DNA from: Dehalococcoidia bacterium UBA5748
GTDB taxonomy: Bacteria > Chloroflexota > Dehalococcoidia > Dehalococcoidales > UBA5627
Direction of reading: 5' to 3'
Assembly: GCA_002419135.1 (NCBI GenBank)
Contig: DIFM01000038.1
Span: forward strand, 1,922 to 65,921
DNA: 64,000 bases
The notes below the pieces were generated by a model. That model was given only the letters and a program-made list of their open reading frames with translations, was not told the origin of the DNA and made no database searches. How positions within the stretch are numbered: the stretch's first letter is position 1; the number at the start of each line of letters is the position of its first letter. This document shows positions 1-64,000 of this stretch, one piece after another. The translations under genes were made by a program, and so were the position numbers.

Positions 1-450
1 GCCCGTGACGAAACAGCTGATAAAATCGTAGGGCTCGAACTGGGAGCGGATGATTATATTACCAAGCCGTTCGATGCCAAGGAACTGGTATCACGTGTAA
101 AAGCAGTATTGCGCCGTTATGAAGTGGCTCTTAGCGCTACTCCGAATAAAATTTGTGCCGCAGATTTAACAATCGATATTGAGCGGCGGCTTGTAACCCG
201 GGGAGAGCAGAACATTGAACTGACCCCTATCGAATTCGACCTTTTGCAACTGCTTGCCAGACATCCGGGGCGGGTATTCAGCCGAATGCACCTACTCGAC
301 AGCATCCAGGGAGATGCTTACGACGGCTATGAACGCACCATCGATAGCCATATCAAGAATCTGCGTAAGAAAATAGAACCGGAGCCGGAAAAACCCGTAT
401 ACATTATCACTGTTTACGGTGTGGGATATAAAATGGGGGCCGGCGCGTGA
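1..450 (+). CDS. OmpR/PhoB-type response regulator, 5'-truncated by window edge
   Basis: Frame 1 is open from base 1 (…GLELGADDYITKPFDAKELV is the end of a receiver domain). It continues into a winged-helix output domain (LTPIEFDLLQLLARHPGRVFSR…YGVGYKM). GTGA overlap with the next gene. Confidence 0.85.
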   Translation, partial: ARDETADKIVGLELGADDYITKPFDAKELVSRVKAVLRRYEVALSATPNKICAADLTIDIERRLVTRGEQNIELTPIEFDLLQLLARHPGRVFSRMHLLDSIQGDAYDGYERTIDSHIKNLRKKIEPEPEKPVYIITVYGVGYKMGAGA

Positions 451-1880
451 ATAGGCTTGGCTGGAAGCTGACCGGAACGATTTTACTGGTGGTCGCCGTC
501 TGTATCAGCTTAATGGCAATTATGGTCAATCTTATCACTACCAGCGAGTTCAACCGGTATGTCAGCCAGAGTAATATGTCCCGCATACAAAACATCGCAG
601 ACAGTATCGGAGACTTTTACAACACAGAAAAAAACTGGGCGGAGATAGATGAAGTTATAGATACACTGGTGTGGTCGGCTAATGCCCGCATAGTAGTAGC
701 CGATAATTCCGGTGTGATTGTTGGCGATAGCGAGAATGAATGGCTGGCTGAATATTCTGATGCTGTCGGGCTGGATAACGGAACACCGATAACAGTTTCC
801 GGCAATTCGGTAGGAGAGTTATTTGTTTTTACTTCTACAAACGGGAGCGGAAAGGGTTCCGGACATATGGGAGGACAGGGGCAACAATGGGTCCAATACA
901 CCGATAATTCAAATATGATTCTCGATATCACTCAACAGGATTTCATAGAGCAGGTAAACAGAGCCATCTGGATATCCGCGATAATTGGTATTGCAGTTGC
1001 CCTCATTCTCGGTTTTCTGTTGACACAATACCTGATTAATCCCATCAAAGCGCTGACCGGCGGCGCCGGCCATATTGCGGGTGGCGACCTGGGGTACAGA
1101 GTAAAAGTAAGTTCGGGAGATGAAATAGGCGAATTAACAGAGACCTTTAATACTATGGCTTCAAGATTGGAAGCGAGTGAGCAAACACGAAAACAACTTA
1201 TGGCTGATATAACGCATGAATTAAAGACGCCGCTGACGGTCATCGGAGGCACGGTAGACGGTATTATAGACGGTGTTTTCAATCCGGATTTAAAACATTT
1301 GGGAACCATAAAAGAACAAACTGTCATGCTCACAAGATTAATCGAAGACCTGCGCGATATCTCTCTGGCAGAAACAGGGCAACTCAAGCTGGAAAAGACC
1401 TATTCAGATATCTCTGAACTGACCGGGCAGGTTGTCATGCAATTCGAAAAATCAGCCGCTGAAAAAGGGCTACAGCTGCAATTTAATGATATGCCGGCTC
1501 TTCCCAAACTGCTGATCGACCCGGCACGTATAAAACAGGCTATTACCAACCTGCTTACCAACGCCATACGGCACACCCCCGCAAACGGTACGATTTCAAT
1601 TTCGATTGAAGACAGAAATAAGAGTGAGCATTTCGGCAAAAAACACATCCTTATAAGCGTTTCCGATACGGGAGAAGGCATCCCTCCTGAGCATTTGCCA
1701 CATATCTTCGACAGATTCTACAGGGCAAAAACAGCCCGCTCAAGAAACGACGGGGGGACAGGCTTGGGGCTTGCCATTGCCAGCCAGATGATACAGGCGC
1801 ACGGTGGAAGCCTGTGGGTGGAAAGCGAACCGGGAACCGGGAGCACTTTTTTCATAGCACTGCCGATCGATATAGGCTGA
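447..1880 (+). CDS. sensor histidine kinase (TM-HAMP-HisKA-HATPase_c)
   Basis: N-terminal TM helix and HAMP-like segment. H-box ITHELKTPLT, N-box LTNAIRHTP, G-boxes DTGEGIP and GTGLGLAIA. Coupled to the upstream regulator. Confidence 0.9.
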   Translation: MNRLGWKLTGTILLVVAVCISLMAIMVNLITTSEFNRYVSQSNMSRIQNIADSIGDFYNTEKNWAEIDEVIDTLVWSANARIVVADNSGVIVGDSENEWLAEYSDAVGLDNGTPITVSGNSVGELFVFTSTNGSGKGSGHMGGQGQQWVQYTDNSNMILDITQQDFIEQVNRAIWISAIIGIAVALILGFLLTQYLINPIKALTGGAGHIAGGDLGYRVKVSSGDEIGELTETFNTMASRLEASEQTRKQLMADITHELKTPLTVIGGTVDGIIDGVFNPDLKHLGTIKEQTVMLTRLIEDLRDISLAETGQLKLEKTYSDISELTGQVVMQFEKSAAEKGLQLQFNDMPALPKLLIDPARIKQAITNLLTNAIRHTPANGTISISIEDRNKSEHFGKKHILISVSDTGEGIPPEHLPHIFDRFYRAKTARSRNDGGTGLGLAIASQMIQAHGGSLWVESEPGTGSTFFIALPIDIG

Positions 1881-2135
1881 AAAGGTTATATCAAAAAGAT
1901 TTCGATTGACGGTGATTCACAGTTATAAAAGCGACGTATTGCCACATAGTCGTATTTTTATCTAACGACCGAATTCGCCACGACTTTCGATAGACATATA
2001 TATCATTCCTCTTTCCCGCATAAAAAGACGGATTATTTTCAATTCCCTGTTTTTTACCCTATCCTCAGCCCTAACCCTGCGTTATATATATTAGAAAACA
2101 GAATAACACTATATATAATCAAAGGAGGAATCAAA

Positions 2136-2891
2136 ATGAGTAAAAAGTTGTTATCTGTGGTAGGCATTACCTTGGCATCGCTGGTACTTTTAGCCGTAGG
2201 CGCTTTCGGATTTGCGCTGTCTTCCGATAAAACGTCGACCGGCATAGTCAGCCAGCAAAATGTGGGCATATGGGTAAACGGCACAGGTGAAGTGACAGTT
2301 GTCCCCGATATTGCTGTTTTAAACCTGGGTGTTTATGTCCAAATGGATACGTTGGAAGCAGCTCAGGCGCAGGCAGCAGAATCCATGGCTGCCATTATGG
2401 CAGTGCTCGAAAGCTACGATATCGATGAAAAAGACATCCAAACGAGCAACTACAATGTTTCTCCCATGTGGAATTGGGACAAGGATGGTAACAGATTCTT
2501 ATCCGGCTATTATGTATCAAATACGGTTACCGTTAAAGTCAGGAATACCGACGATACCGGCAGCCTTATCGATGCCGTGGTTGACGCCGGCGGCGAATAC
2601 ACTGTTATCAACGGCATAAGTTTTACGGTTGACGATACTGAGGCTTACTATACCGAAGCCCGCGCCAAAGCGATTGCCAACGCCATAGCCAAAGCGACTC
2701 AGATTGCCGAATTAACCGGTGTTACCCTCGGCGACCCGAATTATATTGTAGATAACAGCAGCAACTATGGTCCCATCTACTACTATCCGGCTTATGATAA
2801 AGAAAGACCCGACGGGCAAGCGCCTACCATCATCAGCACCGGCGAAGTCAAAATATCCACCGGCATACAAATAGTATTCGATATCAATTAG
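2136..2891 (+). CDS. SIMPL/DUF541-family secreted protein
   Basis: Signal/TM segment followed by SIMPL-like sequence (…VSPMWNWDKDG…GYYVSNTVTVKVRN…). AAAGGAGG Shine-Dalgarno 6 nt upstream. Confidence 0.65.
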   Translation: MSKKLLSVVGITLASLVLLAVGAFGFALSSDKTSTGIVSQQNVGIWVNGTGEVTVVPDIAVLNLGVYVQMDTLEAAQAQAAESMAAIMAVLESYDIDEKDIQTSNYNVSPMWNWDKDGNRFLSGYYVSNTVTVKVRNTDDTGSLIDAVVDAGGEYTVINGISFTVDDTEAYYTEARAKAIANAIAKATQIAELTGVTLGDPNYIVDNSSNYGPIYYYPAYDKERPDGQAPTIISTGEVKISTGIQIVFDIN

Positions 2892-2930
2892 AAGATGAAA
2901 CAACGATAGATTAATAAGAAGTAAACGTCA

Positions 2931-2961
2931 GAGAGGCGGATTAAATAATCCGCCTCTCTTT
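2931..2961. terminator. bidirectional hairpin terminator between convergent genes
   Basis: Perfect 10-bp stem gagaggcgga / tccgcctctc with 8-nt loop, followed by ttt. Confidence 0.55.
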
Positions 2962-2988
2962 ATGAGAGAAAATTATAGAGCATAGCCA

Positions 2989-3378
2989 TTACAATCCGGC
3001 TTTTTCAAAAAGCAGATTCAGTACCGATTCGGCAGTCGCCAGGTTGGTTGCCAGCGCCGTATTGTGGACATCGCAAACGCGCAGAAGAGCAGAGATATCC
3101 GGTTCGTGCGGCTGTGCAAATAGAGGGTCGCGTAAAAAGATAACCGCTTCCAGTTTTCCCTCCGCCACCATAGCACCCACCTGCTGGTCGCCGCCCATCG
3201 GACCGCTCTGCAGCAGAGTTACCGGTATTCCGGTGTTATCCTTTATGAGCTGTCCGGTTGTTTTGGTAGCCACAAGATTAAAATTCGACAGCTTTTCCTT
3301 ATTCTTTTTCACCAACTCGACTATAGCTCCCTTTTTGGCGTCGTGAGCAACCATTGCAATAGTATATTCTTTCATCAT
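2989..3378 (-). CDS. mgsA: methylglyoxal synthase
   Basis: VAHDAKK, GPMGGDQQVGAMV and FLRDPLFAQPHEPDISALLRVCDVHN motifs typical of MgsA; about 129 aa. Confidence 0.85.
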   Translation of the reverse strand: MMKEYTIAMVAHDAKKGAIVELVKKNKEKLSNFNLVATKTTGQLIKDNTGIPVTLLQSGPMGGDQQVGAMVAEGKLEAVIFLRDPLFAQPHEPDISALLRVCDVHNTALATNLATAESVLNLLFEKAGL

Positions 3379-3470
3379 CTCACCCGTTTTTTAATCGTTG
3401 TACATATCCAAATCTACTATAAATTAAGAAAAGGGTCAAGAGAGAAACGGCAATAATAGCATAATTCCTG

Positions 3471-3516
3471 TTGACAAGCCGATTCGCTTACTATAGACTG
3501 TTAGCGTATTGCTAAC
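3471..3516 (+). promoter_or_regulatory. putative sigma70-type promoter plus palindromic MarR operator
   Basis: TTGACA at 3471-3476, TAnnnT-type -10 around 3492-3499. Followed immediately by inverted repeat GTTAGC-n5-GCTAAC (3500-3516), about 77 nt upstream of the marR-family start. Confidence 0.4.
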
Positions 3517-3592
3517 TAATTAAGTAACGATATAACCCCAATACATCTTAGTTGCAATCTTTACCAGCCTAAGTAAAAACGGTTTATAAGCA

Positions 3593-4075
3593 ATGAACAA
3601 AACAGAATTAATCCAGAAAGCGGTTAGTTTCCAAAAAGAAATCAATCGCCTGATAATGGGATACAGGACTGAAAAATGGCTTGCCTTGAATATTACTATT
3701 ACTCAGCTTAAGAGCTTAATCTATATCTATAATAAAGGAAAAGCCAGCTTTAAAGACCTTGCCGGAGCGCTCAATGTTTCACCACCTGTAGTTACCGGCA
3801 TTGTAGACAGATTAACATCACAAGATATTATCAAGCGCATAGGCAGTACCGACGACCGCCGTATACAATGGCTTACAATTACCGAGAAGGGGAAAAAGCT
3901 GTTAAATGATATCCGTCAGGATTCAAGCGAAGAGATGGTTAAAATGCTTGAGGTTTTAAGTGAAGAGGATATTGCTGCTTTGGTACAGGGGTTCAGCGCC
4001 CTGATGAAGAATGCTGAAAACAGCATTAAAGGTGGTGAGCGACTCGCCATTGCAACAAACAACAGGCAGTCCTGA
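3593..4075 (+). CDS. MarR-family transcriptional regulator
   Basis: Winged HTH pattern (…FKDLAGALNVSPPVVTGIVDRLTSQDIIKRIGSTDDRRIQWLTITEKGKKL…). Confidence 0.85.
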   Translation: MNKTELIQKAVSFQKEINRLIMGYRTEKWLALNITITQLKSLIYIYNKGKASFKDLAGALNVSPPVVTGIVDRLTSQDIIKRIGSTDDRRIQWLTITEKGKKLLNDIRQDSSEEMVKMLEVLSEEDIAALVQGFSALMKNAENSIKGGERLAIATNNRQS

Positions 4076-4112
4076 TGGCTGATTATAAAATATATATAGA
4101 GAGGTAAACATT

Positions 4113-4967
4113 ATGGCAGTAAAAATAGTAACCGACAGCAGCGCAGATATCCCACCGGAGCTATTAAAAGAATTTGACATCACCGTTGTTCCGCTGTACG
4201 TCAGATTTGGAAACGACGTATTCAAAGATAAAGTAGATATTTCCAATGAAGAGTTTTACAAAAGACTGGTAAGCGGCGATGTTTTTCCTGCCACCTCCCA
4301 GCCTCCCCCTCTCGACTTTAAGCAGGTTTACGAAGAATTGGCAAAGGATGCAGACGGCATAGTATCGGTGCATATTTCGGGAAAATTAAGCGGTACGACT
4401 CCATCGGCGCTGCAAGCTCGGGAATCCATGCAAAGCTCCTGCCCTATCGAAATAATCGATTCGCTCTCGATTACCAACGGACTGGGGATGGTGTGTCTCG
4501 AAGCTGCCAGAGCTGCCAAAACAGGCAAAAAAATGGAAGAGGTGGTAAAGATTGCCAGGGATGCAGTTCCTGAAATACATTTGATGGTCATTTTTGATAC
4601 CTTAAAATATCTGGCCAAAGGCGGACGTATCGGAAAGGCCAGTAGCCTGATGGGAGCCGTGTTGAATATCAAACCGCTTATCGGCTTGAAGGATGGCGAA
4701 GTCGTCCCTCTTGGGAAAGCACGCAGTTACTCCAAAGCTATGGAACAGCAATACGAATTCGTAGAGAAAACAATCAGGGAAGGCGATGTTAAAGAAATAT
4801 CCGTAATGTACAATACCAACAAAAATGCAGCCGATATACTTGCGGAGCGAATTGCTCCTCTCTATCCGAGAGAAAAGATACTAATGGGAGAAATCGGACC
4901 CATACTGGGAACTCACGGCGGACCGAATATGCTGGGGGTCTGCCTGCGAGGTAAGTTAGCAAAATAG
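4113..4967 (+). CDS. DegV-family fatty-acid-binding protein
   Basis: MAVKIVTDSSADIP…, TSQPPP and HISGKLSGT motifs; 284 aa, typical DegV. Confidence 0.9.
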   Translation: MAVKIVTDSSADIPPELLKEFDITVVPLYVRFGNDVFKDKVDISNEEFYKRLVSGDVFPATSQPPPLDFKQVYEELAKDADGIVSVHISGKLSGTTPSALQARESMQSSCPIEIIDSLSITNGLGMVCLEAARAAKTGKKMEEVVKIARDAVPEIHLMVIFDTLKYLAKGGRIGKASSLMGAVLNIKPLIGLKDGEVVPLGKARSYSKAMEQQYEFVEKTIREGDVKEISVMYNTNKNAADILAERIAPLYPREKILMGEIGPILGTHGGPNMLGVCLRGKLAK

Positions 4968-5010
4968 ACAATGCTGATGTTTTAAGACACAGTTTGCACT
5001 TAAATTGTCA

Positions 5011-5045
5011 TACCCCCTGCTTTATTGAACAGGGGGTATTTTTAT
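5011..5045. terminator. hairpin terminator between convergent genes
   Basis: Stem taccccctg / cagggggta with 10-nt loop, then T-run (tttttat). Confidence 0.6.
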
Positions 5046-5061
5046 CATATCGGCGATTTTA

Positions 5062-5721
5062 CTATAAATCCCCACCTCTTAATTCATCTATGAACGGTTG
5101 ATATGCTAAACTGACCGCGTCATCATCCGGCAGACGGGCGCAAATAACGAGATTGTAGTAATCCTGGGCTATTTGTCCCTGTTGTTCTCGGTTGTAATCA
5201 CGGAAGTGCTTCCCGACAGACCAATCCTGTGCCAGTCGTTGCCAGCCACCGTAATTATAACCTTCGTTCATCTGCGCCCGTAATGCCTGCGGAATATAGG
5301 CACAGCCGATTTTCTCAAACTGAAAAACGTGCACCAGTTCATGCACAACCAGAGATAAATCGGTTCTTGAACACCCGCTTTTCTTGGGAAAATTAATGGT
5401 ATGAAAAAGGGTAAAGGCCCGGTTGCGGTTAAATTTGAATATTACAGAAAGGATTCTGCCTTCGGCAACCCTTACCCTTTCATAGCTGATTGCATTTGTA
5501 CCCAGAACAGTTGACGCAGCGGACAATTCGGAAGACTTGAGAATACTGACAGAGGTTAGTAAATGCCAGATTTTCTCAAACACCAGCGGGGCACGGATTT
5601 TATCCAATAACCTGCAAAACGTTTCCATAATTTTAGACCCTTGGCGATACACGCCGAATACGCTAATACTATTATCCGCGCCGTACGCTGTCAAGATAAC
5701 AAACAGGTTTTCATTTTTCAA
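5062..5721 (-). CDS. DUF4157-like HExxH zinc-metallopeptidase-domain protein
   Basis: …YERVRVAEG…RAFTLFHTINFP…LVVHELVHVFQFE… matches the DUF4157 pattern (xRAFTxxxxIxF…HELxHVxQ). Confidence 0.5.
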   Translation of the reverse strand: MKNENLFVILTAYGADNSISVFGVYRQGSKIMETFCRLLDKIRAPLVFEKIWHLLTSVSILKSSELSAASTVLGTNAISYERVRVAEGRILSVIFKFNRNRAFTLFHTINFPKKSGCSRTDLSLVVHELVHVFQFEKIGCAYIPQALRAQMNEGYNYGGWQRLAQDWSVGKHFRDYNREQQGQIAQDYYNLVICARLPDDDAVSLAYQPFIDELRGGDL

Positions 5722-5834
5722 AAAGATAGCGTTGTAGACATCCTATTTCTATGATTAGTTTTTACGAAAAATATATTGCTATAGGAATGGAATATAGAAT
5801 ATAATCAAAAACAACATTTTACGGGAGAATATTT

Positions 5835-6590
5835 ATGGAAGTAAAAGAAAATCCGCCGCGTCGCACTGCCTTGGTATGGATGGGAGTTGCGGTTATAGGG
5901 ATAATCGTCATTTTTTTACCCGGGATTATAGGAATGGACGGATTCGAAGGCGGCTATGCGGTTTCAGTCGCGGGGGTTCTTATATTTCTGACCGGATTGA
6001 TTGCGGGTTTGCTCTATTTCAAACTGGCTAAAAGTGTCGATTCAATAATACGCAGTGAAAAGGTACTGGCACACTGGACATATACCCCGGAACAATGGAG
6101 GCAGTATACAGAGGAGGAGCATAAAGATAATGCTGCCGGCAAGTGGGGTCTCTTTATGTTAATCGCGGGCATCGCTGTTGTCATCGGTATAATTTTAGCC
6201 ATTATCATAGGAGAAGATTTTCTATTAATTGCTCTGATAATCCTTGGAATAATCGCCGTTGCAGCACTGGCTGCTTTTTTCTCTACTACCGGCTCTTACC
6301 GCTATAATAAAAAACACCACGGGGAAGTTTATATTACGCCTGACGGGGTTTATTTCAACCGCCAGATGCATATTTGGAAAGGTTCGGGAAACAGGCTCGA
6401 GGAGGTTTTTTTCGATAATGAAAGAACCGCACTTTCGCGGCTCACTATTACATACTCTGCCCTAGCCGCTTACAAACGCAATTACTGGACATTAAGAATA
6501 CCGGTTCCGCCCGGCGAGGAGGATAATGCACAAAGTATTGTCAATCGGATAGGGCAAACACACCTGCAATCCGGCGGCAACTATATTTAA
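5835..6590 (+). CDS. hypothetical integral membrane protein
   Basis: Long ORF with four hydrophobic helices; no recognisable domain. Confidence 0.5.
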   Translation: MEVKENPPRRTALVWMGVAVIGIIVIFLPGIIGMDGFEGGYAVSVAGVLIFLTGLIAGLLYFKLAKSVDSIIRSEKVLAHWTYTPEQWRQYTEEEHKDNAAGKWGLFMLIAGIAVVIGIILAIIIGEDFLLIALIILGIIAVAALAAFFSTTGSYRYNKKHHGEVYITPDGVYFNRQMHIWKGSGNRLEEVFFDNERTALSRLTITYSALAAYKRNYWTLRIPVPPGEEDNAQSIVNRIGQTHLQSGGNYI

Positions 6591-6673
6591 ACAATGCCGA
6601 CAGATGTGGTTAAAAAGACGATCTATAACAAAAAGGGTTAGATTGCTTTCTAAATAATTATAAGGAGGGGGGA

Positions 6674-8140
6674 ATGGGAGTGACCAAGAAATTTACAATT
6701 CTGCATTCAAACGATATGCACGGTGATTTCTTAACCGAAGTCAAGGAAGGCTCTAAAAGCCTTATCGGAGGGCTGGCGCTATTATCCGGATACGTCAATA
6801 AAGTCAGGCATGAAGAAAAAAATGTGCTTTATGTAATTTCCGGAGACATGCTGCAGGGCTCACTGATAGATTCGGAATATCGGGGCATATCCACTATGGA
6901 AATAATGAATTACCTGGCTCCCGATGCCGTTTCCCTCGGCAATCATGAATTCGATTACGGTTTGCCGCAACTGCTCTTTTTAGAAAAAATGGCTAATTTC
7001 CCAATCGTCACCGCCAATATTTACATAGAAAAATACGGTAAGAGGCTAATGAGGCCTTACCTGATTATAAAGATGGACGGATTCGACATTATGTTTATGG
7101 GCATAATAACAGAAAAGGTTATCGATTCCTTAAGAAACGACAAATTGGTTGGCAGCTTCATCTCTCTGGAAGATGCCGCTCACGAGGTAGGTGTTATCAC
7201 CGATGCCTATAAAAATGACGATATCGACCTGACGATACTGCTGACGCATATCGGTTACGAATCCGATATCGAGCTGGCAAAACTTTTAAAACCGGAGTGG
7301 GGCGTCGATATCATCATCGGCGGTCATTCGCATACTATACTGAAGCAACCGACAACCGTTAATAATGTTCTTATATCGCAGGCTGGAGTCGGCACCGACC
7401 AAATCGGTAGATTCGACATCACAGTTGATGATGATACCAACAGTATTGTCGAATGGAAATGGCAACTCATACCAATCGAAGAGGGTATTGCCGAACCGGA
7501 TATGAAGTTAAAGGACTATATCGACAGTTACGCCGGCGAAATTGACCGCAAGTATAATGCTATCATCTGTAAATTTTCCGACGTTATGACACACCCCTGC
7601 CGGGAGGTTGAAACCTCATTGGGCAACCTCTTTGCCGACGCACTGGCAGAAATTGCGCAGTGCGATATTATGCTGATCGGCTCCGGTTCAATTCGCAGTA
7701 AAGTGCTTGGACCTGCCGTTACTTTAAAGGATTACCGCTCCTGTTTTCCGTTCAAAGATTACCTGTCGCGTTTTATAATCACCGGAGCGCAGTTGAAGCG
7801 TATTTTTGCCCATATCATGCGTCCCGAAAACCGTGACGGCGAAGGAGAATGCTACCAGGTGAACGGTAAAATTCGTGCTGTTTATAACGATATTGCACAT
7901 GACTTGTTTTCTCTGGAATTTGAGGGGCAGCCTGTTGAGGACGAGCGCAAGTATTCTATAGGACTTATCGGATACCATGTTTCCAACTCGGCGGCTAATC
8001 TGGATATAACAAATGAAGAACTGACAATCCATGGGAAATCCAAGGTAGTCGCAACTTCCGTTCCGGAAGTGCTTGAAGAATACCTGAAATACCACCAGAA
8101 TATCGGATGTCATGTCGAAGGTAGGCTTGTTTACCGGTAA
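6674..8140 (+). CDS. bifunctional metallophosphatase/5'-nucleotidase
   Basis: Calcineurin-like motifs ILHSNDMHGD, GNHEFDYG and GGHSHT, plus a C-terminal 5'-nucleotidase domain. AAGGAGGGG SD. Confidence 0.85.
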   Translation: MGVTKKFTILHSNDMHGDFLTEVKEGSKSLIGGLALLSGYVNKVRHEEKNVLYVISGDMLQGSLIDSEYRGISTMEIMNYLAPDAVSLGNHEFDYGLPQLLFLEKMANFPIVTANIYIEKYGKRLMRPYLIIKMDGFDIMFMGIITEKVIDSLRNDKLVGSFISLEDAAHEVGVITDAYKNDDIDLTILLTHIGYESDIELAKLLKPEWGVDIIIGGHSHTILKQPTTVNNVLISQAGVGTDQIGRFDITVDDDTNSIVEWKWQLIPIEEGIAEPDMKLKDYIDSYAGEIDRKYNAIICKFSDVMTHPCREVETSLGNLFADALAEIAQCDIMLIGSGSIRSKVLGPAVTLKDYRSCFPFKDYLSRFIITGAQLKRIFAHIMRPENRDGEGECYQVNGKIRAVYNDIAHDLFSLEFEGQPVEDERKYSIGLIGYHVSNSAANLDITNEELTIHGKSKVVATSVPEVLEEYLKYHQNIGCHVEGRLVYR

Positions 8141-8146
8141 ATATAT

Positions 8147-8168
8147 ATCCCGACCACATGGTCGGGAT
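8147..8168. terminator. hairpin between convergent genes
   Basis: Perfect 9-bp stem atcccgacc / ggtcgggat with 4-nt loop; no strong T-run. Confidence 0.35.
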
Positions 8169-8204
8169 ACAATGACAATTCGTATACAGCTTATTGTAAA
8201 TGGG

Positions 8205-8981
8205 CTATTTTATCAGCCCCACTTTCCTTAATGTCTCGGCTACCTGCTGTTGATGAGCATCGTTTATTTCAAATTTATATTTTTCGGTCATGGTCTCTAT
8301 TTCCAGCGGCCTGGTGGTTTTTTCATCGTCATCTCCGCCACCGAACCCCCCCTTAAATCCAACGCTGAAAGCCCCTTTATTGAACAGTACCTTATCCGGT
8401 TTAAACTTTACTTTGCGAATCTGATTGATATATACGGCAAAATTAGCCGGATTTTCCTGTAGCGCCACATCCGGCGGCAGTTGCAGATAGCGTTGCCATA
8501 AAGTATAACCACTGCCCATTGCCGTAAAGAAACCTCCCACTCCCTGTCCGCGATGCCTGGAAGCCTCTTCTTTTATCATCTCTGAGGTTAAAAGAGCACA
8601 AATCATACGGTGATTGGTCACAACTATATTGAAGGTATCCGACATAATCAGATTTTTCTTTTTCATAGCATTAGGTATAACTCCGATTACCACTTCTCCG
8701 GGAATCGGGCCTGCCGGCGGCTGATAACCGTAACCTGGTACTGCCTGCGGCGGCGCATAGTATCCCTGTTGCGGTGGATACTGCGGCTGCTGATAAACCG
8801 GAGACTGTTGCGGGGCCTGAGGCGGCGGCTGAGTGTTACCTGGTGGAGGCTGATAGGCAGGGGGTGAAACGGTTTCCTCTATATTTATACTGGCTACAGG
8901 GGCACCGCAACCGGCACAAAACTTTGCTTTTGCTCCCAATGGCTGACCGCAATTCGTACAAAAATTCCTTACAGGATTCAT
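8205..8981 (-). CDS. zinc-ribbon protein with Pro/Gln-rich linker
   Basis: N-terminal CxxC-n10-CxxC (CTNCGQPLGAKAKFCAGCG), then a P/Q/Y-rich low-complexity stretch, then a globular C-terminal domain of unknown function. Confidence 0.6.
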   Translation of the reverse strand: MNPVRNFCTNCGQPLGAKAKFCAGCGAPVASINIEETVSPPAYQPPPGNTQPPPQAPQQSPVYQQPQYPPQQGYYAPPQAVPGYGYQPPAGPIPGEVVIGVIPNAMKKKNLIMSDTFNIVVTNHRMICALLTSEMIKEEASRHRGQGVGGFFTAMGSGYTLWQRYLQLPPDVALQENPANFAVYINQIRKVKFKPDKVLFNKGAFSVGFKGGFGGGDDDEKTTRPLEIETMTEKYKFEINDAHQQQVAETLRKVGLIK

Positions 8982-9175
8982 GTAGCACCTCTCCTTACTA
9001 TAGTACTTAATTATTGCATATAATTTTTAAGCGCGCAATGGATTTTGTCTATTATATTCAAAATTTAATACAAGGCATGACAGCTAACACACCATATCTT
9101 CCAAAGGTGAATATAAGAGGTAAAAAGGTTGTTTATTTTCCTATATCCAATCTTAGCTTGGTTAACACCCGACTT

Positions 9176-9613
9176 TTAAACACAGTCGACTTCTTTCTGG
9201 CTCAATATCTTAATACCGGCTTTTTGCAATGCAAGAATACTGCCTTCCGTATCCGATGGACGAATAATGACACATGCTTCTTCAATATTGCTCCGGTAGA
9301 ACGAATAACTGTATTCAATGGAAATATCCGCTTCATCCAGAGCAGCCATCACTTTCGCCAGCCCCATAGGTTTATGAGGCACGCGAACGCAGATAACTCT
9401 ATTAGTCTTGGCTATATAGCCGGCTTGATGCAATACATTCAGAGTACTTTCTATGTCATCGCTTTTCACAATAATGCGTACTATACCGAAACCGCTGGTA
9501 TCCGCAATAGTAAGCGCCAGCAGATTGACTTCATTTTCTCCAAGTAGTTCTGTCATATTACGCAGTGCACCGCGTACATTTTCCAAAAATACCGAAATCT
9601 GCGAAATAAACAT
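9176..9613 (-). CDS. ACT-domain protein
   Basis: Tandem ACT-like pattern (MFISQISVFLENVRGALRNMTELL…). I prefer the ATG at 9613 preceded by AAGGAGG. The track ORF start at 9694 would overlap paaK. Confidence 0.8.
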   Translation of the reverse strand: MFISQISVFLENVRGALRNMTELLGENEVNLLALTIADTSGFGIVRIIVKSDDIESTLNVLHQAGYIAKTNRVICVRVPHKPMGLAKVMAALDEADISIEYSYSFYRSNIEEACVIIRPSDTEGSILALQKAGIKILSQKEVDCV

Positions 9614-9614
9614 A

Positions 9615-10913
9615 TCAAATCCTCCTTTTATCCACGACGCGCTTTGACTTGCCTTCCGAGCGCGGCAGGGAACGGGGCGGGACAAGCTTAACATCAGCCT
9701 GGATTCCTACTACGGATTTAATCTGAGAAGCTATAGAGTTTTCCAGAGCTTGAATCTGGCTTATGGTATCAGAGAACATATCCTCGGTCAATTCTACATG
9801 TACTTCCAGATTATCCAATGAAGCCCGGCGGTCGACAATAATGAGATAGTGGGGCGTTATACCGCTAACCAGCGCCAGAACGGACTCAATCTGTCCTGGG
9901 TAAACATTTAACCCCCTGACCACCAGCATATCATCGGTACGCCCCGCCAGACGGCTCATTCTCAGTGTGGTACGCCCGCAGGGGCATGGTTCGTTATTCA
10001 GAGCGCAGATGTCACGGGTGCGATAGCGCAGCATTGGCTGCCCTGTTTTAGTAATGGTAGTCATCACCAATTCGCCTGTTTCGCCGTAGGGCAAAGACTT
10101 CCCCGTTTCAGGATTCACCACCTCTGCGATGATATGGTCTTCGTTTATATGCAATCCTTTTTTAACCTGACATTCAAAAGAAACCCCCGGACCTGCAATT
10201 TCGGATAAACCGTAAATATCCAGAGCATCTATCCCGAATAATCCCTCCAGTTCTGCCCGCATCTTCTCACTCCAGGGCTCGCCTCCGAAGCAACCGCCCC
10301 TCAATTTTAACTGCGACAGTATACCCATATCCCGCGCCGTTTCTCCCAGATAGATAGCATAAGACGGAGTGCAACACAAAATGGTCGTTCCCAGCTCTTT
10401 CATCATAATTATCTGCCTCTGGGTATTACCGCTTGACATCGGAATTACCATGGCACCTAACCGCGACGCTGCCTGATGCAAGCCCAGTCCGCCGGTAAAC
10501 AGTCCGTATCCGTATGCAACCTGAACAACGCTGTTTGTATCACACCCTGCCGCAGCCAAAGCGCGTGCCGCCATCTCCGTCCAAACCTCTATATCGTTTT
10601 CCGTATAGCCGGTGACTATGGGATTACCGGATGTGCCGGAAGAGCCTTGAATGCGCACTATTTGTTGTTGCGGAACCGCCAGCAAACCGAAGGGGAATCC
10701 GTCGCGAAGGTCATTCTTTTCCATAAACGGAAGCAGGTGCAAATCGTCGATGCCGCCGATATCCTCCGGCTTGACACCGGCTTTATCCATGCGCTCTCGA
10801 TAAAACGCCACATTGTCAGATTCGTGCTTTACAATTGCCCGCAATCTTTCCGACTGCAGTTTTTTTCGCTCATTCCTGCTGATACTTTCCATAGCAGGAT
10901 TCAAGATGCTCAT
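9615..10913 (-). CDS. paaK: phenylacetate--CoA ligase family (PaaK / F390 synthetase-like)
   Basis: 432 aa. AMP-binding signature GSSGTSGNPIV and overall PaaK-like sequence. The usual ACT-domain partner lies immediately downstream. Confidence 0.9.
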   Translation of the reverse strand: MSILNPAMESISRNERKKLQSERLRAIVKHESDNVAFYRERMDKAGVKPEDIGGIDDLHLLPFMEKNDLRDGFPFGLLAVPQQQIVRIQGSSGTSGNPIVTGYTENDIEVWTEMAARALAAAGCDTNSVVQVAYGYGLFTGGLGLHQAASRLGAMVIPMSSGNTQRQIIMMKELGTTILCCTPSYAIYLGETARDMGILSQLKLRGGCFGGEPWSEKMRAELEGLFGIDALDIYGLSEIAGPGVSFECQVKKGLHINEDHIIAEVVNPETGKSLPYGETGELVMTTITKTGQPMLRYRTRDICALNNEPCPCGRTTLRMSRLAGRTDDMLVVRGLNVYPGQIESVLALVSGITPHYLIIVDRRASLDNLEVHVELTEDMFSDTISQIQALENSIASQIKSVVGIQADVKLVPPRSLPRSEGKSKRVVDKRRI

Positions 10914-11214
10914 AGGCTTACCTCATAATAAAATAATACGGTTCCGCATTGAAAAACGGAACCGCAAAAATTCGTTTTTCGACAAAAAGACAGGATTATT
11001 ATAAAACAAACATAGACTTTAATAAAATTCCCTCGACCTCACGGTCGGGGTATTGAGTTCGGTAAGATAAAAAGCCTGCCATAATACCGCTGAGTGCGTA
11101 TAAATATTTTTGGATTACGGAAACAGAAAGGCAATAAAGGGGTATATGTAAATGAATTATTGAAGACTGTTAGTATCTGCAAACAAAGCGACTGATTATA
11201 AAGCGGAGATCCAA

Positions 11215-11291
11215 TGGTGGGCCACTCTGGATTCGAACCAGAGACCCCAGTCTTATCAGGACTGTGCTCTAACCAACTGAGCTAGTGGCCC
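11215..11291 (-). tRNA. tRNA-Ile (anticodon GAT), CCA encoded
   Basis: Hand-folded cloverleaf. Acceptor GGGCCAC/GTGGCCC, D stem GCTC/GAGC, anticodon stem CAGTC/GACTG with loop CTGATAA, T stem TCTGG/CCAGA with loop TTCGAAT. Confidence 0.9.
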
Positions 11292-11494
11292 ATTTATTCT
11301 ATTACATCACCAGACTCGGACTTCAGATGCTATCCCGATTTCATCTCAATGCCTGTACCGAGCCGGTGCACCAAACGCAAGGCTTATTCTAACGCAAAAC
11401 ATCGAAATAAATCAAGTTCACATTAAAAAAAGTGAGGTAGGATGGATTTAATGGACACCAAAGTAAGGTAAAATAAAGGGATGGAGGTGTCACA

Positions 11495-11809
11495 TTGAAA
11501 GGTATTCCAAACGGCAGGTATACAAAGGAATTTCGACAGGAAGCGGTAAAACTGGTAATCGACGAAAAGTTATCTTGGACAGAAGCGGCCCGCAGGCTAT
11601 CTCTACCAACAACCACCTTGGCAAATTGGATGAAGGCTTATAAATCCGGTAAACTGGGAGATATAGGCAATACATATCGTCCATTGACTGAAGTTGAGAT
11701 GGAACTGGCTCGAGTGAAGAAAGAGAATGCTGAATTAAAGATGGAGCGGGACATATTAAAAAAAGCAGCAGCGTACTTTGCCAGGGAGTCGCTGCCCGGT
11801 GCGAGATGA
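11495..11809 (+). CDS. IS3-family transposase OrfA (HTH)
   Basis: …YTKEFRQEAVKLV…LSLPTTTLANWMKAY…, then a leucine-zipper-like ELARVKKENAELKMERDILKKAAAYFA typical of IS3 OrfA. TTG start. Confidence 0.85.
   Translation: MKGIPNGRYTKEFRQEAVKLVIDEKLSWTEAARRLSLPTTTLANWMKAYKSGKLGDIGNTYRPLTEVEMELARVKKENAELKMERDILKKAAAYFARESLPGAR
11758..11764 (+). promoter_or_regulatory. programmed -1 ribosomal frameshift heptamer (A AAA AAA)
   Basis: The A7 run is read TTA AAA AAA GCA in the orfA frame. The -1 frame is open from here through the orfB ATG at 11806, allowing an OrfAB fusion. Confidence 0.6.
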
Positions 11810-12669
11810 TGAAAGAGCTGCGACTCGAATATCCAGTCCCACTGATGAGCAGGATAATGAATGTATCCGATAGTGGTTATTATGCATGGTCGGACCGGCC
11901 TTTATCGCAGCGAGCTCAAGAAGAAATAAGGTTGGAAGTAGAAATAAAGGCAGCGCATAAACGAGCCGGAAACACCTATGGGGCTGAACGATTACAGTGT
12001 GACCTGGCAGAGCATGGTATTCAGGTAGGAATTTGCAGGATCAAACGTATAAAGAGAAAGCTGGGATTAAGGTGTAAACAGAAGCGGAAATTCAAGGTTA
12101 CTACTGATTCCAGACATAAGTTACCTGTAGCTGAAAACTTATTGCATCAAAAGTTCACGGTTTATGAACCGAACAAGGTATGGGTAAGTGATATTACGTA
12201 TGTACCTACTGACGAAGGCTGGTTGTATCTGGCAGGTCATAAGGATCTGTTTACCGGCGAGATTGTAGGATATGCCATGGGAGAACGCCTGACGAAAAAT
12301 CCGGTGAGTCAATCTTTATTCCGTGCTCTGGCAAACAAACGTCCGGAAGTGGGATTAATACATCACTCCGACCGTGGCAGTCAGTATTGTTCAAATGAAT
12401 ATAGACAGCTACTGGAACTGTATGATCTGGAAGTATCAATGAGTGGAAAAGGGAATTGTTTTGATAATGCCCCAATGGAAAGTTTCTGGGGAATACTAAA
12501 GCAGGAACTAATTCATCATCGGCATTACAAAACTCGACAAGAAGCAATCCGAGATATTACTGAGTATATTGAGATATTTTATAATCGGCAGAGAATTCAA
12601 TCAAGATTGGGATTTCTGTCACCGGTAGTATTTTCTCGAAAATATTATGCAGGATTACTGGCAGCATGA
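11806..12669 (+). CDS. IS3-family transposase OrfB (rve/DDE integrase core)
   Basis: …WVSDITYVPT…HHSDRGSQYCS…NCFDNAPMESFWGILKQE…, i.e. DDE motif context. ATGATG overlap with the orfA stop. Confidence 0.9.
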   Translation: MMKELRLEYPVPLMSRIMNVSDSGYYAWSDRPLSQRAQEEIRLEVEIKAAHKRAGNTYGAERLQCDLAEHGIQVGICRIKRIKRKLGLRCKQKRKFKVTTDSRHKLPVAENLLHQKFTVYEPNKVWVSDITYVPTDEGWLYLAGHKDLFTGEIVGYAMGERLTKNPVSQSLFRALANKRPEVGLIHHSDRGSQYCSNEYRQLLELYDLEVSMSGKGNCFDNAPMESFWGILKQELIHHRHYKTRQEAIRDITEYIEIFYNRQRIQSRLGFLSPVVFSRKYYAGLLAA

Positions 12670-12879
12670 TAGGTTTGGTGTCCATTTTTGACATCCGATA
12701 TCACTTTTCTATTTGCATAGTGTCTTCTATCTGTACAGTATCCATATTTATTATAATTCCTACCGACATTATTATAGCATCTAACTATTCATAACCCAAT
12801 TATACAAAAATCCCCTTCTCAAAACGAAAAGGGGATATTAAAGTGATTTGCGAAACAATCGATTTTCTTATAAAAGAAC

Positions 12880-12889
12880 GGGGGGGGGG
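12880..12889. repeat. G10 homopolymer tract
   Basis: Ten consecutive G in the IS-to-aminotransferase spacer. Confidence 0.9.
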
Positions 12890-12951
12890 ATTTACACTCA
12901 TCCGTCATCCCGATAAATCGGTCTGCCACCTTCCCTCAAGGGAAGGCTTTT

Positions 12952-14139
12952 TTAAGCTTTATGCCTATCCAAAAAGCGCTTTATTCTTACCAGCGCTTCT
13001 TCGATTTCCTTAAGCGAAGTAGCATAACAGCAGCGCACATATCCTTCCCCGGAAGGACCGAAAGCTGTACCGGGAACCACTGCCACCTTTTCTTCCATTA
13101 AAAGTTTCTCGGCAAATTCCTCGGATTTCATTCCGGTGCTTTTTATACTGGGGAAAGCATAGAATGCTCCCTTCGGCTCAAAGCAGGATAAACCTATGTT
13201 GCGCAGTCCCTTCACCGTAACGAGACGACGGTGATTGTAATCTTCAACCATATCGACAACATCCTGTTCTCCGGCTTTCATAGCCTCCAAAGCAGCCATC
13301 TGCGCCATAGTAGAAGCACACATTATAGTGTACTGATGGATTTTGGTCATTGCGGCAATAATTGATTTACTGGCAGCCGCATAGCCGATGCGCCAGCCTG
13401 TCATCGCAAAGGATTTCGAAAAACCGTTCAGTAAAACAGTATGTTCCTGCATACCCGGCAATGCCGCGATACAGGTATGTTTTACGCCGTAAATCAATTG
13501 AGAATATATCTCATCGACTATCATCAGGATATCATGTTTACGGGCAACTTCAGCTATTTTCCCCAGTTTTTCAAGGGGCATTACAGCACCGGTCGGATTG
13601 GCGGGATAACCCAAAAGGATTGCTTTTGTCTTTGGAGTAATTCGGGCTTCGATATCGGATGCGCTGATTTCAAAGTCATTCTCTTCATAGGTGGGAATAC
13701 TGACCGGAACACCGCCCGCCAGATGAACACAGGCAGGATAAGAAACGTAGCTGGGGTCGGGCAGAATAACCTCGTCCCCGGGGTTTAAAATGGCTCTCAT
13801 TACAAGGTCGAGCGCCTCACTGACACCGACAGTAATCAGTAATTCCGACCTCCAATCATACTCAAGGTCGAAACGTTTTTTCAGATAACGCGATAATTCC
13901 TGGCGCACCTCCGGAATCCCCGAATTGGAGGTGTACATAGTCATACCTTTTTCCATCGAATAAATAGCCGCCTCGCGGATATGCCAGGGCGTGGTGTAAT
14001 CCGGCTCACCGATTCCAAGGGAAATTACTCCCTCCATAGAATTTAAAAGGTCAAAAAACTTACGTATCCCTGAAGGAGCAATCGAGTTAACCCTGTCCGA
14101 TATCAATCTGCTGTTTTTATCATCGTAACCACTGTTCAT
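12952..14139 (-). CDS. class I/II pyridoxal-phosphate aminotransferase (AspC family)
   Basis: 395 aa. PLP-lysine motif GFSKSFAMTGWRIGYA. N-terminal …IAPSGIRKFFDL… typical of COG0436 enzymes. Confidence 0.9.
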   Translation of the reverse strand: MNSGYDDKNSRLISDRVNSIAPSGIRKFFDLLNSMEGVISLGIGEPDYTTPWHIREAAIYSMEKGMTMYTSNSGIPEVRQELSRYLKKRFDLEYDWRSELLITVGVSEALDLVMRAILNPGDEVILPDPSYVSYPACVHLAGGVPVSIPTYEENDFEISASDIEARITPKTKAILLGYPANPTGAVMPLEKLGKIAEVARKHDILMIVDEIYSQLIYGVKHTCIAALPGMQEHTVLLNGFSKSFAMTGWRIGYAAASKSIIAAMTKIHQYTIMCASTMAQMAALEAMKAGEQDVVDMVEDYNHRRLVTVKGLRNIGLSCFEPKGAFYAFPSIKSTGMKSEEFAEKLLMEEKVAVVPGTAFGPSGEGYVRCCYATSLKEIEEALVRIKRFLDRHKA

Positions 14140-14172
14140 AGCTGACCTGCCAAAATAATTATTTTATTATCA

Positions 14173-14655
14173 CTAGAGGATAACCGGCTGCCTCTTTACC
14201 TCTTCCGGTCCGTTCATTATGACCCCGTCTTCCTTATACCTCTTCATTATAAAATGCGTAGCTGCGGCGCGGACGCCCTCGATAGGAGAGAGCTTCTGAC
14301 CGACGAAATCGGCAATTTCATGCATTGATTTACCCTTAACCAGCACCGCCAAATCGTATCCGCCCGACATCAGATAAACACTGCTCGCCTGCGGAAAGCG
14401 GTAAATTTTTTCAGCTATGGCATCGTATCCGGTATCTCTCTGCGGGGATACCTGCACCTCGATTAAAGCCCAAACCTGCTCATCATTGACCTTATCCCAG
14501 TTGATTAGCGTCTTATATTTGAGTATCTTCCCTTCATCTTCCGCTTTAACAATGGCCGACACAACTTCCTCTTCCAATACCCCCAGCATGGTGGCAATCT
14601 GTTCGGGAGTGGTCCGGGAGTCTTCTTCCAGTATCTTTAAAATTTTTTTCAGCAT
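14173..14655 (-). CDS. Lrp/AsnC-family transcriptional regulator
   Basis: HTH (LKILEEDSRTTPEQIATMLGV) plus RAM-like domain (…VYLMSGGYDLAVLVKG…). The ATG at 14655 follows AAGGAG; the track start at 14724 is less likely. Confidence 0.85.
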   Translation of the reverse strand: MLKKILKILEEDSRTTPEQIATMLGVLEEEVVSAIVKAEDEGKILKYKTLINWDKVNDEQVWALIEVQVSPQRDTGYDAIAEKIYRFPQASSVYLMSGGYDLAVLVKGKSMHEIADFVGQKLSPIEGVRAAATHFIMKRYKEDGVIMNGPEEVKRQPVIL

Positions 14656-14879
14656 AGCATCGCTCCTTGGGTAAAAGTAATGTTGAACTTTATTATAGCA
14701 GAGTTTAAGCAATATGTTACACATTGAAAATCAGATTTTTTAGAAGGTTGTGATAACCGGTTTGATGATGGTGACTATAGCGTTTATCGATTTGTTAAGA
14801 GCATGGAATTAATAAAGATTGGCATATCTATGGTATAATTTTTATGTCAATTTTCATTTTATCGGAGAGGGCATATTTA

Positions 14880-15470
14880 ATGGCTGAATTCTGGCATAAC
14901 TTCGTTTTAACTTTTGTTCCGCTTTTTATTGTTATAGACGCACTGGGTACACTGCCGGTGCTGATTGCGCTTGGCGAAGACATGACTTTGAAAGAACGCC
15001 ACAAAATGATAAATGTGGCAACTATTACCGCAATTGTTGTCGGACTGGCATTCCTGTTCTTGGGGCAATTCATCCTTACTGTGATGGGCATCTCCGTAGG
15101 CGCCTTTGCCATCGCCGGCGGACTAATCCTGCTGGTACTGTCAATAAAATTGATAATTACCGGACGTATGGTGGATGTCGATAAGGAGGAAATAGTAGCG
15201 ATAGTCCCGATCGGCACTCCTTTAACGGCAGGACCGGCTACAATAGCGACGCTGTTACTGCTGGCTATGCAGTTTCCGTTATACGTCGTACTGATTTCTT
15301 TTGTCTTAAATATGCTGCTTGCATGGATAATATTCCTTTCAGGCAATAAATTAAGCCATTTTCTTGGGAAAGGCGGACTCGGCGCTATTTCCAAGGTATT
15401 CAGCCTGCTGTTGGCAGCCATTGCCGTTAGTATGATAATAAACGGTATGGAGATGCTGGAACTGGTATAA
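14880..15470 (+). CDS. MarC-family (UPF0056) integral membrane protein
   Basis: Six hydrophobic helices; N-terminus …FVPLFIVIDALGTLPV… typical of MarC. Start uncertain (14844 or 14880). Confidence 0.75.
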   Translation: MAEFWHNFVLTFVPLFIVIDALGTLPVLIALGEDMTLKERHKMINVATITAIVVGLAFLFLGQFILTVMGISVGAFAIAGGLILLVLSIKLIITGRMVDVDKEEIVAIVPIGTPLTAGPATIATLLLLAMQFPLYVVLISFVLNMLLAWIIFLSGNKLSHFLGKGGLGAISKVFSLLLAAIAVSMIINGMEMLELV

Positions 15471-15535
15471 GATAGGGCTTAATATTTCGGTATTGACTCT
15501 TAGGATTGCGATTATTAAACTGTTAAGGTCGGAAA

Positions 15536-16141
15536 ATGAAAATAATAGGTTTAACGGGCGGAATCGGAAGCGGCAAGAGCACGGTGGCAGGTTTTTTGGC
15601 AGAACTGGGCGCTGTAGTTCTGGATGCCGATAAAGTCGGGCATGAAATACTGGAAACCGATGACGAGGTGCAACAGGAAATAGTCGATAACTTTGGCAAG
15701 CAGGTGCTCGACCACAAAGGACATATCGACCGTAAAAAACTGGCAAATATCGTTTTTAAAGACCGTGAGTCGCTGATAAAACTCAACCTGATTACCCACC
15801 CCCCTATTTACCGCCGCGCACAGGTTATCCTGAAGGGTTATCAAGCCGATGGCGTGGAAATAGTGGTAATTGATGCTCCGCTGCTAATCGAAGCCGGCTG
15901 GGCAACCAGAGTTGATGAGACCTGGCTAACTGTAGCACCGAAAGAAGTGATTATAGAACGACTCGAAAAGAGGGGTATGAAAAGAGAGGATATAGAATCC
16001 CGCATGAGGCTTCAGATATTGCCCGAGGATAGAGTGAAAGCGGCAAATATAATCATCGATACGGATGTGCCGCTTGATGACTTGAAGAAAGCGATAGCTG
16101 ATTTGTGGGATAAGGCTATAGTTGACACCAATCGTCGCTAG
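15536..16141 (+). CDS. coaE: dephospho-CoA kinase
   Basis: MKIIGLTGGIGSGKST P-loop start and about 200 aa length typical of CoaE. Confidence 0.9.
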   Translation: MKIIGLTGGIGSGKSTVAGFLAELGAVVLDADKVGHEILETDDEVQQEIVDNFGKQVLDHKGHIDRKKLANIVFKDRESLIKLNLITHPPIYRRAQVILKGYQADGVEIVVIDAPLLIEAGWATRVDETWLTVAPKEVIIERLEKRGMKREDIESRMRLQILPEDRVKAANIIIDTDVPLDDLKKAIADLWDKAIVDTNRR

Positions 16142-16181
16142 CTGATAGAATAAAGTGTTTTATTGATGGAGGTTTACTGAG

Positions 16182-16517
16182 ATTTACGCAATAATTGAAA
16201 CCGGTGGAAAACAGTATAAAGTTGCTCCCGGCAAAAGCATAAAGGTAGAGCGTCTGGCTGCTGCCGAAGGCGATACTGTCGAACTGGATAAGGTGTTACT
16301 GATTGCTGGTGAGCAGCAACAAATAGTCGGCAAACCCATTATAGAGGGAGCAAAAGTGGTTGCCAAAGTGAAAGGTCAAGGCAAAGATAAAAAAATCATT
16401 GTCTTCAAATACAAGAACAAGACGAGAAGCAGTAAAAAGACAGGTCATCGTCAGATGTATACCGAGCTGTCTATCGATGAAATTGTTCAACCGGAGGGTG
16501 TCTTAAATGGCTCATAA
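16182..16517 (+). CDS. rplU: 50S ribosomal protein L21 (apparent ATT start)
   Basis: The conserved L21 N-terminus [13 protein letters not shown] is encoded from 16185. The in-frame TGA at 16164 leaves only TGG AGG TTT ACT GAG ATT upstream. GGAGG lies at 16168-16172, 9 nt before ATT 16182. The track ORF (16293) would delete the conserved N-terminus. Confidence 0.85.
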
Positions 16518-16761
16518 GAAGGGCGGAGGCTCTACACATAACGGTCGCGACAGCAAACCCAAAATGCTGGGCGTGAAAAGATATGCAGACGAAAAAGTAA
16601 ATGCCGGTACGATTCTTGTCAGGCAAAGAGGTACTCGTATCAAACCGGGAAATAATGTCGGGGTCGGCAGAGATTATACTATTTATGCTCTTATAGACGG
16701 AGTTGTTAAATACGAACCGACGACCAATAACAGAAGGAAGGTCAGCGTTTACGCTGGTTAG
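16507..16761 (+). CDS. rpmA: 50S ribosomal protein L27
   Basis: [25 protein letters not shown]… is canonical L27. Confidence 0.95.
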
Positions 16762-16767
16762 ATAATT

Positions 16768-16971
16768 ATGAAGGAAAAAATTCATCCCGTTTACCATTCA
16801 GATGCCAAGGTTACATGTTCCTGCGGCAATGTATTTACTCTCGGTTCGACCAAGAAAGAAATGAAGGTCGAGCTTTGCAGCCAATGCCATCCGTTCTTTA
16901 CGGGTGAGCGCAGAATCATCGATACCGCCGGACGTGTCGAACGCTTCAATCAGCGTTACAACAGAAAATAG
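16768..16971 (+). CDS. rpmE: 50S ribosomal protein L31 (Zn-binding type)
   Basis: MKEKIHP…CSCGN…[10 protein letters not shown] is canonical L31. Confidence 0.95.
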
Positions 16972-17004
16972 TAACCGGTAGTACAAAAAAGCACAAAAGA
17001 AAGA

Positions 17005-17031
17005 GGCGGACCGAACAGTCCGCCCTTTTTT
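17005..17031 (+). terminator. rho-independent terminator of the rplU-rpmA-rpmE operon
   Basis: Stem ggcggac / gtccgcc with 6-nt loop, followed by T6. Confidence 0.8.
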
Positions 17032-17235
17032 ATTAGATGCCAGATTCAAGCTAGACCAATACACTGTATTCTATTGTTTGTAACATTTCATTATTGAGTA
17101 TTTACCAGATTTTACAGAGAAATGTCTTGACATCTTGCGCATACCATATTAGATTATTCATAAATATAAGAAAATGATCTGTACTGATAAATTTTTCCCA
17201 AAATAACATAGGTTGCCTATCAAAAGGAGAATTTT

Positions 17236-18372
17236 ATGACTGACGATTCTATCTATTTATTAAAAGATTCCGGGAATTTAGAGAAAGTTTTTAATCGAAC
17301 ATATGATAGCGAAGATCTATTACAGGAATTGATCGAAAAATATCCAGAATTACTAGCCGGGGAACAGATTAATCCGGATGAACCTGTACGTTGGTTACTT
17401 ATTAAGCGCGAAGCCGGTATACCTGATGGAGATAATCTATCTGACAGGTGGTCGGTTGATCATCTTCTTCTAGATCAGAATGGGGTACCAACCTTCGTTG
17501 AAACCAAACGTAGTTCAGATACGCGAATAAGAAGAGAAGTTGTCGGTCAAATGTTAGACTATGCCGCAAATTCACAAAAATACTGGCCAGTTAATCGTAT
17601 TAGAGATTTTGCTTCATTACAATACAGTTTCTCAGATGGTGCTGACACGGCAATTCTGAAGTTAATTGGGAGAGATGGTGAACAGGATACTTCAGATATT
17701 GTTGAATCATTCTGGACAAAAGTAGAAGACAATCTTCGGAATGGTAAAATACGGTTATTTTTTGTGGCCGATCAACTTCCAGGAGAACTAAAAAGAATAA
17801 TTGAGTTCTTAAACGAACAGATGAATAATGTTGAGGTCTTGGGTGTTGAATTACCTCAATTTGTAGGTTCTGATTTTCGTGCTCTGGTTCCTAGACTGAT
17901 TGGACAAACAGAAATAATCAGGCAAACAAAGCAAAAAGCGAGAAGCAGCTCTAGAAAAACAAATCCAGAAGAGTTTCTTTTAAAGATTCCGGAATATTTA
18001 AGGCCTTTTTTAATAGAGTTGATATCTGAAGCAGAAAGGCAGGGAATGCAGATTTCCTGGGGAATCCAAGGATTTGGCCTTAGATTAGAAACCAATAATG
18101 GACATTTAATATCGTTATTTTATGGTTGGCCTGGGAATTCAGAAGGAGAGAATCCGCATATACAGGGATATGTAGGAAGTATTGAGGATGAAGATCTACG
18201 AAATGAGATAAAACAGAAATTTCTTTCTGTAGAAGGCACGATTCTTGCTGGCAAATACACTTTAGATCTTGATCTTGTCAATAATGATATTGAAAATGCT
18301 AAAAAACTGGTAGAAGTTTTGTGGAGTATAATTAAAGATCCGAGATTGAAAGGCCTTAAAATAAATTCATAA
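17236..18372 (+). CDS. NucS/RecB-like PD-(D/E)XK nuclease-domain protein with unknown C-terminal half
   Basis: …SEDLLQELIEKYPELL…WSVDHLLLDQNGVPTFVETKRSSDTRIRREVVGQMLDYA… gives a D…E-x-K core followed by a QxxxY helix. AT-rich gene (line 17281-17340 has 18/60 G+C). Confidence 0.5.
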   Translation: MTDDSIYLLKDSGNLEKVFNRTYDSEDLLQELIEKYPELLAGEQINPDEPVRWLLIKREAGIPDGDNLSDRWSVDHLLLDQNGVPTFVETKRSSDTRIRREVVGQMLDYAANSQKYWPVNRIRDFASLQYSFSDGADTAILKLIGRDGEQDTSDIVESFWTKVEDNLRNGKIRLFFVADQLPGELKRIIEFLNEQMNNVEVLGVELPQFVGSDFRALVPRLIGQTEIIRQTKQKARSSSRKTNPEEFLLKIPEYLRPFLIELISEAERQGMQISWGIQGFGLRLETNNGHLISLFYGWPGNSEGENPHIQGYVGSIEDEDLRNEIKQKFLSVEGTILAGKYTLDLDLVNNDIENAKKLVEVLWSIIKDPRLKGLKINS

Positions 18373-18414
18373 TAATAGTTTAGGCATAGCTAATAGTTAA
18401 GCTTTACGGGCGTT

Positions 18415-18452
18415 AAAGAAATTCCCCCGGCTAGGCCGGGGGATATTTCTTT
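18415..18452. terminator. bidirectional hairpin between convergent genes
   Basis: Stem cccccggc / gccggggg (18424-18431 / 18435-18442) with loop tag, extended by an imperfect A/T-rich stem. Confidence 0.55.
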
Positions 18453-18532
18453 AAGTGTATTCATCTGTGCAGTTCGACCAGGATAACAACCCTGCCTTAA
18501 CGGTTACCCCGACCGTTATTGATAATCAACCG

Positions 18533-18856
18533 CTAAAAATCGGTTTCTATTTTAGTAAAGAAGCATGTTTTTGCACCGGTGTGGCATACCGGACCCATAG
18601 GTTTGGCTTTTACCAATACGGTATCGTTATCGCAGTCTATCCACATCTCTATTACCATAAGTTTGTTGCCGGAAGTGGCTCCCTTATTCCAGAGTTCCTG
18701 GCGGCTGCGGCTGTAAAACCAGACTTCGCCCTTAGTGCGAGTCAGTTCCAGGGATTTCGGATTCATATAACCGAGCATTAACACTTCACCGGTGTCGGCG
18801 TCCTGTATAACTGCCGGAAGCAGCCCCTGAGAATCGAGTTTAAGATTTTCTACCAA
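18533..18856 (-). CDS. hisI: phosphoribosyl-AMP cyclohydrolase
   Basis: …LLPAVIQDADTGEVLMLGYMN…WFYSRSRQELWNKG…CDNDTVLVKAKPMGPVCHTG…CFF. TTG start behind AAGGAG. Confidence 0.9.
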   Translation of the reverse strand: MVENLKLDSQGLLPAVIQDADTGEVLMLGYMNPKSLELTRTKGEVWFYSRSRQELWNKGATSGNKLMVIEMWIDCDNDTVLVKAKPMGPVCHTGAKTCFFTKIETDF

Positions 18857-19028
18857 AATATTATTTCTCCTTCTATATTTAATTTCTTTTATTTAAACCT
18901 GTTGTTATTGATATCCGCCCCAAGACTTTTTCCGATATAGAGCGACTCGGGGTAAGCACAAACATATTTTAAAAACCGTTCGTGGTCTTGCCCCAGTTTA
19001 ACGCGGGACGAGCCCACACTTAGCCGAT

Positions 19029-19057
19029 CGTGGTGAGCCTGTCGAACCATAACGGCA
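19029..19057. repeat. interspersed repeat family A copy (cgtggtgagcctgtcgaaccataacggca)
   Basis: Identical 29-mer recurs at 53203-53231. Close variants at 21371-21396, 20102-20124 and 53415-53468; inverted fragment at 21066-21080. Confidence 0.85.
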
Positions 19058-19106
19058 TCTTTATGCTACTTCCAAAACAGCGAACCGGATTGATATTATG
19101 TTATCG

Positions 19107-19823
19107 CTATTTATCCAGTTCATCAAGAGCCTGCTTTAAATTGATATCCTTGGTATAAAGCGCCTTTCCTATGATAGCACCGGCGGCCCCTAATTTTTTA
19201 AGCAGTTTCAAATGAGTAATAGTGGATATACCGCCCGAAGCGATAACAGTAGCTTTTATGGAATTGACAAGCTCGAAAAGAGCCGTAAAATTGGGTTCCG
19301 TCAATGTTCCGTCACGCCGGATATCCGTAAAAACAAAACCCCTTACTCCCAGTTTCATCATATCACGGGCAAATTCCACCGGTTCCCGACCGGTATCCAG
19401 TTTCCAGCCCCTGGTTGCCACTTTACCGTCTCTGGCATCGATACCGACAAATACGGACTTATTAAAGCATCGACAGGCCTCTTTTACCATTTGAGGGTCT
19501 TCAACAGCAGAAGTGCCGAGAATCACGCGGTCGACACCGCACTTCAACAGCTTGCCGATGGATTCCATATCACGAATACCGCCGCCTACCTCAACAGGTA
19601 TAAGTACCGAATTGGCGATTTCCGAAATGATTTCGAGGTTTTTCAGTTCACCGGCAGCCGCTCCGTCGAGGTCAACGATATGCAAACGCATAGCACCCAA
19701 AGATTGCCAGTTCATAGCCATACCTACCGGGTCGTCGGAAAAAACAGTTTCCATTCCGTAGTCACCCTGATAGAGGCGAACACACTTTCCGCCGCGTATA
19801 TCTATTGCCGGAATTATTTCCAT
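19107..19823 (-). CDS. hisA: ProFAR isomerase (HisA)
   Basis: MEIIPAIDIRGGKCVRLYQGDY… and …VIASGGIS…. ATG at 19823 follows GAGG; the track start at 19832 is TTG. Confidence 0.9.
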   Translation of the reverse strand: MEIIPAIDIRGGKCVRLYQGDYGMETVFSDDPVGMAMNWQSLGAMRLHIVDLDGAAAGELKNLEIISEIANSVLIPVEVGGGIRDMESIGKLLKCGVDRVILGTSAVEDPQMVKEACRCFNKSVFVGIDARDGKVATRGWKLDTGREPVEFARDMMKLGVRGFVFTDIRRDGTLTEPNFTALFELVNSIKATVIASGGISTITHLKLLKKLGAAGAIIGKALYTKDINLKQALDELDK

Positions 19824-20101
19824 ATAATGCAACCTCGACTCTTTCCAGATACCTGAACAAGAATTATAACATAATATACGTATTTAACGATAATAATTAT
19901 GGGAAAAGGGGTTTTTATAAATTATGGTTGCTGAGGATAATACTTCTACGCCGCTATGGATTGAATAAGTCCGCTACGCACGAAATTATAACTGTCATGC
20001 TGAATTCGTGAGAGACGAATAAAGCATCTGGGGCGAGGAGGAACCCCGATGAAGCGGGACCCCGGCGTCATTTATTCAATAGCAGAGAAGGAAAAATAAA
20101 T

Positions 20102-20124
20102 CCGTTCGTACTGAGCCTGTCGAA
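20102..20124. repeat. repeat family A variant
   Basis: ccgttcgtactgagcctgtcgaag, embedded in a composite repeat block at about 19990-20130 that also contains gtcatgctgaattcg (family D). Confidence 0.6.
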
Positions 20125-20145
20125 GTATGTTCCTGTTATTAATAA

Positions 20146-20547
20146 TTACTCATTTTTTTCTGCGGGTGTATCGAAACGCGTTACCTTCAGTTTGATTCCG
20201 GTGTAACCGATGACAATCACCTCTTCACCCACAGCGATTTTTTCGGCAGAGTGCGCACCCCACAGCTCCCCCTGTATCTTAACCAGACCCTGCGGATTAA
20301 TTTCTTCTACCGCAACTCCCCTCTTCCCTATAATAGCTTCTGGGTCGTTGACAGGTTCTCTTTGAAGTGCGCGGCTACTGGCTATAAATAAAAGCACTGA
20401 TAATCCCAGCCATCCAATCATTATCAGTACAAGAACGATGACGGGCACGCTTACTCCATAGTTGGGTAAAACCATCAGGGCAATAACCGCAATGGCTATC
20501 TCCTCAAGGATTACGCTTATTATCGCCCATATCAGCCTGACTTTCAT
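20146..20547 (-). CDS. NfeD-family membrane protein
   Basis: Three N-terminal TM helices plus a C-terminal OB-like NfeD domain (…GKRGVAVEEINPQGLVKIQGELWGAHS…EVIVIGYTGIKLKV). Confidence 0.8.
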   Translation of the reverse strand: MKVRLIWAIISVILEEIAIAVIALMVLPNYGVSVPVIVLVLIMIGWLGLSVLLFIASSRALQREPVNDPEAIIGKRGVAVEEINPQGLVKIQGELWGAHSAEKIAVGEEVIVIGYTGIKLKVTRFDTPAEKNE

Positions 20548-20734
20548 TGCAGATAATTATAGCACGTGCTGTTATGTTTAAGATTATTTTTATTCAGCCT
20601 GCAACCGTTGAATAGAAAACGCTTCGGACATTCCATAGGTCTTTATTAAAAAACAATTGGAGAGAAGTTGGACATTTTGACGTTCTTTCGTTAATATAGA
20701 GATGATAAATTATATATTTAAGAAGAGGGTCTAA

Positions 20735-20974
20735 ATGAAGGTATCAGAGTATCTTTTTAGTGAGTACAAGGATTTAACCACAAAATACGTCGCTGCCAGC
20801 CAGAGGCTCAGGGAGCTTTTACCCAGATTCACCGCTTTGAATCAGAGCGGAGAGGTGCCCAGTTCCACTTCCAGTAAAAACCTTATACAGGAACTGGATA
20901 AAATCGAGGACGACCTGGAAGATGCAGCCTACAAAGTGCGTTGCATAAAACATACGCTGGTCAGCCTGCTCTAA
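20735..20974 (+). CDS. hypothetical small helical protein
   Basis: 79-aa ORF with GAGGG SD-like sequence; no recognisable domain. Confidence 0.35.
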   Translation: MKVSEYLFSEYKDLTTKYVAASQRLRELLPRFTALNQSGEVPSSTSSKNLIQELDKIEDDLEDAAYKVRCIKHTLVSLL

Positions 20975-21150
20975 ACCACCGTTTTTCCAAAACACTCATA
21001 TTGATATCCCCTCTAATCGAGGGGATATTTGTTTATAAATTGGCGACTGTTTTGCCTCATCGACGCTTCGACAAGCTCAGCAACTGTCTTATTACGGACT
21101 GTCATACCGGAATTCGTAAGGGTCAACTGCCGGGAAATGCTAAAATGTCT

Positions 21151-21185
21151 TTGCGAGACCCGATATATCGGGGTGAAGCAATCTC
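21151..21185. repeat. repeat family B copy (inverted orientation)
   Basis: ttgcgagacccgatatatcggggtgaagcaatctc is the reverse-complement type of gagattgcttcg…ctcgcaacgac at 21276-21315 and 53305-53343. Internal hairpin cccgat/atcggg. Confidence 0.7.
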
Positions 21186-21275
21186 AACCATTGAAGTCTT
21201 TTACTGATGCGTAAATTTATTACCGGTAACGATTTTCTTATTATGTGCGGGGTGGGGTAATCAAGTTGTATTGTA

Positions 21276-21315
21276 GAGATTGCTTCGCTTTCCTTTAAGG
21301 AAAACTCGCAACGAC
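21276..21315. repeat. repeat family B copy
   Basis: gagattgcttcgctttcctttaaggaaaactcgcaacgac. Shares gattgcttcg…hairpin…ctcgcaacgac with 53305-53343. Confidence 0.75.
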
Positions 21316-21370
21316 AAAACTGCTTATCCTCTTTATATACACTGGGACAACAAAATGATAAAAAGACGCT

Positions 21371-21396
21371 CGTGGTGAGCCTGTCGAACTATAGCG
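21371..21396. repeat. repeat family A copy
   Basis: cgtggtgagcctgtcgaactatagcg; the first 19 nt are identical to the 19029 and 53203 copies, after which the tail diverges. Confidence 0.8.
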
Positions 21397-21426
21397 ATGA
21401 GGATTATCTAAAGAAGGCCTGATATA

Positions 21427-21660
21427 TTAAGCCCCCAGCGCCTCCACCTCATCCCGCCTTAGCTCCCTGACCTTGCCTGCTGTCAGTGTACCCAGCTGCA
21501 AAGTACCCATCCTGATGCGTTTTAATGATTTTACAGTGAATCCCATCGCCTCGAACATACGCCGTACCTGATGTTTTCTGCCCTCGTGAATGGTGATGCT
21601 GTAATCCCCGCCTTTAAGACGCGTTATCCTTGCCGGATAGGTCATCCCGTCTTCCAGCAT
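21427..21660 (-). pseudogene. C-terminal remnant of an RsuA/RluB-type rRNA pseudouridine synthase
   Basis: Encodes only …LEDG…ITIHEGRKHQVRRMFEAMGFTVKSLKRIRMG…L…G..RELRRDEV…, about the last 77 aa of a roughly 240-aa enzyme. The S4 domain and catalytic Asp region are absent; upstream sequence is AT-rich foreign DNA. Confidence 0.7.
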
Positions 21661-21709
21661 AATCCCTTTTTCGTTTCGAGTAGGGGATTATTGTTTATCA
21701 TTGGGGGTA

Positions 21710-21738
21710 TTGACAAACCCTCTATAAAGGTGTATGTT
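21710..21738 (+). promoter_or_regulatory. putative promoter of the AT-rich two-gene cassette
   Basis: TTGACA (21710-21715), 17-nt spacer ending in TG, then TATGTT (21733-21738). Confidence 0.45.
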
Positions 21739-21767
21739 AGAAATAAATAACGTTAGAATTATATAAC

Positions 21768-22388
21768 ATGGGGGCAAATAGTATGAAGAACAAGAAAACA
21801 TTCTGGGCATTTATGCTGGTTGCCATTATTATTGCGATAATTTTTATCGCTTTAGAATTATATTCGCTTGCTGTTGTAATTATTATAGGAGCTATAATTG
21901 CCGGACACCGTGAAATATGGTCATTGATAAGATACCGGAAAATGCCGCCGAACGATGAAAGGGTAAAAGAGAATATTAATAAGTCAGTACGGAACAGCTT
22001 TTTAGCTTTCATTATTGTATCCTTGATAACAATATTATTGTATGTTACCGATGAACCTGTACAACCGCTGTTAGAGTATTATCTCAGTGCTTTACTTTTG
22101 TCAGTTGGGGTAGTATATGTGATATCCTACTTATTTTATGACAGGATAGAAGCTAATTTAGGAAGCAGGGATATTAAGGCATTGAATATACTTGCTATAT
22201 TTGAAGTGGTCTCGTTGGTTATTTTTATTCTCAATGCTTTATTTGTAAATACGGTATTTCCTGTGATAACGGATGAAATATTTACATTACATAAACTTAT
22301 GCTTTATATTTCTCCAGTCGCATTTTCTCTGGGTATTATCGGCAGTTTGGTCATATTTGTTAAAGGATTATTAGTCAAAGCTTCATAA
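21768..22388 (+). CDS. hypothetical multi-pass membrane protein
   Basis: About six hydrophobic helices, AT-rich. Precedes a small XRE regulator, a recurrent pairing in many bacteria. Start could be 21783. Confidence 0.55.
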   Translation: MGANSMKNKKTFWAFMLVAIIIAIIFIALELYSLAVVIIIGAIIAGHREIWSLIRYRKMPPNDERVKENINKSVRNSFLAFIIVSLITILLYVTDEPVQPLLEYYLSALLLSVGVVYVISYLFYDRIEANLGSRDIKALNILAIFEVVSLVIFILNALFVNTVFPVITDEIFTLHKLMLYISPVAFSLGIIGSLVIFVKGLLVKAS

Positions 22389-22409
22389 ATAAGAGATCGG
22401 TTTAAAATT

Positions 22410-22610
22410 ATGAAAACGAAAATAAAGGAATACAGAGCCAAACTCAATATAACGCAGGAGAAGCTGGCCGAGATGGTCGATGTCAGGCGGGAAACGATAA
22501 TCTTTCTGGAGAAGGGGAAATACAATCCTTCATTGAGGCTGGCTTACAATATATCTAAAGCTTTGCAGGTAAATATAGATGAACTGTTTATTTTCGACGA
22601 TGAAGAATAA
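22410..22610 (+). CDS. small XRE-family HTH transcriptional regulator
   Basis: [60 protein letters not shown] is a canonical 66-aa Cro/C1-type HTH. Confidence 0.85.
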
Positions 22611-22694
22611 TAGAGATGACAGGGGAATCACCATAGGGACGGGTATTTTTAGTCCCTAAAAATTTTGATACGCTTGATTAGCTCCACCCCACTG

Positions 22695-22731
22695 GATTCT
22701 TCGTCCACCTGCGGTGTCATCCAGAATGACA
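22695..22731. repeat. repeat family C copy (inverted)
   Basis: Its reverse complement tgtcattctggatgacaccgcaggtggacgaagaatc matches 28403-28439 at 36/37 positions. Confidence 0.9.
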
Positions 22732-22829
22732 GTTTACGAATTACTACTCTGCAGTTCTCTCTCTTTAGCAAAGGGAGATTAAGAGGGATTTTGGCAAGTT
22801 ATTCGAATGGATAGCACAATATGTGGGAA

Positions 22830-22872
22830 ATCTCCCTTACTCCCTCTTTGGAAAAGAGGGAGTAAGGGAGAT
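22830..22872. repeat. perfect 20-bp-stem palindrome (repeat family E)
   Basis: atctcccttactccctcttt (22830-22849), loop gga, aaagagggagtaagggagat (22853-22872). Checked base by base. Related degenerate copies at about 22756-22792, 28225-28250 and 12811-12840. Confidence 0.9.
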
Positions 22873-22957
22873 GTTTGGTATTTGCCCCTTATCAACCTTG
22901 TCCCGTGAAGTCTTAACTCAACATCCGGGGTGGGATGGTTAACAAAGTAGCCGGTTT

Positions 22958-23932
22958 TTAAACCAGCTTCATGTTTTTACGAACCAGTTTCATCGTATCC
23001 CGGGCAATAACCCGGGCGCGTTCGGCGCCGTCTGCCAGAATACCTTCCAGCGCTTTAGGGTTGGCTTCCAGTTCCATGCGGCGTTCGCGGATGGGTCTCA
23101 TGGCGTTATTTATAGCTGTTATCAGCAAGTTCTTGCATTCCACGCAGCCGATTTCGGCGTTTCTGCATTTCTCGTCGATGCCGTTTCTGCCCTCGGCATC
23201 GAACTGCCCCAGCAGCTTATAGATATTGCATATCTCCGGGTGCCCCGGGTCGGAGCGGCGCAGGCGGGCAGGGTCGGTGAAAGCAGTCTTGATTTTATCG
23301 GCGGTTTCCTTTTCCGTCATGGCAATTTCGATATGGTTGCCGGCTTGCTTGCTCATCTTTCCCTTGCCGTCAAGACCGGGAACATTGGGGAAGTCTGTCA
23401 GTTTGGCTTTCGGTTCGATTAGCGTTTCTCCGAACAGGCTGTTAAAACGGCGTACGATTTCTCTCGTCAATTCGAGATGTGGCAACTGGTCTTCGCCAAC
23501 GGGAACCGTGTCCGCTTTATATAACACGATATCGGATGCCATTAGTACCGGATATCCCACCAGTCCGTAGTTTACGTTTTCTTTCTGGAGCTTTACTTTA
23601 TCCTTAAATGTAGGGACCCTTAAAAGCCAGCTCAAAGGTGTTATCATACCCAGCAGGGTGTTAAGCTCCGTAACCTCCGGCACATGCGATTGAACGAAGA
23701 GGATGCTCTTTTGCGGGTCTAAACCCACGGAAAGCCAATCTAAAAGCATCTCATGTATATTTGCCTGCAGATCGGAAGTATCTTCCATCGATGTTAAGGC
23801 ATGAATATCGACTATACAATATACGCAGTCGTATTCATCCTGCAGTTTGACCCAGTTCTGCAATGCGCCGAGATAGTTTCCTATATGTAAACGTCCTGTG
23901 GGGCGCGCCCCCGAAAAAATACGGTGTTTCAT
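22958..23932 (-). CDS. trpS: tryptophan--tRNA ligase
   Basis: …GARPTGRLHIGNYLGAL… (HIGH-type) and KMSKQ (KMSKS-type) motifs; 324 aa. Confidence 0.95.
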   Translation of the reverse strand: MKHRIFSGARPTGRLHIGNYLGALQNWVKLQDEYDCVYCIVDIHALTSMEDTSDLQANIHEMLLDWLSVGLDPQKSILFVQSHVPEVTELNTLLGMITPLSWLLRVPTFKDKVKLQKENVNYGLVGYPVLMASDIVLYKADTVPVGEDQLPHLELTREIVRRFNSLFGETLIEPKAKLTDFPNVPGLDGKGKMSKQAGNHIEIAMTEKETADKIKTAFTDPARLRRSDPGHPEICNIYKLLGQFDAEGRNGIDEKCRNAEIGCVECKNLLITAINNAMRPIRERRMELEANPKALEGILADGAERARVIARDTMKLVRKNMKLV

Positions 23933-24058
23933 AATGCTCCTTTGGAATGATAAAAAAGTTTAGCACAATATAATGTTTCCGACAAATTGCGGTATGGTAT
24001 TTGTAGTAAACCTGCAATAATGTGATAATGTGCTGAATACGATAAAACGGCGGAGTAT

Positions 24059-24733
24059 ATGATAAAGCTGGAGAATATTACCAAAAAGTACCGCATGGGC
24101 GAAGAAATCATTCTTGCGGTTTCGGGCGTCAGCCTGGAGATAAAGGAAGGGGAATTCGTTGCCCTGGTAGGGCCCTCCGGTTCCGGCAAATCAACTATGA
24201 TGCATCTTATCGGCGGGCTGGATACCCCGACATCCGGCAGGGTAATTGTCGATGGGCAGGATTTAAGCCGTGCTACTGATAAAGAGCTTTCCCGCTACCG
24301 CAATGAAAAAATCGGCTTCGTTTTTCAGGCATTTAACCTGCATCCTACCTACACCGCCACCGAAAATGTGGCTTTACCGCTAATTTTTTCGGGAATCGGG
24401 CAAAGCAGTCGTATGAAAATGGCAGCGGATGCACTGGAAATTGTAGGTCTTGCCGAGAGGGCATCGCATCGCCCCAACCAGCTTTCCGGCGGAGAAAGAC
24501 AGCGCGTCAGCATTGCCCGCGCGCTGGTAACGCAGCCGAAAATTATACTTGCCGATGAACCGACGGGAAATCTCGACAGCAAGAACGGCAAACACATCAT
24601 GGAGCTTTTGTCACAGTTAAACAGGGAAAAAGGTATTACCCTTATAATCGTTACTCACGATATGGAAATTGCCGCTGTTGCCGGACGCATAATCAAGATG
24701 AGAGATGGCAAAATAATTGAGGATGAGAGATGA
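24059..24733 (+). CDS. ABC transporter ATP-binding protein (MacB/LolD-like)
   Basis: Walker A GPSGSGKST, signature LSGGERQRV, Walker B ILADEPT. Confidence 0.9.
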   Translation: MIKLENITKKYRMGEEIILAVSGVSLEIKEGEFVALVGPSGSGKSTMMHLIGGLDTPTSGRVIVDGQDLSRATDKELSRYRNEKIGFVFQAFNLHPTYTATENVALPLIFSGIGQSSRMKMAADALEIVGLAERASHRPNQLSGGERQRVSIARALVTQPKIILADEPTGNLDSKNGKHIMELLSQLNREKGITLIIVTHDMEIAAVAGRIIKMRDGKIIEDER

Positions 24734-26001
24734 TATTTACCGACGTAATAAAAACCGCTTTTTATAACCTTTGGCGCAAGAAATTTCGCACTTTTATGAC
24801 AGTGCTGGCAATAATTATAGGTGCTGTGCTGATTGCGTTGATGACATCCATCGGTACCGGTTTGCAGAGATTTATCATTGACCAGTTCGGCTTGATGGTG
24901 CCGCAAGATGCTTTAACGGTATATGCCACCAACAGGAGTTTTACTCATGTCGATACCCCTTATGAAATCGTCGATTCATCCGATACAATCGTGCGCTCTT
25001 TTACCGCTGATGATATCGATAAACTGCTCTCCATAGACGGCGTAGAACGTGTCGATTATAACGTCGGGGTATCCGCTTTATACGTCAAGGCTGCAGACAG
25101 TGATAAGAAATACTCTATTTCCATCAATTCAGGCCCGGATTATCAAATTAGAATAATGACGCTGGTAGCCGGGGATTTTTTTGAAGAGGATTCCCGCGGC
25201 GATTGTCTTATTAGCTACGATTACATGGACGCTTTCGGGTGGGAAACGGCGGAAGATGCCATAGGAAAAGAAATAAAGATTACGGTCGGGAAGGCGAGTG
25301 CCTATGATACCGAAACGAAAGAATATATTTTTACTGTATCAGGTGTTATCTTGAAATCGATGAATGCCACACAAATCGTGATACCGATGGATGATACCAT
25401 TGAAATGGCGCGCTACTATCGGGATAACCCGTCCCAGTATTCACTTGAGCAACCGGGTACCTCATTACTGGTAAAAGTGAGCGATGTTAACGATATAGAT
25501 ATAGTGGCGGATTCAATTAGGGAAGAGGGATTCGGTACCGTTACTCCGAATGAAATACTGAAAGAGATCAATAATGTCTTTTCAATTATTCAAATCGGCT
25601 TGAGCGCCTTCGGAGTTATTGCACTGATTGTTGCCAGCATCGGCATTATCAATACACTTATGATGTCGATTTACGAGCGTACCCGTGAAATCGGTGTTAT
25701 GAAAGCGGTCGGGGCAACGAAAGGGACCATTCGTTTACTATTTACCATGGAAGGAGTGGCGTTGGGGCTGATCGGAGGGGTTGCAGGTGTGGCTATCGGA
25801 TATTTAGCCGGTAAAGCACTTAATATAGTCGGAAGTTATACTTTCCTGAGCGATTATCCCACATTCGAGATGTCGGTATTCTCGATAGATATGGTGCTTC
25901 TGGTTATAGCTATTACAACCTTTATCAGTCTGATTGCAGCGATTTATCCGGCAAATCGAGCTGCTAAACTGGAAGCGGTGGATGCCTTGCGCTACGAGTA
26001 G
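24730..26001 (+). CDS. ABC transporter permease, FtsX/MacB-type
   Basis: N-terminal TM helix, large extracytoplasmic domain, C-terminal FtsX-like 3-TM bundle (…ERTREIGVMKAVGAT…). ATGA overlap with the ATPase gene. Confidence 0.85.
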   Translation: MIFTDVIKTAFYNLWRKKFRTFMTVLAIIIGAVLIALMTSIGTGLQRFIIDQFGLMVPQDALTVYATNRSFTHVDTPYEIVDSSDTIVRSFTADDIDKLLSIDGVERVDYNVGVSALYVKAADSDKKYSISINSGPDYQIRIMTLVAGDFFEEDSRGDCLISYDYMDAFGWETAEDAIGKEIKITVGKASAYDTETKEYIFTVSGVILKSMNATQIVIPMDDTIEMARYYRDNPSQYSLEQPGTSLLVKVSDVNDIDIVADSIREEGFGTVTPNEILKEINNVFSIIQIGLSAFGVIALIVASIGIINTLMMSIYERTREIGVMKAVGATKGTIRLLFTMEGVALGLIGGVAGVAIGYLAGKALNIVGSYTFLSDYPTFEMSVFSIDMVLLVIAITTFISLIAAIYPANRAAKLEAVDALRYE

Positions 26002-26085
26002 GGAATCCCATATAAATCCGCATTAAGAAAAGACCTGTCATTCTATCTTCCGTTACGTTTTAGAATTTATGCATTTAAAATAGAA

Positions 26086-26121
26086 CGGACGCAGGAAGTG
26101 TTAAAGAAATCCCTGCGTCCG
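26086..26121. terminator. hairpin between convergent genes
   Basis: Perfect 10-bp stem cggacgcagg / cctgcgtccg with 16-nt loop. Confidence 0.45.
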
Positions 26122-26171
26122 AATTATTTAAACCTGTTGATTAAACTACATGCTTTCTATAAATTGCAGCT

Positions 26172-27086
26172 CTATCTGCCCCATGTCCCTAAATTGTAAA
26201 GACCCGTATCATCAGGACTAAAGAGATAGAGAGTGTTTCCTACTAGTGCGGTGTTATAAATATAATAATAACCATCGTCTGTAATATCATTGAGGACAAG
26301 ACAAGCGGATACAAAATATCCGTCCTCTGCAGCTAACATTTGCATTTTTAATGCCATTGAATAATAATCGTCAGCATATATTCCGGTGTCTGTTTGAACA
26401 TTATCATCGAGCCATTGTTGTAAAGCGTTAAAACTCGGGAAGTCCTTTAAAGGATATTTTGCCTGTATTGCGCTAAGCTGGCTTTGCAGCGATTCCACCT
26501 GCGATAAAGCATCTTCCAGTTCGGATTCCAGTGAAGCTACGTTTGCCATAGCGGCTGCAAGCTCATCCTCCAGGTTGGTTACTTCTAATTCAGAAGCTGC
26601 CAGTTCGGATTCCAACCTGGTCACTTCCACCTGTGATAAGTTTAACTGGCTGGTGGTATCCGCCAGTTGGTCCTCAAGGTTAGCAACATTGGCCTGTTCT
26701 TCTGCCAGGTCGTTCTCCAAGCCGGCAACGGTAGCCTTTTCGTTATCCAGTTGCGTTTGCAGGCTGGTGATGTTGGCCTGTTTGGCAGCCAGGTCGGTTT
26801 GCAATGCCGAAACATCGCTTTCGAGATTCGATATATCAGTTTTCAAGTTGCCGCTTTGAATAAAATAAAAGGCTCCCAAACCTATAAGACCTGCCGCCAG
26901 AATACCTATTATGATAAACAATGTTGTATTCTTTTTACCGGGTTTCGAACTGTTTTGAGCAACTGCTTTATTTATTACTGCCGGTGGTACGGATTCTTCA
27001 GGAGCAGAGTCTAACTTTGTTCCGCAAGTCGTGCAGAACATACTGCTGTTTTCTACGGGAGACCCGCAATTGGGGCAATAGCGCAT
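26172..27086 (-). CDS. zinc-ribbon / TM / coiled-coil protein
   Basis: MRYCPNCGSPVENSSMFCTTCG zinc ribbon, one TM helix, then about 130 aa of repetitive coiled coil (…LESELAASELEVTNLEDELAAAMANVASLESELEDALSQVESLQSQL…), then a globular C-terminal domain. ATG at 27086 follows AGGAG. Confidence 0.6.
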   Translation of the reverse strand: MRYCPNCGSPVENSSMFCTTCGTKLDSAPEESVPPAVINKAVAQNSSKPGKKNTTLFIIIGILAAGLIGLGAFYFIQSGNLKTDISNLESDVSALQTDLAAKQANITSLQTQLDNEKATVAGLENDLAEEQANVANLEDQLADTTSQLNLSQVEVTRLESELAASELEVTNLEDELAAAMANVASLESELEDALSQVESLQSQLSAIQAKYPLKDFPSFNALQQWLDDNVQTDTGIYADDYYSMALKMQMLAAEDGYFVSACLVLNDITDDGYYYIYNTALVGNTLYLFSPDDTGLYNLGTWGR

Positions 27087-27274
27087 TATGATTCTCCTAC
27101 TGGGGATATTACAATTAAAACAATAGTATTCCGGTCGCATGTGATTGTCAATACAAAAAATAGCTATTTATTACAAATTACGGAAGAATTACTGAAATTA
27201 ATAGTTATAAAAACTCTTAATTTATAAGTGAGGATTTTACGATATTAAAAATCTATGCCTTACGCTACGAATAG

Positions 27275-28120
27275 TTAAGCCAGCTTTTCCAGTCTTGCCA
27301 CTACTTCATCGATAGTGGACTGGTCGGTAGAAGCGCCGGAGGTAACGCCGACGAATTCCTTCCCTTCAAGCCATTCGGGATTGATTTCATCCGCTGTTTC
27401 TACCAGATAGGTCGGGGTTACCGTTGAGCACAGTTCGACCAGATGCCGGCTGTTGGCGCTGGTATGACCGCCGACAACCAGTACCAGGTCGCATTCCTTT
27501 GACAGTTCGAGAGAGTTCTTTTGTCTTTGCCTGATGTCGTGGCATATAGTATCGACTACCCGCAATTCGGCATCCTTAAAGACAGGGGATACTAAAAGCT
27601 TTTTAATAAACTCGGCAAAAGAGTCCGGTATCTGGGTTGTCTGGGAGAGTATTCCCAGCCTGCGCGGCAAAGATGCTGTTTTCAAAAGGCTTTCGACATT
27701 TGTGGTGGCTATTCCTTTACTGTCTGTCCTCCCAAGTATTCCCTTTACTTCCGGGTGTGCGGCATCGCCGTAAACAATCGTATAATAGCCGTCTTTAGCG
27801 AATCTCTCAGCGGTAATCTGGGCGCGTTTTACAAAGGGGCAGGTGGTATCGATGGGTTCTATTTGGCGCCTCTTTATATCTTCGGCAACTTCCGGGCTTA
27901 CCCCGTGAGAGCTGGTGATAACCACTGTTCCTTTTACATCTGCCAAATCTTTAACCACAGAAACGCCTTTTTCAGCCAGCTTGCGAAGTACCGGCTGATT
28001 GTGGACTATGGCTCCCAGCGTTTCCACATTGCCGCGTTCGGCAGCGATTCGTTCAACGATATCTATAGCACGTCTGACGCCGAGGCAGAATCCGATTCCT
28101 TCAGCCCGCTTGATTTGCAT
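27275..28120 (-). CDS. ispH: 4-hydroxy-3-methylbut-2-enyl diphosphate reductase
   Basis: …GFCLGVRRAI…, …TTCPFV…, …DTICHD…; the three conserved Cys contexts of IspH/LytB. Confidence 0.9.
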   Translation of the reverse strand: MQIKRAEGIGFCLGVRRAIDIVERIAAERGNVETLGAIVHNQPVLRKLAEKGVSVVKDLADVKGTVVITSSHGVSPEVAEDIKRRQIEPIDTTCPFVKRAQITAERFAKDGYYTIVYGDAAHPEVKGILGRTDSKGIATTNVESLLKTASLPRRLGILSQTTQIPDSFAEFIKKLLVSPVFKDAELRVVDTICHDIRQRQKNSLELSKECDLVLVVGGHTSANSRHLVELCSTVTPTYLVETADEINPEWLEGKEFVGVTSGASTDQSTIDEVVARLEKLA

Positions 28121-28402
28121 TTGCTCCCCCTCGATATGTATGTTTGTGTCTGATTATACCTTGACAAAGATGATAAGACAATCTCTTCCGAGTGAAAGAA
28201 AACCTGTTCCTTCACTTCGGAAAAGAAGAGTAAGAGGGGATTTAATTTTATTATCACAGGGGGACCGAAGATAAGCAATATTTAGCATTCGGTCGGTTAA
28301 TAGGGATTGTCGTGTCGTCCCTTTCTGATTTATATGAGATTCATTCGCCTTCGGCTCAGAATGACGTTGTAGAGGGACTCCAGTATAGCAAATGCAAGTC
28401 GT

Positions 28403-28439
28403 TGTCATTCTGGAGGACACCGCAGGTGGACGAAGAATC
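28403..28439. repeat. repeat family C copy
   Basis: tgtcattctggaggacaccgcaggtggacgaagaatc. Lies in a composite repeat block at about 28180-28510 that also holds an inverted partial copy (cagaatgac at 28367-28375) and a family-B-like hairpin (cgcgaccagtcgggt). Confidence 0.9.
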
Positions 28440-28522
28440 TGGCGGGTAGGGTATTTATTACTGTTTTCTCACCCAATTACCGATGCTCGTCCCGCGACCA
28501 GTCGGGTTTCATAATAGGCTTA

Positions 28523-28942
28523 TTATTCTCTGATTGTCTTTAAAGTGGTCAAATGTATGGTAACCCCGATTGCAATCACGATAAGCAGTATCCTGATTGC
28601 CAGAAGGTCAACAACGAAGATTACCGAAGCCATTATGGTAATCCATAACAGACTGATAACGTATATCTTTAACTTAAGAGTGATTCCCTTTTTCTCGCGG
28701 TAGTCTCTGATGTACTTCCCGCAATAGCGGTTGTTAATAAGCCAGCAATAGAAACGCTCTGAACTGCGGATATAACAGGCGGCTGCCAGAAGCAGAAAGG
28801 GGGTGGTGGGGAGGACGGGAAGGAATATCCCCAGGAAACCGAGAGCTACCGATAATGTACCAATGGCTATTAAAAGATATTTTAGCCAGCCTTTTATCTC
28901 GCGGCATTCCTTTTTAGGGGGGATTTCAGTATTATTCTCCAT
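28523..28942 (-). CDS. DUF454 (YbaN-like) inner membrane protein
   Basis: …LGFLGIFLPVLPTTPFLLLAAACYIRSSERFYCWL… is the diagnostic YbaN pattern. Confidence 0.8.
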   Translation of the reverse strand: MENNTEIPPKKECREIKGWLKYLLIAIGTLSVALGFLGIFLPVLPTTPFLLLAAACYIRSSERFYCWLINNRYCGKYIRDYREKKGITLKLKIYVISLLWITIMASVIFVVDLLAIRILLIVIAIGVTIHLTTLKTIRE

Positions 28943-28954
28943 TTTTCATTCCAG

Positions 28955-29809
28955 TCAGGATTCTACCTCAAGGCTGAAATCGAGCGCATTAACCGAGTGT
29001 GTCAGTGCTCCTATCGAAATATAATCTACTCCTGTTAACGCTACTTCCCTGATGTTTTGCAGGTTGATTCCGCCTGAGGCTTCCAATTTGACTTTGCCGC
29101 CACACATGGATACCACGGTTTTCATATCTTCTATACTCATATTATCCAGCATAATGATGTCGACATCCGTTTTCAGTACCTCTATCGCTTCATCGACAGT
29201 ATTGATTTCAATCTCTGTTACCGTATCGTCATTGCTGTTTTGCCTGGCTATATCTATTATTTCTGTCAGAGTAGCACCGTCTTTTCTTAAAGAAGCGATG
29301 TGATTATCTTTAATCAGAATGCCGTCTGCCAGATTCAAGCGATGGTTTTCCCCCCCGCCGACTGTTACGGCATATTTTTCCAAAAGCCTTAAACCGGGCA
29401 TTGTCTTACGGGTATCCCTGATGACTGCTTTTGTTCCTTTTATCTTATCCGCATAAATTGCTGTTTGTGTTGCTATGCCGCTCAAATGACTTAAAAAATT
29501 AAGCACGGTCCTCTCAGCGGCAAGTATACTCTTTAAGTTCCCTGTTATTTCGGCAACAAGGTCATTTGCTTTCACCCTGTTTCCTTCTTTTTGCAGCAGA
29601 TTAACTTTTAGAAAATAGTCAACGCTGTGAAAAATGGGCGATATAATACTTGAACAGGCAAGAATCCCGTCTTCTTTGGCTATGATAAAAGCCGTACCAT
29701 GCTGCTGCGGTGAAATAATGGCATTGCTGGTAATATCGTTTTCGTAGGCATCCTCTTCCAGCGCCAGCCTGATGATGCTCTCCAGTTGTTCCTGCGGCTC
29801 CTTATACAT
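28955..29809 (-). CDS. nadC: nicotinate-nucleotide diphosphorylase (carboxylating)
   Basis: …AERTVLNFLSHLSGIAT…RDTRKT.PGLR…KYAV..GGG.NHR…MLDN… is a typical NadC pattern. Confidence 0.9.
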   Translation of the reverse strand: MYKEPQEQLESIIRLALEEDAYENDITSNAIISPQQHGTAFIIAKEDGILACSSIISPIFHSVDYFLKVNLLQKEGNRVKANDLVAEITGNLKSILAAERTVLNFLSHLSGIATQTAIYADKIKGTKAVIRDTRKTMPGLRLLEKYAVTVGGGENHRLNLADGILIKDNHIASLRKDGATLTEIIDIARQNSNDDTVTEIEINTVDEAIEVLKTDVDIIMLDNMSIEDMKTVVSMCGGKVKLEASGGINLQNIREVALTGVDYISIGALTHSVNALDFSLEVES

Positions 29810-31376
29810 CGCCTTGCTCCCTTTTTTCTATAGTGGTGATAATATGTTTCAACCACTCGTCGGAACGCTTGGGAAAATCGGAGCGAAAGTGTGCGCCGCG
29901 GCTCTCTTCTCTTAACAGGGCGGCTTCTGCCATCAGTCTGCCGGTTATGATCATATTTGCCAGCTCATGGGATTGCCGGTCGGATGGTTTTGGTAATACA
30001 TGCTCCCAGGAACCCAAAATATTGACCGCTTCTTCCAGTCCTTTTTGATTTCTCACAATTCCGACATTATCCCAGAGCAGGTTTTGCAGTGTCTCAAGTG
30101 TCAGCGGAGGAGTATTATATAGCGGCTTTGCGGGCTTAAGTTTATGATGGATATTGCTGTTTGGCAGGTTATATTCGTATCTTCGTTTTTTCTCGCTACT
30201 ATCCTGTTCGATACGTTGAAAAATACGTTTACCGAAGATAAGCACTTCCAGCATCGAGTTGGAAGCCAGCCGGTTTGCTCCGTGTGCTCCTGTTCCGGCG
30301 CACTCACCGGCAGCAAAAAGGCCGCATACCGAAGTCTCGCCCCAGCTGTTGGTGCGTATGCCGCCTATCATATAATGAGCAGCCGGCGCCACCGGTATCA
30401 GACTGCTGGTTATATCCAGCCCGTGATCAGCACAGAATTGATAGATATGAGGGAATCGTGTTTTTACACGGTGCGGAGCCAGGTGGGTGACATCAAGAAA
30501 AACATTGTCCTGCTTTGTCTTTTTCATTTCGCTTAAAATGCTGCGGGCAACCACATCCCTGGGTGCCAGTTCTGCCAGCTCGGTATATTCGGGCATAAAG
30601 CGTTTGCCGTCTGCGTTGCGCAGTATGCCGCCTTCGCCGCGTACCGCTTCCGAAATCAGGAAAGAGGCGACTCCCGGCATATGCAGGGCAGTGGGATGAA
30701 ACTGGAAGAACTCCATATCGATTAGTTCGGCTCCAGCTTTTAATGCCAGTGCAATACCGTCTCCGGTAGCGACTTCGGGGTTGGTGGTGAATTTAAACAG
30801 CTGTCCGGCTCCTCCGGTTGCCAGAATAAGATAGCGGCATGCAAACTCTTTATCTATTCCGTTTTCGCAATCACAGGCTTTGACACCTTTCACCCTGTTA
30901 CCCTGTACGACAATCTCGGTAGCCAGGTGATTTTCCAATACTTGAAGGTCGATAGCCCGTGCTATTCTGCTGAGAGTTACCTCTATATGTTCACCGGTGG
31001 CGTCGCCTCCGGCATGCAGGATGCGCGGTATACTGTGGGCTGCCTCGAGTGTGAGCGCAATTTCACCGTCTACGGTATCGAAAGGCACACCGAAATTTAC
31101 CAGGTCGGCGATGCGGTCGGGTCCTTCATCGGCGAGGATGCGCACTATATCTTCATCGCACAGTCCGTCACCGGCAGCGATAGTATCATTGTAGTGCAGT
31201 TCGGGGGAATCGTTGATACCGATGGCGGCAGCAATACCGCCCTGGGCGTGGCGGGTATTGCAGTCTTCAATGCTGCCCTTGGTTATCATAAGGACACTGC
31301 CATGCTTGTGAGCAAGCAGGGCGCAATACAAACCCGCAATACCGCTGCCGATTATGACGTAATCATAGGTATTAAT
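29802..31376 (-). CDS. nadB: L-aspartate oxidase (apparent ATT start)
   Basis: FAD Rossmann motif YDYVIIGSGIAGLYCA is encoded upstream of the first canonical start (TTG 31331). The in-frame TAA at 31394-31392 leaves only TTT GGA GGT GGC TGT ATT before it. GGAGG lies 7 nt before ATT 31376. Downstream motifs RHAQGGIAA and GANRLASNS. Confidence 0.85.
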   Translation of the reverse strand: MNTYDYVIIGSGIAGLYCALLAHKHGSVLMITKGSIEDCNTRHAQGGIAAAIGINDSPELHYNDTIAAGDGLCDEDIVRILADEGPDRIADLVNFGVPFDTVDGEIALTLEAAHSIPRILHAGGDATGEHIEVTLSRIARAIDLQVLENHLATEIVVQGNRVKGVKACDCENGIDKEFACRYLILATGGAGQLFKFTTNPEVATGDGIALALKAGAELIDMEFFQFHPTALHMPGVASFLISEAVRGEGGILRNADGKRFMPEYTELAELAPRDVVARSILSEMKKTKQDNVFLDVTHLAPHRVKTRFPHIYQFCADHGLDITSSLIPVAPAAHYMIGGIRTNSWGETSVCGLFAAGECAGTGAHGANRLASNSMLEVLIFGKRIFQRIEQDSSEKKRRYEYNLPNSNIHHKLKPAKPLYNTPPLTLETLQNLLWDNVGIVRNQKGLEEAVNILGSWEHVLPKPSDRQSHELANMIITGRLMAEAALLREESRGAHFRSDFPKRSDEWLKHIITTIEKREQGDV

Positions 31377-31433
31377 ACAGCCACCTCCAAATTAAATAAT
31401 TAAAGACGGTGGATGGAGAATGGCATGGAAATG

Positions 31434-31799
31434 CTATTTCGCTTCATCGGTTTGTTTGCCGGCGATGGAACTTTTTGCCATTCTGATAAGCTCACCGGAT
31501 TCGACCTTGATGATATAGCTGTCTTCTCTGATGCTGTCGATTCTGCCGTAAATACCGCCGATGGTGATAATCCTGTCTCCGACCTGCAGGTTGCTTATCA
31601 GATTCTGATGTTCTTTTTGTCTCTTGCTTTGCGGTCTGATAATCAGGAAATAGAAGATTGCGAATAGCACTACCATGAAGAGTATCATGTAGAGAGTGCT
31701 GCCGCTGGATTCGCCCCCTGCCGGAACGCAACTTGAAAGCATCCCTACGCCGGAAATTGCAGCCAATCCCACTAATGAAGCTATGATTTTCTTTGCCAT
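31434..31799 (-). CDS. yajC: preprotein translocase subunit YajC
   Basis: …FYFLIIRPQSKRQKEHQNLISNLQVGDRIITIGGIYGRI… is canonical YajC. Confidence 0.85.
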   Translation of the reverse strand: MAKKIIASLVGLAAISGVGMLSSCVPAGGESSGSTLYMILFMVVLFAIFYFLIIRPQSKRQKEHQNLISNLQVGDRIITIGGIYGRIDSIREDSYIIKVESGELIRMAKSSIAGKQTDEAK

Positions 31800-31809
31800 T
31801 TTTAACTCC

Positions 31810-33075
31810 TTAATTTAGCATGTGTTTTATTCTGATAATACAACCCTGTAATGACCAGGGGCTTGTCTTTTCTATTTTTACTTTTACCACCTGTCCGAGC
31901 AGGTTATCATTATCATTGAAGAATACCAGTTTACCACTTCGGCTTCTTCCGTGCCACTTTCCCTTCTTTTTGCCTTCTACCAGCACTTCGACGGTTTTAC
32001 CCAGCAGGGCAGCGTTGATCTCTGAAGCTATTTCACCCTGTAGTTTCTCGACGATGGCGACGCGTTCTTTCTTTACTTCCGGCGGCACGTTATCGTCGTA
32101 TTCTCTTGATGCTATGGTTCCGGTTCTTGCCGAATAGGCTGCAATATGTGTATTATCGAATCTTAAATCCTTTAATAATTCCACAGATTCCCGGAACTGC
32201 TCGTCTGTTTCCCCGGGGAAGCCGACGATAATATCCGTGCTGATGGCGATATCGGGCACTTTAGCGCGAATGCGTTTTACCAAATCCCGGTACTGTTCGG
32301 AGCTATATCCGCGCCGCATCGCTTTTAATATATCGTCGTCTCCGGCTTGAGCAGGAAGATTTATTTCCTCGCATACCTTATCCAGATTGGCGATGGCATC
32401 AATCAGCCGTTCGTTCATATCCTTGGGGTGGTTTGTCAGAAAGCGCAGCCTTTTCAGCCCGTCGATTTTATTCATTTCTTCGAGGAGTGCCGCCAGGTCG
32501 GGTTTGTCCGGCAGGTCATTTCCGTATGAATCGACATTCTGCCCGACAAGTATGATTTCTTTTGCCCCCCGTTGCACCAGAGTCTTTGCCTCGCAGACTA
32601 TTTCATCTACCGGGCGGCTCTTTTCCCTACCTCTGCGGTAGGGGACGATGCAGTACGAGCAGAAGTTATTACAACCCTGTATGATATTAATAAATGTACT
32701 GACAGAAGGTTTTAGGGGTATGATGTTAGCCATCAGGCATTCATCTATCCATGGGGGCATTTCTCCGGCTTTAAAGAAGTAGTCTACAATCGGGAATCTC
32801 TTTTGAAGCATATCGATATGCGAATCTACCAAACAGCCGGTAAGCGCAATCTTTAAGTCGGGATTGTTTTTCTTTAACGATTTCAGCGCGCCGATTTTAC
32901 TGACCACCTTGTTTTCGGCACTCTGGCGGATGACGCAGCTGTTTAAAAGGATGAGGTCGGCATCGTCTACGGTCGTGGTCGGCTGGTAGCCGATCTGTTC
33001 GAACAGACTGCCTAACCTCTCGGATTCTGCCTTGTTCATCTGGCAGCCTATAGTCCAAATATGATAAAGGGGCAT
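31810..33075 (-). CDS. miaB: radical-SAM methylthiotransferase, MiaB family
   Basis: N-terminal UPF0004 Cys pattern (…IGCQMNKAESE…), radical-SAM CNNFCSYC, C-terminal TRAM-like domain. Confidence 0.85.
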   Translation of the reverse strand: MPLYHIWTIGCQMNKAESERLGSLFEQIGYQPTTTVDDADLILLNSCVIRQSAENKVVSKIGALKSLKKNNPDLKIALTGCLVDSHIDMLQKRFPIVDYFFKAGEMPPWIDECLMANIIPLKPSVSTFINIIQGCNNFCSYCIVPYRRGREKSRPVDEIVCEAKTLVQRGAKEIILVGQNVDSYGNDLPDKPDLAALLEEMNKIDGLKRLRFLTNHPKDMNERLIDAIANLDKVCEEINLPAQAGDDDILKAMRRGYSSEQYRDLVKRIRAKVPDIAISTDIIVGFPGETDEQFRESVELLKDLRFDNTHIAAYSARTGTIASREYDDNVPPEVKKERVAIVEKLQGEIASEINAALLGKTVEVLVEGKKKGKWHGRSRSGKLVFFNDNDNLLGQVVKVKIEKTSPWSLQGCIIRIKHMLN

Positions 33076-33092
33076 GATTTATTTTTACTCTT

Positions 33093-34013
33093 TCAGGGTA
33101 TTAAGAAATTCAAAACTTCATTTTCTAACATAAATAAATTGAAAAGATAGTCATTGTGATCAAATGTTTCTCTTAATGGTCTAGTTGTTGTTTTCCATCC
33201 AAAACCATCTGTGATCCAAATAAACTTAAATTGCCCTTTTAAAACATCGAAAAGATTCCTATATTCACCGGCAGTGGATTTAAGCTTAGAGCCTCCACCA
33301 CTGTAAAAATTGGTTTCAAAAATATATAGTTCTTTCCCGTTGTCTAAAACGAAATCATATTTTCTTGAAGATTTATCTACTGGAACAGTATAGTTGAATT
33401 CTCTTTTTATTTTATTGGCATCAGCTTGTTTTATATATCTGAACTTTTGTTTTTTACATAGATCCTGAATGAAAAATTCCACAATATTTTCCATACTATG
33501 CCCACTTCTATTTTTTCTTCCATTGCTATCGATTCCAGCTTCAACCCCTATTATATAATCAACCAAGTTCTTTATCTTGTTAGATGTAATTAGATTTTTC
33601 AACCCAGTCTCTTTGACAAATGTTAAATACCTATCAATGTCAGCTTCATTTAGATTGACTTTGCTAAAATCATAATCATCATAAACAAACCTTTTTTGCT
33701 TATAATCAACAAGAATTTTAAACTTTAAGTTATTACCACCATCACGTACAATGAGAGATGGGATAGCTTTTACTATTTCTGGATGTTGTTTTAGTAAAGA
33801 CTTAAACTCATTATCAAAATCTTTTTTACCAATTAAATAATTTAAAGTATTTAAAGAAATTTCTATGGCTTTTTCATTTTTAAATACTTTTTCCCAGTTT
33901 ACGAAGTAAGACCAAAGCAAAATACTAGGTTTTAAATTGTTTAATAAACAGTTAAAAACATCATCGCTACTTTTACATTTTAGGGTTTCATTGTAAAAAT
34001 TTAAATTCTTCAT
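33093..34013 (-). CDS. type II restriction endonuclease, DpnII/MboI family (predicted GATC)
   Basis: …NLVDYIIGVEAGIDSNGRKNRSGHSMENIV… and …ETNFYSGGGSKLKSTAGEY…WITDGFGW…LRETF… match family motifs as I recall them from R.DpnII. AT-rich (line 33121-33180 has 14/60 G+C). Confidence 0.8.
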   Translation of the reverse strand: MKNLNFYNETLKCKSSDDVFNCLLNNLKPSILLWSYFVNWEKVFKNEKAIEISLNTLNYLIGKKDFDNEFKSLLKQHPEIVKAIPSLIVRDGGNNLKFKILVDYKQKRFVYDDYDFSKVNLNEADIDRYLTFVKETGLKNLITSNKIKNLVDYIIGVEAGIDSNGRKNRSGHSMENIVEFFIQDLCKKQKFRYIKQADANKIKREFNYTVPVDKSSRKYDFVLDNGKELYIFETNFYSGGGSKLKSTAGEYRNLFDVLKGQFKFIWITDGFGWKTTTRPLRETFDHNDYLFNLFMLENEVLNFLIP

Positions 34014-34014
34014 T

Positions 34015-34443
34015 CTAATAGCCTTCTATTAAATTGAGTTCAATTGAATTTGGTTTTCTTCCTTTTTGTAAAGAATTTCTGCCTGTCTCTGTCATTAAAA
34101 TAATTGCGTCATATCCTTGAGTTTTTGCTGCAAGAAACATTTGCCTGTCAAGTTCAATCCTTTTATTGTACCAATCTTTATCATCTTCTGATTTTATCAC
34201 TTCATTAAGATATTTACGCCCATTGGAACCAAATAATTTTTTTAAAATTTCGAGTTCAGAAAACCCATATACTGGGTTATTTATACATACTTGCTCTGGT
34301 TCGATATTTGGCCTTCCATAAAATTCAGCTTGTAGATATGTTGAAGCAAGGAATTTTCCTCGTTTTTCGTATGCATGGGGATCTCTTGGTGGAACATGCC
34401 ACCAGTTAGATTTATTAACCTTTTTGATTAACAAATCTCTCAT
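34015..34443 (-). CDS. hypothetical protein embedded in the R-M operon (no recognisable domain)
   Basis: 142-aa ORF with the same AT-rich composition. Its ATG overlaps the methylase stop (ATGA). Its stop lies 1 nt before the endonuclease ATG. No HTH, so not a classical C-protein. Confidence 0.6.
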   Translation of the reverse strand: MRDLLIKKVNKSNWWHVPPRDPHAYEKRGKFLASTYLQAEFYGRPNIEPEQVCINNPVYGFSELEILKKLFGSNGRKYLNEVIKSEDDKDWYNKRIELDRQMFLAAKTQGYDAIILMTETGRNSLQKGRKPNSIELNLIEGY

Positions 34444-35252
34444 AACAAGTCCCGCCTATTTTCTTTAATTATTTTCAAATCTTCAACGCGTTTTATTGAT
34501 AAATCAAGGTATTCTTTTGAAGTATCTATCCCGACAAAATTACGATCGTAATAATAAGCGGCTAAACCCGTAGAAGAGCTACCTGTAAATGGGTCTAAAA
34601 TAGTATCCCCATCCTTGGTGCTTGCTAAAATAATTCGCTTTAATAAAGCAGTTGGTTTTTGGGTAGGGTGTTTTCCGTATTTTTTCTCCTCTTTTTTAGG
34701 AGTACCAATTGCCCAAACCGACCTCATTTGTAGTCCTGGTTTTTTTATAAAATCATCTTTCCATATTCCATTTTTCATTAGATCATAATTAAAAGTATGT
34801 TTAGATTTTTTATCTTTAATAGCCCATATGAGAGTTTCATGGCTGGCAGTAAAGTATCTACAACTAAGGTTGGGAGAGGCATTAGGTTTAAACCATGATA
34901 TATCATTTAAAATATGAAAATTGTTAATTTGTAGAGCGAATCCGCATTGGTAAATGGAATGATATGTTCCGCTAATCCAAATAGTCCCGTTTGGTTTTAA
35001 TACTCTTCGACAGGCTTTAATCCACTCTATGTGGAACTCGAAGTTTTTCTTTAATCCATTACTTAAATCCCATTCACCTTTCTTTACGCTGACTCTTTTA
35101 CCGTTTTGACAAGTGAAAGTTCCACTGGATAAGAAATAAGGAGGATCGGCGAAGATCATATCGATAGATTCTTCTGGCATTTCAGCAAGTACTTCTAAAC
35201 AGTCATCCAGATAGAGTTTGAAGCGTGGTACTTCATAATAAGGGGTTTTCAT
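34440..35252 (-). CDS. beta-class N6-adenine DNA methyltransferase, DpnA (M.DpnIIB)/HinfI-like
   Basis: Motif IV DMIFADPPYFLSSG near the N-terminus, …NLSCRYFTASHETLIWA…, HPTQKP, and motif I ILDPFTGSSSTG near the C-terminus. Confidence 0.9.
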   Translation of the reverse strand: MKTPYYEVPRFKLYLDDCLEVLAEMPEESIDMIFADPPYFLSSGTFTCQNGKRVSVKKGEWDLSNGLKKNFEFHIEWIKACRRVLKPNGTIWISGTYHSIYQCGFALQINNFHILNDISWFKPNASPNLSCRYFTASHETLIWAIKDKKSKHTFNYDLMKNGIWKDDFIKKPGLQMRSVWAIGTPKKEEKKYGKHPTQKPTALLKRIILASTKDGDTILDPFTGSSSTGLAAYYYDRNFVGIDTSKEYLDLSIKRVEDLKIIKENRRDLL

Positions 35253-35271
35253 TCTATAACTATTCCCTGAC

Positions 35272-35363
35272 TGGCGGAGGGGGAGGGATTTGAACCCTCG
35301 ACACCAGTTTCCCGGTGTAAGCGCTTAGCAGGCGCCCGCACTAGACCACTATGCGACCCCTCC
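35272..35363 (-). tRNA. tRNA-Ser (anticodon GCT), CCA encoded
   Basis: Hand-folded. Acceptor GGAGGGG/CCCCTCC, anticodon stem GGCGC/GCGCT with loop CTGCTAA, long variable arm ACACC…GGTGT, T stem GAGGG/CCCTC with loop TTCAAAT. Confidence 0.9.
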
Positions 35364-35524
35364 GTAAGAAGCAGCATATTTTTAACATAGATAATATAGC
35401 ATAATCAGAGAGATTGCTCAAAAAAGGAGGAGGAAAAGCAATATAGTAGGGACGGGCATTGCCCGTCCGCCTAAAATCGACACATAAGGGCGGACGACCA
35501 TTGGTTGTCCATAAGGGCATTATT

Positions 35525-36802
35525 TTATGCCGCCGGATTCATCACCCGCCCGACAAACAGAATGGTGTTGGTTTCGATATCGCGAATCAGGTAAATAAAG
35601 GGGTGGTCGAGGTTAACTTCAGCCTGTTCCAGTATACCTTTCAGGTTGATGATGACCGCTGAAGCGGCGGCGGCTTCGGTTCCGGCTTCATCTACGGATA
35701 CGTAAGCCTTGTGAACGACATCCTCAATGAAAAGGTCATAGCTTCCATCGATTCCTGACAAGTCGGCAACCATAGAGAAGGCATCCTTCATTCCCATAGT
35801 TACCAGCGCATCCTTGACGCTAAACTGGGAACTGTACTCGAATTTAGGCATCGACAGGGTAACTGTGGCGGTGCGGATGTTTTCAACGATCCCGTCGAGT
35901 CTCTGTGCATCAAAGGTCGCCTTAAACTGCTCGAAATTTCCGTCTTCGGGGAGAATAATCAGCATTGAAAGCTCGTTGCCGTCGTATTTCAGTTCGACTG
36001 CCTGATAACCGTCGCCTTCGGTATAACCGAAGTCTTCGGTCTGGTGCATCATCGGAACGGTAACGGTAGTTCCGTCGGGAAGGTAGAAGATACCATCGCT
36101 TGTTTTATCCTCATCGAAAGGTTTGTCCCAGGCGGCGTTGAAATAGATGGCATTGGTCAGAACGAGGCGGGTCAACTCCGATATGATTCCTTCTTTAATC
36201 AGGTCTTCTATTTTGCCCTCGGTCTGTTCGCTTACCCACTCGTTGATAGTCCGGCGGCAGGCTTCGGGGTCGCTAACAAAATCCAATAGCCTCAATCCGG
36301 CATCATAGTTCACCGCCAGCGTATCGAGGTAGTCCGAAAGGAATTCATATTCTACCTGCCCCCAGATAGCGTTCACGACATTGAGTTTGAAACCCTCCTC
36401 ATCCTCGCTCTTGTTGCCTTCTCCACGCTTGGCAAGCTCGATAGCAAGTTTGTTGAAAGCGGCATGCAAATCCTCTTCCTCGAGTATGAAATTGAGGGTT
36501 TCAGCCATTTGCTCTCTGGTTGCTCCCTCCGCTCCGGCATAGGTCATTGCCAGCGCTACGGAGAGGCTGTAAGGGGAAAAGAACAGGTTGCCGTCATCAC
36601 CATCACTCAGCTGCCGATAAAGTTCCAAAGCAAACTCATTATTGCCATCTACCAGTGTTTCAAAATCTGAAAAACTGACTTCGGGTGATGTATCGTACTT
36701 CTTATCGGATTTAAGTTCCTGCCCGTATACCTGCGTTTGCGAGCAGGAAACCGTACTCAAGACAAGTATTGCAGCAAGCACACTAAAAATTATCTTTTTC
36801 AT
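35525..36802 (-). CDS. serpin (serine protease inhibitor), secreted/lipobox-like signal
   Basis: Signal MKKIIFSVLAAILVLSTVSC. Serpin core (…FFSPYSLSVALAMTYAGA…). Hinge/RCL VDEAGTEAAAASAVIINLKGILEQAEVNLDHPFIYLIRD. Confidence 0.9.
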   Translation of the reverse strand: MKKIIFSVLAAILVLSTVSCSQTQVYGQELKSDKKYDTSPEVSFSDFETLVDGNNEFALELYRQLSDGDDGNLFFSPYSLSVALAMTYAGAEGATREQMAETLNFILEEEDLHAAFNKLAIELAKRGEGNKSEDEEGFKLNVVNAIWGQVEYEFLSDYLDTLAVNYDAGLRLLDFVSDPEACRRTINEWVSEQTEGKIEDLIKEGIISELTRLVLTNAIYFNAAWDKPFDEDKTSDGIFYLPDGTTVTVPMMHQTEDFGYTEGDGYQAVELKYDGNELSMLIILPEDGNFEQFKATFDAQRLDGIVENIRTATVTLSMPKFEYSSQFSVKDALVTMGMKDAFSMVADLSGIDGSYDLFIEDVVHKAYVSVDEAGTEAAAASAVIINLKGILEQAEVNLDHPFIYLIRDIETNTILFVGRVMNPAA

Positions 36803-36832
36803 ATCTGCTTCTCACTTGCGGCTACTCGATAT

Positions 36833-38113
36833 TTAGGCAGCCGGATTGATGACTCTTCCGATAAACAGGGTGGAACCGGTAGTGATGTCTTTGATAAGGA
36901 AGATAAACGAATTATTGATATTGACATCGGCGATTTCAATCGGCATCGAAGTCTCCCGGAAGATTACGGCGGTGGCTGCTGCCGCTTCGGTGCCTTCTTC
37001 ATCTACCGAAACGAATGCTTTATGAATGACGTCGCTTATGATAAGGTCAGCTTTATCCGTTATCCCGGAAAAGTCGGCGCTGCCAGAAAAAGCTTCCGGC
37101 ATTCCCATTGCTTTCAGGGCGTCGTTCAAGTTGAATTCCGATTCAAACTCGAATTTAGGCATAGTGAGGTTGACTTGTCCGAGCGACATTTCATCTATAA
37201 TACCGGCTACCGTTTCGGAGCTCAGTGAGTTTTCAAACTCGGAGAAATTGCCTTCGTCCGGCATAATTATAACCATAGACATTTCATAGATATCGTAAAG
37301 CAATTCTACTGCCGTATAACCATCTCCGTCCACATAGCTGAATCTTTCGCTCTGGTGCATCATCGGAACGGTAACGGTGCTGCCGTCCGGCAGATAGAAG
37401 GTGTCATCGTAGGTATAATCCTCATCGAACTGGTGCAGCCAGGCAGCGTTAAAGTAGATGGCGTTGGTAAGAACAAGGCGTGTCATTTCATCGATTGCGC
37501 CCTCAGGAATGAGGTCTTCGATGCGACCGTTGGTCTGTTCGTAAACCCAGTCATTGATGGTTTGCCGGCATGCTTCGGGGTCTTTTTCATAATCTAAAAG
37601 CCTGATTCCGGCATCATAATTTTCAGCCAGAACATCGAGGAATGCCTGCATAAACTCGAAGCCTGTCTGACCCCAGGTGGCATTTACGATATTCAACTCG
37701 AAACCCTGCGCCTCGCTGCCGGCGGGTATTTCGTTGCGGCTGTTAAGCTCGATAGCCAGTTTGTTAAAAGCTGAGTGCAGCTGCTCATCCTCCAGCATGA
37801 ACTTTAAGGTCTCTGCCATTTGCTCCTCGGTTTGCCCGTTGGCTCCGGCATAAGCCATAGCCAAAGCTAAAGATATGCTGTAGGGTGAGAAGAAGAAGTT
37901 ACCTTCCTTGGCGGCGCTGAGCTGTTTATAGAGGTCGAAAGCGAACTCGTTATTTCCGTTTACTAGCTCTGCCAGCGTCGAATCACTGACGCTGGGAGAC
38001 GAGTCATATGGTTTGTCGGATTTGGCTTCGGCACCGTACACCTGTGTTTGCGCACATGATACGGTGCTAAAAATCAACACCATACTTAAAAGTAAAAAAA
38101 TTATTTTTTTCAT
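36833..38113 (-). CDS. serpin paralogue, secreted/lipobox-like signal
   Basis: ATG at 38113 behind GGAGG gives MKKIIFLLLSMVLIFSTVSC. Core FFSPYSISLALAMAYAGA. Hinge/RCL VDEEGTEAAAATAVIFRETSMPIEIADVNINNSFIFLIKD. The track start at 38245 is unlikely. Confidence 0.9.
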   Translation of the reverse strand: MKKIIFLLLSMVLIFSTVSCAQTQVYGAEAKSDKPYDSSPSVSDSTLAELVNGNNEFAFDLYKQLSAAKEGNFFFSPYSISLALAMAYAGANGQTEEQMAETLKFMLEDEQLHSAFNKLAIELNSRNEIPAGSEAQGFELNIVNATWGQTGFEFMQAFLDVLAENYDAGIRLLDYEKDPEACRQTINDWVYEQTNGRIEDLIPEGAIDEMTRLVLTNAIYFNAAWLHQFDEDYTYDDTFYLPDGSTVTVPMMHQSERFSYVDGDGYTAVELLYDIYEMSMVIIMPDEGNFSEFENSLSSETVAGIIDEMSLGQVNLTMPKFEFESEFNLNDALKAMGMPEAFSGSADFSGITDKADLIISDVIHKAFVSVDEEGTEAAAATAVIFRETSMPIEIADVNINNSFIFLIKDITTGSTLFIGRVINPAA

Positions 38114-38371
38114 AGCCGAACCTCCGGTTGTTCTTTGTATTCTACTACTATAACGTCGGAAATGCAGCGGGGTTAGGGGATGATAATAATTATTTTTGGT
38201 AATTACAGAAAACTGCTTAATAAATATTGTTGCAAATTCCGACAAGCCGAGCCCGCATTATTACGAGTATCAGTTACAATTTGCCATGACAGTGTGCCCA
38301 TCATTTGGCTATGTATCAAAAAACTGCTATAATTATGCTTTAACTAACAGGAAGAAGGGTGAATTACTTAA

Positions 38372-38500
38372 ATGGCGACTAAAAAAGCAACAGCAGCAGA
38401 AAAAGAAGAACTTCAGAAATTTATTGAGAATGTAAATAAGAAAGACACCAAGCGCAACGGAAAGAAAATCGAGTTTTCTTTTACCAACCGCAAGAGATAA
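38372..38500 (+). CDS. possible 42-aa basic small protein (below ORF-track cutoff)
   Basis: ATG…TAA encodes MATKKATAAEKEELQKFIENVNKKDTKRNGKKIEFSFTNRKR. Purine-rich stretch upstream. Followed by a hairpin plus T5 (38529-38578). Confidence 0.3.
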   Translation: MATKKATAAEKEELQKFIENVNKKDTKRNGKKIEFSFTNRKR

Positions 38501-38528
38501 ATCTTTCTAATTCGGAAAATTAAAACTG

Positions 38529-38578
38529 TTTCCGCCATCAGTCCGTTTAACTTTATTTCGGGTAGGGCGGAAATTTTT
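38529..38578 (+). terminator. possible terminator after the small ORF
   Basis: tttccgcc (38529-38536) pairs with ggcggaaa (38566-38573), followed by ttttt. The loop is long (29 nt). Confidence 0.35.
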
Positions 38579-38671
38579 ATACAAAAATAATTTAAAAAAA
38601 GCGGCTCCCGTCATTCATTGCAATAATGATTAACAAGAACCGCTTTTTCCTTTCTGATTATGGAAAGGATG

Positions 38672-39133
38672 CTATTTTTCGACCGGAATTACAATGCGGG
38701 TCGAAAGATTTTTTTCGGCAACATCCCCGGGTGAATTAAAATAATACTCGTAGTATAAACCCTTCGGTTTACAGCCGTTTTCCCCTATCCAGTCAAAAAG
38801 TTCCTGATAGACCGGTTTTAAATCGGTATAGGGTCCTTCATGCACATAAACGACAGCATCGCCGGGAACGGTTTCACCCGCTTTTATATCATCCTTGCCG
38901 GGCAGATTTTTTGATACGGGGACTCCAAATTCGATATCGATACTCTGCGTATCCAGCCTGTAATAGGCGGCAAAAGGCGCATCCGCCGGCGCTTCCCCCA
39001 ATTCAGCCAGATATTCGGCTATTCTGCGATAGCTGTCGTTAATAAGGCTTGGCAACTCGTCGATGGTTGTTTCCAACCTTACAGACAGTACCGGCTTCGC
39101 TTCCACTTTCTTCAGTTCAATTTTTGATTCCAC
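38672..39133 (-). CDS. GyrI-like small-molecule-binding domain protein
   Basis: 153 aa. …KKVEAKPVLSVR…, …FAAYY…, …VYVHEGPYTDLKPVYQELFDWIGENG…YEYYFN…, the SbmC/GyrI-like effector-domain pattern. GTG start behind GGAGGG. Confidence 0.7.
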   Translation of the reverse strand: MESKIELKKVEAKPVLSVRLETTIDELPSLINDSYRRIAEYLAELGEAPADAPFAAYYRLDTQSIDIEFGVPVSKNLPGKDDIKAGETVPGDAVVYVHEGPYTDLKPVYQELFDWIGENGCKPKGLYYEYYFNSPGDVAEKNLSTRIVIPVEK

Positions 39134-39150
39134 TAAATTCCCTCCATAAA

Positions 39151-40152
39151 TTAAATATTATACAGCTGGACTCCGTAAGCGAAAGGATGTCCTTCGAGTT
39201 CGAAATCAGGTAAATAGTTATTCTCGGATTCCATTTGCTGCACCCAGCCGTTTTCAATCCCCAGCTCATCCAAAAGTTTACAGACTTCATCGTATTCTTT
39301 TTGCGTGATACCTCTTGAAAGAGACGGATGTTCAGAAGCCCGGTGCATCGGATGATACTGCGACATCAAGCTCACTGTTATTTCTTTAGATAGCTCTGTT
39401 GCCAGCCATTTTAACACTTCCCTGCTACCGGATAATCTTTCCGGCAGTATCAGGTGGCGCACAATCAGCCCGTGCTCCGCGATACCGTTATTATCAATAA
39501 TAAGATTTCCCACCTGCCTGTACATTTCTTTAACGGCAGACTGTGCCTTTTCAACATAGTTTCCAACGCCGGATAGTTTCAAAGCTGATTCGTTGTCAAA
39601 ATACTTGAAATCGGGCAGGTAGATATCGATAACGCCGTCCAGTTCTTTTAAAGTTTCCAGGCTGTCATAGCCGTTGGTGTTATAAACCAGTGGAATATTA
39701 AGCCCCAGCGGCACCGCTTCCAGAAGTGCTTTGACAATCTGCGGTACGAAGTGCGACGGAGAAACCAGGTTGATATTATGGCAGCCGAGCTTATCCTGTA
39801 AATACAACATCTGCCCCGCCAGTTGATGATTAGTAATTTCGTTTGTTTTTTGCCTATTCGAGTCCTGACTGATTTGGTGATTCTGGCAATAGAGGCAGCG
39901 CAGGTTGCAATTAGCAAAAAATATCGTCCCCGAACCGTGGTTCCCTGAAAGAACAGGCTCCTCGCCGTGATGGTCGCAATATGATGAGACAATCGGCAAG
40001 TACCCGGAATGGCAGTACCCCGTTTCACCCCGGCAGCGGTTGACACCGCAATCTCTCGGACAGATATCACAGGAAGCAAGCCTTCTATCAAGCCGCTCTG
40101 CCCGCTTTGCAAGTTCGCCTGATTTATAGAGTGAAATATATCCGGGAATCAT
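39151..40152 (-). CDS. radical SAM protein, PflX-like (COG1313-type)
   Basis: N-terminal Cys-rich CDICPRDCGVNRCRGETGYC plus radical-SAM CNLRCLYCQN. Confidence 0.8.
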   Translation of the reverse strand: MIPGYISLYKSGELAKRAERLDRRLASCDICPRDCGVNRCRGETGYCHSGYLPIVSSYCDHHGEEPVLSGNHGSGTIFFANCNLRCLYCQNHQISQDSNRQKTNEITNHQLAGQMLYLQDKLGCHNINLVSPSHFVPQIVKALLEAVPLGLNIPLVYNTNGYDSLETLKELDGVIDIYLPDFKYFDNESALKLSGVGNYVEKAQSAVKEMYRQVGNLIIDNNGIAEHGLIVRHLILPERLSGSREVLKWLATELSKEITVSLMSQYHPMHRASEHPSLSRGITQKEYDEVCKLLDELGIENGWVQQMESENNYLPDFELEGHPFAYGVQLYNI

Positions 40153-40200
40153 GAAAATGACCTCATAATTATTTTGTGACAGCGGTCTTTATCTGTAATG

Positions 40201-41691
40201 CTATTCCTTGACGGTTTTATCCTTTGCCTTATCAAGCACTACCAGCGCTTCGTTTATTCTCTTAATACAGCGTTCTTTACCGAGTACCGCCATTGTCTGG
40301 AAAAGCGGAGGGGCTGCCTCCCTGCCGGTGGTTGCAGACCTCAAAGTGCCGAACAACTGCCCGGTCTTAACCTCCAGTTTTTCCGCCATCGGCCTCAAAA
40401 TATTTTCCAGTGCTTCCTCCGTAAAATCCGGGAGTTCGCCCAGTTCCTTCAAGGCTGTTTCGAGCATTATCCCGGTCGTCTCACGGCTTGTTTTCTTGGC
40501 AACCAGAATATTGGGGTCATATTCGAGATTTTCTGTAAAAAAGAAATCGGTCAGTTCCGCTATTTCGTTCAGTTTTTTAACCCTCTCCTGTACCAGCGGA
40601 GCAATCTGCTTTACGTACTCCAAAGAGAGCGGTCTTTTAACATCCGACGGTAAATCTCTTTCGAGGAACGGGATTACCCTTTGTGAAAAATCATCAACCT
40701 TAAGGTCGCGTATGTATACTCCGTTCATCCAGTCCAGCTTTTCGACATTGAAAATGGCTCCGGTAGAGTTTACGCGTCCCAAGGTAAAGTTCTTTATTAT
40801 TTCTTTGACGGTCATCAGTTCGGTTTTCCCGTCCAGCGACCAGCCCAAAAGCGACAGAAAATTCATCATCGCTTCGGGCAGATAACCCTGTTCCTTGTAA
40901 TCCATTATGGATACCGAACCGTGACGCTTGCTGAGCTTCGACCTGTCGGTACCGAGAAGCATCGGCAGATGGGCAAACTCGGGCGGTTTGTATCCCATGG
41001 CTTTATACATCAACAGGTGGCGGGGTGTGCTCGAAAGCCACTCTTCCGCTCGTAAAACATGGGTAATTCCCATCTCATAGTCATCTACAATGCTGGCAAG
41101 GTGATAGGTTGGAAATCCATCGGACTTGATGATAACGAAATCGTCGACAGTGGAGTTTTCAAAGGTTACATCACCGCGTATGATATCGTGAAAGGTGGTT
41201 TTACCGGCAAGCGGCGTGCGGAAACGCACTACCCTTTTCATCCCCGACATCCACTTTAACACCCCTTCCGGAACGGGCATATCACGGCAGCGCCTGTCGT
41301 AACCGGGGGGCTGCTTGTTTTTCATCTGCTCATTGCGCATTTCCTCAAGGCGCTCGGGTGGGCAATAACAATAATAGGCATCACCCTGTTCGATTAACTT
41401 TTTAGCGGCGGCTTTATATTTATTCAATCGCTCAGACTGCACATAGGGACCGAAATTACCGCCGGCCTGCGGACCCTCATCCCAATCTATTCCCAGCCAG
41501 CGCAAACCATCCAAAATAGCCTCGACGGCGCCATCAACGGTACGGGCGACATCGGTATCCTCGATCCGCACGATGAAACTGCCGCCGTGATGTCGGGCAA
41601 AAAGCCAGTTGAACAAAGCGGTTCTGATATTACCTACATGGGGGTAGCCGGTGGGACTGGGGGCATAACGTACTCTGACTTTATCACTCAT
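40201..41691 (-). CDS. gltX: glutamate--tRNA ligase
   Basis: …RYAPSPTGYPHVGNIRTALFN… (HIGH) and KLSKRHG (KMSKS); 496 aa. Confidence 0.95.
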   Translation of the reverse strand: MSDKVRVRYAPSPTGYPHVGNIRTALFNWLFARHHGGSFIVRIEDTDVARTVDGAVEAILDGLRWLGIDWDEGPQAGGNFGPYVQSERLNKYKAAAKKLIEQGDAYYCYCPPERLEEMRNEQMKNKQPPGYDRRCRDMPVPEGVLKWMSGMKRVVRFRTPLAGKTTFHDIIRGDVTFENSTVDDFVIIKSDGFPTYHLASIVDDYEMGITHVLRAEEWLSSTPRHLLMYKAMGYKPPEFAHLPMLLGTDRSKLSKRHGSVSIMDYKEQGYLPEAMMNFLSLLGWSLDGKTELMTVKEIIKNFTLGRVNSTGAIFNVEKLDWMNGVYIRDLKVDDFSQRVIPFLERDLPSDVKRPLSLEYVKQIAPLVQERVKKLNEIAELTDFFFTENLEYDPNILVAKKTSRETTGIMLETALKELGELPDFTEEALENILRPMAEKLEVKTGQLFGTLRSATTGREAAPPLFQTMAVLGKERCIKRINEALVVLDKAKDKTVKE

Positions 41692-42536
41692 TATTTATCC
41701 CTATTTGTAACAAATAATATTTTAGAAACAGCAGTATAGGTCTTTTTGTCAAATTTAAATACAACTTCATCTTCAGTAGTAACAGTTTCTTCATTAAAAA
41801 AGCTATCAATCTTATTAAATATTAATTCAAATTCTCGTTTTAGTGCCCAACTCATACTCAAATCATCTTTATTGAAAAGCACAACAAACAACCGATTATC
41901 GTAACCAAACCTTTGAGCACCTTGGTTTTCGTATAGCCATATAGCTAACTCCTGGGGATTTTCCATAGCATAGATAGGATCATAGCTCTTTGGTAAATAC
42001 GTTATCTTCAAATCGAAGGGTTGTCCATTAAAGAATATATCGACTCCTTTAATGCTTTTTAAAGTCGGAATAACATTTTTATGTTTACTAATGTGCTCCT
42101 CAATTAACACTGTAGTCCAATGATTAAACCAAGTACAAACAACATAATTAGTAACTTTGCTATGTAATTGAAGTTCAACATTGTGAATTAACTCGTTATA
42201 TCTTACATATTTCCTGACGTATTCAGATTGTATTTTCTGGTCTAGTTGGCCTTGCACAACTCCCCAAGAAAAATTTTTAACATTTTTTAATTCTTGTTTC
42301 AGATCCTCATCTGATATTAAATCCTGCCGTTCTATAATACACTCTATGTATTTCTTTTTAATAAAGCTATTTACAAAATTTCCATTTATTGACGTATTGA
42401 GCAATTTTTTAATAATATCTGCACCGGTACCAGAACTATCAATATTACTATACTCGTTAGCAAATTCTCTCAATTGAGAGACTGGGATTGAACTAAGTTT
42501 CATTTTTAAAACTTCTTTATCACTATAAATCGGCAT
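41691..42536 (-). CDS. putative type II restriction endonuclease (PD-DxK)
   Basis: AT-rich ORF directly downstream of a DNA methyltransferase. Candidate catalytic core …IKGVDIFFNGQPFDLKITY… (D-x12-D-x-K). Family not recognised. Stop TAA shares one base with the gltX ATG (TAATG). Confidence 0.5.
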   Translation of the reverse strand: MPIYSDKEVLKMKLSSIPVSQLREFANEYSNIDSSGTGADIIKKLLNTSINGNFVNSFIKKKYIECIIERQDLISDEDLKQELKNVKNFSWGVVQGQLDQKIQSEYVRKYVRYNELIHNVELQLHSKVTNYVVCTWFNHWTTVLIEEHISKHKNVIPTLKSIKGVDIFFNGQPFDLKITYLPKSYDPIYAMENPQELAIWLYENQGAQRFGYDNRLFVVLFNKDDLSMSWALKREFELIFNKIDSFFNEETVTTEDEVVFKFDKKTYTAVSKILFVTNRDK

Positions 42537-42540
42537 AACC

Positions 42541-43692
42541 TTATCCCTTTTTCTTAAACAGCATTATATACTCATGTTTAAAAACATAAAAACCACCAAC
42601 TAAAGCCCTATATCTCCACAGGTCTTTTTGGTTTCTCTTTCCCCTAGTTTCCTCAAAATTTTTAACAATAATGCTTTTTAATATAAAATCCCTTTTTAGA
42701 ACCTCTTCCATGCATTTAAAGCCAAGAGGTATCCATTCCCCTTTTGAATATTTATCTCCAATTACAAGAGCAAAATATCGCCCCTTTTCCAAGAATGGAG
42801 CAGTATTATCTATAACCTCACCAAACATTCTTAAAAATTCATCGATTCCGTTAGCTGCTGAAAGGTCTCTCCTGTCATTTGAAAACTTAATGATATCGTA
42901 ATAGGGCGGATGCATAATAAGCAACTGTATATTTTTTCGCCCAATATTACTAAGTGTTTTTTCTAAATCTATAGTTCTACTATCATCATTAATTACTTCA
43001 GTAATAATATTATCTTTATTTATCTCTCTGCTAATCAGTTCCTCAGCTTTTAGGGCAACAGTACTATTTAATTCTACCCCAATTCCATTCCTTCCTAATC
43101 TTCGGCATTCAATAAGAGTAGTACCACTGCCTAAAAAAGCATCTAAAACCCAGTCTTCCTTCTTTGTATATCTTGTAATCATCTGATGAGGTATTTGAGG
43201 AACAAAGTTTCCCCAATACCAGCCGACATGAGCCCCCGATGCATCTCTTTTATCAAGCATCCAAAGACTATCTGTTATTATGTCATCGTATTCTTTCCAT
43301 CTATGAAGATTGATATCATTTATTTTGCTAGTTTTAATACCCTGAATGCTTTTTTCTAATCTTTGCAAATAGTACTTCGCCCTTCCTACTGTTTGAGATT
43401 GTAATATCTGTTCAATTTCTGAAATAAGTACATCTTTTCTAAGTGTTACAGTATCACCATTAGAACCTATATTTAATAAACCATCTCTATCTTCCTTAGG
43501 AAAAGAGACTATTTTTTTTAAGCTCGCTACATGATTTCTCAGTTCGCTTAATTCAGAAATATCCATTGATTGCCGCAAAGCATCTAAAAACTTTTCCTTA
43601 TTTATAAATGCAGGATTAGAATTGCTTGCTAAATTAGAAAAATCATCACTAAATATGTATTCTAATTGTCTGTTATCACGCTGTAGTGTCAT
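42541..43692 (-). CDS. DNA methyltransferase (N6-A/N4-C type) with motif order I then IV and unknown N-terminal domain
   Basis: …VLDAFLGSGTTLIECRRLGRNGIGVELN (AdoMet motif I), followed about 60 aa later by LLIMHPPYYDII (motif IV, unusual H). About 180-aa N-terminal region unassigned. AT-rich (line 42301-42360 has 18/60 G+C). Confidence 0.7.
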   Translation of the reverse strand: MTLQRDNRQLEYIFSDDFSNLASNSNPAFINKEKFLDALRQSMDISELSELRNHVASLKKIVSFPKEDRDGLLNIGSNGDTVTLRKDVLISEIEQILQSQTVGRAKYYLQRLEKSIQGIKTSKINDINLHRWKEYDDIITDSLWMLDKRDASGAHVGWYWGNFVPQIPHQMITRYTKKEDWVLDAFLGSGTTLIECRRLGRNGIGVELNSTVALKAEELISREINKDNIITEVINDDSRTIDLEKTLSNIGRKNIQLLIMHPPYYDIIKFSNDRRDLSAANGIDEFLRMFGEVIDNTAPFLEKGRYFALVIGDKYSKGEWIPLGFKCMEEVLKRDFILKSIIVKNFEETRGKRNQKDLWRYRALVGGFYVFKHEYIMLFKKKG

Positions 43693-43694
43693 AT

Positions 43695-44216
43695 TTACGC
43701 CTCTACTACTTTGGGGCTGGTATTTGTAGCTTTTATTTTTGGCTGCGGCACAATTACCACAAACGTCCCGGCAATTTTATCATGAAATCCCTGCTTTTGT
43801 TTATCAAAGGCAATCCAGATAAAACCGAAAAACAGCGGGACTGCAGATATAATGTACCCGAGATATCTTAAGAATGCAACCGGGAACGTTATATCCGAGC
43901 TGTCGGGACGAATAACCCTGATATTCATTACTATCTTGCCCGGAGTTTGCCCTCGCCAAGCCCAGAATATAACGAAATAACCGATTACTATTATTAATGT
44001 TATCAGATTAAACAATATAATCTGCGGCAGAATAAACCAATCCGATATGCCACCGAGTATATCCGGATTCCACAGACGTATGTAGCCCAAATGATGAAAC
44101 GGTACAAAAATGGAAGAAACAACCGATAAAACAACAGCATCGATTGCAAAAGCGGCAAATCTGCGCCAGAAGCCGGCAAATTCAAGAACAATACCACCGG
44201 ATTCTTCCTTTATCAT
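43695..44216 (-). CDS. RDD-family membrane protein
   Basis: …FWRRFAAFAIDAVVL…, …GQTPGKIVMNIRVI…, …QGFHDKIAGTFVV is a typical RDD domain. Confidence 0.8.
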   Translation of the reverse strand: MIKEESGGIVLEFAGFWRRFAAFAIDAVVLSVVSSIFVPFHHLGYIRLWNPDILGGISDWFILPQIILFNLITLIIVIGYFVIFWAWRGQTPGKIVMNIRVIRPDSSDITFPVAFLRYLGYIISAVPLFFGFIWIAFDKQKQGFHDKIAGTFVVIVPQPKIKATNTSPKVVEA

Positions 44217-44301
44217 ATCCCCTCACCGATAAAGCTCTGTAAATCAATCTCTATATTCTAACACTATAAAAGATTACAATCTAGGTATAAATACGGAAAG
44301 G

Positions 44302-45207
44302 TTAAGCGATTTTTTCCAGCACTTGCTTTAAATCATCGGGCAGTTCGGATTGAAATTCAATATATTTACCGGTGGACGGAAGATAAAACCCGATGCGATT
44401 AGCATGCAGGAATTGCCGTGTGAGAAACGGCGATTTGATTCCGTACGCTGTGTCACCTAATACCGGAAAACCGATTGCCGCCAGGTGTACCCTGATTTGG
44501 TGGGTTCGACCCGTCTCCAGCGTTATTTCCAGTAATGAATATCCATTATTATAGTATGTGACAACCCGGTAACGCGTGCGCGCTTCCTTCCCGTTTTCCG
44601 TAATTGCCATTCGTTTGCGGTTTCCCTTATCCCGCCCCAGATTGGCTTCGATAAGTCCGGTTTCCGGTTTAATATGCCCTTTCACCAGCGTCAGGTAGTT
44701 TTTGGTTACCGAGCGTGATTTAAACTGTTCGGAAAGATTTGCCAGCGACTCCCTGTTCTTGGCGACAATTACCAGCCCCGAAGTATCTTTATCCAGCCTG
44801 TGAACGATGCCGGGTCGCAGCCTTTCACCGCCGCTATCGGCAAGTTCCGGAAAATACGAGAGGACGGCATTAACCAGCGTATGCTCGGGGTGCCCGGGCG
44901 CCGGATGCACTGTCAGCCCGGCGGGCTTATCTATAACTAAAAGGTCACTGTCTTCATAAATGATATCGAGGGGAATCGGCTCTGCTTTAAGTGAGGTGGT
45001 ATCAATCTCAGGAATACTTATAATAATTCTATCGCCGGCACTGAGCTTAAAGCCGGCTTTTTCCGCACGATTATTGACGGTAACTTTGTCGCCATCTATC
45101 AATTTTTGTATAAAGCTGCGCGAAACTGAGGGAAGTCTTGTGGCTATATATTTGTCCAGCCGCTCCCCCGCAACCTCAACCGGCAATTCGTGAATTTCTT
45201 CTTGCAT
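44302..45207 (-). CDS. rluD: RluA-family 23S rRNA pseudouridine synthase (RluD-like)
   Basis: N-terminal S4 domain, catalytic HRLDKDTSG, …GRTHQIRVH…. Confidence 0.9.
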   Translation of the reverse strand: MQEEIHELPVEVAGERLDKYIATRLPSVSRSFIQKLIDGDKVTVNNRAEKAGFKLSAGDRIIISIPEIDTTSLKAEPIPLDIIYEDSDLLVIDKPAGLTVHPAPGHPEHTLVNAVLSYFPELADSGGERLRPGIVHRLDKDTSGLVIVAKNRESLANLSEQFKSRSVTKNYLTLVKGHIKPETGLIEANLGRDKGNRKRMAITENGKEARTRYRVVTYYNNGYSLLEITLETGRTHQIRVHLAAIGFPVLGDTAYGIKSPFLTRQFLHANRIGFYLPSTGKYIEFQSELPDDLKQVLEKIA

Positions 45208-45217
45208 AAATAAACCG

Positions 45218-45712
45218 TTAATCTCCGGCTAATTTGATATAGGTGATAGCCAAAAGCACTGCCCCTATCGAAATTGCGGCGTCAGCTACATTGAAGATAG
45301 CAAAGAAATCGACATCGATAAAATCGACTACATAGCCGTAACTTAACCTGTCTATGAGGTTGCCGACAGTACCGCCCATAATAAGTCCGAGCGATAACCT
45401 GGCCGGCACACTTCTTAAAAACCTGATACGCTTAGACAAATAGAATACGATAACCAGTAGCAGGATAACGCCGATTATCGAAAAAATGGACAACAAATAG
45501 GTGTGGTCACGGAATATACTGAAAGCGGCGCCGGTATTTTGCACATACGTAATATGGAAAAACCCCGATTCCGGTATGGACTGACCGAGTGTCAGGTTCG
45601 TCTTAATTAAGTATTTTGTTAACTGGTCTATTGCAATTATCGGTAATGAAACCCATAAAAAGACCGAACCTCTGTTGTAAAACTCCTTAAAGAAGCTCTT
45701 TAGCTTATCCAT
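45218..45712 (-). CDS. lspA: lipoprotein signal peptidase II
   Basis: …NTGAAFSIF… and …FAIFNVADAAISIG… motifs; four TM helices. Confidence 0.9.
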   Translation of the reverse strand: MDKLKSFFKEFYNRGSVFLWVSLPIIAIDQLTKYLIKTNLTLGQSIPESGFFHITYVQNTGAAFSIFRDHTYLLSIFSIIGVILLLVIVFYLSKRIRFLRSVPARLSLGLIMGGTVGNLIDRLSYGYVVDFIDVDFFAIFNVADAAISIGAVLLAITYIKLAGD

Positions 45713-46064
45713 TCTTTGCTTTATTAGCGTTACACTCCATGCAATACAATGCCTGTGGTAAAGCTTCCAATCTCTCGGGATTTATAGGCTTGCCGCATAT
45801 TTCACAGGTTCCGTAAGTTCCCTTGTCGAACTTATCAAGTGCCCTTTCTACTTCTGCCAGCTGTTCCCTGGTCCTATGTTCAAGCGCCATACGATTCTCC
45901 AGGTCGGCAGTTTCGGTAGCTTCTTCTTCCCTCTTACCGAAGGGACTGCCTTCACGCCTGTTTTCCGTCGGACGACTGGCTTTCAATTGCTCCAACTGTT
46001 CTTCCAGTCGTTTGCGGTCATCTTCCAGGTGAAGCTTCATTAATTTATGATTTGCAGTTTTCAC
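45705..46064 (-). CDS. DksA/TraR-family C4 zinc-finger protein
   Basis: Coiled-coil N-terminus plus CEICGKPINPERLEALPQALYCMEC. 8-nt overlap with lspA. Confidence 0.8.
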   Translation of the reverse strand: MKTANHKLMKLHLEDDRKRLEEQLEQLKASRPTENRREGSPFGKREEEATETADLENRMALEHRTREQLAEVERALDKFDKGTYGTCEICGKPINPERLEALPQALYCMECNANKAKNG

Positions 46065-46380
46065 TTGTCTGTCCCCCCGTATAATAAGTGCCCTTAAGCT
46101 GCATCAGATTCTCTGAAGCAACGTATATATGCTTTTATACTTAGCGTTAATGGGAATGTCATAAAAAGCAGTAAAAACTATATGGATAAAAGCGTATGCC
46201 GGTCAAAACCTGTTGCCCTGCCACAATGAGGAAGAGGTGCTAAGCCGGCAACAACTGTTCTCCATTTAATTTTACGATTCATTAAATATAAAAAACGACC
46301 CTTCATACATCCTAAGTGTAACCTATTTATGACAGTTAATCAATACTTATTCTCTTTTTATTTTCACACAGATAAGACCG

Positions 46381-46432
46381 TTGACAGCATACTCATCTTT
46401 TGCTAATATTGTAAATGAAAATATTATCATTT
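46381..46432 (+). promoter_or_regulatory. promoter with overlapping Zur/Fur-type operator
   Basis: TTGACA (46381-46386), 17 nt, TAATAT (46404-46409), then the 20-bp near-palindrome AAATGAAAATATTATCATTT (46413-46432). Confidence 0.5.
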
Positions 46433-46464
46433 AAGCGCCTGTTAAATATTAAGGATTGTAAAAA

Positions 46465-46914
46465 ATGAAGCTCGGTGAAGATAAAATCAAATCGTTATTG
46501 AGAAAGAACGGTTACAAGGCTACCCCGCAAAGGCTGACGGTTATTAAAGAGTTTGCCGAAAAGGATGAGTTTTTAACTCCGGCCGACCTGTATGACGGGC
46601 TGAAAAATATTCATCCGGATATTGGTATGGTAACCGTATACCGCGTATTGGATTTACTGGACAGGCTGGGACTGGTATGCAAGGTTCACTCCGGAGGCGA
46701 TTGTCATAAATATAAAATAAACACCGATGAACATCACCATCATCTGCTGTGTTCAAATTGCGGGATTGTCATCAATTTTCCCTGTGACGAACCCAATCTG
46801 GAAGATTTAAAGAAGAAAATAACAACAGAAACCGGATTTACTATAAAAACACATATCCTTGAATTCGTGGGGCTTTGCCCAAAGTGCAACCGGGAAAACA
46901 ATAAAAAAGATTAA
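46465..46914 (+). CDS. zur: Fur-family metalloregulator (Zur-like by context)
   Basis: Winged helix (…RLTVIKEFAEKDEFLTPADLY…VYRVLDLL…), then HHHHLLCSNCG…CPKC metal sites. Followed by a znuABC-like operon. Confidence 0.8.
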   Translation: MKLGEDKIKSLLRKNGYKATPQRLTVIKEFAEKDEFLTPADLYDGLKNIHPDIGMVTVYRVLDLLDRLGLVCKVHSGGDCHKYKINTDEHHHHLLCSNCGIVINFPCDEPNLEDLKKKITTETGFTIKTHILEFVGLCPKCNRENNKKD

Positions 46915-46920
46915 GAAGAC

Positions 46921-46940
46921 TGATAATTAAGATAATAATC
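46921..46940 (+). promoter_or_regulatory. second Fur-type box upstream of the binding-protein gene
   Basis: TGATAATTAAGATAATAATC contains two GATAAT hexamers. Confidence 0.35.
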
Positions 46941-47009
46941 TATGGTTAAAAACAGAAACGGCAATAGACACTTTCTATTTTCGTGTATGTTCGGGGAGGA
47001 ATATAACAT

Positions 47010-47873
47010 ATGAAAAATAATACAGCATCCGGATGGTATTTTTTAGCGGGAGCAGTAGTTCTTCTGCTGGCGGTAATGATGGGAGGATGTAAGCCGGGAA
47101 CAACAACAAGCGGCGATACCTTGAAAATAATCGCCTCTATCACTCCGGTTGCCGATTTCGTTGAACAGATAGGCGGAGATAAGGTTGAAGTGACATTGAT
47201 GGTTCCTGCCGGAGCCGACCCTCACACATACGAACCCACCCCCGGCCAGATGGTTTTTGTCAGCGAGGCCGATGTCTTTGTTAAAGTCGGCTCCGGTGTG
47301 GATTACGAAGAAATCTGGATGAACGATATCATGGATATGAACAGGGATATGCAACTGATTGATTGTTCGGAGGGAATCGACGTAATTAACGAAGACCCTC
47401 ATATCTGGACTTCTCCTCTAAATGCCCGGCAGATGGTCGAAAATATTTATAACGGCTTAATCACTTTGGATTCCGATAATGCGGATTACTATCAAACCAA
47501 CTATGAAAATTATGTGTCGGAATTGGAAACCCTGAACAGCGATATATTAGATATATTGGAGGGATACGAAAACCGCAACTTCCTGATTTATCATCCCTCT
47601 TTTGCCTACTTCGCTTCGGAATACAATTTAATACAGATACCTATCGAACACCAGGGGAAAGAACCCACTCCAAAGGTTATTCAGGATTGCATAGACCAGG
47701 CATACGAGCATAATTTAAATTATGTTTACGTGGCGCCACAGTTTGCAACGTCATACGCAGAATCAATTGCAGCCGAGATATCGGGTAGTGTATTATACAT
47801 TGACCCGTTACCGTCATCTTATATATCCGATACAAGGAGCGTAGCGGTATCCATTGCGCTGGAACTTGAATAA
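47010..47873 (+). CDS. znuA: metal (Zn/Mn) ABC transporter substrate-binding protein, ZnuA/TroA family
   Basis: Signal peptide with Cys (MMGGC). Cluster-9 SBP pattern (…GADPHTYEPTP…, …DPHIW…). Confidence 0.85.
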   Translation: MKNNTASGWYFLAGAVVLLLAVMMGGCKPGTTTSGDTLKIIASITPVADFVEQIGGDKVEVTLMVPAGADPHTYEPTPGQMVFVSEADVFVKVGSGVDYEEIWMNDIMDMNRDMQLIDCSEGIDVINEDPHIWTSPLNARQMVENIYNGLITLDSDNADYYQTNYENYVSELETLNSDILDILEGYENRNFLIYHPSFAYFASEYNLIQIPIEHQGKEPTPKVIQDCIDQAYEHNLNYVYVAPQFATSYAESIAAEISGSVLYIDPLPSSYISDTRSVAVSIALELE

Positions 47874-47876
47874 ATT

Positions 47877-48641
47877 ATGGTAAAAGAAAAGGAAATCGTT
47901 AAATTTAAAAATGTCTGGGCATACTATAATCATCACCCGGCACTACAGGATATAAACTTTTCAATACATGAAAATGACTTCCTGGGCATAATCGGACCTA
48001 ACGGAGGTGGAAAAACCACTCTTCTTAAAATAATGCTTTGCCTTTTAAAACCCCGGCGCGGTACGGTTACAGTGCTGGGGAAAAATCCCTGTGAAAGCCG
48101 TTCACAGATCGGTTACGTTCCCCAAAAATCCTATTTCGACAAGAATTTTCCCATCGACGTCTGGCAGGTAACTCTGATGGGTCTTTACAGCCAAACCGGT
48201 ATCTTCCGTCGTTATTCCCGCGAAGATAAAAAGAAAGCCGAGGAAGCCCTGGAAAGAGTAAGCATGCTGGAATATAAAAATCGCCAAATCGGAGAACTTT
48301 CGGGCGGTCAGCAGAAAAGGGTCTTTATTGCGCGCGCGCTGGCATCCGACCCGAAGTTACTGCTTCTGGACGAACCCATGGAGAGTGTGGACCCCAAAGT
48401 TCAGGGAGAGCTTTACGAACTGCTTAAGGAGCTTCAGCGGGAAATGGCAATTGTGCTCGTTTCCCACGATGTTACTGCTATTTCCATTTATGTAGATGAA
48501 ATCGCCTGTTTAAACCAGACGCTGGTTTATCACGGGACAAAAGAAATATCCGATGAAGTGTTGGAAGGTACATACCAGTGCCCGATTCACCTGATTGCGC
48601 ACGGCACTGTTCCGCACCGTGTTTTGAAGGAACACGAGTGA
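47877..48641 (+). CDS. znuC: metal ABC transporter ATP-binding protein
   Basis: Walker A GPNGGGKTT, signature LSGGQQKRV, Walker B LLLDEP. Confidence 0.85.
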   Translation: MVKEKEIVKFKNVWAYYNHHPALQDINFSIHENDFLGIIGPNGGGKTTLLKIMLCLLKPRRGTVTVLGKNPCESRSQIGYVPQKSYFDKNFPIDVWQVTLMGLYSQTGIFRRYSREDKKKAEEALERVSMLEYKNRQIGELSGGQQKRVFIARALASDPKLLLLDEPMESVDPKVQGELYELLKELQREMAIVLVSHDVTAISIYVDEIACLNQTLVYHGTKEISDEVLEGTYQCPIHLIAHGTVPHRVLKEHE

Positions 48642-49471
48642 TGTTTGATATATTCGGATACCAATTCATGCAAAATGCCCTGCTGGCAGGACTGTTGGCA
48701 TCGATTGCCTGCGGCATCATCGGCGCCTATGTCGTTTCCAAGAAAATCGTCTTCATCAGCGGCGGCATCGCTCATGCCTCTTTCGGCGGCATCGGGCTTG
48801 GTTACTTTCTCGGCATCAGTCCCGTTTTAGGTGCTACCGGTTTCGGTTTGCTCTCTGCCATTGCAATGGGACTGACCACCCGTAGAATAAAACTCCCCGA
48901 AGACACTGTTATAGGCATACTGTGGGCTGCCGGCATGGCGCTGGGAGCCATTTTTATCGGGCTTACTCCCGGATATACCACCGACCTGTTCAGCTATCTG
49001 TTCGGCAACATTCTAACCGTCCCGGATTCCGAATTATTGCTGATACTGATACTGGACGTTGTTATTCTCGGGGTTGTCGCCCTGCTGTACAAGGAATTTC
49101 TGGCGGTCTCCTTCGATGAAGAATACAGCACCGTAATCGGCATGCCGACTGAAAAGATTTACCTCACCATGCTTTGCCTGATTGCGCTGACAATCGTGGT
49201 AATGATTCGCGTGGTCGGCATCATACTGGTAATTGCACTGCTTACCATACCGGCTTCGCTGGCACGACAGTTTACCCATGATATGAAAAAGATGATGGCA
49301 CTTTCAGTGTTGTTCAGTGTTATTTTTACGTTTACCGGGCTGATGCTTTCCTACTGGCTCGACCTGGCTTCCGGTGCAACGATAATTATCACCGGCGTTG
49401 TTATCTTCACACTGGTTATCGCAATACGAAAACTGATATCCTCAAGAGGGTTGCCATCTAAAAAGATGTAG
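48641..49471 (+). CDS. znuB: metal ABC transporter permease
   Basis: MFDIFGYQFMQNALLAGLLASIACGIIG… is typical ZnuB/ABC-3. ATG 48641 overlaps the znuC TGA (TGATG). The track start at 48578 lies inside znuC. Confidence 0.85.
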   Translation: MFDIFGYQFMQNALLAGLLASIACGIIGAYVVSKKIVFISGGIAHASFGGIGLGYFLGISPVLGATGFGLLSAIAMGLTTRRIKLPEDTVIGILWAAGMALGAIFIGLTPGYTTDLFSYLFGNILTVPDSELLLILILDVVILGVVALLYKEFLAVSFDEEYSTVIGMPTEKIYLTMLCLIALTIVVMIRVVGIILVIALLTIPASLARQFTHDMKKMMALSVLFSVIFTFTGLMLSYWLDLASGATIIITGVVIFTLVIAIRKLISSRGLPSKKM

Positions 49472-49507
49472 CCTATAATCAGTAAAAAATTAGCGGGGGT
49501 ATTTATA

Positions 49508-50428
49508 GTGAACCTTTCCGTTCAGCTGGCGCCAAAAAACAGGCGCGGTTTACTTCTTTCCAATCCGGTAATGACGGCTTCCGGCACGTTCGGTTACGGG
49601 ACAGAGTACAGCAATCTTATCGATATTCAAAAACTGGGTGCTATTATCTGCAAGGGAACTACCCTCGAACCCAGAGAGGGCAATCTACAGCCCAGAGTTT
49701 GTGAAACCAACCACGGTATGCTGAACGCTATCGGACTGCAAAATATCGGCATCGAAGCCCTGATAAAGCAAAAAGCCCCCGAATGGGAAAAATGGGAAGT
49801 GCCGGTTGTGGTAAATATTGCCGGAAAAACCATCGATGAATATGCCAAACTGGCAGCAATGCTGGATGGTGTTGCAGGGGTACGCGGACTGGAAGTCAAT
49901 ATTTCCTGCCCCAATGTAAAAGCCGGCGGTGTCGAGTTCGGCACCAACCCCGAATCCGCCGCTGCGGTAACTTGCGCCGTGCGCAAAGCCACCGCCCTGC
50001 CCGTTATCGTAAAATTGACCCCGAATGTGGCAGATATAAAAAGCATTGCCAAAGCTGTCGAGAATGCCGGAGCGGATGCGATATCCCTCATCAATACACT
50101 AAGAGGGATGGCAATCGATATCAATAAAATGAAGCCTCTTTTAGGTAATATGAGCGGCGGGCTTTCTGGCCCTGCCGTAAAACCGGTGGCACTTTCAATG
50201 GTGTATGAAACAGCCGGCGTTGTTAAGATACCTGTTATCGGCTGCGGAGGGATTGTCACTGCCACGGATGCCATCGAGTTTATAATGGCGGGAGCCACTG
50301 CCATACAGGTGGGAACTGCCATATTCGTTAATCCGCAAGCTCCCATCGATATCCTGGAGGGTATCAAGGACTTTATGAGCAAAAAGGGAATCGATGACAT
50401 AGGCAGGCTTGTCGGCATTGCCCGCTAA
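49508..50428 (+). CDS. pyrD: dihydroorotate dehydrogenase, class 1B catalytic subunit
   Basis: …NPVMTASGTFGYG…, active-site NISCPNVKAGG, …GCGGI…. GTG start. Confidence 0.9.
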   Translation: MNLSVQLAPKNRRGLLLSNPVMTASGTFGYGTEYSNLIDIQKLGAIICKGTTLEPREGNLQPRVCETNHGMLNAIGLQNIGIEALIKQKAPEWEKWEVPVVVNIAGKTIDEYAKLAAMLDGVAGVRGLEVNISCPNVKAGGVEFGTNPESAAAVTCAVRKATALPVIVKLTPNVADIKSIAKAVENAGADAISLINTLRGMAIDINKMKPLLGNMSGGLSGPAVKPVALSMVYETAGVVKIPVIGCGGIVTATDAIEFIMAGATAIQVGTAIFVNPQAPIDILEGIKDFMSKKGIDDIGRLVGIAR

Positions 50429-50446
50429 TCTAAAAAATAGCCTCGG

Positions 50447-52048
50447 ATGGCTAAAATGTCTTTAAATTATTTATTCAATCGAATATCCGGAGAATTGCGA
50501 AAAAAAATAACCTTTTTATCCCTGCCGGTATGCCTTGTTTCTTTATTAGCGGCAGGATGCGCCGGTGCAGCAGAGTTTGAAACCTCGACAATACAGAGTA
50601 AATACCACGACATCGATAAATACATCGAGCGTATTCAGGAAAAAGAGCAAATCCCCGGCATAGCCATTGCAATAGTACAGGGAAGCGAAATCCTCTACTG
50701 TAACGCTTACGGTGTTTCAAGTGTGGATAGCAACCAACCGCTGACAACTGATACCCTGTTCGACCTGGCATCACTTACCAAATCGTTTACCGCACTCGGC
50801 GTATTGCTTATGGAGGATTCGGGGTTAATCGATATAGACCAACCTCTGCAAAAATACCTCCCTGACTTTCAAATCGCAGATGCAAGAGGAGCGGATATTA
50901 CTGTTCGCTATCTTCTAAACCAGACCAGCGGCATCCCCGGTATCTTTTCCGAAATCCTGATTTTCAACGACAGCTATGAAGAAATGCTGGCTTCACTCGG
51001 CAATTTAAGACTGAACAACGATCCGGGAACTGCTTTTGAATATGCCGACTTGAATTATTGTCTGCTGGGGGCACTGATTGAAAGAGTATCCGGCAAAACC
51101 TATGAAGAGTATATGGATTATGCTGTTTTTACTCCGCTCGGTATGAGCCATACCACAGTCGACCCGGATAAGGCTGAGGAATTAGGTAAAGCAGACGGGC
51201 ATCAACCGATGTACGGCAAGGTAGTCGCCCGCAACATCCCCGCCATGAAGAGCGCCAGGGCGGCCGGCTGGGTAATGTCCTGCGCCGAAGATATGGGGAA
51301 ATGGCTGCTCGTTAATTTGAACGGGGGAATTTTAGACGGCAAACAGGTAGTCCCTGCCGATGACATAGAGGAATTACATTCGATAGCCATCCTCTACGAG
51401 GATAACGACGAGCAAATGGCGTACGGAATGGGCTGGAGCATCAGCTGTAATACCGATATCCTCTACCACTTTCATTGCGGTGATACCCCCAACTTTACCG
51501 GCGACATGCTGCTACTGCCCGACTATGATACCGGCATTGCCGTAATGGTAAACGGGCAGGTTAGCAACGTCAGCCATAACATCGCCGCCGAAATTGCAAA
51601 TATGCAACTGGGATTAAAATTATCAGCTATAAATGTGCCATGGTGGGCGCATTGGAAAGCGCTGGATACTCTGGCAACCGGTATTCTTTTTTCGGTAATA
51701 GGGTTGTTTATTGTATTGATAATGTATCTATGGTGGTTAGCAAGACAATTTAACGCCGGTAAACGCTGCTTTTTCCGCTCAAAGATTGCGGGACCCTGCC
51801 CGCCGGCGTGGCAAACGGTGCTTTACCTATTGCCGATAACAATATTTTCATTGATATCTATCGGGGGAAACATCGTACTTAATACACTTTATGGATATAA
51901 CCTTTTTGAAGTGCTGGCTCTGTTCGGGAGGGGTGCACCCCCAGGCCTTTACATTTCGGGGATATTATCAATTGTAATACTTACAATGTGGGTTTTGCTG
52001 CTGGCTTTGGCGGGTTTGTTTATCCGTAAAACAAACGAAGTCTGCTAA
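50447..52048 (+). CDS. serine hydrolase (class C beta-lactamase/PBP4* family) with C-terminal membrane anchor domain
   Basis: SxxK motif SLTKSF, and the YADLNY region. About 130 C-terminal residues form four hydrophobic helices. Confidence 0.8.
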   Translation: MAKMSLNYLFNRISGELRKKITFLSLPVCLVSLLAAGCAGAAEFETSTIQSKYHDIDKYIERIQEKEQIPGIAIAIVQGSEILYCNAYGVSSVDSNQPLTTDTLFDLASLTKSFTALGVLLMEDSGLIDIDQPLQKYLPDFQIADARGADITVRYLLNQTSGIPGIFSEILIFNDSYEEMLASLGNLRLNNDPGTAFEYADLNYCLLGALIERVSGKTYEEYMDYAVFTPLGMSHTTVDPDKAEELGKADGHQPMYGKVVARNIPAMKSARAAGWVMSCAEDMGKWLLVNLNGGILDGKQVVPADDIEELHSIAILYEDNDEQMAYGMGWSISCNTDILYHFHCGDTPNFTGDMLLLPDYDTGIAVMVNGQVSNVSHNIAAEIANMQLGLKLSAINVPWWAHWKALDTLATGILFSVIGLFIVLIMYLWWLARQFNAGKRCFFRSKIAGPCPPAWQTVLYLLPITIFSLISIGGNIVLNTLYGYNLFEVLALFGRGAPPGLYISGILSIVILTMWVLLLALAGLFIRKTNEVC

Positions 52049-52617
52049 CTTTCCGTAAGTTTCTGCCCGGCAAGATAAGCCTTGCCTAAAGCGCCCGGTT
52101 CCAGGCTGATGTTTCCGGCTTTATCTATACCGGAAAAGACCAGTTCACCGGCATATTCGATATTCAGGCTGATAAAGAGCGCTTTGACCGTGGCGATTGC
52201 CGGCTGAAAGAGATTAGGGAACCTCTGCCCGCCTACCGAAACGAACATCCCCTTCCTGATTTTTTCATCACCCAGCGGAGGAATATGAAGTTTATACTTC
52301 TTCGCCCATAATGACTGGCAGCGGTCTACCATCGCCTTGGTTTGGGCGGTCAGACCCATAAAATGCAGCGGTGAAGCCAGCACGATTCTATCGGCAAGCA
52401 TTAGTTCTTTATATACCGACTGCATGTCGTCGTCGATTTTACAGATTCCGGCCGCAAAACAGGCATCGCAGTTCTCGCAGGGAGCGATATTCAACTCGCT
52501 GAGAGCGAGGCTTCTTACCTCTGCTCCTCTATTGGAAGCGCCGCGCAATACCTCTTCCAGCAACCTGTCGGTGTTGCCGTTACGACGCGGGCTGCCGGCA
52601 AGTCCCAGCACTCTCAT
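52045..52617 (-). CDS. flavodoxin-like NADPH-dependent FMN reductase / iron-sulfur flavoprotein
   Basis: MRVLGLAGSPRRNGNTDRLL… plus a Cys cluster CENCDAC…. Confidence 0.75.
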   Translation of the reverse strand: MRVLGLAGSPRRNGNTDRLLEEVLRGASNRGAEVRSLALSELNIAPCENCDACFAAGICKIDDDMQSVYKELMLADRIVLASPLHFMGLTAQTKAMVDRCQSLWAKKYKLHIPPLGDEKIRKGMFVSVGGQRFPNLFQPAIATVKALFISLNIEYAGELVFSGIDKAGNISLEPGALGKAYLAGQKLTES

Positions 52618-53105
52618 AATAAATCCCCCGATAAAGATTCGAGGATGATTTTTTCACGTGCCTCCATTATATCGGCCTCTCCGTCTTCCATATGGTCGTA
52701 GCCTAATAAATGCAGGACTCCGTGAATAATAAGAATAACCACTTCTTTTTTAACGGAATGCCGGTGATCCTCTGCCTGCATAATCGCCTGCGGGAAGCTG
52801 ATAATCACTTCCCCGAGGTGCCTGACATCATCGGCAAACCCGACAAAAGACAAATCCTCGCCGTCTTCAGAATGATATTCATCCTCCATGGCAAAGGACA
52901 GCACATCGGTCGGTTTATCGATTTTGCGGTATTCCTTATTAAGCCGGTGGATTCTCTCCTGCCCAGTCACAAGCAGGCTCATCTCGATATTATCGCCGGC
53001 ATTTTCAGCCTTGAGCGCGGACTCGATTATTACATGTAACCATTCTTCATCGAGACAACCCTCGAAACCATCATCGAACAGGATATCTATTTCCATAGTG
53101 CTCAT
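52614..53105 (-). CDS. ybeY: rRNA maturation endoribonuclease YbeY
   Basis: HGVLHLLGYDH zinc motif. Start uncertain (53096, 53105 or TTG 53132). Confidence 0.85.
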   Translation of the reverse strand: MSTMEIDILFDDGFEGCLDEEWLHVIIESALKAENAGDNIEMSLLVTGQERIHRLNKEYRKIDKPTDVLSFAMEDEYHSEDGEDLSFVGFADDVRHLGEVIISFPQAIMQAEDHRHSVKKEVVILIIHGVLHLLGYDHMEDGEADIMEAREKIILESLSGDLL

Positions 53106-53197
53106 AATAGCACAAGAATGAAGTATCGACAATTATTTTTGAGAATAAAGTTCAATAAAATATCATGCTGAGTTCGAGGTGAGACCGATAGTCAAAT

Positions 53198-53231
53198 CCG
53201 TTCGTGGTGAGCCTGTCGAACCATAACGGCA
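53198..53231. repeat. repeat family A copy
   Basis: ccgttcgtggtgagcctgtcgaaccataacggca. Its 29-nt core is identical to 19029-19057. Confidence 0.9.
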
Positions 53232-53304
53232 ATCTCAACCTTTCAATATTATCAGGACTACACTTTTTTATATATACAGAGCGGGGTAATTAATAGGTAT
53301 CATA

Positions 53305-53343
53305 GGGATTGCTTCGCCCCGACTGGTCGGGACTCGCAACGAC
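53305..53343. repeat. repeat family B copy
   Basis: gggattgcttcgccccgactggtcgggactcgcaacgac with internal hairpin cccgac/gtcggg. Confidence 0.8.
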
Positions 53344-53414
53344 TGTTAGTGTCTTGTCGGGCTAAATGCGTGAAGGACGACTATCAATCTGTCTTTGAGA
53401 GGAGTCCCGACAAA

Positions 53415-53468
53415 GCCGTTCTTGGTGCCTGTCCTGAGGTTCTCGAAGGAAGCCTGTCGAACCCATAG
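53415..53468. repeat. degenerate tandem family A copies
   Basis: ccgttcttggtgcctgtcctgagg followed by ttctcgaaggaagcctgtcgaacccatag. Confidence 0.6.
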
Positions 53469-53506
53469 TAGTGGTCATTTCATTCCCTCCGGTATCACAG
53501 AGGGTT

Positions 53507-54313
53507 TTATTTCTGGCAGTTGGGGCAGAAATAGGTGCCGCGCTGGTGTACTCTGATGCGTTGTAATGGAGTCCGGCATACAGGGCAGGGTTTATCCTTG
53601 CAGTGGGCGACCTTGAACTGTTTATGAGCGCTGCCTGTTTCTCCGTCAGGTCTGAAGTAGTTGGTAACGCTGGCACCCTTGTTCCTGATTCCCAGCTTTA
53701 AAACGTCCCGTATGGCTTTATGCAGCGTTTTGATTTCCTCTTTAGAGAGCGAGTTAGCAGGTCTTTCTGGGTGGATTTTTGAGGCAAATAAGGCTTCGTC
53801 GGCGTACATATTGCCGATACCTGCAATCAGACATTGATTTAATAAAATCCCTTTAATGGCAGTCTTTCGATTATTAAGCAGTCCTGCAAATGCCTCAACC
53901 GTGAACTCATCACTTAACGGCTCGATACCCAGTTTCCCCAGCAGGCAGTCGCAGTCCTTTACCAGTTGCATCTTTCCGAACTTACGCGGGTCGTTGAAAT
54001 AGATTTCGGTGTCGTTATCCAGATGAACTATGGCGCGGGTGTGGGGCGGGGGATTATTATGCCCCAGCATCAGCGAACCGCTCATTCTCATATGCATAAC
54101 CAGTTTATATCCGCTTTCGAGGTTAAAAATAAGATATTTGCCGCGCCTGTCCATGCCGCTTATCTTCTGACCTTTTATAATGCGCTCGAATTCCTCTTTG
54201 GCGGGATGCTGCAGCGTTCGCTCCCAGAGCAGCGTCACATTTATAATACTTCTTCCTGCGACATAAGGTTCGAGGTCGTTTTTTATGGTTTCGACTTCAG
54301 GAAGCTCAGGCAT
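53507..54313 (-). CDS. mutM: formamidopyrimidine-DNA glycosylase
   Basis: MPELPEVE N-terminus, H2TH region, C-terminal zinc finger CPVC…CPNC. Confidence 0.9.
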   Translation of the reverse strand: MPELPEVETIKNDLEPYVAGRSIINVTLLWERTLQHPAKEEFERIIKGQKISGMDRRGKYLIFNLESGYKLVMHMRMSGSLMLGHNNPPPHTRAIVHLDNDTEIYFNDPRKFGKMQLVKDCDCLLGKLGIEPLSDEFTVEAFAGLLNNRKTAIKGILLNQCLIAGIGNMYADEALFASKIHPERPANSLSKEEIKTLHKAIRDVLKLGIRNKGASVTNYFRPDGETGSAHKQFKVAHCKDKPCPVCRTPLQRIRVHQRGTYFCPNCQK

Positions 54314-54918
54314 TTTATATCTCTTTTCATTACATATTTATATGAGATTACAGCAGGAATAATTATAAGTATTCCTATTATAAGGCTGGAGAAGACATCG
54401 CTTAACCAGTGCTGCTCCAGATACAAGCGGGAAAATCCAACCGCTACGATTACCAAACCGGCTACGATTTGCAGCGCAATACACCAGGCTTTATTTTTAA
54501 CGACCCGCGGCAGGAAATAGATTATCAATCCTAACAGAATAGAGGTATATATCGTATGTCCGCTGGGGAAACTGTTTTGCAAAGAATCCTCTAAAGGTCT
54601 CGGTCTGTCGATAAGAAACTTTAAGATATAACTGATGGATACGCCGATATATGGTACGCCAACGATAAACAACGCTTCGATTTTCCTGTCAAACAACCAG
54701 AATATCAATCCTGCAATCAGACTGGCAATAATACAGTAGGGGAATGCACCCAAATATGAGATAAATGGCATAGATGAGTCAAAGAATGGAGATTGAATAT
54801 TGCTTATCCGGTTATTAACCGCTATATCGCCGGGGAAGCTCATACCGGAAACAACGGCGATGGTGATTAAGACCAGAAGGACAAGCAGCATTAGATAAGC
54901 GATGCGAAATATGCTCAA
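54283..54918 (-). CDS. PAP2-family phosphatase (membrane)
   Basis: Motifs KFLIDRPRP, SFPSGHT and SRLYLEQHWLSDV. 31-nt overlap with mutM. Confidence 0.85.
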   Translation of the reverse strand: MSIFRIAYLMLLVLLVLITIAVVSGMSFPGDIAVNNRISNIQSPFFDSSMPFISYLGAFPYCIIASLIAGLIFWLFDRKIEALFIVGVPYIGVSISYILKFLIDRPRPLEDSLQNSFPSGHTIYTSILLGLIIYFLPRVVKNKAWCIALQIVAGLVIVAVGFSRLYLEQHWLSDVFSSLIIGILIIIPAVISYKYVMKRDIKCLSFLKSKP

Positions 54919-54921
54919 AGG

Positions 54922-57651
54922 CTACTCCATCTGCCCCCAGTTCTTGCCGGCCTTGGTTTCAACTTTTAATGGAATGCTGAGCTTTATGGCTTCCGACATC
55001 TCTTTTACCGCCAGCTTGCGCATCTTATCCATTTCATCATCGGGGACTTCGAAAATAAGCTCATCGTGTACCTGCAACAATATAGAGCTTTTCAGCTTAA
55101 GCCTTTCCATTTCTTTATCCAGTTTTACCATAGCCACTTTTATGATATCGGCGGAGGTTCCCTGAACTGGCATATTGATTGCCATACGCTCGGCGGCTTC
55201 ACGCAGGTTGCGGTTGGATGAATTGACTTCCGGAATTAGCCTTTTCCTGCCCAGAATCGTCTGCACATAGCCGGCTTCTCTTGCCTGTTTCTTCGTTTCT
55301 TCCATATATTCTTTAACACGCGGGTATTTTTCGAAATAGGCGCTGATGAACTTTTCCGCTTCCTCGCGATTAAACTCGGTAGCCTGTTCCAGTCCGTAGC
55401 CGCTCATGCCGTAAATGACGCCGAAGTTGACGGTTTTTGCCAGACGCCGCATATCGGCAGTGACTTCGCCTTTATCCACTCCGAAGAGCCTGACAGCAGT
55501 ATCGGTATGAATATCTCCGTCGCCGGCGAAAGTCTCGAGTAACTCCGGGTCTTTCGATAGATGAGCCAGCGCCCTCAAATCGATTTGCGAATAATCAGCC
55601 GATAATAATTGATAGCCGGGCGGGGCGATGAACGCCTGTCGGATTTCCCTTCCCGGTTCTCCGCGCACCGGAATGTTTTGCAGGTTGGGGTCGCTGGATG
55701 ACAGCCTGCCCGTGGTGGTCTTGGTCTGGTTGAAGCTGGTATGCAGTCGTTTGGTTTTGGCGTTAACCATCTGGGGCAGGGCATCGACATAGGTCGATTT
55801 GAGTTTGGTTAACTGGCGATATTCGATAATGAGTTCTATAATCGGGTGCTGTCCTCTTAATTCCTCCAAAACTGAGGCATCGGTGGAGAATCCGCTCTTG
55901 GTCTTGCGCGCCGACGGCAGTTTCAGGTCTTGAAATAAAATCGGGCTTAACTGCTGTGTCGAATTGATGTTGAAACGCCGTTTTGCCTGTTCATAGATAT
56001 CTTCTTCCAGTTCCAATAGTCTCTTGCTGAGCCTGGCCGATATTTCTGAAAGCAGGTTAATATCCAGCGCAATTCCTTTTAGCTCCATTTTGACCAGAAT
56101 CGGCGCCAGCGGCATTTCCACATCGGCAAAGAGCCTCCATAGTTCCTGTTCTTTCAGTTCTGCTGTGAATAGTTTATCCAGCCTGCCGGTGTTGTCCGCA
56201 TCGGCGCAGGCATATTTACCGGCAACGGATACTTCCACCTGTGACATATTGATTTGCTTCTTGCCGGTACCGATAAGCTCGGTGATATCCGCCATCTCGA
56301 TATCCAGACGGTTAAAAGCGAGCGCTTTCAAGCCGAGAGATTTCTCTCCCAGAAGGTATGCGGCGACCATAGTGTCGGAAACAAGATTATTAACGCTTAT
56401 GCCGTACTGCGCCAGAATCTCCATATCGAACTTGGCGTTATGGGCAATCTTTTTTATCCTTTCATCTGCAAAAACGTGCTTTAGCTTTTCGATAACCTGT
56501 TCGACCGAAAGCTGTTGAACCTGTTCCCAGCCGATATGCCCTACGGGAATATAATATGCCTCTCCGGTTTCGGGCGATATGGAAATGCCTACCAGTTTAT
56601 CGGACATTGTATTTAGTCCGGTGGTCTCGGTATCGAAAGCAAACGAGCCTTTCTCTTCCAATCTTTTTTCCAGTTTATCAAGGGCTTCAATGGAACAGAT
56701 GATGTTATATTTAATCTCGACTTTTTCTGACATATCGAAGCTGAGTTGCGGGCAGGCTGCTTTATCAGGCTTTGCGCTTTCTGCTCCCGGAAGCCGCGAA
56801 AGCAGTTTGGTAAACTCCAGCTCATGGAAGAAAGCTACTGCCTTATTGCGGTCGAAGTTGTTTATATCGGATTTATCGAGGTCAAGCTCAATCGGCATAT
56901 CACGGGCAATGGTTGCCAGAACCTTGCACTTACGCGCGATTTCTTCGCTTTGCTGCAATTTTTCCTGCAGTTTAACGGGGGTTACTTCGTCTATGTGCTT
57001 ATATATGTCTTCAACCCCGCCGAAGGTTTGAATCAATTTAACGGCGGTCTTATCGCCGATGCCGCTTACACCGGGGATGTTGTCCGATTTATCGCCCACC
57101 AGCGCTTTTAAGTCGGCGATATGTTCGGGAGGCACGCCGTACCTGTCGTTTACAGTCTGCGCTTCGTACAGAATGGTATCGCCGAAGGAGCTTTGCGGTT
57201 TGGGATAGAGCACTTTTACGTTATCCGATACCAGCTGCATTGCGTCGGCATCTCCGGTAACGATAACGCTTTCGATTCCCTGTTCGCTGGCTTTTTTACT
57301 GAGCGTGCCGATAACGTCATCGGCTTCGTATCCGTCCATTTCGAAGATGGGGATATTAAAAGAGGCTGCCAGTTCCCGGGCTCTTGCCAGCTGGCTGACC
57401 AAATCATCAGGAGTAGTGGGTCTATTAGCCTTGTAATCGGCAAACATTTCCTTGCGAAAGGTGGGAGCCTTGCGGTCGAAAGCGACGGCATAGTAATCCG
57501 GTTTCAGTTCATTCAAGATTCTAATCAGCATATTGGCGAAGCCGTAAATAGCCTGGATTGGCTCACCTGTTTTTTTAACAGTCAGGGGCGGCATGGCATG
57601 ATAGGCGCGGTGCACAAGAGCATTGCCGTCAATCAGTAGTATCTTTTTCAT
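54922..57651 (-). CDS. polA: DNA polymerase I
   Basis: 5'-nuclease N-terminus (MKKILLIDGNALVHRAYHA), 3'-5' exo ExoI FAFDTETTGL, polymerase motifs LSADYSQIDLR, RRLAKTVNFGVIYG and QVHDELIFE. ATG at 57651 preferred over the track start at 57684. Confidence 0.95.
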   Translation of the reverse strand: MKKILLIDGNALVHRAYHAMPPLTVKKTGEPIQAIYGFANMLIRILNELKPDYYAVAFDRKAPTFRKEMFADYKANRPTTPDDLVSQLARARELAASFNIPIFEMDGYEADDVIGTLSKKASEQGIESVIVTGDADAMQLVSDNVKVLYPKPQSSFGDTILYEAQTVNDRYGVPPEHIADLKALVGDKSDNIPGVSGIGDKTAVKLIQTFGGVEDIYKHIDEVTPVKLQEKLQQSEEIARKCKVLATIARDMPIELDLDKSDINNFDRNKAVAFFHELEFTKLLSRLPGAESAKPDKAACPQLSFDMSEKVEIKYNIICSIEALDKLEKRLEEKGSFAFDTETTGLNTMSDKLVGISISPETGEAYYIPVGHIGWEQVQQLSVEQVIEKLKHVFADERIKKIAHNAKFDMEILAQYGISVNNLVSDTMVAAYLLGEKSLGLKALAFNRLDIEMADITELIGTGKKQINMSQVEVSVAGKYACADADNTGRLDKLFTAELKEQELWRLFADVEMPLAPILVKMELKGIALDINLLSEISARLSKRLLELEEDIYEQAKRRFNINSTQQLSPILFQDLKLPSARKTKSGFSTDASVLEELRGQHPIIELIIEYRQLTKLKSTYVDALPQMVNAKTKRLHTSFNQTKTTTGRLSSSDPNLQNIPVRGEPGREIRQAFIAPPGYQLLSADYSQIDLRALAHLSKDPELLETFAGDGDIHTDTAVRLFGVDKGEVTADMRRLAKTVNFGVIYGMSGYGLEQATEFNREEAEKFISAYFEKYPRVKEYMEETKKQAREAGYVQTILGRKRLIPEVNSSNRNLREAAERMAINMPVQGTSADIIKVAMVKLDKEMERLKLKSSILLQVHDELIFEVPDDEMDKMRKLAVKEMSEAIKLSIPLKVETKAGKNWGQME

Positions 57652-57820
57652 AGCCTTATTATAACAGACCGGGGGAGAAGGCATTTAGATATCTGCCTTA
57701 CGACTAAATGATGGATTTTTAATTTTCAATCAGCGTAAATAATTTACTGTTAAAATATGCGTAACAGCATTTCTTCCCTTTTAACTTTTATTTTAGTGGA
57801 TATATTAGGTGTATTTGCTA

Positions 57821-58675
57821 TTAATTCCCTTTGCATAATTGGGGTTCCTGTGTTTTTAAATAACATTGACTACATTGAGGTTTGCTTTTGGTACATATTG
57901 CTCCTTGATATTCAGCACAAAATATCCAAATAACACTGTCAATGTATTTGCGAGATTCTGTTAGTGTGTCCGCAATAGTGATGCCAATTTGTCTGACATC
58001 TTTTTGTCTTTGAGACACTTTTATCTTTGTTTGATCAAGGTTAATCTTATTAAAAAAGCGGATCGTATGCGCATCGGGCTTAAACTCATCTATGCCTATA
58101 TTATTAAAAAATTCACAACATATAGATAAACGAACATTCCGAAGTTTATAATTACTAATAGGGTCTGTGAAACATTTTATCAAAGAGTCAGCTTTTGCGC
58201 GGACATAACAGTTATTAGCATTATCATATGCTGAATTATTTAAATGACTTGATATCAAATTACAAACCGATCCGTGCTTTATGATAATGTGTTGAAATAT
58301 TTTTGCGTTATCGCGGATAGAAAATAATTCATCTTCAAGGAATCTTGCCTTTACTTGACTCTTGTACTTAGTATAAAGACTCGTCATATAGCTATCAGTT
58401 AGTGTTGCAACCGTATTTATATTATAATTGCATAAATCTATCTTCAGTGGCTGTAAAATATTTTGTATAGAAGACCACGTAGCTTGTCTTGATAAAATAG
58501 CTTTACTTAGCCCTTCTAAAATATCTGAATCACTTCTTTGGCATGAATGAGGATATAATTTAATATTTTTTAATACATTCGGTTTTAAAGTATTAAGCGT
58601 TTTATTAATACGGTCTATTAATATTCTACAATCTGATACCGAATACACATCAATATTCATATTTATCAACTCCAT
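57821..58675 (-). CDS. divergent HhH-GPD superfamily (endonuclease III-like) protein with Fe-S cluster loop
   Basis: …LSKAILSRQATWSSIQNIL… (ILSQxT-type helix). …FKPDAHTIRFF… (the vDtHvxR catalytic-Asp context of Nth-like enzymes). C-terminal CTKSKPQCSQCYLKTQEPQLC (C-x7-C-x2-C-x9-C). Strongly AT-rich (line 58201-58260 has 15/60 G+C). Confidence 0.55.
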   Translation of the reverse strand: MELINMNIDVYSVSDCRILIDRINKTLNTLKPNVLKNIKLYPHSCQRSDSDILEGLSKAILSRQATWSSIQNILQPLKIDLCNYNINTVATLTDSYMTSLYTKYKSQVKARFLEDELFSIRDNAKIFQHIIIKHGSVCNLISSHLNNSAYDNANNCYVRAKADSLIKCFTDPISNYKLRNVRLSICCEFFNNIGIDEFKPDAHTIRFFNKINLDQTKIKVSQRQKDVRQIGITIADTLTESRKYIDSVIWIFCAEYQGAICTKSKPQCSQCYLKTQEPQLCKGN

Positions 58676-58714
58676 ATTATATTATTAAAACCTGTATTAT
58701 TTTCTGATTTGCTA

Positions 58715-58999
58715 TTAACCTACAGTTTCCTCTTTTTCACTTCTATCTTTCATTAAAGCCAAAGGCAACAGACCTATCGGGGTTAAAATGCCGAAAAACA
58801 TCCATGCCCAGTGCCTGTTCTTTAACTTTGCCCACAGATAGCATCCATATAAGGACAATCCTAAACCGAGTGCAGCTAAAACAAAATGTAATGGCACAAT
58901 ACCTAAACCCAATGAAATACAATAATTTGCCGATACATTAGCAAACCACCAGATTAACCACCCGAAAAACACTGATAATGTCCTTGCTGTCGTTCCCAT
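58715..58999 (-). CDS. small 3-TM membrane protein
   Basis: 94 aa, three hydrophobic helices. AAGGAG SD. Sits between the WYL regulator and the HhH-GPD gene on the same strand. Confidence 0.5.
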   Translation of the reverse strand: MGTTARTLSVFFGWLIWWFANVSANYCISLGLGIVPLHFVLAALGLGLSLYGCYLWAKLKNRHWAWMFFGILTPIGLLPLALMKDRSEKEETVG

Positions 59000-59057
59000 T
59001 TAAACTCCTTTTTATTTGTGTTAATTGATTTCATTAACACTTTTCGGACATTATCGT

Positions 59058-60059
59058 TTACTCTTGCGACACCCCTGTGTCAAAAACTCTATCCCTCCTT
59101 GTAAATTTTTTGCATTTTTTTAGCGTATCGATTACCTTTGCACGGATTTCTTGCGGTTCGAGCACTTCGACTTTTTCTCCCCATCCCAAAATCCATGAAT
59201 AAAAATCCTGGGTATCGGTAATATTTAGCGTCATTATCATTGAGCCGTCGGCTTGTTTTTCCAAAACCTGGGAGGGGTGCCAAATGGTTTCTTCCATGAT
59301 TTTCATAATAGTGGTGTCTTTAATCCTGAGTTTTATTGTTTTTACTTCTCCGCCGGTGATAATTCCCCAAGATGCCCCGAAAAATTTATTAGCGTCGAAA
59401 TCATCTCGAACCTTATAGTGTTCATCTGTAAGTTCTGCTGATTTTATGCGCTCTAATTTAAAGGTGCGCACAGCATCCTTCAAGTGGCAATATCCGATAA
59501 CATAACAGGCATGGCCAGGTGCTGCCGGTTCGATAAAATACGTGTCGATCATGCGTTCATTCGGTTCTCCAGCCGCCAGCGATTGATAAAATATTTTCAG
59601 CTGACGCTGTGAAATCCACGCTTCGGCTATTGTGGATAGAATCTTTTGATATTTTTCATCTTTGGGGAGTTTATGCATCCATTCCATCGTTTTATTAACC
59701 TGCTGGGAAAGGGCAGGCGGTAATACTCCATTCAGTTTTGTAAATGCGGTCTCTATATAAGGGTCGTAGCGGTTTGAATAATTCAACATCAGGCGTGCTG
59801 CCAAAAATATGTTCAATGCTTCAGTGGGAAGGAATCGTATCGGCGGCAAAAAGCTGCCTTCGGCTATTTGCCATTTTTGCCCGGTATTGAATACGGGAAC
59901 TTTTAAATCGGTTCCGAGCGATATCATGTCTCTGTAAATAGTTCTGACATCAACATCGAATTTATCGGCCAATTTTCTTGCGGTAAAGCCATCAGGATTG
60001 TTAGCTAAAAGAATCCAAATCATGCTAAGTCTTTCGGTTTTGGGTAGCCTGTCGCTCAC
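59058..60059 (-). CDS. WYL-domain transcriptional regulator (HTH-WYL-WCX; BrxR/CapW-like architecture)
   Basis: N-terminal HTH (…FTARKLADKFDVDVRTIYRDMISL…). Central WYL-type domain (…IDTYFIEPAAPGHACYVIGYCHLKDAVRTFKLERIKSAE…). C-terminal …WILGWGEKVEVLEPQEIR…. GTG start behind AGGAGG. Confidence 0.85.
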   Translation of the reverse strand: MSDRLPKTERLSMIWILLANNPDGFTARKLADKFDVDVRTIYRDMISLGTDLKVPVFNTGQKWQIAEGSFLPPIRFLPTEALNIFLAARLMLNYSNRYDPYIETAFTKLNGVLPPALSQQVNKTMEWMHKLPKDEKYQKILSTIAEAWISQRQLKIFYQSLAAGEPNERMIDTYFIEPAAPGHACYVIGYCHLKDAVRTFKLERIKSAELTDEHYKVRDDFDANKFFGASWGIITGGEVKTIKLRIKDTTIMKIMEETIWHPSQVLEKQADGSMIMTLNITDTQDFYSWILGWGEKVEVLEPQEIRAKVIDTLKKCKKFTRRDRVFDTGVSQE

Positions 60060-60072
60060 GCAAACCTCCTGC

Positions 60073-60111
60073 AGTAATATCTGGTGAAATTATATCACTT
60101 AGTATATTACT
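60073..60111. promoter_or_regulatory. nested inverted repeats upstream of the WYL regulator (candidate operator)
   Basis: AGTAATAT (60073-60080) and ATATTACT (60104-60111) flank an inner GTGAaattatatCAC, 14-52 nt upstream of the GTG start. Confidence 0.3.
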
Positions 60112-60223
60112 AAAAAATAGGAAAAGTTTAAATTACAGATATTTATATGGATTAATTTTGACGATGGGTTGTCAGAGCACGCTTGTATAATTAACTTAAA
60201 AAATGGGTTACAGGAGAAAAGAA

Positions 60224-60325
60224 ATGAATGATACGATTATCAATGAAATTTACGAGGAAATACTTGAAGACGACATAGATATCTATAATGAGAAGAATAA
60301 ACCGGAATGTATATATGCCAATTAA
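60224..60325 (+). CDS. possible 33-aa acidic micro-protein, divergent from the WYL regulator
   Basis: MNDTIINEIYEEILEDDIDIYNEKNKPECIYAN. AGGAG about 8 nt upstream. Extended -10 TGTATAAT at 60184-60191. Confidence 0.25.
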   Translation: MNDTIINEIYEEILEDDIDIYNEKNKPECIYAN

Positions 60326-60440
60326 ACGAATCAGTATAATAAACAGGATACTTAATCGGAATTATTTTTCTAAAAGTCCATTTACATCTCTCTAAAAAGT
60401 GATATTATTATCGAAGTAATATCTCTTAGCGGAGGGAATT

Positions 60441-60590
60441 ATGGGAAAGGGTTCTTCAGGACCGGCTCTGGGTGGGGCAATCTGGTTTATCGGGTGGCTG
60501 TTCACCATCGGTTATGCACATCTGGTATGGTGGAAAATAATACTCGGCATCTTTGTCTGGCCTTTGTTTTTGGGGCAATATCTGGGATAG
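60441..60590 (+). CDS. possible 49-aa two-helix membrane micro-protein
   Basis: MGKGSSGPALGGAIWFIGWLFTIGYAHLVWWKIILGIFVWPLFLGQYLG. GGAGGG 4 nt upstream. Below the 60-aa ORF-track cutoff. Confidence 0.4.
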   Translation: MGKGSSGPALGGAIWFIGWLFTIGYAHLVWWKIILGIFVWPLFLGQYLG

Positions 60591-60685
60591 ACTGAAGCCA
60601 TCTATTATTGTGTTGCGAATAAGAATTCGAAGCCGCTTCCTTCCCCCGACGGGTCGGGTCTTAATATGAGCGGCTCGCGGTCTAT

Positions 60686-60730
60686 TGTCATTCTGAGGGA
60701 GTCCCGGTTTATAGGGACGACTGAAGAATC
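60686..60730. repeat. repeat family C variant
   Basis: tgtcattctgagggagtcccggtttatagggacgactgaagaatc shares both termini (tgtcattctg…gaagaatc) with 28403-28439. An inverted partner-like segment lies at about 60753-60779 (ctcttcgttttgctcagagtgacaa). Confidence 0.7.
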
Positions 60731-60907
60731 TAAGAGTCATCGTTTTGCATTTAGACTCTTCGTTTTGCTCAGAGTGACAAAACCACTCTCCCCCTGATGC
60801 TTCGTTCGACCACTACAAACTCAGCATGACAATAAAAATTCTTTAGTTATCAGTGCCGACATATCGGCAAATGATTTGTGAGCGTATCTACAGTCAAGAT
60901 TCGATAA

Positions 60908-61303
60908 TCAGTATACTACCGGATACCCGGCGCTTATCCACGCATTGATGCCGCCCTGCATATTGTAAACTTCCGTAAACTCCAGCCTTTGCATAATACT
61001 CATCACAGAGGCGGTGCGGTTGGCGGTGCGGCAATAAATCAGGTAGGTTTTATTCTTACCGTAGGTATCCAGTGTTTCTTCGAAATCATCCTCATAATAA
61101 TCTATATTAACGGCGTTTTCTATATAGCCGGAGGCATATTCGGCAGGTGTGCGTACATCCAGTATTATAAAATCGGGGTTGTTTTTATTTTCCTGAATCA
61201 GGGTATAACACTCCTCCACGCTTATATCTTCAAAACCTGCGCTACGCGAAATACTGCATGACATAACGGGTATTAAAAGCGCAATCACCAGTAAAACGGA
61301 CAT
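60908..61303 (-). CDS. rhodanese-domain sulfurtransferase, secreted/lipoprotein-like
   Basis: Signal MSVLLVIALLIPVMSC. …FIILDVRTPAEYASGYIENAVNI…, active-site loop YCRTANRT, …GGINAW…. Confidence 0.85.
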   Translation of the reverse strand: MSVLLVIALLIPVMSCSISRSAGFEDISVEECYTLIQENKNNPDFIILDVRTPAEYASGYIENAVNIDYYEDDFEETLDTYGKNKTYLIYCRTANRTASVMSIMQRLEFTEVYNMQGGINAWISAGYPVVY

Positions 61304-61307
61304 CGGC

Positions 61308-61610
61308 CTATGAATGTATATCCTCGTCTTTATGCACTGTGTAATCATCGGTCTGTATAGTCTCCTCGTTTATTTTTTCCACTTCGATGGTGCATTCGGT
61401 TATCAGTGCGGCAAAAGCGCCGATGGCTGCCAGAAGCGGTGCTGCCAGAATACCGATTGCCGCCGCGGGAGCGCCGATGGATAGGGGAATGTCGATAATG
61501 GTCTTGTTGTCGTGAATTATGCGTACTTTCCTGATGTTTCCTTCGTGAATCAATTGCTTGATTTTCGCCAGTAACTCATCTCCGGATACGGTAAATCTTT
61601 CAGTATTCAT
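61308..61610 (-). CDS. DUF4342-like protein
   Basis: …FTVSGDELLAKIKQLIHEGNIRKVRIIHDNKTIIDIPLSIGAPAAAIGILAAPLLAAIGAFAALITECTIEVEK… matches the DUF4342 pattern as I recall it. Confidence 0.7.
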   Translation of the reverse strand: MNTERFTVSGDELLAKIKQLIHEGNIRKVRIIHDNKTIIDIPLSIGAPAAAIGILAAPLLAAIGAFAALITECTIEVEKINEETIQTDDYTVHKDEDIHS

Positions 61611-61686
61611 AGCTTTAGTCCTTTAGTTTGATCCCAATTAAAAACATATTAATTGAACATTTATGCGGTGTCAATGGGTGTTTATT

Positions 61687-61790
61687 ACCTCACCCCTGTC
61701 CCCTCTCCGTCCACGGAGAGGGGAATTAAAAGAATGTGCTGGTGCTAACCCTCCCTCTCCGCACGCGGAGAGGGAGTTGGAGGGTGAGGT
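61687..61790. repeat. nested GC-rich hairpin element (repeat family F)
   Basis: Outer 9-bp stem acctcaccc (61687-61695) / gggtgaggt (61782-61790) encloses two hairpins: cccctctccg/cggagagggg (61700-61723) and ccctctccgc/gcggagaggg (61753-61774). Confidence 0.85.
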
Positions 61791-61906
61791 TTGACATGTT
61801 AATTAAAAAAACCGGGAAGCAAATTCACCTGATTCGGATAGAAGTCATTGTTCGGGCAATGTAATTCGTGATATACTTTGTGCATATTGTAAGAGACAGG
61901 TGTTCA

Positions 61907-62845
61907 TTGAAGGGTAAAGATTTATTATCGGCAACAGATTTAAGCAGGGAAGACATACAGCTATTGCTTTCGGATACCGAGGAGCTCAAATTAAGGGGTG
62001 GTAGTACATCTCTCAGTGGAAAAGTCCTGGCATTGTTATTTGAAAAGCCCTCTTTGAGGACACGTGTCAGTCTGGAAGTTGCCATGAATCAACTGGGCGG
62101 TAAGGCAATCTATTTATCTCCTGCCGAAGTGGGATTGGGCAAACGTGAGTCCGTTAAAGATGTTGCCTGCGTCCTATCCCGTTTTGCCGATATCATCGCG
62201 GCGCGAACCTTCAGCCATAAGACCGTTGAAGAGCTGGCGGAGTATGCTACGGTGCCGGTGATAAATGTGCTTTCGGATTTCGAGCATCCCTGCCAGGCTC
62301 TTGCCGATGTGTTTACCTTGTATGAAAAGAAGAGTGAGATAAACGATTTAACCGTAGCCTATATCGGGGACGGCAATAATGTCGCTAACAGCCTGATGCT
62401 GGTGTCGGCTATATGCGGAATCAATTTCAGAATTGCTTCCCCTAAAGGCTATAAAGTGGAAGAAGCCGTTTTGCAGTTGGCGCAGACATATGCTTCAGAA
62501 AGCGGAGCCGAAGTGCTTTGCCTGGATGACCCTAAAATGGCTGTTAATGGTGTCGATGCGGTATATACCGATACCTGGATTAGTATGGGGCAGGAAGAAG
62601 AGGCTGAAAGAAAGCGAAAAGTGTTTAAGGGATATCAGGTAAATAGTGAACTGATGTCGCTGGCAAAAAAAGACGCTGTATTTATGCACTGTCTGCCGGC
62701 GCATCGCGGCGAAGAAGTTACCGATGAAGTAATGGACAGCCCGGCTTCGGTTGTTTACGACCAGGCTGAAAATCGCATGCATGTTGCCAAGGCTTTGTTA
62801 CTGTATCTGCTGGGCGGGCTGGAGATACAGCTGGGTTATCGATAA
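61907..62845 (+). CDS. argF: ornithine carbamoyltransferase
   Basis: …FEKPSLRTRVS…, …HPCQALAD…, …HCLPAHRGEEV…. Start uncertain (TTG 61907 preferred; GTG 61868 is the track start). Confidence 0.9.
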   Translation: MKGKDLLSATDLSREDIQLLLSDTEELKLRGGSTSLSGKVLALLFEKPSLRTRVSLEVAMNQLGGKAIYLSPAEVGLGKRESVKDVACVLSRFADIIAARTFSHKTVEELAEYATVPVINVLSDFEHPCQALADVFTLYEKKSEINDLTVAYIGDGNNVANSLMLVSAICGINFRIASPKGYKVEEAVLQLAQTYASESGAEVLCLDDPKMAVNGVDAVYTDTWISMGQEEEAERKRKVFKGYQVNSELMSLAKKDAVFMHCLPAHRGEEVTDEVMDSPASVVYDQAENRMHVAKALLLYLLGGLEIQLGYR

Positions 62846-62861
62846 GAGGGAGGTTACTAAA

Positions 62862-63542
62862 ATGTTTATAACCATGCTCTCCCGCGGTTGGCCTTTAATT
62901 GTTATTGCCGGTCTTGCAATAGCAGGTGTATTGTTGCATTGGCCTATTGAAGTTATGGCAATAATAATGGGCGTTATCCTCATTGTCGGGCTGGTGATTA
63001 TAGGCGTAGAAGCCCGTGAAAAAGAGGTAGAGCGCAATTCGCAGAAACTGAAAGAGCTTACCGGATATTTTGTACGTCGCTTTATGCTGGATTCATCTCT
63101 ATCAATCTTCGCTATTATAGATACCATCTTCAAAGTGGATAACCCGAAACTGTGGGAGTGGGCACGTGCCTGCGATATGTCGGCGCGTGTTTTTAATGCC
63201 TGGGTGAACGGGCTTATTTCCCGTCTCGAATCCGATAACAAAACCGGAAGATTCAGCATCTATCTCAGGGCATATACCAATGAATTATGGACAATCAATA
63301 ATCTTTATTACGAATATATCGAGCAGTTTTGTGAGGTTGTTGAAAAAATCGAAGTTCCCGAAGAAACAAAGGAACAATACGGTAAATTCGTAGTCGAATA
63401 TAATACATTCGTTACCCAGTTCCGTGAGCTGATATCCGAAATGAGGAGGGTTGCCCGTACGGAAATCGAGCCTCCCGGCATTAAAACAGCCAGGGAAGTA
63501 GCTCCGGTTACAGTGCAATATTCTTCATTAAAAAATAAATAA
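62862..63542 (+). CDS. hypothetical membrane-anchored protein
   Basis: ATG 62862 behind AGAGGGAGG. Two N-terminal TM helices then a helical soluble domain. The track start at 62751 lies inside argF. Confidence 0.5.
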   Translation: MFITMLSRGWPLIVIAGLAIAGVLLHWPIEVMAIIMGVILIVGLVIIGVEAREKEVERNSQKLKELTGYFVRRFMLDSSLSIFAIIDTIFKVDNPKLWEWARACDMSARVFNAWVNGLISRLESDNKTGRFSIYLRAYTNELWTINNLYYEYIEQFCEVVEKIEVPEETKEQYGKFVVEYNTFVTQFRELISEMRRVARTEIEPPGIKTAREVAPVTVQYSSLKNK

Positions 63543-63595
63543 TTCTTACCTTATAATAGGTTTTAATCAGGTATAGGGGAAGTCCGGAGGGGTTT

Positions 63596-64000: not shown

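Follow-up and report, generated by a model that had tools for sequence, protein, structure and literature searches.

Organization of the gltX gene cluster

The window, i.e. the whole stretch of 64,000 nucleotides that was analysed, carries on its minus strand a co-directional gene cluster in which, according to the open reading frames (ORFs), rluD, a gene for an RDD-family membrane protein (RDD), a gene for a 383-residue DNA methyltransferase, an ORF for a 281-residue protein and gltX, encoding glutamyl-tRNA synthetase, follow one another. At its upstream end the cluster contains a dksA/traR-like gene (45705-46064) and lspA (45218-45712) as well as rluD (44302-45207; PF00849, E = 5.9e-38), and a promoter-like site (46206-46177) lies above it; the order dksA-like gene, lspA, rluD is repeated on contigs L021, L094, L095 and L177. 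Downstream of gltX, the cluster continues on the same strand with genes for a radical SAM protein (39151-40152) and a GyrI-like protein (38672-39133). The two genes that flank the methyltransferase and the 281-residue ORF are RDD on the left (43695-44216; PF06271, E = 4.5e-28) and gltX on the right (40201-41691; PF00749, E = 4.5e-107, and PF19269, E = 4.3e-35), the latter showing 96% identity to a Dehalococcoidales MAG.

The RDD stop codon TAA is separated from the ATG of the methyltransferase gene by AT (2 nt) and the TAA of the methyltransferase gene from the ATG of the 281-residue ORF by GGTT (4 nt), whereas in the sequence TAATG (41689-41693) the stop codon of the 281-residue ORF (41693-41691) and the start codon of gltX (41691-41689) have one base in common. 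Gene order and junctions thus are as described in the original prediction. As the identical arrangement is present in four contigs from four samples, i.e. in independent assemblies, it is not an assembly artefact.

The methyltransferase

The 383-residue protein (42541-43692, minus strand; GC content of the gene 0.32) matches PF01555 (E = 4.6e-23) with a score of 82.8 bits at a Pfam gathering threshold of 26.7 bits, the match being split into two stretches with the C-terminal part of the profile on residues 157-212. Moreover, the PADLOC type II methyltransferase model MTase_II (PDLC03351, E = 4.3e-145) spans residues 30-382, so that the N-terminal ~180 residues, initially proposed to be unassigned, are not wholly so; ~130 residues at the N-terminus are family-specific. 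Motif I, LDAFLGSGTT (residues 183-192; 43117-43146), corresponds to the SAM-binding loop and aligns with motif I of the PDB methylases 2zig, MboIIA and DpnA, and motif IV reads HPPY (residues 261-264; 42901-42912). Motif I therefore precedes motif IV, which bears out the permutation noticed earlier. Seven homologues were extracted from other phyla, and each of them has HPPY; FLGSGTT is also conserved, and the homologues are 66-90% identical. The PF01555 β-class enzymes M.PvuII, M.MboIIA, DpnA and CcrM can be aligned with the protein in the motif I region and have PPY in common with it, but the solved β-class enzymes exhibit the usual order of motif IV before motif I, the class has D/N/SPPY instead of HPPY, and the N-terminal ~130 residues are additional. 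Judged by its sequence, the methyltransferase is a member of a known, circularly permuted PF01555 type II family and looks active, motifs I and IV both being intact. An analysis of k-mer avoidance did not discriminate between candidates for the recognition sequence of the restriction-modification (R-M) system.

The 281-residue partner is a candidate nuclease

The ORF downstream of the methyltransferase gene (41691-42536, minus strand) encodes a probable restriction endonuclease, as suggested by its linkage to the methyltransferase and by an AF2 model with a pLDDT of 88.6. The protein has no match in Pfam, NCBIfam, PADLOC or the PDB, in line with the original view of a partner without a named family, and neither sequence nor profile searches linked it to a solved structure. 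It has 983 homologues in many phyla (~1000 at 90% clustering; 552 clusters at 50%), and in five of five unrelated contexts examined the gene is located downstream of the same methyltransferase family, with either nothing or one ORF of 182-186 residues in between. On contigs L005-L013 from several phyla, the methyltransferase and a 277-residue protein are encoded by neighbouring genes, again with at most one ORF of 182-186 residues in between and often beside other defence genes, and two relatives (P0279 and P0346) are fused to methyltransferases of two different classes, i.e. Dam-like and PF01555.

A core of the form D-x12-D-x-K had been suggested for this protein, but the conserved motif is D166-x8-D175-x-K177. 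The segment D166-x8-D175-L-K177 (VDIFFNGQPFDLK; 42006-42041), located on the predicted strands β2 and β3, is the candidate catalytic core, based on conservation and the AF2 model. D166 and K177 are invariant in alignment A1, with D175 being at least 90% conserved, and in alignment A3, which contains relatives of 23-54% identity, K177 remains invariant, with at least 90% conservation of both D166 and D175. The model predicts an α(126-151)-β-β-β-α-β core (pLDDT ~90) with strands at residues 155-162, 165-169 and 172-180, preceded by an N-terminal helical region, and it places E146/E147 on the helix ahead of D166 and D175-x-K177. The signature of the family comprises VD-FF...PFDLK, YENQG-RF and NRLF.

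Since D166-x8-D175-x-K177 is conserved and lies within a confidently predicted α-β-β-β-α-β core, the 281-residue protein is probably a nuclease, and its core is most likely PD-(D/E)xK-like. It resembles PD-(D/E)xK type II endonucleases in that one strand begins with an acidic residue and the next carries D-x-K, in the glutamate-bearing helix before them and in the α-β-β-β-α-β topology, and its gene adjoins that of a methyltransferase. It differs from them in that no sequence or Foldseek similarity to solved members was detectable: a Foldseek search gave nothing significant, the full model reaching an E value of 0.15 at best and a domain-only model of low confidence one of 0.11, and BstEII, McrC, FAN1 and XisH are present only among these insignificant matches.

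The lack of a significant nuclease fold or sequence match would also fit an accessory or DNA-binding partner with a role in specificity or regulation, next to an orphan or epigenetic methyltransferase. This possibility is further favoured by the PADLOC REase models, which recognize the nuclease of allele B (see below) and that of allele C but miss the 281-residue protein, by residues 12-55, whose similarity to a SAP-like DNA-binding motif is weak and not significant (E = 1.4), and by a distant homologue from Priestia without an adjacent methyltransferase. However, type II nucleases notoriously escape similarity searches, and VD-FF...PFDLK, on consecutive strands after a helix with conserved glutamates, represents the canonical PD-(D/E)xK layout. 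Moreover, the order of methyltransferase and partner is strict across phyla, inside defence islands, and the fusions, whose methyltransferase parts are Dam-like or PF01555, are reminiscent of fused R-M enzymes. We thus consider a non-nuclease role unlikely, and the 281-residue protein is probably the nuclease partner of the methyltransferase.

The RDD/gltX junction is a recurrent cargo slot

The methyltransferase gene and the 281-residue ORF, in the following referred to as the cassette, have a GC content of 31.7%, as compared to 49.5% for gltX and 41.6% for RDD, the window as a whole being at 43.9%, i.e. 0.32 versus 0.44-0.50 around it, a deficit of 12-18 points. The closest homologues beyond the clade are found in WOR-3, Stahlbacteria, Omnitrophica and other phyla (60-73% identity). 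Neither border of the cassette exhibits a target-site duplication or terminal inverted repeats, and neither the interval from RDD to gltX nor the neighbouring genes include a recombinase ORF; the hallmarks of transposons, integrons and integrative elements (border repeats, attC sites, a linked transposase or integrase) were not found.

Ten relatives (L016, L097, L099-L101, L103, L105, L109, L112 and L140) have RDD directly followed by gltX at a spacing of ~12-80 nt, demonstrating that the cassette is an insertion, which substantiates the idea of a low-GC methyltransferase and partner wedged into the operon directly upstream of gltX and shows that the pair is not conserved with native composition across the clade. 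Its left border (43693-43697, minus strand; RDD TAA, AT and methyltransferase ATG) coincides with the RDD stop codon, where the similarity to contig L094 ends. L094 contains a different cargo at this position, namely ThaI (PF15514, E = 7e-94) together with a β-class methyltransferase. L175, L176 and L177 carry the same methyltransferase as the window (86-90% amino acid identity), a 352-residue ORF and a recognized restriction endonuclease (PADLOC REase_II, E = 4.9e-37; ICEA, E = 1.6e-6), i.e. in this allele, termed B, a bona fide endonuclease lies downstream of the same methyltransferase with the 352-residue ORF in between. L096 contains an AIPR abortive-infection gene (PF10592, E = 1.4e-29; AbiU, E = 2.3e-24), and in L095 only a 64-nt scar is present, which equals the last 64 nt of an L094-type methyltransferase gene. 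Finally, L174 harbours a sister copy of the window cassette. Four types of cargo, one scar and ten empty sites have thus been found between RDD and gltX, so that in this clade the junction repeatedly serves as a cargo slot and is a fairly ordinary defence-gene hotspot. All cargos are co-directional with the operon, and in five out of six arrangements with cargo, at most 11 nt lie between the end of the last cargo ORF and the gltX start.

The slot comparison is based on metagenomic contigs, and the case for exchange between strains uses incongruent divergences and, in L174, only 204 nt of flanking sequence. These flanks match those of the ThaI allele L094 at 201 of 204 nt, yet enclose the window-type cassette. 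The divergences of the methyltransferase gene (84-88% nucleotide identity) and gltX (79-95%) do not track each other, and between the window and L175 the methyltransferase gene is 84% identical at the nucleotide level, as compared to 69-79% for host genes. Assembly breaks occur at the cassette borders in L014 and L177.

The co-directional, tightly packed genes, the absence of mobile-element signatures and the finding of the methyltransferase in three lineages of the clade might suggest that the pair is native to the operon and vertically inherited, or that the arrangement stems from a chimeric metagenome assembly. Both are already contradicted by the comparative data, i.e. by the GC deficit, the empty slot in ten relatives, the near-identical flanks enclosing different cargos in L174 and L094, the methyltransferase gene, which is less diverged from its L175 counterpart than the host genes are from theirs, and the recurrence of the arrangement in independent assemblies, and we regard this explanation as highly improbable. 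Rather, the 2-kb region 41691-43692 is likely to be a horizontally acquired two-gene type II R-M cassette residing in a recurrent RDD/gltX defence slot of uncultured Dehalococcoidales.

The overlap with gltX

The TAATG sequence raises the attractive idea, put forward in the original prediction, of translational coupling between the essential gltX gene and a mobile R-M unit that would thereby be hard to lose. On a strict reading, coupling would be enforced and gltX expression would depend on the R-M system, which would shield the cassette from deletion like a second layer of addiction. A stop/start overlap with gltX is not confined to the window: TAATG is also found in the ThaI allele L094 and in L015, where it joins the methyltransferase gene to gltX, and the last cargo ORF of L175 overlaps gltX by 11 nt. 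Additionally, the scar in L095 has kept exactly those 64 nt that abut gltX, as would be expected if they were needed for gltX expression, and the gltX leaders of L094 and L095 contain no obvious Shine-Dalgarno (SD) sequence.

However, an overlap is absent in L174, L096 and L095. In L174 the sister cassette ends with ...NRD-TAA-CA-ATG, two substitutions away from the window, and because of this gap of 2 nt the overlap is not conserved even between copies of the same cassette. In L095 gltX lacks any upstream ORF, so that coupling would be dispensable there. In the window an SD-like AGGGA (41698-41702) is located 7 nt upstream of the gltX ATG (-11 to -7), within the last codons of the 281-residue ORF, and is contained in a C-terminal extension N-R-D-K (41694-41705, minus strand) beyond the usual ...ITK-stop end of the family. 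Furthermore, overlaps of one or four bases are commonplace in compact operons, and the dksA-like gene and lspA, which belong to the same operon as the cassette, overlap by 8 nt; as its junctions are ordinarily tight or overlapping, the overlap with gltX alone is not unusual. Finally, the locus shows frequent turnover of cargo rather than retention, which, together with the gap in L174, leaves the notion of a cassette that is hard to lose unsupported. It is thus doubtful that the overlap locks the R-M system to gltX.

A weaker relation is better in line with these observations. As cargos are co-directional and mostly end at most 11 nt from gltX, the need to keep gltX expressed probably limits how cargo can sit in the slot. 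No terminator-like site was found on the coding strand within the cassette, which appears to lack a promoter of its own. Nevertheless, promoter-like matches are numerous inside the cassette, as AT-rich DNA gives, and a promoter internal to it that serves gltX or the cassette may thus exist.

Discussion

Based on these findings we propose that alternative cargos, all of which abut the RDD stop codon on one side and the gltX start codon on the other, may be exchanged among related strains through homologous recombination within the conserved flanking sequences. Once in place, a cargo would be transcribed via read-through from the operon promoter, and the 3' end of its last gene would form the translation-initiation region of gltX. 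The one-base overlap would then be a side effect of how closely the genes of a compact genome are packed, permitting coupling but not constituting a conserved lock.

More tentatively, we speculate that the slot is an integrase-free, operon-embedded exchange site that accepts only co-directional, flush and promoterless cargo, since the last ORF must bring ribosomes or a ribosome-binding region to gltX, and in which the methyltransferase is kept while the nuclease is replaced. If this were true, non-homologous nucleases of the same specificity would swap beside one methyltransferase. The partners concerned are the 281-residue family on the one hand and the 352-residue ORF with an IceA/NlaIII-like enzyme on the other hand.

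The 281-residue family represents a widespread family of candidate restriction endonucleases that neither Pfam, NCBIfam or PADLOC models nor solved structures cover, and its signature and natural fusions with methyltransferases make it a concrete target for enzyme discovery. The RDD/gltX junction is a clean natural example of a defence slot inside a housekeeping operon of the poorly studied, uncultured Dehalococcoidales, and may be useful for studying defence turnover in small genomes without obvious mobile elements as well as cargo layouts that spare an essential downstream gene. The idea that the overlap holds the R-M system in place is corrected here as unsupported, and the current understanding of R-M mobility is not overturned by our findings.

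In the pan-genomes of E. coli and Pseudomonas, defence hotspots are flanked by core genes. The RDD/gltX slot likewise has conserved core flanks around a variable cargo (R-M, Abi or empty), but here the cargo is very small, with one to three genes, comes without an integrase or mobile-element backbone, and is embedded in an operon whose direction it always shares. Another parallel is provided by the DpnI/DpnII alternative cassettes at one chromosomal locus of Streptococcus pneumoniae, reportedly described by Lacks and colleagues as the 'intercellular cassette mechanism'. In both cases non-homologous restriction sets occupy the same position between conserved flanks and could be swapped by recombination in these flanks. 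In contrast to DpnI/DpnII, the RDD/gltX slot has at least four cargo types, including an abortive-infection gene that is not an R-M system, in addition to empty and scar states, it is located in an operon, flush with the start of an essential tRNA synthetase gene, and its exchange is deduced from metagenomic contigs.

According to section 4 of a review by the Kobayashi group (PMC2993543), R-M systems as mobile units insert into operon-like clusters or substitute genomic regions. As far as that section describes such units, the window cassette corresponds to them in being an R-M pair in a co-directional cluster, in having no linked transposase or integrase and in its presence/absence and substitution polymorphism. 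It differs from the units described there in having no long target duplication, and its borders are a stop and a start codon, to within ~10 nt.

A foreign R-M-like cassette between RDD and gltX

The 2-kb segment at 41691-43692 of the window (minus strand), inserted between the genes of an RDD protein and glutamyl-tRNA synthetase, is a genuine type II R-M-like cassette of foreign origin, in which a methyltransferase of a known family is paired with a probable nuclease whose family is undescribed. Re-reading of the minus strand gave an exact match to the ORFs and junctions of the original prediction: the TAA of the RDD gene (43695-44216) is followed by AT and the ATG of the 383-aa methyltransferase ORF (42541-43692), the TAA of the latter is separated by GGTT from the ATG of the 281-aa ORF (41691-42536), and the last A of the TAA of the 281-aa ORF is the first A of the gltX ATG (40201-41691). 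Pfam confirms the RDD protein, GluRS and the upstream RluD, and assigns the methyltransferase to PF01555 (82.8 bits). The GC content of the segment is 31.7%, versus 49.5% for gltX and 43.9% for the whole window. The arrangement recurs identically on four contigs, each from a different sample, and is thus no artefact of assembly. The window is from an uncultured member of the Dehalococcoidales, and its gltX protein is 96% identical to that of a MAG of this order.

The PADLOC type II methyltransferase model covers residues 30-382 of the methyltransferase (4.3e-145), so that the family already counts among the known type II modification enzymes. As initially proposed, motif I (LDAFLGSGTT, residue 183) lies N-terminal to an HPPY motif IV (residue 261), whereas the solved beta-class enzymes that align to the protein have the opposite order, IV then I. 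HPPY is kept in all seven homologues extracted from other phyla and, judged from the sequences, is not a degenerate site; a literature search on "HPPY" methyltransferases found nothing relevant. The N-terminal ~130 residues are conserved in the close family and replaced in one subgroup (locus L012).

The 281-aa protein is a probable restriction endonuclease

Consistent with the expectation that the 281-aa protein belongs to no nameable family, neither its single sequence nor a profile matched Pfam, NCBIfam, PADLOC or PDB sequences. We found 983 homologues of ~277 aa with 60-65% identity, some of them from WOR-3, Stahlbacteria and Omnitrophica, and a profile search with the family against 1.84 billion representatives yielded 552 clusters. 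In all five unrelated genomic contexts examined a methyltransferase gene of this same family precedes the gene, often inside a defence island with HEPN/NT toxin pairs, CfrBI R-M or a ThsB-TIR gene as neighbours. In two of these contexts the methyltransferase and the 277-aa gene are separated by an unassigned 182-186-aa ORF (L005 4465-5013; L012 3457-4017), which runs into the start of the 277-aa gene and matches nothing in Pfam or PADLOC. Pfam scans of ten distant relatives revealed no nuclease family, but two natural fusions surfaced, one combining the 281-aa family domain with a Dam-like D12 methyltransferase (P0279, 729 aa), the other with a PF01555 methyltransferase (P0346, 484 aa), which suggests that the family includes single-chain R-M enzymes.

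The D-x12-D-x-K core originally put forward is not the conserved motif. Relatives with 23-54% identity all share K177, Q205 and R215, and D166, D175, W136 and P157 are kept in at least 90% of them. In the AlphaFold model (pLDDT 88.6) E146/E147 lie on helix 126-151, D166 opens strand 165-169, and D175-L-K177 is located on strand 172-180, which is followed by helix 187-203 and strand 215-221. In this model the placement of the conserved residues corresponds to the canonical PD-(D/E)xK layout. A protein that is not a nuclease would be in line with the Foldseek searches, which gave nothing significant for the full AF2 model against the PDB, nor for a poorer domain-only model (residues 120-281; pLDDT 61.5). 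Weighing the PD-(D/E)xK layout against this blank, we consider the 281-aa protein quite likely to be a restriction endonuclease.

In plasmid and phage collections the family is represented by one weak plasmid match and no phage match. A distant 240-aa homologue from Priestia megaterium pFDU301A (L178 3758-4480) keeps IDFY...PFDLK and WLYENQ, but adjoins dCMP-deaminase-like and dNMP-kinase-like ORFs without a neighbouring methyltransferase, and thus the family may also have roles outside classical R-M. This uncharacterised family of probable nucleases is one main source of interest of the locus.

A recurrent slot for defence cargo in a housekeeping operon

The cassette occupies a slot of a housekeeping operon in which defence cargo is found recurrently. 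Upstream of the slot the order dksA-lspA-rluD is conserved, and the content of the slot, from the RDD stop codon to the start of gltX, varies among relatives. In the common state gltX follows RDD directly at a distance of ~12-80 nt (10 related contigs). The window and its sister copy L174 carry the methyltransferase and the 281/280-aa gene. On three other contigs (L175, L176 and L177) the same methyltransferase (86-90% aa identity) is followed by a 352-aa ORF and a 232-aa protein, which matches the PADLOC type II REase model (4.9e-37) and Pfam ICEA (1.6e-6) and whose ORF shares 11 nt with gltX. Neither Pfam nor PADLOC matches the 352-aa ORF (L175 2105-3163, also in L176 and L177) that separates this recognised nuclease from the methyltransferase, and it is not related to the 281-aa family (hhalign E = 0.61); the ORF's IDIV...IELK stretch could be a second PD-(D/E)xK site. 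L094 contains a ThaI-family nuclease (PF15514, 7e-94) and a 309-aa beta-class methyltransferase, whose stop once more overlaps the gltX start as TAATG, and L096 an AIPR/AbiU abortive-infection gene. Finally, L095 exhibits a scar, i.e. a 255-nt spacer whose final 64 nt match the 3' end of the L094 methyltransferase gene at 85% identity. All cargos have a GC content below that of their own flanks and point in the direction of the operon.

Homologues of the ThaI-partner methyltransferase (62-69% identity) occur without nuclease in more distant Dehalococcoidales (L015 5045-6001 and L112 47-409), one abutting gltX via TAATG and the other upstream of RDD. They may be orphan methyltransferases that remained after nuclease loss.

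Alternative restriction systems that share one locus are known classically from the pneumococcal DpnI/DpnII cassettes. The phenomenon as such has been described before, in that R-M systems replace genomic regions and become inserted into operon-like clusters of genes (reviewed by Ishikawa, Fukuda and Kobayashi, PMC2993543). The other main source of interest is the unusually tidy in-operon hotspot with its swapped nuclease partners.

The junction to gltX

The overlap of the 281-aa stop and the gltX start had been suggested to couple gltX to the R-M unit, which would lock the cassette in and make it hard to lose. The TAATG overlap is real, but it is not a conserved feature of the cassette: the junction reads GAT-TAA-CA-ATG in L174 versus GAT-AAA-TAATG in the window, equal in length with two substitutions. 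The 281-aa ORF extends 3-4 codons beyond the family norm (...ITK-stop), and this extension (N-R-D-K) carries a plausible ribosome-binding site, AGGGA, which precedes the gltX ATG by 7 nt. Moreover, in L095 gltX is present without any upstream ORF, which argues against a cassette that is hard to lose. A weaker pattern does hold: in five of the six arrangements with cargo the end of the last cargo ORF lies within 11 nt of the gltX start, cargo orientation is constant, and the L095 scar keeps exactly the piece that abuts gltX. We read the placement of the cargo as reflecting the constraint of keeping gltX transcribed and translated rather than as an addiction device. A promoter/terminator scan, otherwise uninformative in this AT-rich DNA, detected no terminator-like site inside the cassette.

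Probable exchange of cargo among related strains

A search of the cassette borders for inverted repeats or target-site duplications turned up nothing beyond chance AT-rich matches, and no recombinase was found at the slot borders. The L174 flank (204 nt compared) is identical to that of the ThaI-bearing L094 at 201 positions and to that of the window at 193, and despite this L174 carries the window-type cassette. The methyltransferase genes of the window-type and L175-type arrangements share 84-88% nt identity whether the gltX genes of their hosts differ by 5% or 21%. Between L175 and L176 the methyltransferase diverges ~3x faster than gltX (6.4% vs 2.1%), so that, for the window and L175, strict co-divergence with gltX (21%) would call for more than the 16% by which their methyltransferase genes differ. 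Two assemblies break exactly at a cassette border, as L014 begins at the gltX ATG and L177 stops 84 nt past the methyltransferase stop, a pattern that cargo polymorphism at the strain level would produce by splitting the assembly graph. Taken together, flanks, divergence pattern and assembly breaks point to an exchange of cargo among related strains at one fixed locus; this exchange would most simply occur via homologous recombination in the flanks.

Palindrome avoidance and other loci in the window

Palindrome avoidance (O/E), used to guess the recognition site, revealed no target assignable to the cassette. GATC is far rarer in the window than expected (48 vs 271, O/E 0.18), which is explained by a DpnII system elsewhere in the window. 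GGCC is depleted in the window as a whole (O/E 0.23) and also in every related locus irrespective of cargo (L005-L012, L094, L095, L100 and L175); no GGCC-specific system was identified. CATG (O/E 0.67) and CGCG (O/E 0.71) are only mildly depleted in the window.

The DpnII-type system forms a second low-GC R-M locus (33093-35252, minus strand), located between a miaB-like gene and serpin genes. It comprises the DpnII nuclease (PF04556, 4e-90), a beta-class PF01555 methyltransferase and, between the two, an unassigned 142-aa ORF, packed with 1-nt and -4-nt junctions; this ORF is unrelated to the 182-aa spacer ORF found between methyltransferase and 277-aa gene elsewhere. The tandem serpin genes (425 and 470 aa; 35525-38245, minus strand) lie between the two R-M loci, and serpins are also present in the relatives L175 and L176. 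A further low-GC (0.32) island with a 284-aa ORF, followed by a 94-aa and a 333-aa ORF, is located downstream of polA (57821-58675, minus strand).

Follow-up and report, generated by a model that had tools for sequence, protein, structure and literature searches.

Beside polA, the window (the whole 64,000-nucleotide stretch analysed) carries three minus-strand open reading frames headed by a WYL-domain regulator, all three as described in an earlier sequence-only reading of this DNA, and two small ORFs lie on the plus strand beyond the regulator.

57821..58675, minus strand: HhH/Fe-S DNA glycosylase-like gene, ORF of 284 aa; swapped low-GC cargo
58715..58999, minus strand: ORF for a small membrane protein of 94 aa; first gene of the predicted P_b transcript; resident
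59058..60059, minus strand: HTH-WYL-WCX transcription factor of 333 aa (Pfam), GTG start; resident, vertically inherited
60224..60325, plus strand: sm33, an ORF for an acidic protein of 33 aa, preceded by an AGGAG Shine-Dalgarno; first gene after P_a
60441..60590, plus strand: sm49, a single-pass membrane protein of 49 aa; second gene downstream of P_a

The glycosylase probably starts at the ATG at 58660, giving 279 aa; a GGAG Shine-Dalgarno precedes this codon, and the database entry P0001 is also 279 aa long. GC content is 0.29-0.33 across 57600-58800 against ~0.46 in the flanks. The glycosylase gene itself has 31.0% GC and a GC3 of 0.25, compared with 48.6% and 0.56 for polA, and lies 13 points under the genome (31% versus 44%). 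This dip had been recognized from the letters alone, and the count then given for 58201-58260 (15 G+C in 60) is exact. Horizontal acquisition of the gene, proposed at the same time, is upheld by the GC deficit together with a gene swap relative to a close relative, locus L045.

The regulator matches HTH_11 (E 4.6e-7), WYL (E 5.2e-15) and WCX (E 1.1e-16), all above the Pfam cut-offs, in agreement with the HTH-WYL-WCX architecture first assigned to it. It has at least 540 orthologue-level relatives at E <= 1e-60 in Chloroflexota/Dehalococcoidia and is syntenic in L045 (84% identity). Its earlier description as BrxR/CapW-like gives way to a different affinity: the nearest solved relatives are DriD (E 8e-8) and PafC/PafBC (E 2e-6), followed by CapW (E 1e-4, over the WYL domain), and BrxR gives no match at E <= 0.01. 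DriD from Caulobacter and PafBC/SiwR from Actinobacteria have the same domain architecture, although they belong to another phylum, identity is low, and the matches (E 1e-7 to 1e-6) are confined to WYL and WCX. With BrxR and CapW the regulator shares a place in front of variable cargo that is exchanged horizontally and a proposed cue of ssDNA or DNA damage, but neither BREX, CBASS nor any other recognized defence system lies downstream of it, and the promoter architecture argues for activation. Among PADLOC models, it matches generic WYL models only.

The 94-aa protein has two to three hydrophobic segments by hydropathy, so the membrane character of the supposed three-helix protein stands and its helix count becomes a range. 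It recurs only in L045, as an 87-aa orthologue; no homologue is found in 44 other glycosylase loci, and no Pfam, NCBIfam, PADLOC (E <= 1) or PHROG model matches it. The gene is a companion of the resident regulator and no part of the cargo. Both small plus-strand ORFs are conserved in L045, where a 33-aa and a 49-aa ORF are found.

Operators and a variable cargo slot

Sequence elements around the regulator gene comprise two operator/promoters, a third promoter, an inverted repeat and a gene relic.

59050..59083, minus strand: P_b operator/promoter, TTGACA (59083-59078)-CAGGGG-TGTCGC (59071-59066)-N10-GATAAT (59055-59050)
60157..60191, plus strand: P_a, second operator/promoter, TTTGACGATGGGTTGTCAG-N10-TATAAT; points away from the regulator
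60089..60097, minus strand: the regulator's own extended -10 promoter, TGATATAAT, without palindrome; L045 has TGCTATAAT there
59018..59040, minus strand: inverted repeat with 8-bp arms, GTGTTAAT (59040-59033)-n7-ATTAACAC (59025-59018)
57730..57785, minus strand: relic of the last ~15 codons of a 402-aa gene; right-hand junction of a replacement

The conserved palindromes (59066-59083 and 60157-60175) take the form TGAC-N7-9-GTCA, cover about -41 to -23, and leave exactly 10 nt between the promoter-proximal half-site and a downstream TAnnnT -10 box; a -35 element is absent. The composite pattern is observed twice in the 64 kb, where 0.25 occurrences are expected. P_b overlaps the last WYL codons and faces the 94-aa membrane protein and glycosylase genes. 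It is kept in L045, one of eleven loci with this type of palindrome, N10 spacer and TAnnnT box just past the WYL stop (L002, L004, L005, L011, L013, L017, L021, L032, L033, L045 and L046). A P_a-type site of equal position and orientation faces a divergent AAA-ATPase operon in L002, L004, L005, L011, L013, L046 and L047; that of L045 faces small ORFs. Sequence comparison thus establishes a resident WYL sensor-regulator with two divergent putative target promoters. Two other elements had been put forward as operators. The inverted repeat at 59018-59040 exists, but its operator role does not survive: it is the product of a window-specific 24-nt insertion absent from L045, the closest relative, and its hairpin (fold -8.7 kcal/mol, z -3.8) falls where the P_b transcript is predicted to begin. 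The palindromes upstream of the regulator (60073-60111) are not conserved in L045.

Whether the regulator activates or represses these promoters can be weighed from their geometry. DriD binds ACGAC(N7)GTCGT (PMC12041258), which the GAC-N7-9-GTC palindrome resembles, and the PafBC motif is tGTCgg(N10)tA(N3)T (PMC8635444), with a GTC half-site N10 upstream of TAnnnT and no -35, as here; both likenesses are of sequence geometry only. DriD and PafBC govern genome-wide regulons, whereas the regulon seen here is local, with two promoters, and its activation is predicted. If activation is the right reading, the DriD-type palindrome combined with the PafBC -26/-10 geometry would suggest that a mechanism akin to "sigma adaptation" extends beyond Actinobacteria. 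Alternatively, the same cargo could be held by a BrxR/CapW-type repressor, with the palindrome over the -35 region blocking RNA polymerase until ssDNA frees the regulator. Many P_a and P_b promoters carry TGn extended -10 boxes, which need no -35 and suit repression as well as activation; the palindrome position, about -41 to -23, also fits, and CapW and BrxR provide precedent as homodimeric palindrome-binding repressors, CapW sensing ssDNA (PMC11662680, PMC9122588). Against repression stand the fixed N10 spacing, exactly that of PafBC-activated promoters, the absence of a -35 element, and a protein sequence nearer the activators. PafBC/DriD-like activation is therefore preferred to derepression by a modest margin, and the repressor model keeps somewhat less than an even chance. 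If correct, the sites define a testable operator/promoter code for a Chloroflexota WYL regulator.

The genes placed under P_b differ between close relatives. L045 has the same locus beside polA, yet an unrelated low-GC 402-aa gene stands there in place of the glycosylase. A blastn block pairs window 57770-53481 with L045 5705-9994, and comparison of window 57640-57860 (minus strand) with L045 5660-5870 reveals that homology resumes within the 3' end of the 402-aa ORF, leaving the relic listed above. Other occupants of the slot include a UDG-like protein in L046 and members of one family, A3, in L045 and L049. At the level of sequence, these alignments establish that the cargo slot downstream of the predicted promoter P_b turns over by horizontal replacement and that the window's slot was recently refilled with the 31%-GC glycosylase gene. 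The locus would then be a clean natural case in which the cargo behind a chromosomal regulator gene has been replaced from one close relative to the next; at least one further unknown family (A3) shares that slot.

A family of HhH glycosylases with a putative Fe-S loop

The AlphaFold2 model of the 284-aa protein has a mean pLDDT of 92.6. Every Foldseek match at E <= 0.001 is an HhH DNA glycosylase, as are almost all of the 30 best (probability 1.0; TM to target 0.63-0.70), the list being headed by Methanocaldococcus jannaschii Ogg (MjOgg, 3knt; E 2.4e-4), EndoIII (1orp; 7.7e-4) and Tag (4ai4; 8.5e-4), then MutY. The two-domain alpha-helical fold of the model confidently places the protein in the HhH DNA glycosylase superfamily. 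Searched against the PDB, the wider-family profile matches MjOgg over nearly its full length (E 2.2e-9), Tag at 4.7e-8 and EndoIII at 0.028.

The ILSRQATW helix and the Asp context, KPDAHTIRF, are genuine landmarks, as the sequence-only reading had it, and are kept family-wide. D201 is invariant in alignments of 29 and of 50 sequences and aligns with the catalytic Asp147 of MjOgg, within an HhH-to-Asp pattern in which the Asp comes about 20 residues after the hairpin (x-V181-G-L-A...G194-I-D196-E-F-K199-P-D201-x-H203) whose hairpin reads N-V-R in the window protein and x-V-G in most family members. The invariant residues D196, K199, D201, C261, C268, C271 and W250 are all retained. No Lys occupies the positions of Nth Lys120 or MjOgg Lys129, where Ala/Leu stand instead (GVGLAICC). 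Since it keeps the catalytic Asp and a Cys loop of [4Fe-4S] type but not the lyase Lys, the protein looks like a monofunctional-type enzyme. The Cys loop is present, but its spacing, first read as C-x7-C-x2-C-x9-C, is C253-x7-C261-x6-C268-x2-C271-x9-C281. Wider family members have exactly the C-x6-C-x2-C-x5-C arrangement of EndoIII and weak matches to PF10576 (EndIII_4Fe-2S), while the window protein differs in the last spacing (9 versus 5). The Cys pattern predicts Fe-S binding, and the conserved C16, C156, C186 and C187 might make another metal site.

Known relatives share parts of this design. Ogg2 (MjOgg, PDB 3knt/3fhf) and Tag (3-methyladenine DNA glycosylase I, PF03352) are glycosylases with the same two-domain HhH fold, but identity is 13-16% and both are without the family's C-terminal Cys loop; Ogg2 relies on Lys129, and Tag, whose termini are tied together by a Zn "snap" of Cys/His residues, has no catalytic Asp, in contrast to the family's invariant Asp. 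The family's KPDxHTIRFLNR resembles the Nth xVDTHIFRVxNR, yet the Nth Lys120 is missing, as is the MutY NUDIX-like domain, the window protein ending 3 residues past the last loop Cys. Searches with curated models return no match to PF00730 (HhH-GPD), to NCBIfam at E <= 1 or to PADLOC at E <= 1; the Tag model covers only residues 59-156 and scores 15.4 bits, short of its cut-off of 25. The glycosylase belongs to an undescribed family without a Pfam or NCBIfam model.

The family is rare: 42 relatives are found among 5.8e9 proteins, and 2 of 185,579 species genomes, both Dehalococcoidia, carry a member; none is found in IMG/VR. The identical window protein occurs on 4 contigs, and at 50% identity the wider family forms ~640 clusters. 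The glycosylase gene is poorer in GC than its flanks in 17 of 17 loci. WYL orthologues (50-64% identity) are the immediate upstream neighbours of family members in 13 of ~18 informative independent loci. The recurring arrangement starts with this regulator gene, and an RNase-H-like exonuclease, the glycosylase and a Cas4-like nuclease often come after it. Most loci have the RNase_H_2 and Cas4-like genes and an AAA operon; the window has none of these, which points to a reduced version of the module here; WYL-glycosylase pairs without an intervening RNase_H_2 gene also occur in L020 and L023. The regulator, membrane protein and glycosylase, once proposed as a unit, do not recur together, since the membrane protein lacks homologues in other glycosylase loci. 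The association of glycosylase and WYL regulator, by contrast, is borne out by physical adjacency and conserved operator sites, a regulatory link predicted from sequence.

Neighbours and slot-mates are often of defence type, although many are candidate families only (PDC-*) or weak matches. They include PDC-S26, a ZacB-like PLD protein and ScoMcrA_N (L011), a TIR-like protein (L007), GmrSD/HEC-05 and PDC-S18 (L020), DUF559 nucleases (L013), two toxin-antitoxin pairs with Nmad3 (L001), and PDC-M15A with PDC-S11 (L050). Distant members of the wider family are fused to AbiJ_NTD4/PDC-S32 or, in a stand-alone gene (P0239), to an N6-methyltransferase and TRD. The domain order of P0239 (methyltransferase, TRD, glycosylase) resembles that of a type IIG single-chain restriction-modification protein with the nuclease replaced; if the family is an immune one, such fusions look like type IIG enzymes with a base-excision domain for nuclease. 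The window protein has no methyltransferase partner. One distant clade lies near uvrB, recR and dnaX.

Defence cargo or accessory repair

The glycosylase is most probably an effector induced against foreign DNA or in a damage response, and not a housekeeping repair enzyme. Between these two roles inducible defence is favoured, and base-excision defence cargo under WYL control is given about an even chance. The sequence-only reading had considered a WYL-controlled defence module, which gains support from the defence-type neighbours and wider-family fusions. The case also draws on the HhH fold with D201 at the MjOgg Asp147 position and Ala/Leu at that of Lys129, the family's rarity, its co-occurrence with WYL genes, the conserved operator geometry present twice in the window, the replacement of cargo with a relic of the old gene left behind, the consistently low GC, and the UDG-like and A3 occupants of the slot. 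Two precedents add to it. The AT-rich Dag glycosylases of the HhH superfamily, whose structures fall close to those of Tag and archaeal Ogg, lie near mobile/defence genes and defend against 7-deazaguanine phages (bioRxiv 10.1101/2025.10.29.685425), and the WYL activator DdaA governs damage-response and defence genes (PMC12392091). Other observations weigh against defence: no PADLOC model matches the glycosylase, the regulator is nearer the damage-response activators DriD/PafBC than CapW/BrxR, and its chromosomal, syntenic and widespread occurrence recalls that of a core damage regulator. The exonuclease and glycosylase partners of other loci suit DNA repair equally well, and the window has none of the RNase_H_2, Cas4-like and AAA genes.

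Compared by description, the Dags of Getz et al. agree with the family in HhH fold, AT-richness and mobile/defence neighbours. The Dag1 catalytic layout (K118, D184, W188), however, does not map onto the family, and Dags are integron cassettes that lack a regulator of their own; neither an Fe-S loop nor WYL control nor exonuclease partners have been reported for them. Brig1 and Brig3, like Dag, are single-gene DNA glycosylases acting against phages with modified bases, but belong to the UDG superfamily. R.PabI restriction glycosylases likewise use base excision as the "restriction" step, with a HALFPIPE and not an HhH fold. If the defence reading is right, an uncatalogued Fe-S HhH family would join the small, growing set of immune-effector glycosylases, and modified-base-specific glycosylases are useful reagents to map DNA modifications.

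By analogy with DriD, PafBC, SiwR and CapW, the regulator may sense ssDNA arising from DNA damage or infection and would then turn on P_a and P_b, so that both the small membrane protein and the glycosylase are made in larger amounts. The enzyme would flip out and excise a non-canonical base, for which a modified base of phage type is the most plausible candidate, leaving abasic sites that could block replication or give breaks. Most other genomes encode RNase-H-like and Cas4-like exonucleases nearby, and these would degrade such DNA; as these are absent from the window, host enzymes would have to act here. More tentatively, the WYL regulator, RNase-H-like exonuclease, interchangeable base-recognition enzyme (Fe-S HhH glycosylase, A3 or UDG-like protein) and Cas4-like nuclease may make up a Dehalococcoidia system, so far undescribed, of "base-excision restriction" induced by ssDNA. 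The glycosylase gene would be its swappable specificity module, and the window a minimal version, with a freshly acquired glycosylase alone under a PafBC/DriD-type activator.

Damage-inducible accessory repair, the other role entertained in the sequence-only reading, remains a live rival to the defence reading, if a less likely one. The WYL protein would play in Dehalococcoidia the part of DriD/PafBC, as an SOS-independent ssDNA-sensing activator whose regulon comprises small membrane proteins, possibly DidA-like division inhibitors, and a glycosylase removing a lesion from the cell's own DNA, with exonucleases elsewhere processing repair intermediates. DriD activates didA, which encodes a small membrane division inhibitor, and here too small membrane proteins lie under both promoters. 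The regulator's nearest solved relatives, its wide and syntenic distribution, the DriD-like palindrome and a promoter geometry identical to the PafBC -26/-10 motif all accord with repair, as do the family's relationship to the repair enzymes Ogg2 and Tag and the distant clade near uvrB, recR and dnaX. Repair fits poorly, however, with an extremely patchy glycosylase distribution, a GC deficit in every locus, the swapping of unrelated genes at one site between close relatives, and repeated restriction-like or Abi-like neighbours alongside distant fusions to a restriction-modification methyltransferase or Abi domain. A pair of exonucleases that comes with no AP endonuclease, polymerase or ligase also suits degradation better than repair.

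A catalytically inactive or decaying passenger, left after loss of the partner nucleases, is improbable. The missing partner genes and the N-V-R hairpin would suit such a passenger, but the ORF is intact, every invariant residue is kept, the structure model is confident, the same protein recurs on four contigs, and the L020 and L023 pairs also do without RNase_H_2. Least credible by far is an ordinary housekeeping Nth/COG2231/Tag orthologue of native composition in the polA-mutM repair neighbourhood: the HhH fold and the adjoining polA, PAP2 and mutM genes speak for it, but the protein falls under every curated family threshold, has no counterpart at the syntenic locus of the closest relative, and combines extreme rarity with its GC deficit. 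The suggestion that the gene had been recruited to a polA-PAP2-mutM repair cluster also falls away, as L045 holds an unrelated gene at this position and the family, outside the window, never adjoins polA; the adjacency of glycosylase and polA is coincidental.

The glycosylase and its family

The three minus-strand open reading frames of the proposed cassette are all found:

57821-58675, minus strand: glycosylase, 284 aa
58715-58999, minus strand: membrane protein, 94 aa
59058-60059, minus strand: WYL regulator

The regulator has the architecture claimed for it, matching HTH_11, WYL, and WCX above Pfam thresholds. The 94-aa protein is indeed membrane-type, with two to three hydrophobic segments rather than a flat three, and has no family match in Pfam, NCBIfam, PADLOC, or PHROGs. 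The glycosylase likely starts at ATG 58660, giving 279 aa, since this is the length of the database entry P0001 and GGAG lies just upstream. GC content dips to 0.29-0.33 across the glycosylase gene versus ~0.46 around it, and the count of 15/60 G+C at 58201-58260 is exact. Overall, the gene has 31.0% GC and a GC3 of 0.25 (polA, 48.6% and 0.56), and its GC content is below that of its flanks in 17/17 loci. No tRNA or Rfam element was found near the cassette, which is thus no tRNA-linked island.

By sequence, the 284-aa protein reaches Tag (PF03352) only below threshold (E 0.017; 15.4 bits against a cut-off of 25) and matches nothing in NCBIfam, PADLOC, or PHROGs, nor in the PDB by single-sequence phmmer. 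Its AlphaFold2 model, built with 29 homologues, is confident (pLDDT 92.6, pTM 0.90): the significant Foldseek matches in the PDB are HhH DNA glycosylases, as are nearly all of the top 30, and they include MjOgg (3knt), EndoIII (1orp), Tag (4ai4), and MutY. A profile of 50 wider-family sequences aligns with Methanocaldococcus jannaschii Ogg over nearly its full length (E 2.2e-9), with Tag (E 4.7e-8), and with Escherichia coli EndoIII from the Asp through the Cys loop (E 0.028). In the MjOgg alignment, the invariant Asp of the family pairs with the catalytic Asp147, while the position of Lys129 is occupied by Ala or Leu.

The family alignment holds D196, K199, D201, W250, C261, C268, and C271 invariant and C16, C156, C186, C187, C253, C281, and H203 nearly so. 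The cysteine pattern initially given as C-x7-C-x2-C-x9-C is corrected to C253-x7-C261-x6-C268-x2-C271-x9-C281. On the profile links, the Asp147 pairing, the Lys129 position, and the Cys loop, the protein is read as a monofunctional-type HhH glycosylase with a predicted Fe-S cluster loop, metal binding and activity both being putative. The family is related to Ogg2, Tag, Nth, and MutY but is a member of none. Four of the near-invariant cysteines (C16, C156, C186, and C187) lie outside the Fe-S loop and may form a second metal site.

Relatives number 42 among 5.8 billion proteins; most are unnamed, and those labelled by organism come from Chloroflexota/Dehalococcoidia MAGs. Of 185,579 species-representative genomes, two encode a member, both of them Dehalococcoidia, and metagenomes add 31 loci. 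IMG/VR viral contigs contain no relatives, and a phage-borne glycosylase is rejected on that search. Searched with a profile, 1.84 billion cluster representatives yield a wider family of 641 clusters at E <= 1e-3 (303 at E <= 1e-10), whose members have the exact Nth/MutY spacing in their Cys loop (C-x6-C-x2-C-x5-C) and weak EndIII_4Fe-2S and Tag matches. Several wider members are fusions. P0239 (827 aa; 6001-8484 of locus L048), encoded by a stand-alone gene, joins an N6-adenine methyltransferase and a type-I-like specificity domain to a C-terminal glycosylase domain, and so resembles a type IIG enzyme in which a base-excision domain replaces the nuclease. P0235 (539 aa) couples the glycosylase domain to AbiJ_NTD4, its N-terminal part being the PADLOC candidate PDC-S32 (E 2.5e-112); P0204 (420 aa) couples it to DUF7225, and P0267 (740 aa) to an uncharacterised 530-aa N-terminal region. 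This putatively Fe-S-binding HhH family, to judge from its Cys pattern, appears to be new together with its fusions, and neither Pfam nor NCBIfam has a model for it.

Family members also vary in length. Those of 390-400 aa (e.g. P0002, P0004, and P0012; columns ~317-470 of alignment A1) carry two ~45-aa helical modules after the Fe-S loop, with the sequence NPxGAAxRFxECNLTRxEAxxKMxxAGL...VYG, and those of 470-530 aa end in another C-terminal domain; the window protein lacks both additions. A distant clade of 345-aa proteins (L025-L042, e.g. L026 7695-8732; 31-36% identity) is extended by ~100 aa at the N terminus and lacks a neighbouring WYL gene; uvrB, recR/dnaX, or toxin-antitoxin genes are found close to some of its members.

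The regulator, its operators, and the recurrent locus

The trio does not hold as a unit: a search with seed proteins across all the collected loci finds no homologue of the 94-aa membrane protein in any other glycosylase locus. The WYL orthologue does recur, at 50-64% identity, above the 42-56% found among the glycosylases. It lies directly upstream of, and co-directional with, the glycosylase in 13 of ~18 informative independent loci (the window, L002, L004, L005, L011, L013, L017, L020, L021, L023, L032, L033, and L047).

Usual layout of the recurrent locus, in order
Position 1: divergent operon of a Cdc48-like single AAA ATPase, a small membrane protein, and a CxxC zinc-ribbon protein
Position 2: WYL gene
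Position 3: variable gene (458-aa uncharacterised protein, PDDEXK_4/PDC-S26, toxin-antitoxin pairs, or Nmad3)
Position 4: RNase_H_2 (PF13482)
Position 5: glycosylase
Position 6: PDDEXK_1 (Cas4-like) or DUF2779

This conserved module of WYL, RNase_H_2, glycosylase, and Cas4-like genes in Dehalococcoidia appears to be new. Locus L009 has RNase_H_2, the glycosylase, and Cas4/DUF2779 without WYL, and the WYL orthologue group, which numbers 540 proteins or more at E <= 1e-60, is far larger than the glycosylase family. One contig appears among the loci in two assemblies (L001/L012 2069-3056 and L002 2070-3056): its WYL gene is broken into two ORFs in the NCBI version and intact in the ENA version, a discrepancy that probably comes down to one indel, in assembly or in sequence.

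Every locus with sequence upstream of the WYL gene carries the palindrome (T/G)TGACA-N5-7-TGTCA(C/A) in the divergent intergenic region, facing the AAA operon. Most carry a second copy no more than ~10 nt past the WYL stop codon, facing the cargo genes. In both copies, exactly 10 nt separate the promoter-proximal TGTCAC from the TAnnnT box downstream of it, which is often TGn-extended, and these promoters have no -35 hexamer. The geometry of half-site, N10, and TAnnnT is the same as that of PafBC, whose motif tGTCgg(N10)tA(N3)T is the '-26 element' of sigma adaptation (PMC8635444); SiwR likewise uses -26 (PMC10693628), and the palindrome is similar to that bound by DriD, ATACGAC(N7)GTCGTAT (PMC12041258). 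Among solved structures, DriD (E 8e-8) and PafBC (2e-6) likewise come closest to the window regulator, followed by CapW (1e-4); BrxR, to which the regulator had been likened, gives no match at E <= 0.01. A predicted DriD/PafBC-like operator code beyond Proteobacteria and Actinobacteria appears to be new. The window carries both copies, with two small ORFs under P_a:

59050-59083, minus strand: P_b, predicted promoter of the 94-aa membrane protein and glycosylase genes, TTGACA(59083-59078)-CAGGGG-TGTCGC(59071-59066)-N10-GATAAT(59055-59050)
60157-60191, plus strand: P_a, second copy of the palindrome/-10 promoter, directed away from the regulator
60224-60325, plus strand: sm33, acidic small conserved ORF under predicted P_a
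60441-60590, plus strand: sm49, conserved single-pass membrane protein under predicted P_a

P_b overlaps the last WYL codons and is conserved in an alignment with L045, the closest relative. Together, sm33 and sm49 occupy the place of the AAA ATPase/small TM/CxxC zinc-ribbon operon of other genomes, and the regulator has its own extended -10 promoter, free of the palindrome. The composite pattern has only two sites in the 64 kb against an expectation of 0.25; a count of two is reached in 4 of 100 shuffles. A wider regulon is not seen in the window, where the full composite motif occurs nowhere beyond P_a and P_b and half-site-only matches are at about chance frequency.

The 8-bp inverted repeat between the regulator and membrane protein genes (59040-59033 and 59025-59018) is present as described. 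In the L045 alignment, it derives from a 24-nt insertion found in the window only, between the -10 box and the Shine-Dalgarno sequence, and it is predicted to form a hairpin at the mRNA 5' end (-8.7 kcal/mol, z -3.8). It is rejected as a WYL operator, being missing from the closest relative and too near the start codon for the conserved promoter; the palindromes at 60073-60111 are rejected as an operator because they are not conserved.

Cargo replacement beside polA

L045, whose WYL protein is 84% identical, shares with the window a neighbourhood of OTCase, DUF4342, rhodanese, sm49, sm33, WYL, the small (3-TM) membrane protein, one cargo gene, polA, PAP2, and mutM. By blastn, the two align over 60604-58730 (81%) and 57770-53481 (85%), and the glycosylase gene is the gap between. 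The L045 slot holds an unrelated 402-aa gene (4537-5745, P0303), likewise of 31% GC. The last ~15 codons of an L045-type 402-aa gene persist in the window as a relic at 57730-57785 on the minus strand, downstream of the glycosylase stop, indicating that the glycosylase displaced the 402-aa gene in this lineage. Such an exchange of cargo, documented at a slot that stays in place on the chromosome, appears to be new.

The swap bears on the suggestion that the gene was recruited to a polA-PAP2-mutM repair cluster. The slot is exchanged in L045, polA has retained a conserved TGTTATAAT promoter of its own, and no other glycosylase-family member adjoins polA; the adjacency is therefore incidental. 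No convincing terminator was found between the glycosylase gene and polA. The polA start is probably ATG 57651 (MKKILLIDGNAL...) rather than 57684 on the minus strand, given the 909-aa orthologue of L045 and the conserved TGTTATAAT box just upstream. The PAP2 phosphatase gene (53507-54918, minus strand) begins 4 nt past the end of polA and shares 31 nt with mutM, a tight arrangement conserved in L045.

The 402-aa gene belongs to a family, A3, of 50 members in Chloroflexota, with a conserved ~210-aa N-terminal domain bearing the HhH+Asp-like motif GIxKIxDxTADYYRVLVGLPDAVKVD. HhH glycosylases are the sole recurring matches to the A3 model at probability >= ~0.2, all of them non-significant (E >= 1), and hhalign of the L045 cargo against the glycosylase family is negative; with non-significant scores only, A3 as another HhH glycosylase stays a lead. 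Loci picked via the regulator reveal other slot occupants:

L046, 9050-10048: UDG-like 332-aa protein (weak UDG-superfamily match, E 3e-4), directly after WYL and before RNase_H_2
L047: 530-aa glycosylase-family member
L049, 8523-9152: A3 family, directly after RNase_H_2
L050: proteins resembling PDC-M15A and PDC-S11

The predicted UDG-like occupant of L046 is of a different glycosylase superfamily from the HhH family.

Defence and repair as candidate functions

The analysis demonstrates the fold with its motifs, the link between glycosylase and regulator, the operator code, and the horizontal swap; on top of these, a three-step mechanism can be proposed. The WYL domain would bind single-stranded DNA, as is established for DriD, PafBC, SiwR, and CapW (DriD: PMC12041258). 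The regulator might then activate P_a and P_b in the manner of PafBC and DriD, with release of repression as the alternative, and the glycosylase would excise a non-canonical base.

Defence, with foreign modified DNA as the target, is the reading we favour, at about even odds. This target is favoured by how patchy and AT-rich the family is, by its turnover between close relatives, by the RM and Abi fusions, by the pairing with exonucleases, and by defence-type neighbours:

TIR-like protein, PDC-S26, ZacB-like PLD protein
ScoMcrA_N
GmrSD/HEC-05, PDC-S18
DUF559 nucleases
toxin-antitoxin pairs, Nmad3
PDC-S11, PDC-M15A

The glycosylase is usually paired with two exonucleases, not with an AP endonuclease, polymerase, or ligase. 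Loci for defence or damage with a WYL regulator at their head are already known, as are glycosylases used in defence and the HhH fold. Dag proteins are HhH glycosylases that protect against 7-deazaguanine phages and are AT-rich and associated with mobile elements (bioRxiv 10.1101/2025.10.29.685425), the Brig enzymes offer a precedent as UDG-type defence glycosylases, and DdaA is a WYL activator of both damage-response and defence genes (PMC12392091).

Accessory repair of the cell's DNA is possible, if rather doubtful. It would suit a regulator that is related to damage-response activators, widely conserved, and syntenic, and an enzyme related to Ogg2 and Tag. It would also suit the small membrane proteins under both promoters, which recall DriD and didA, a small membrane protein of the DriD regulon. 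An inactive protein or some other role takes up the small share of probability left by defence and repair.
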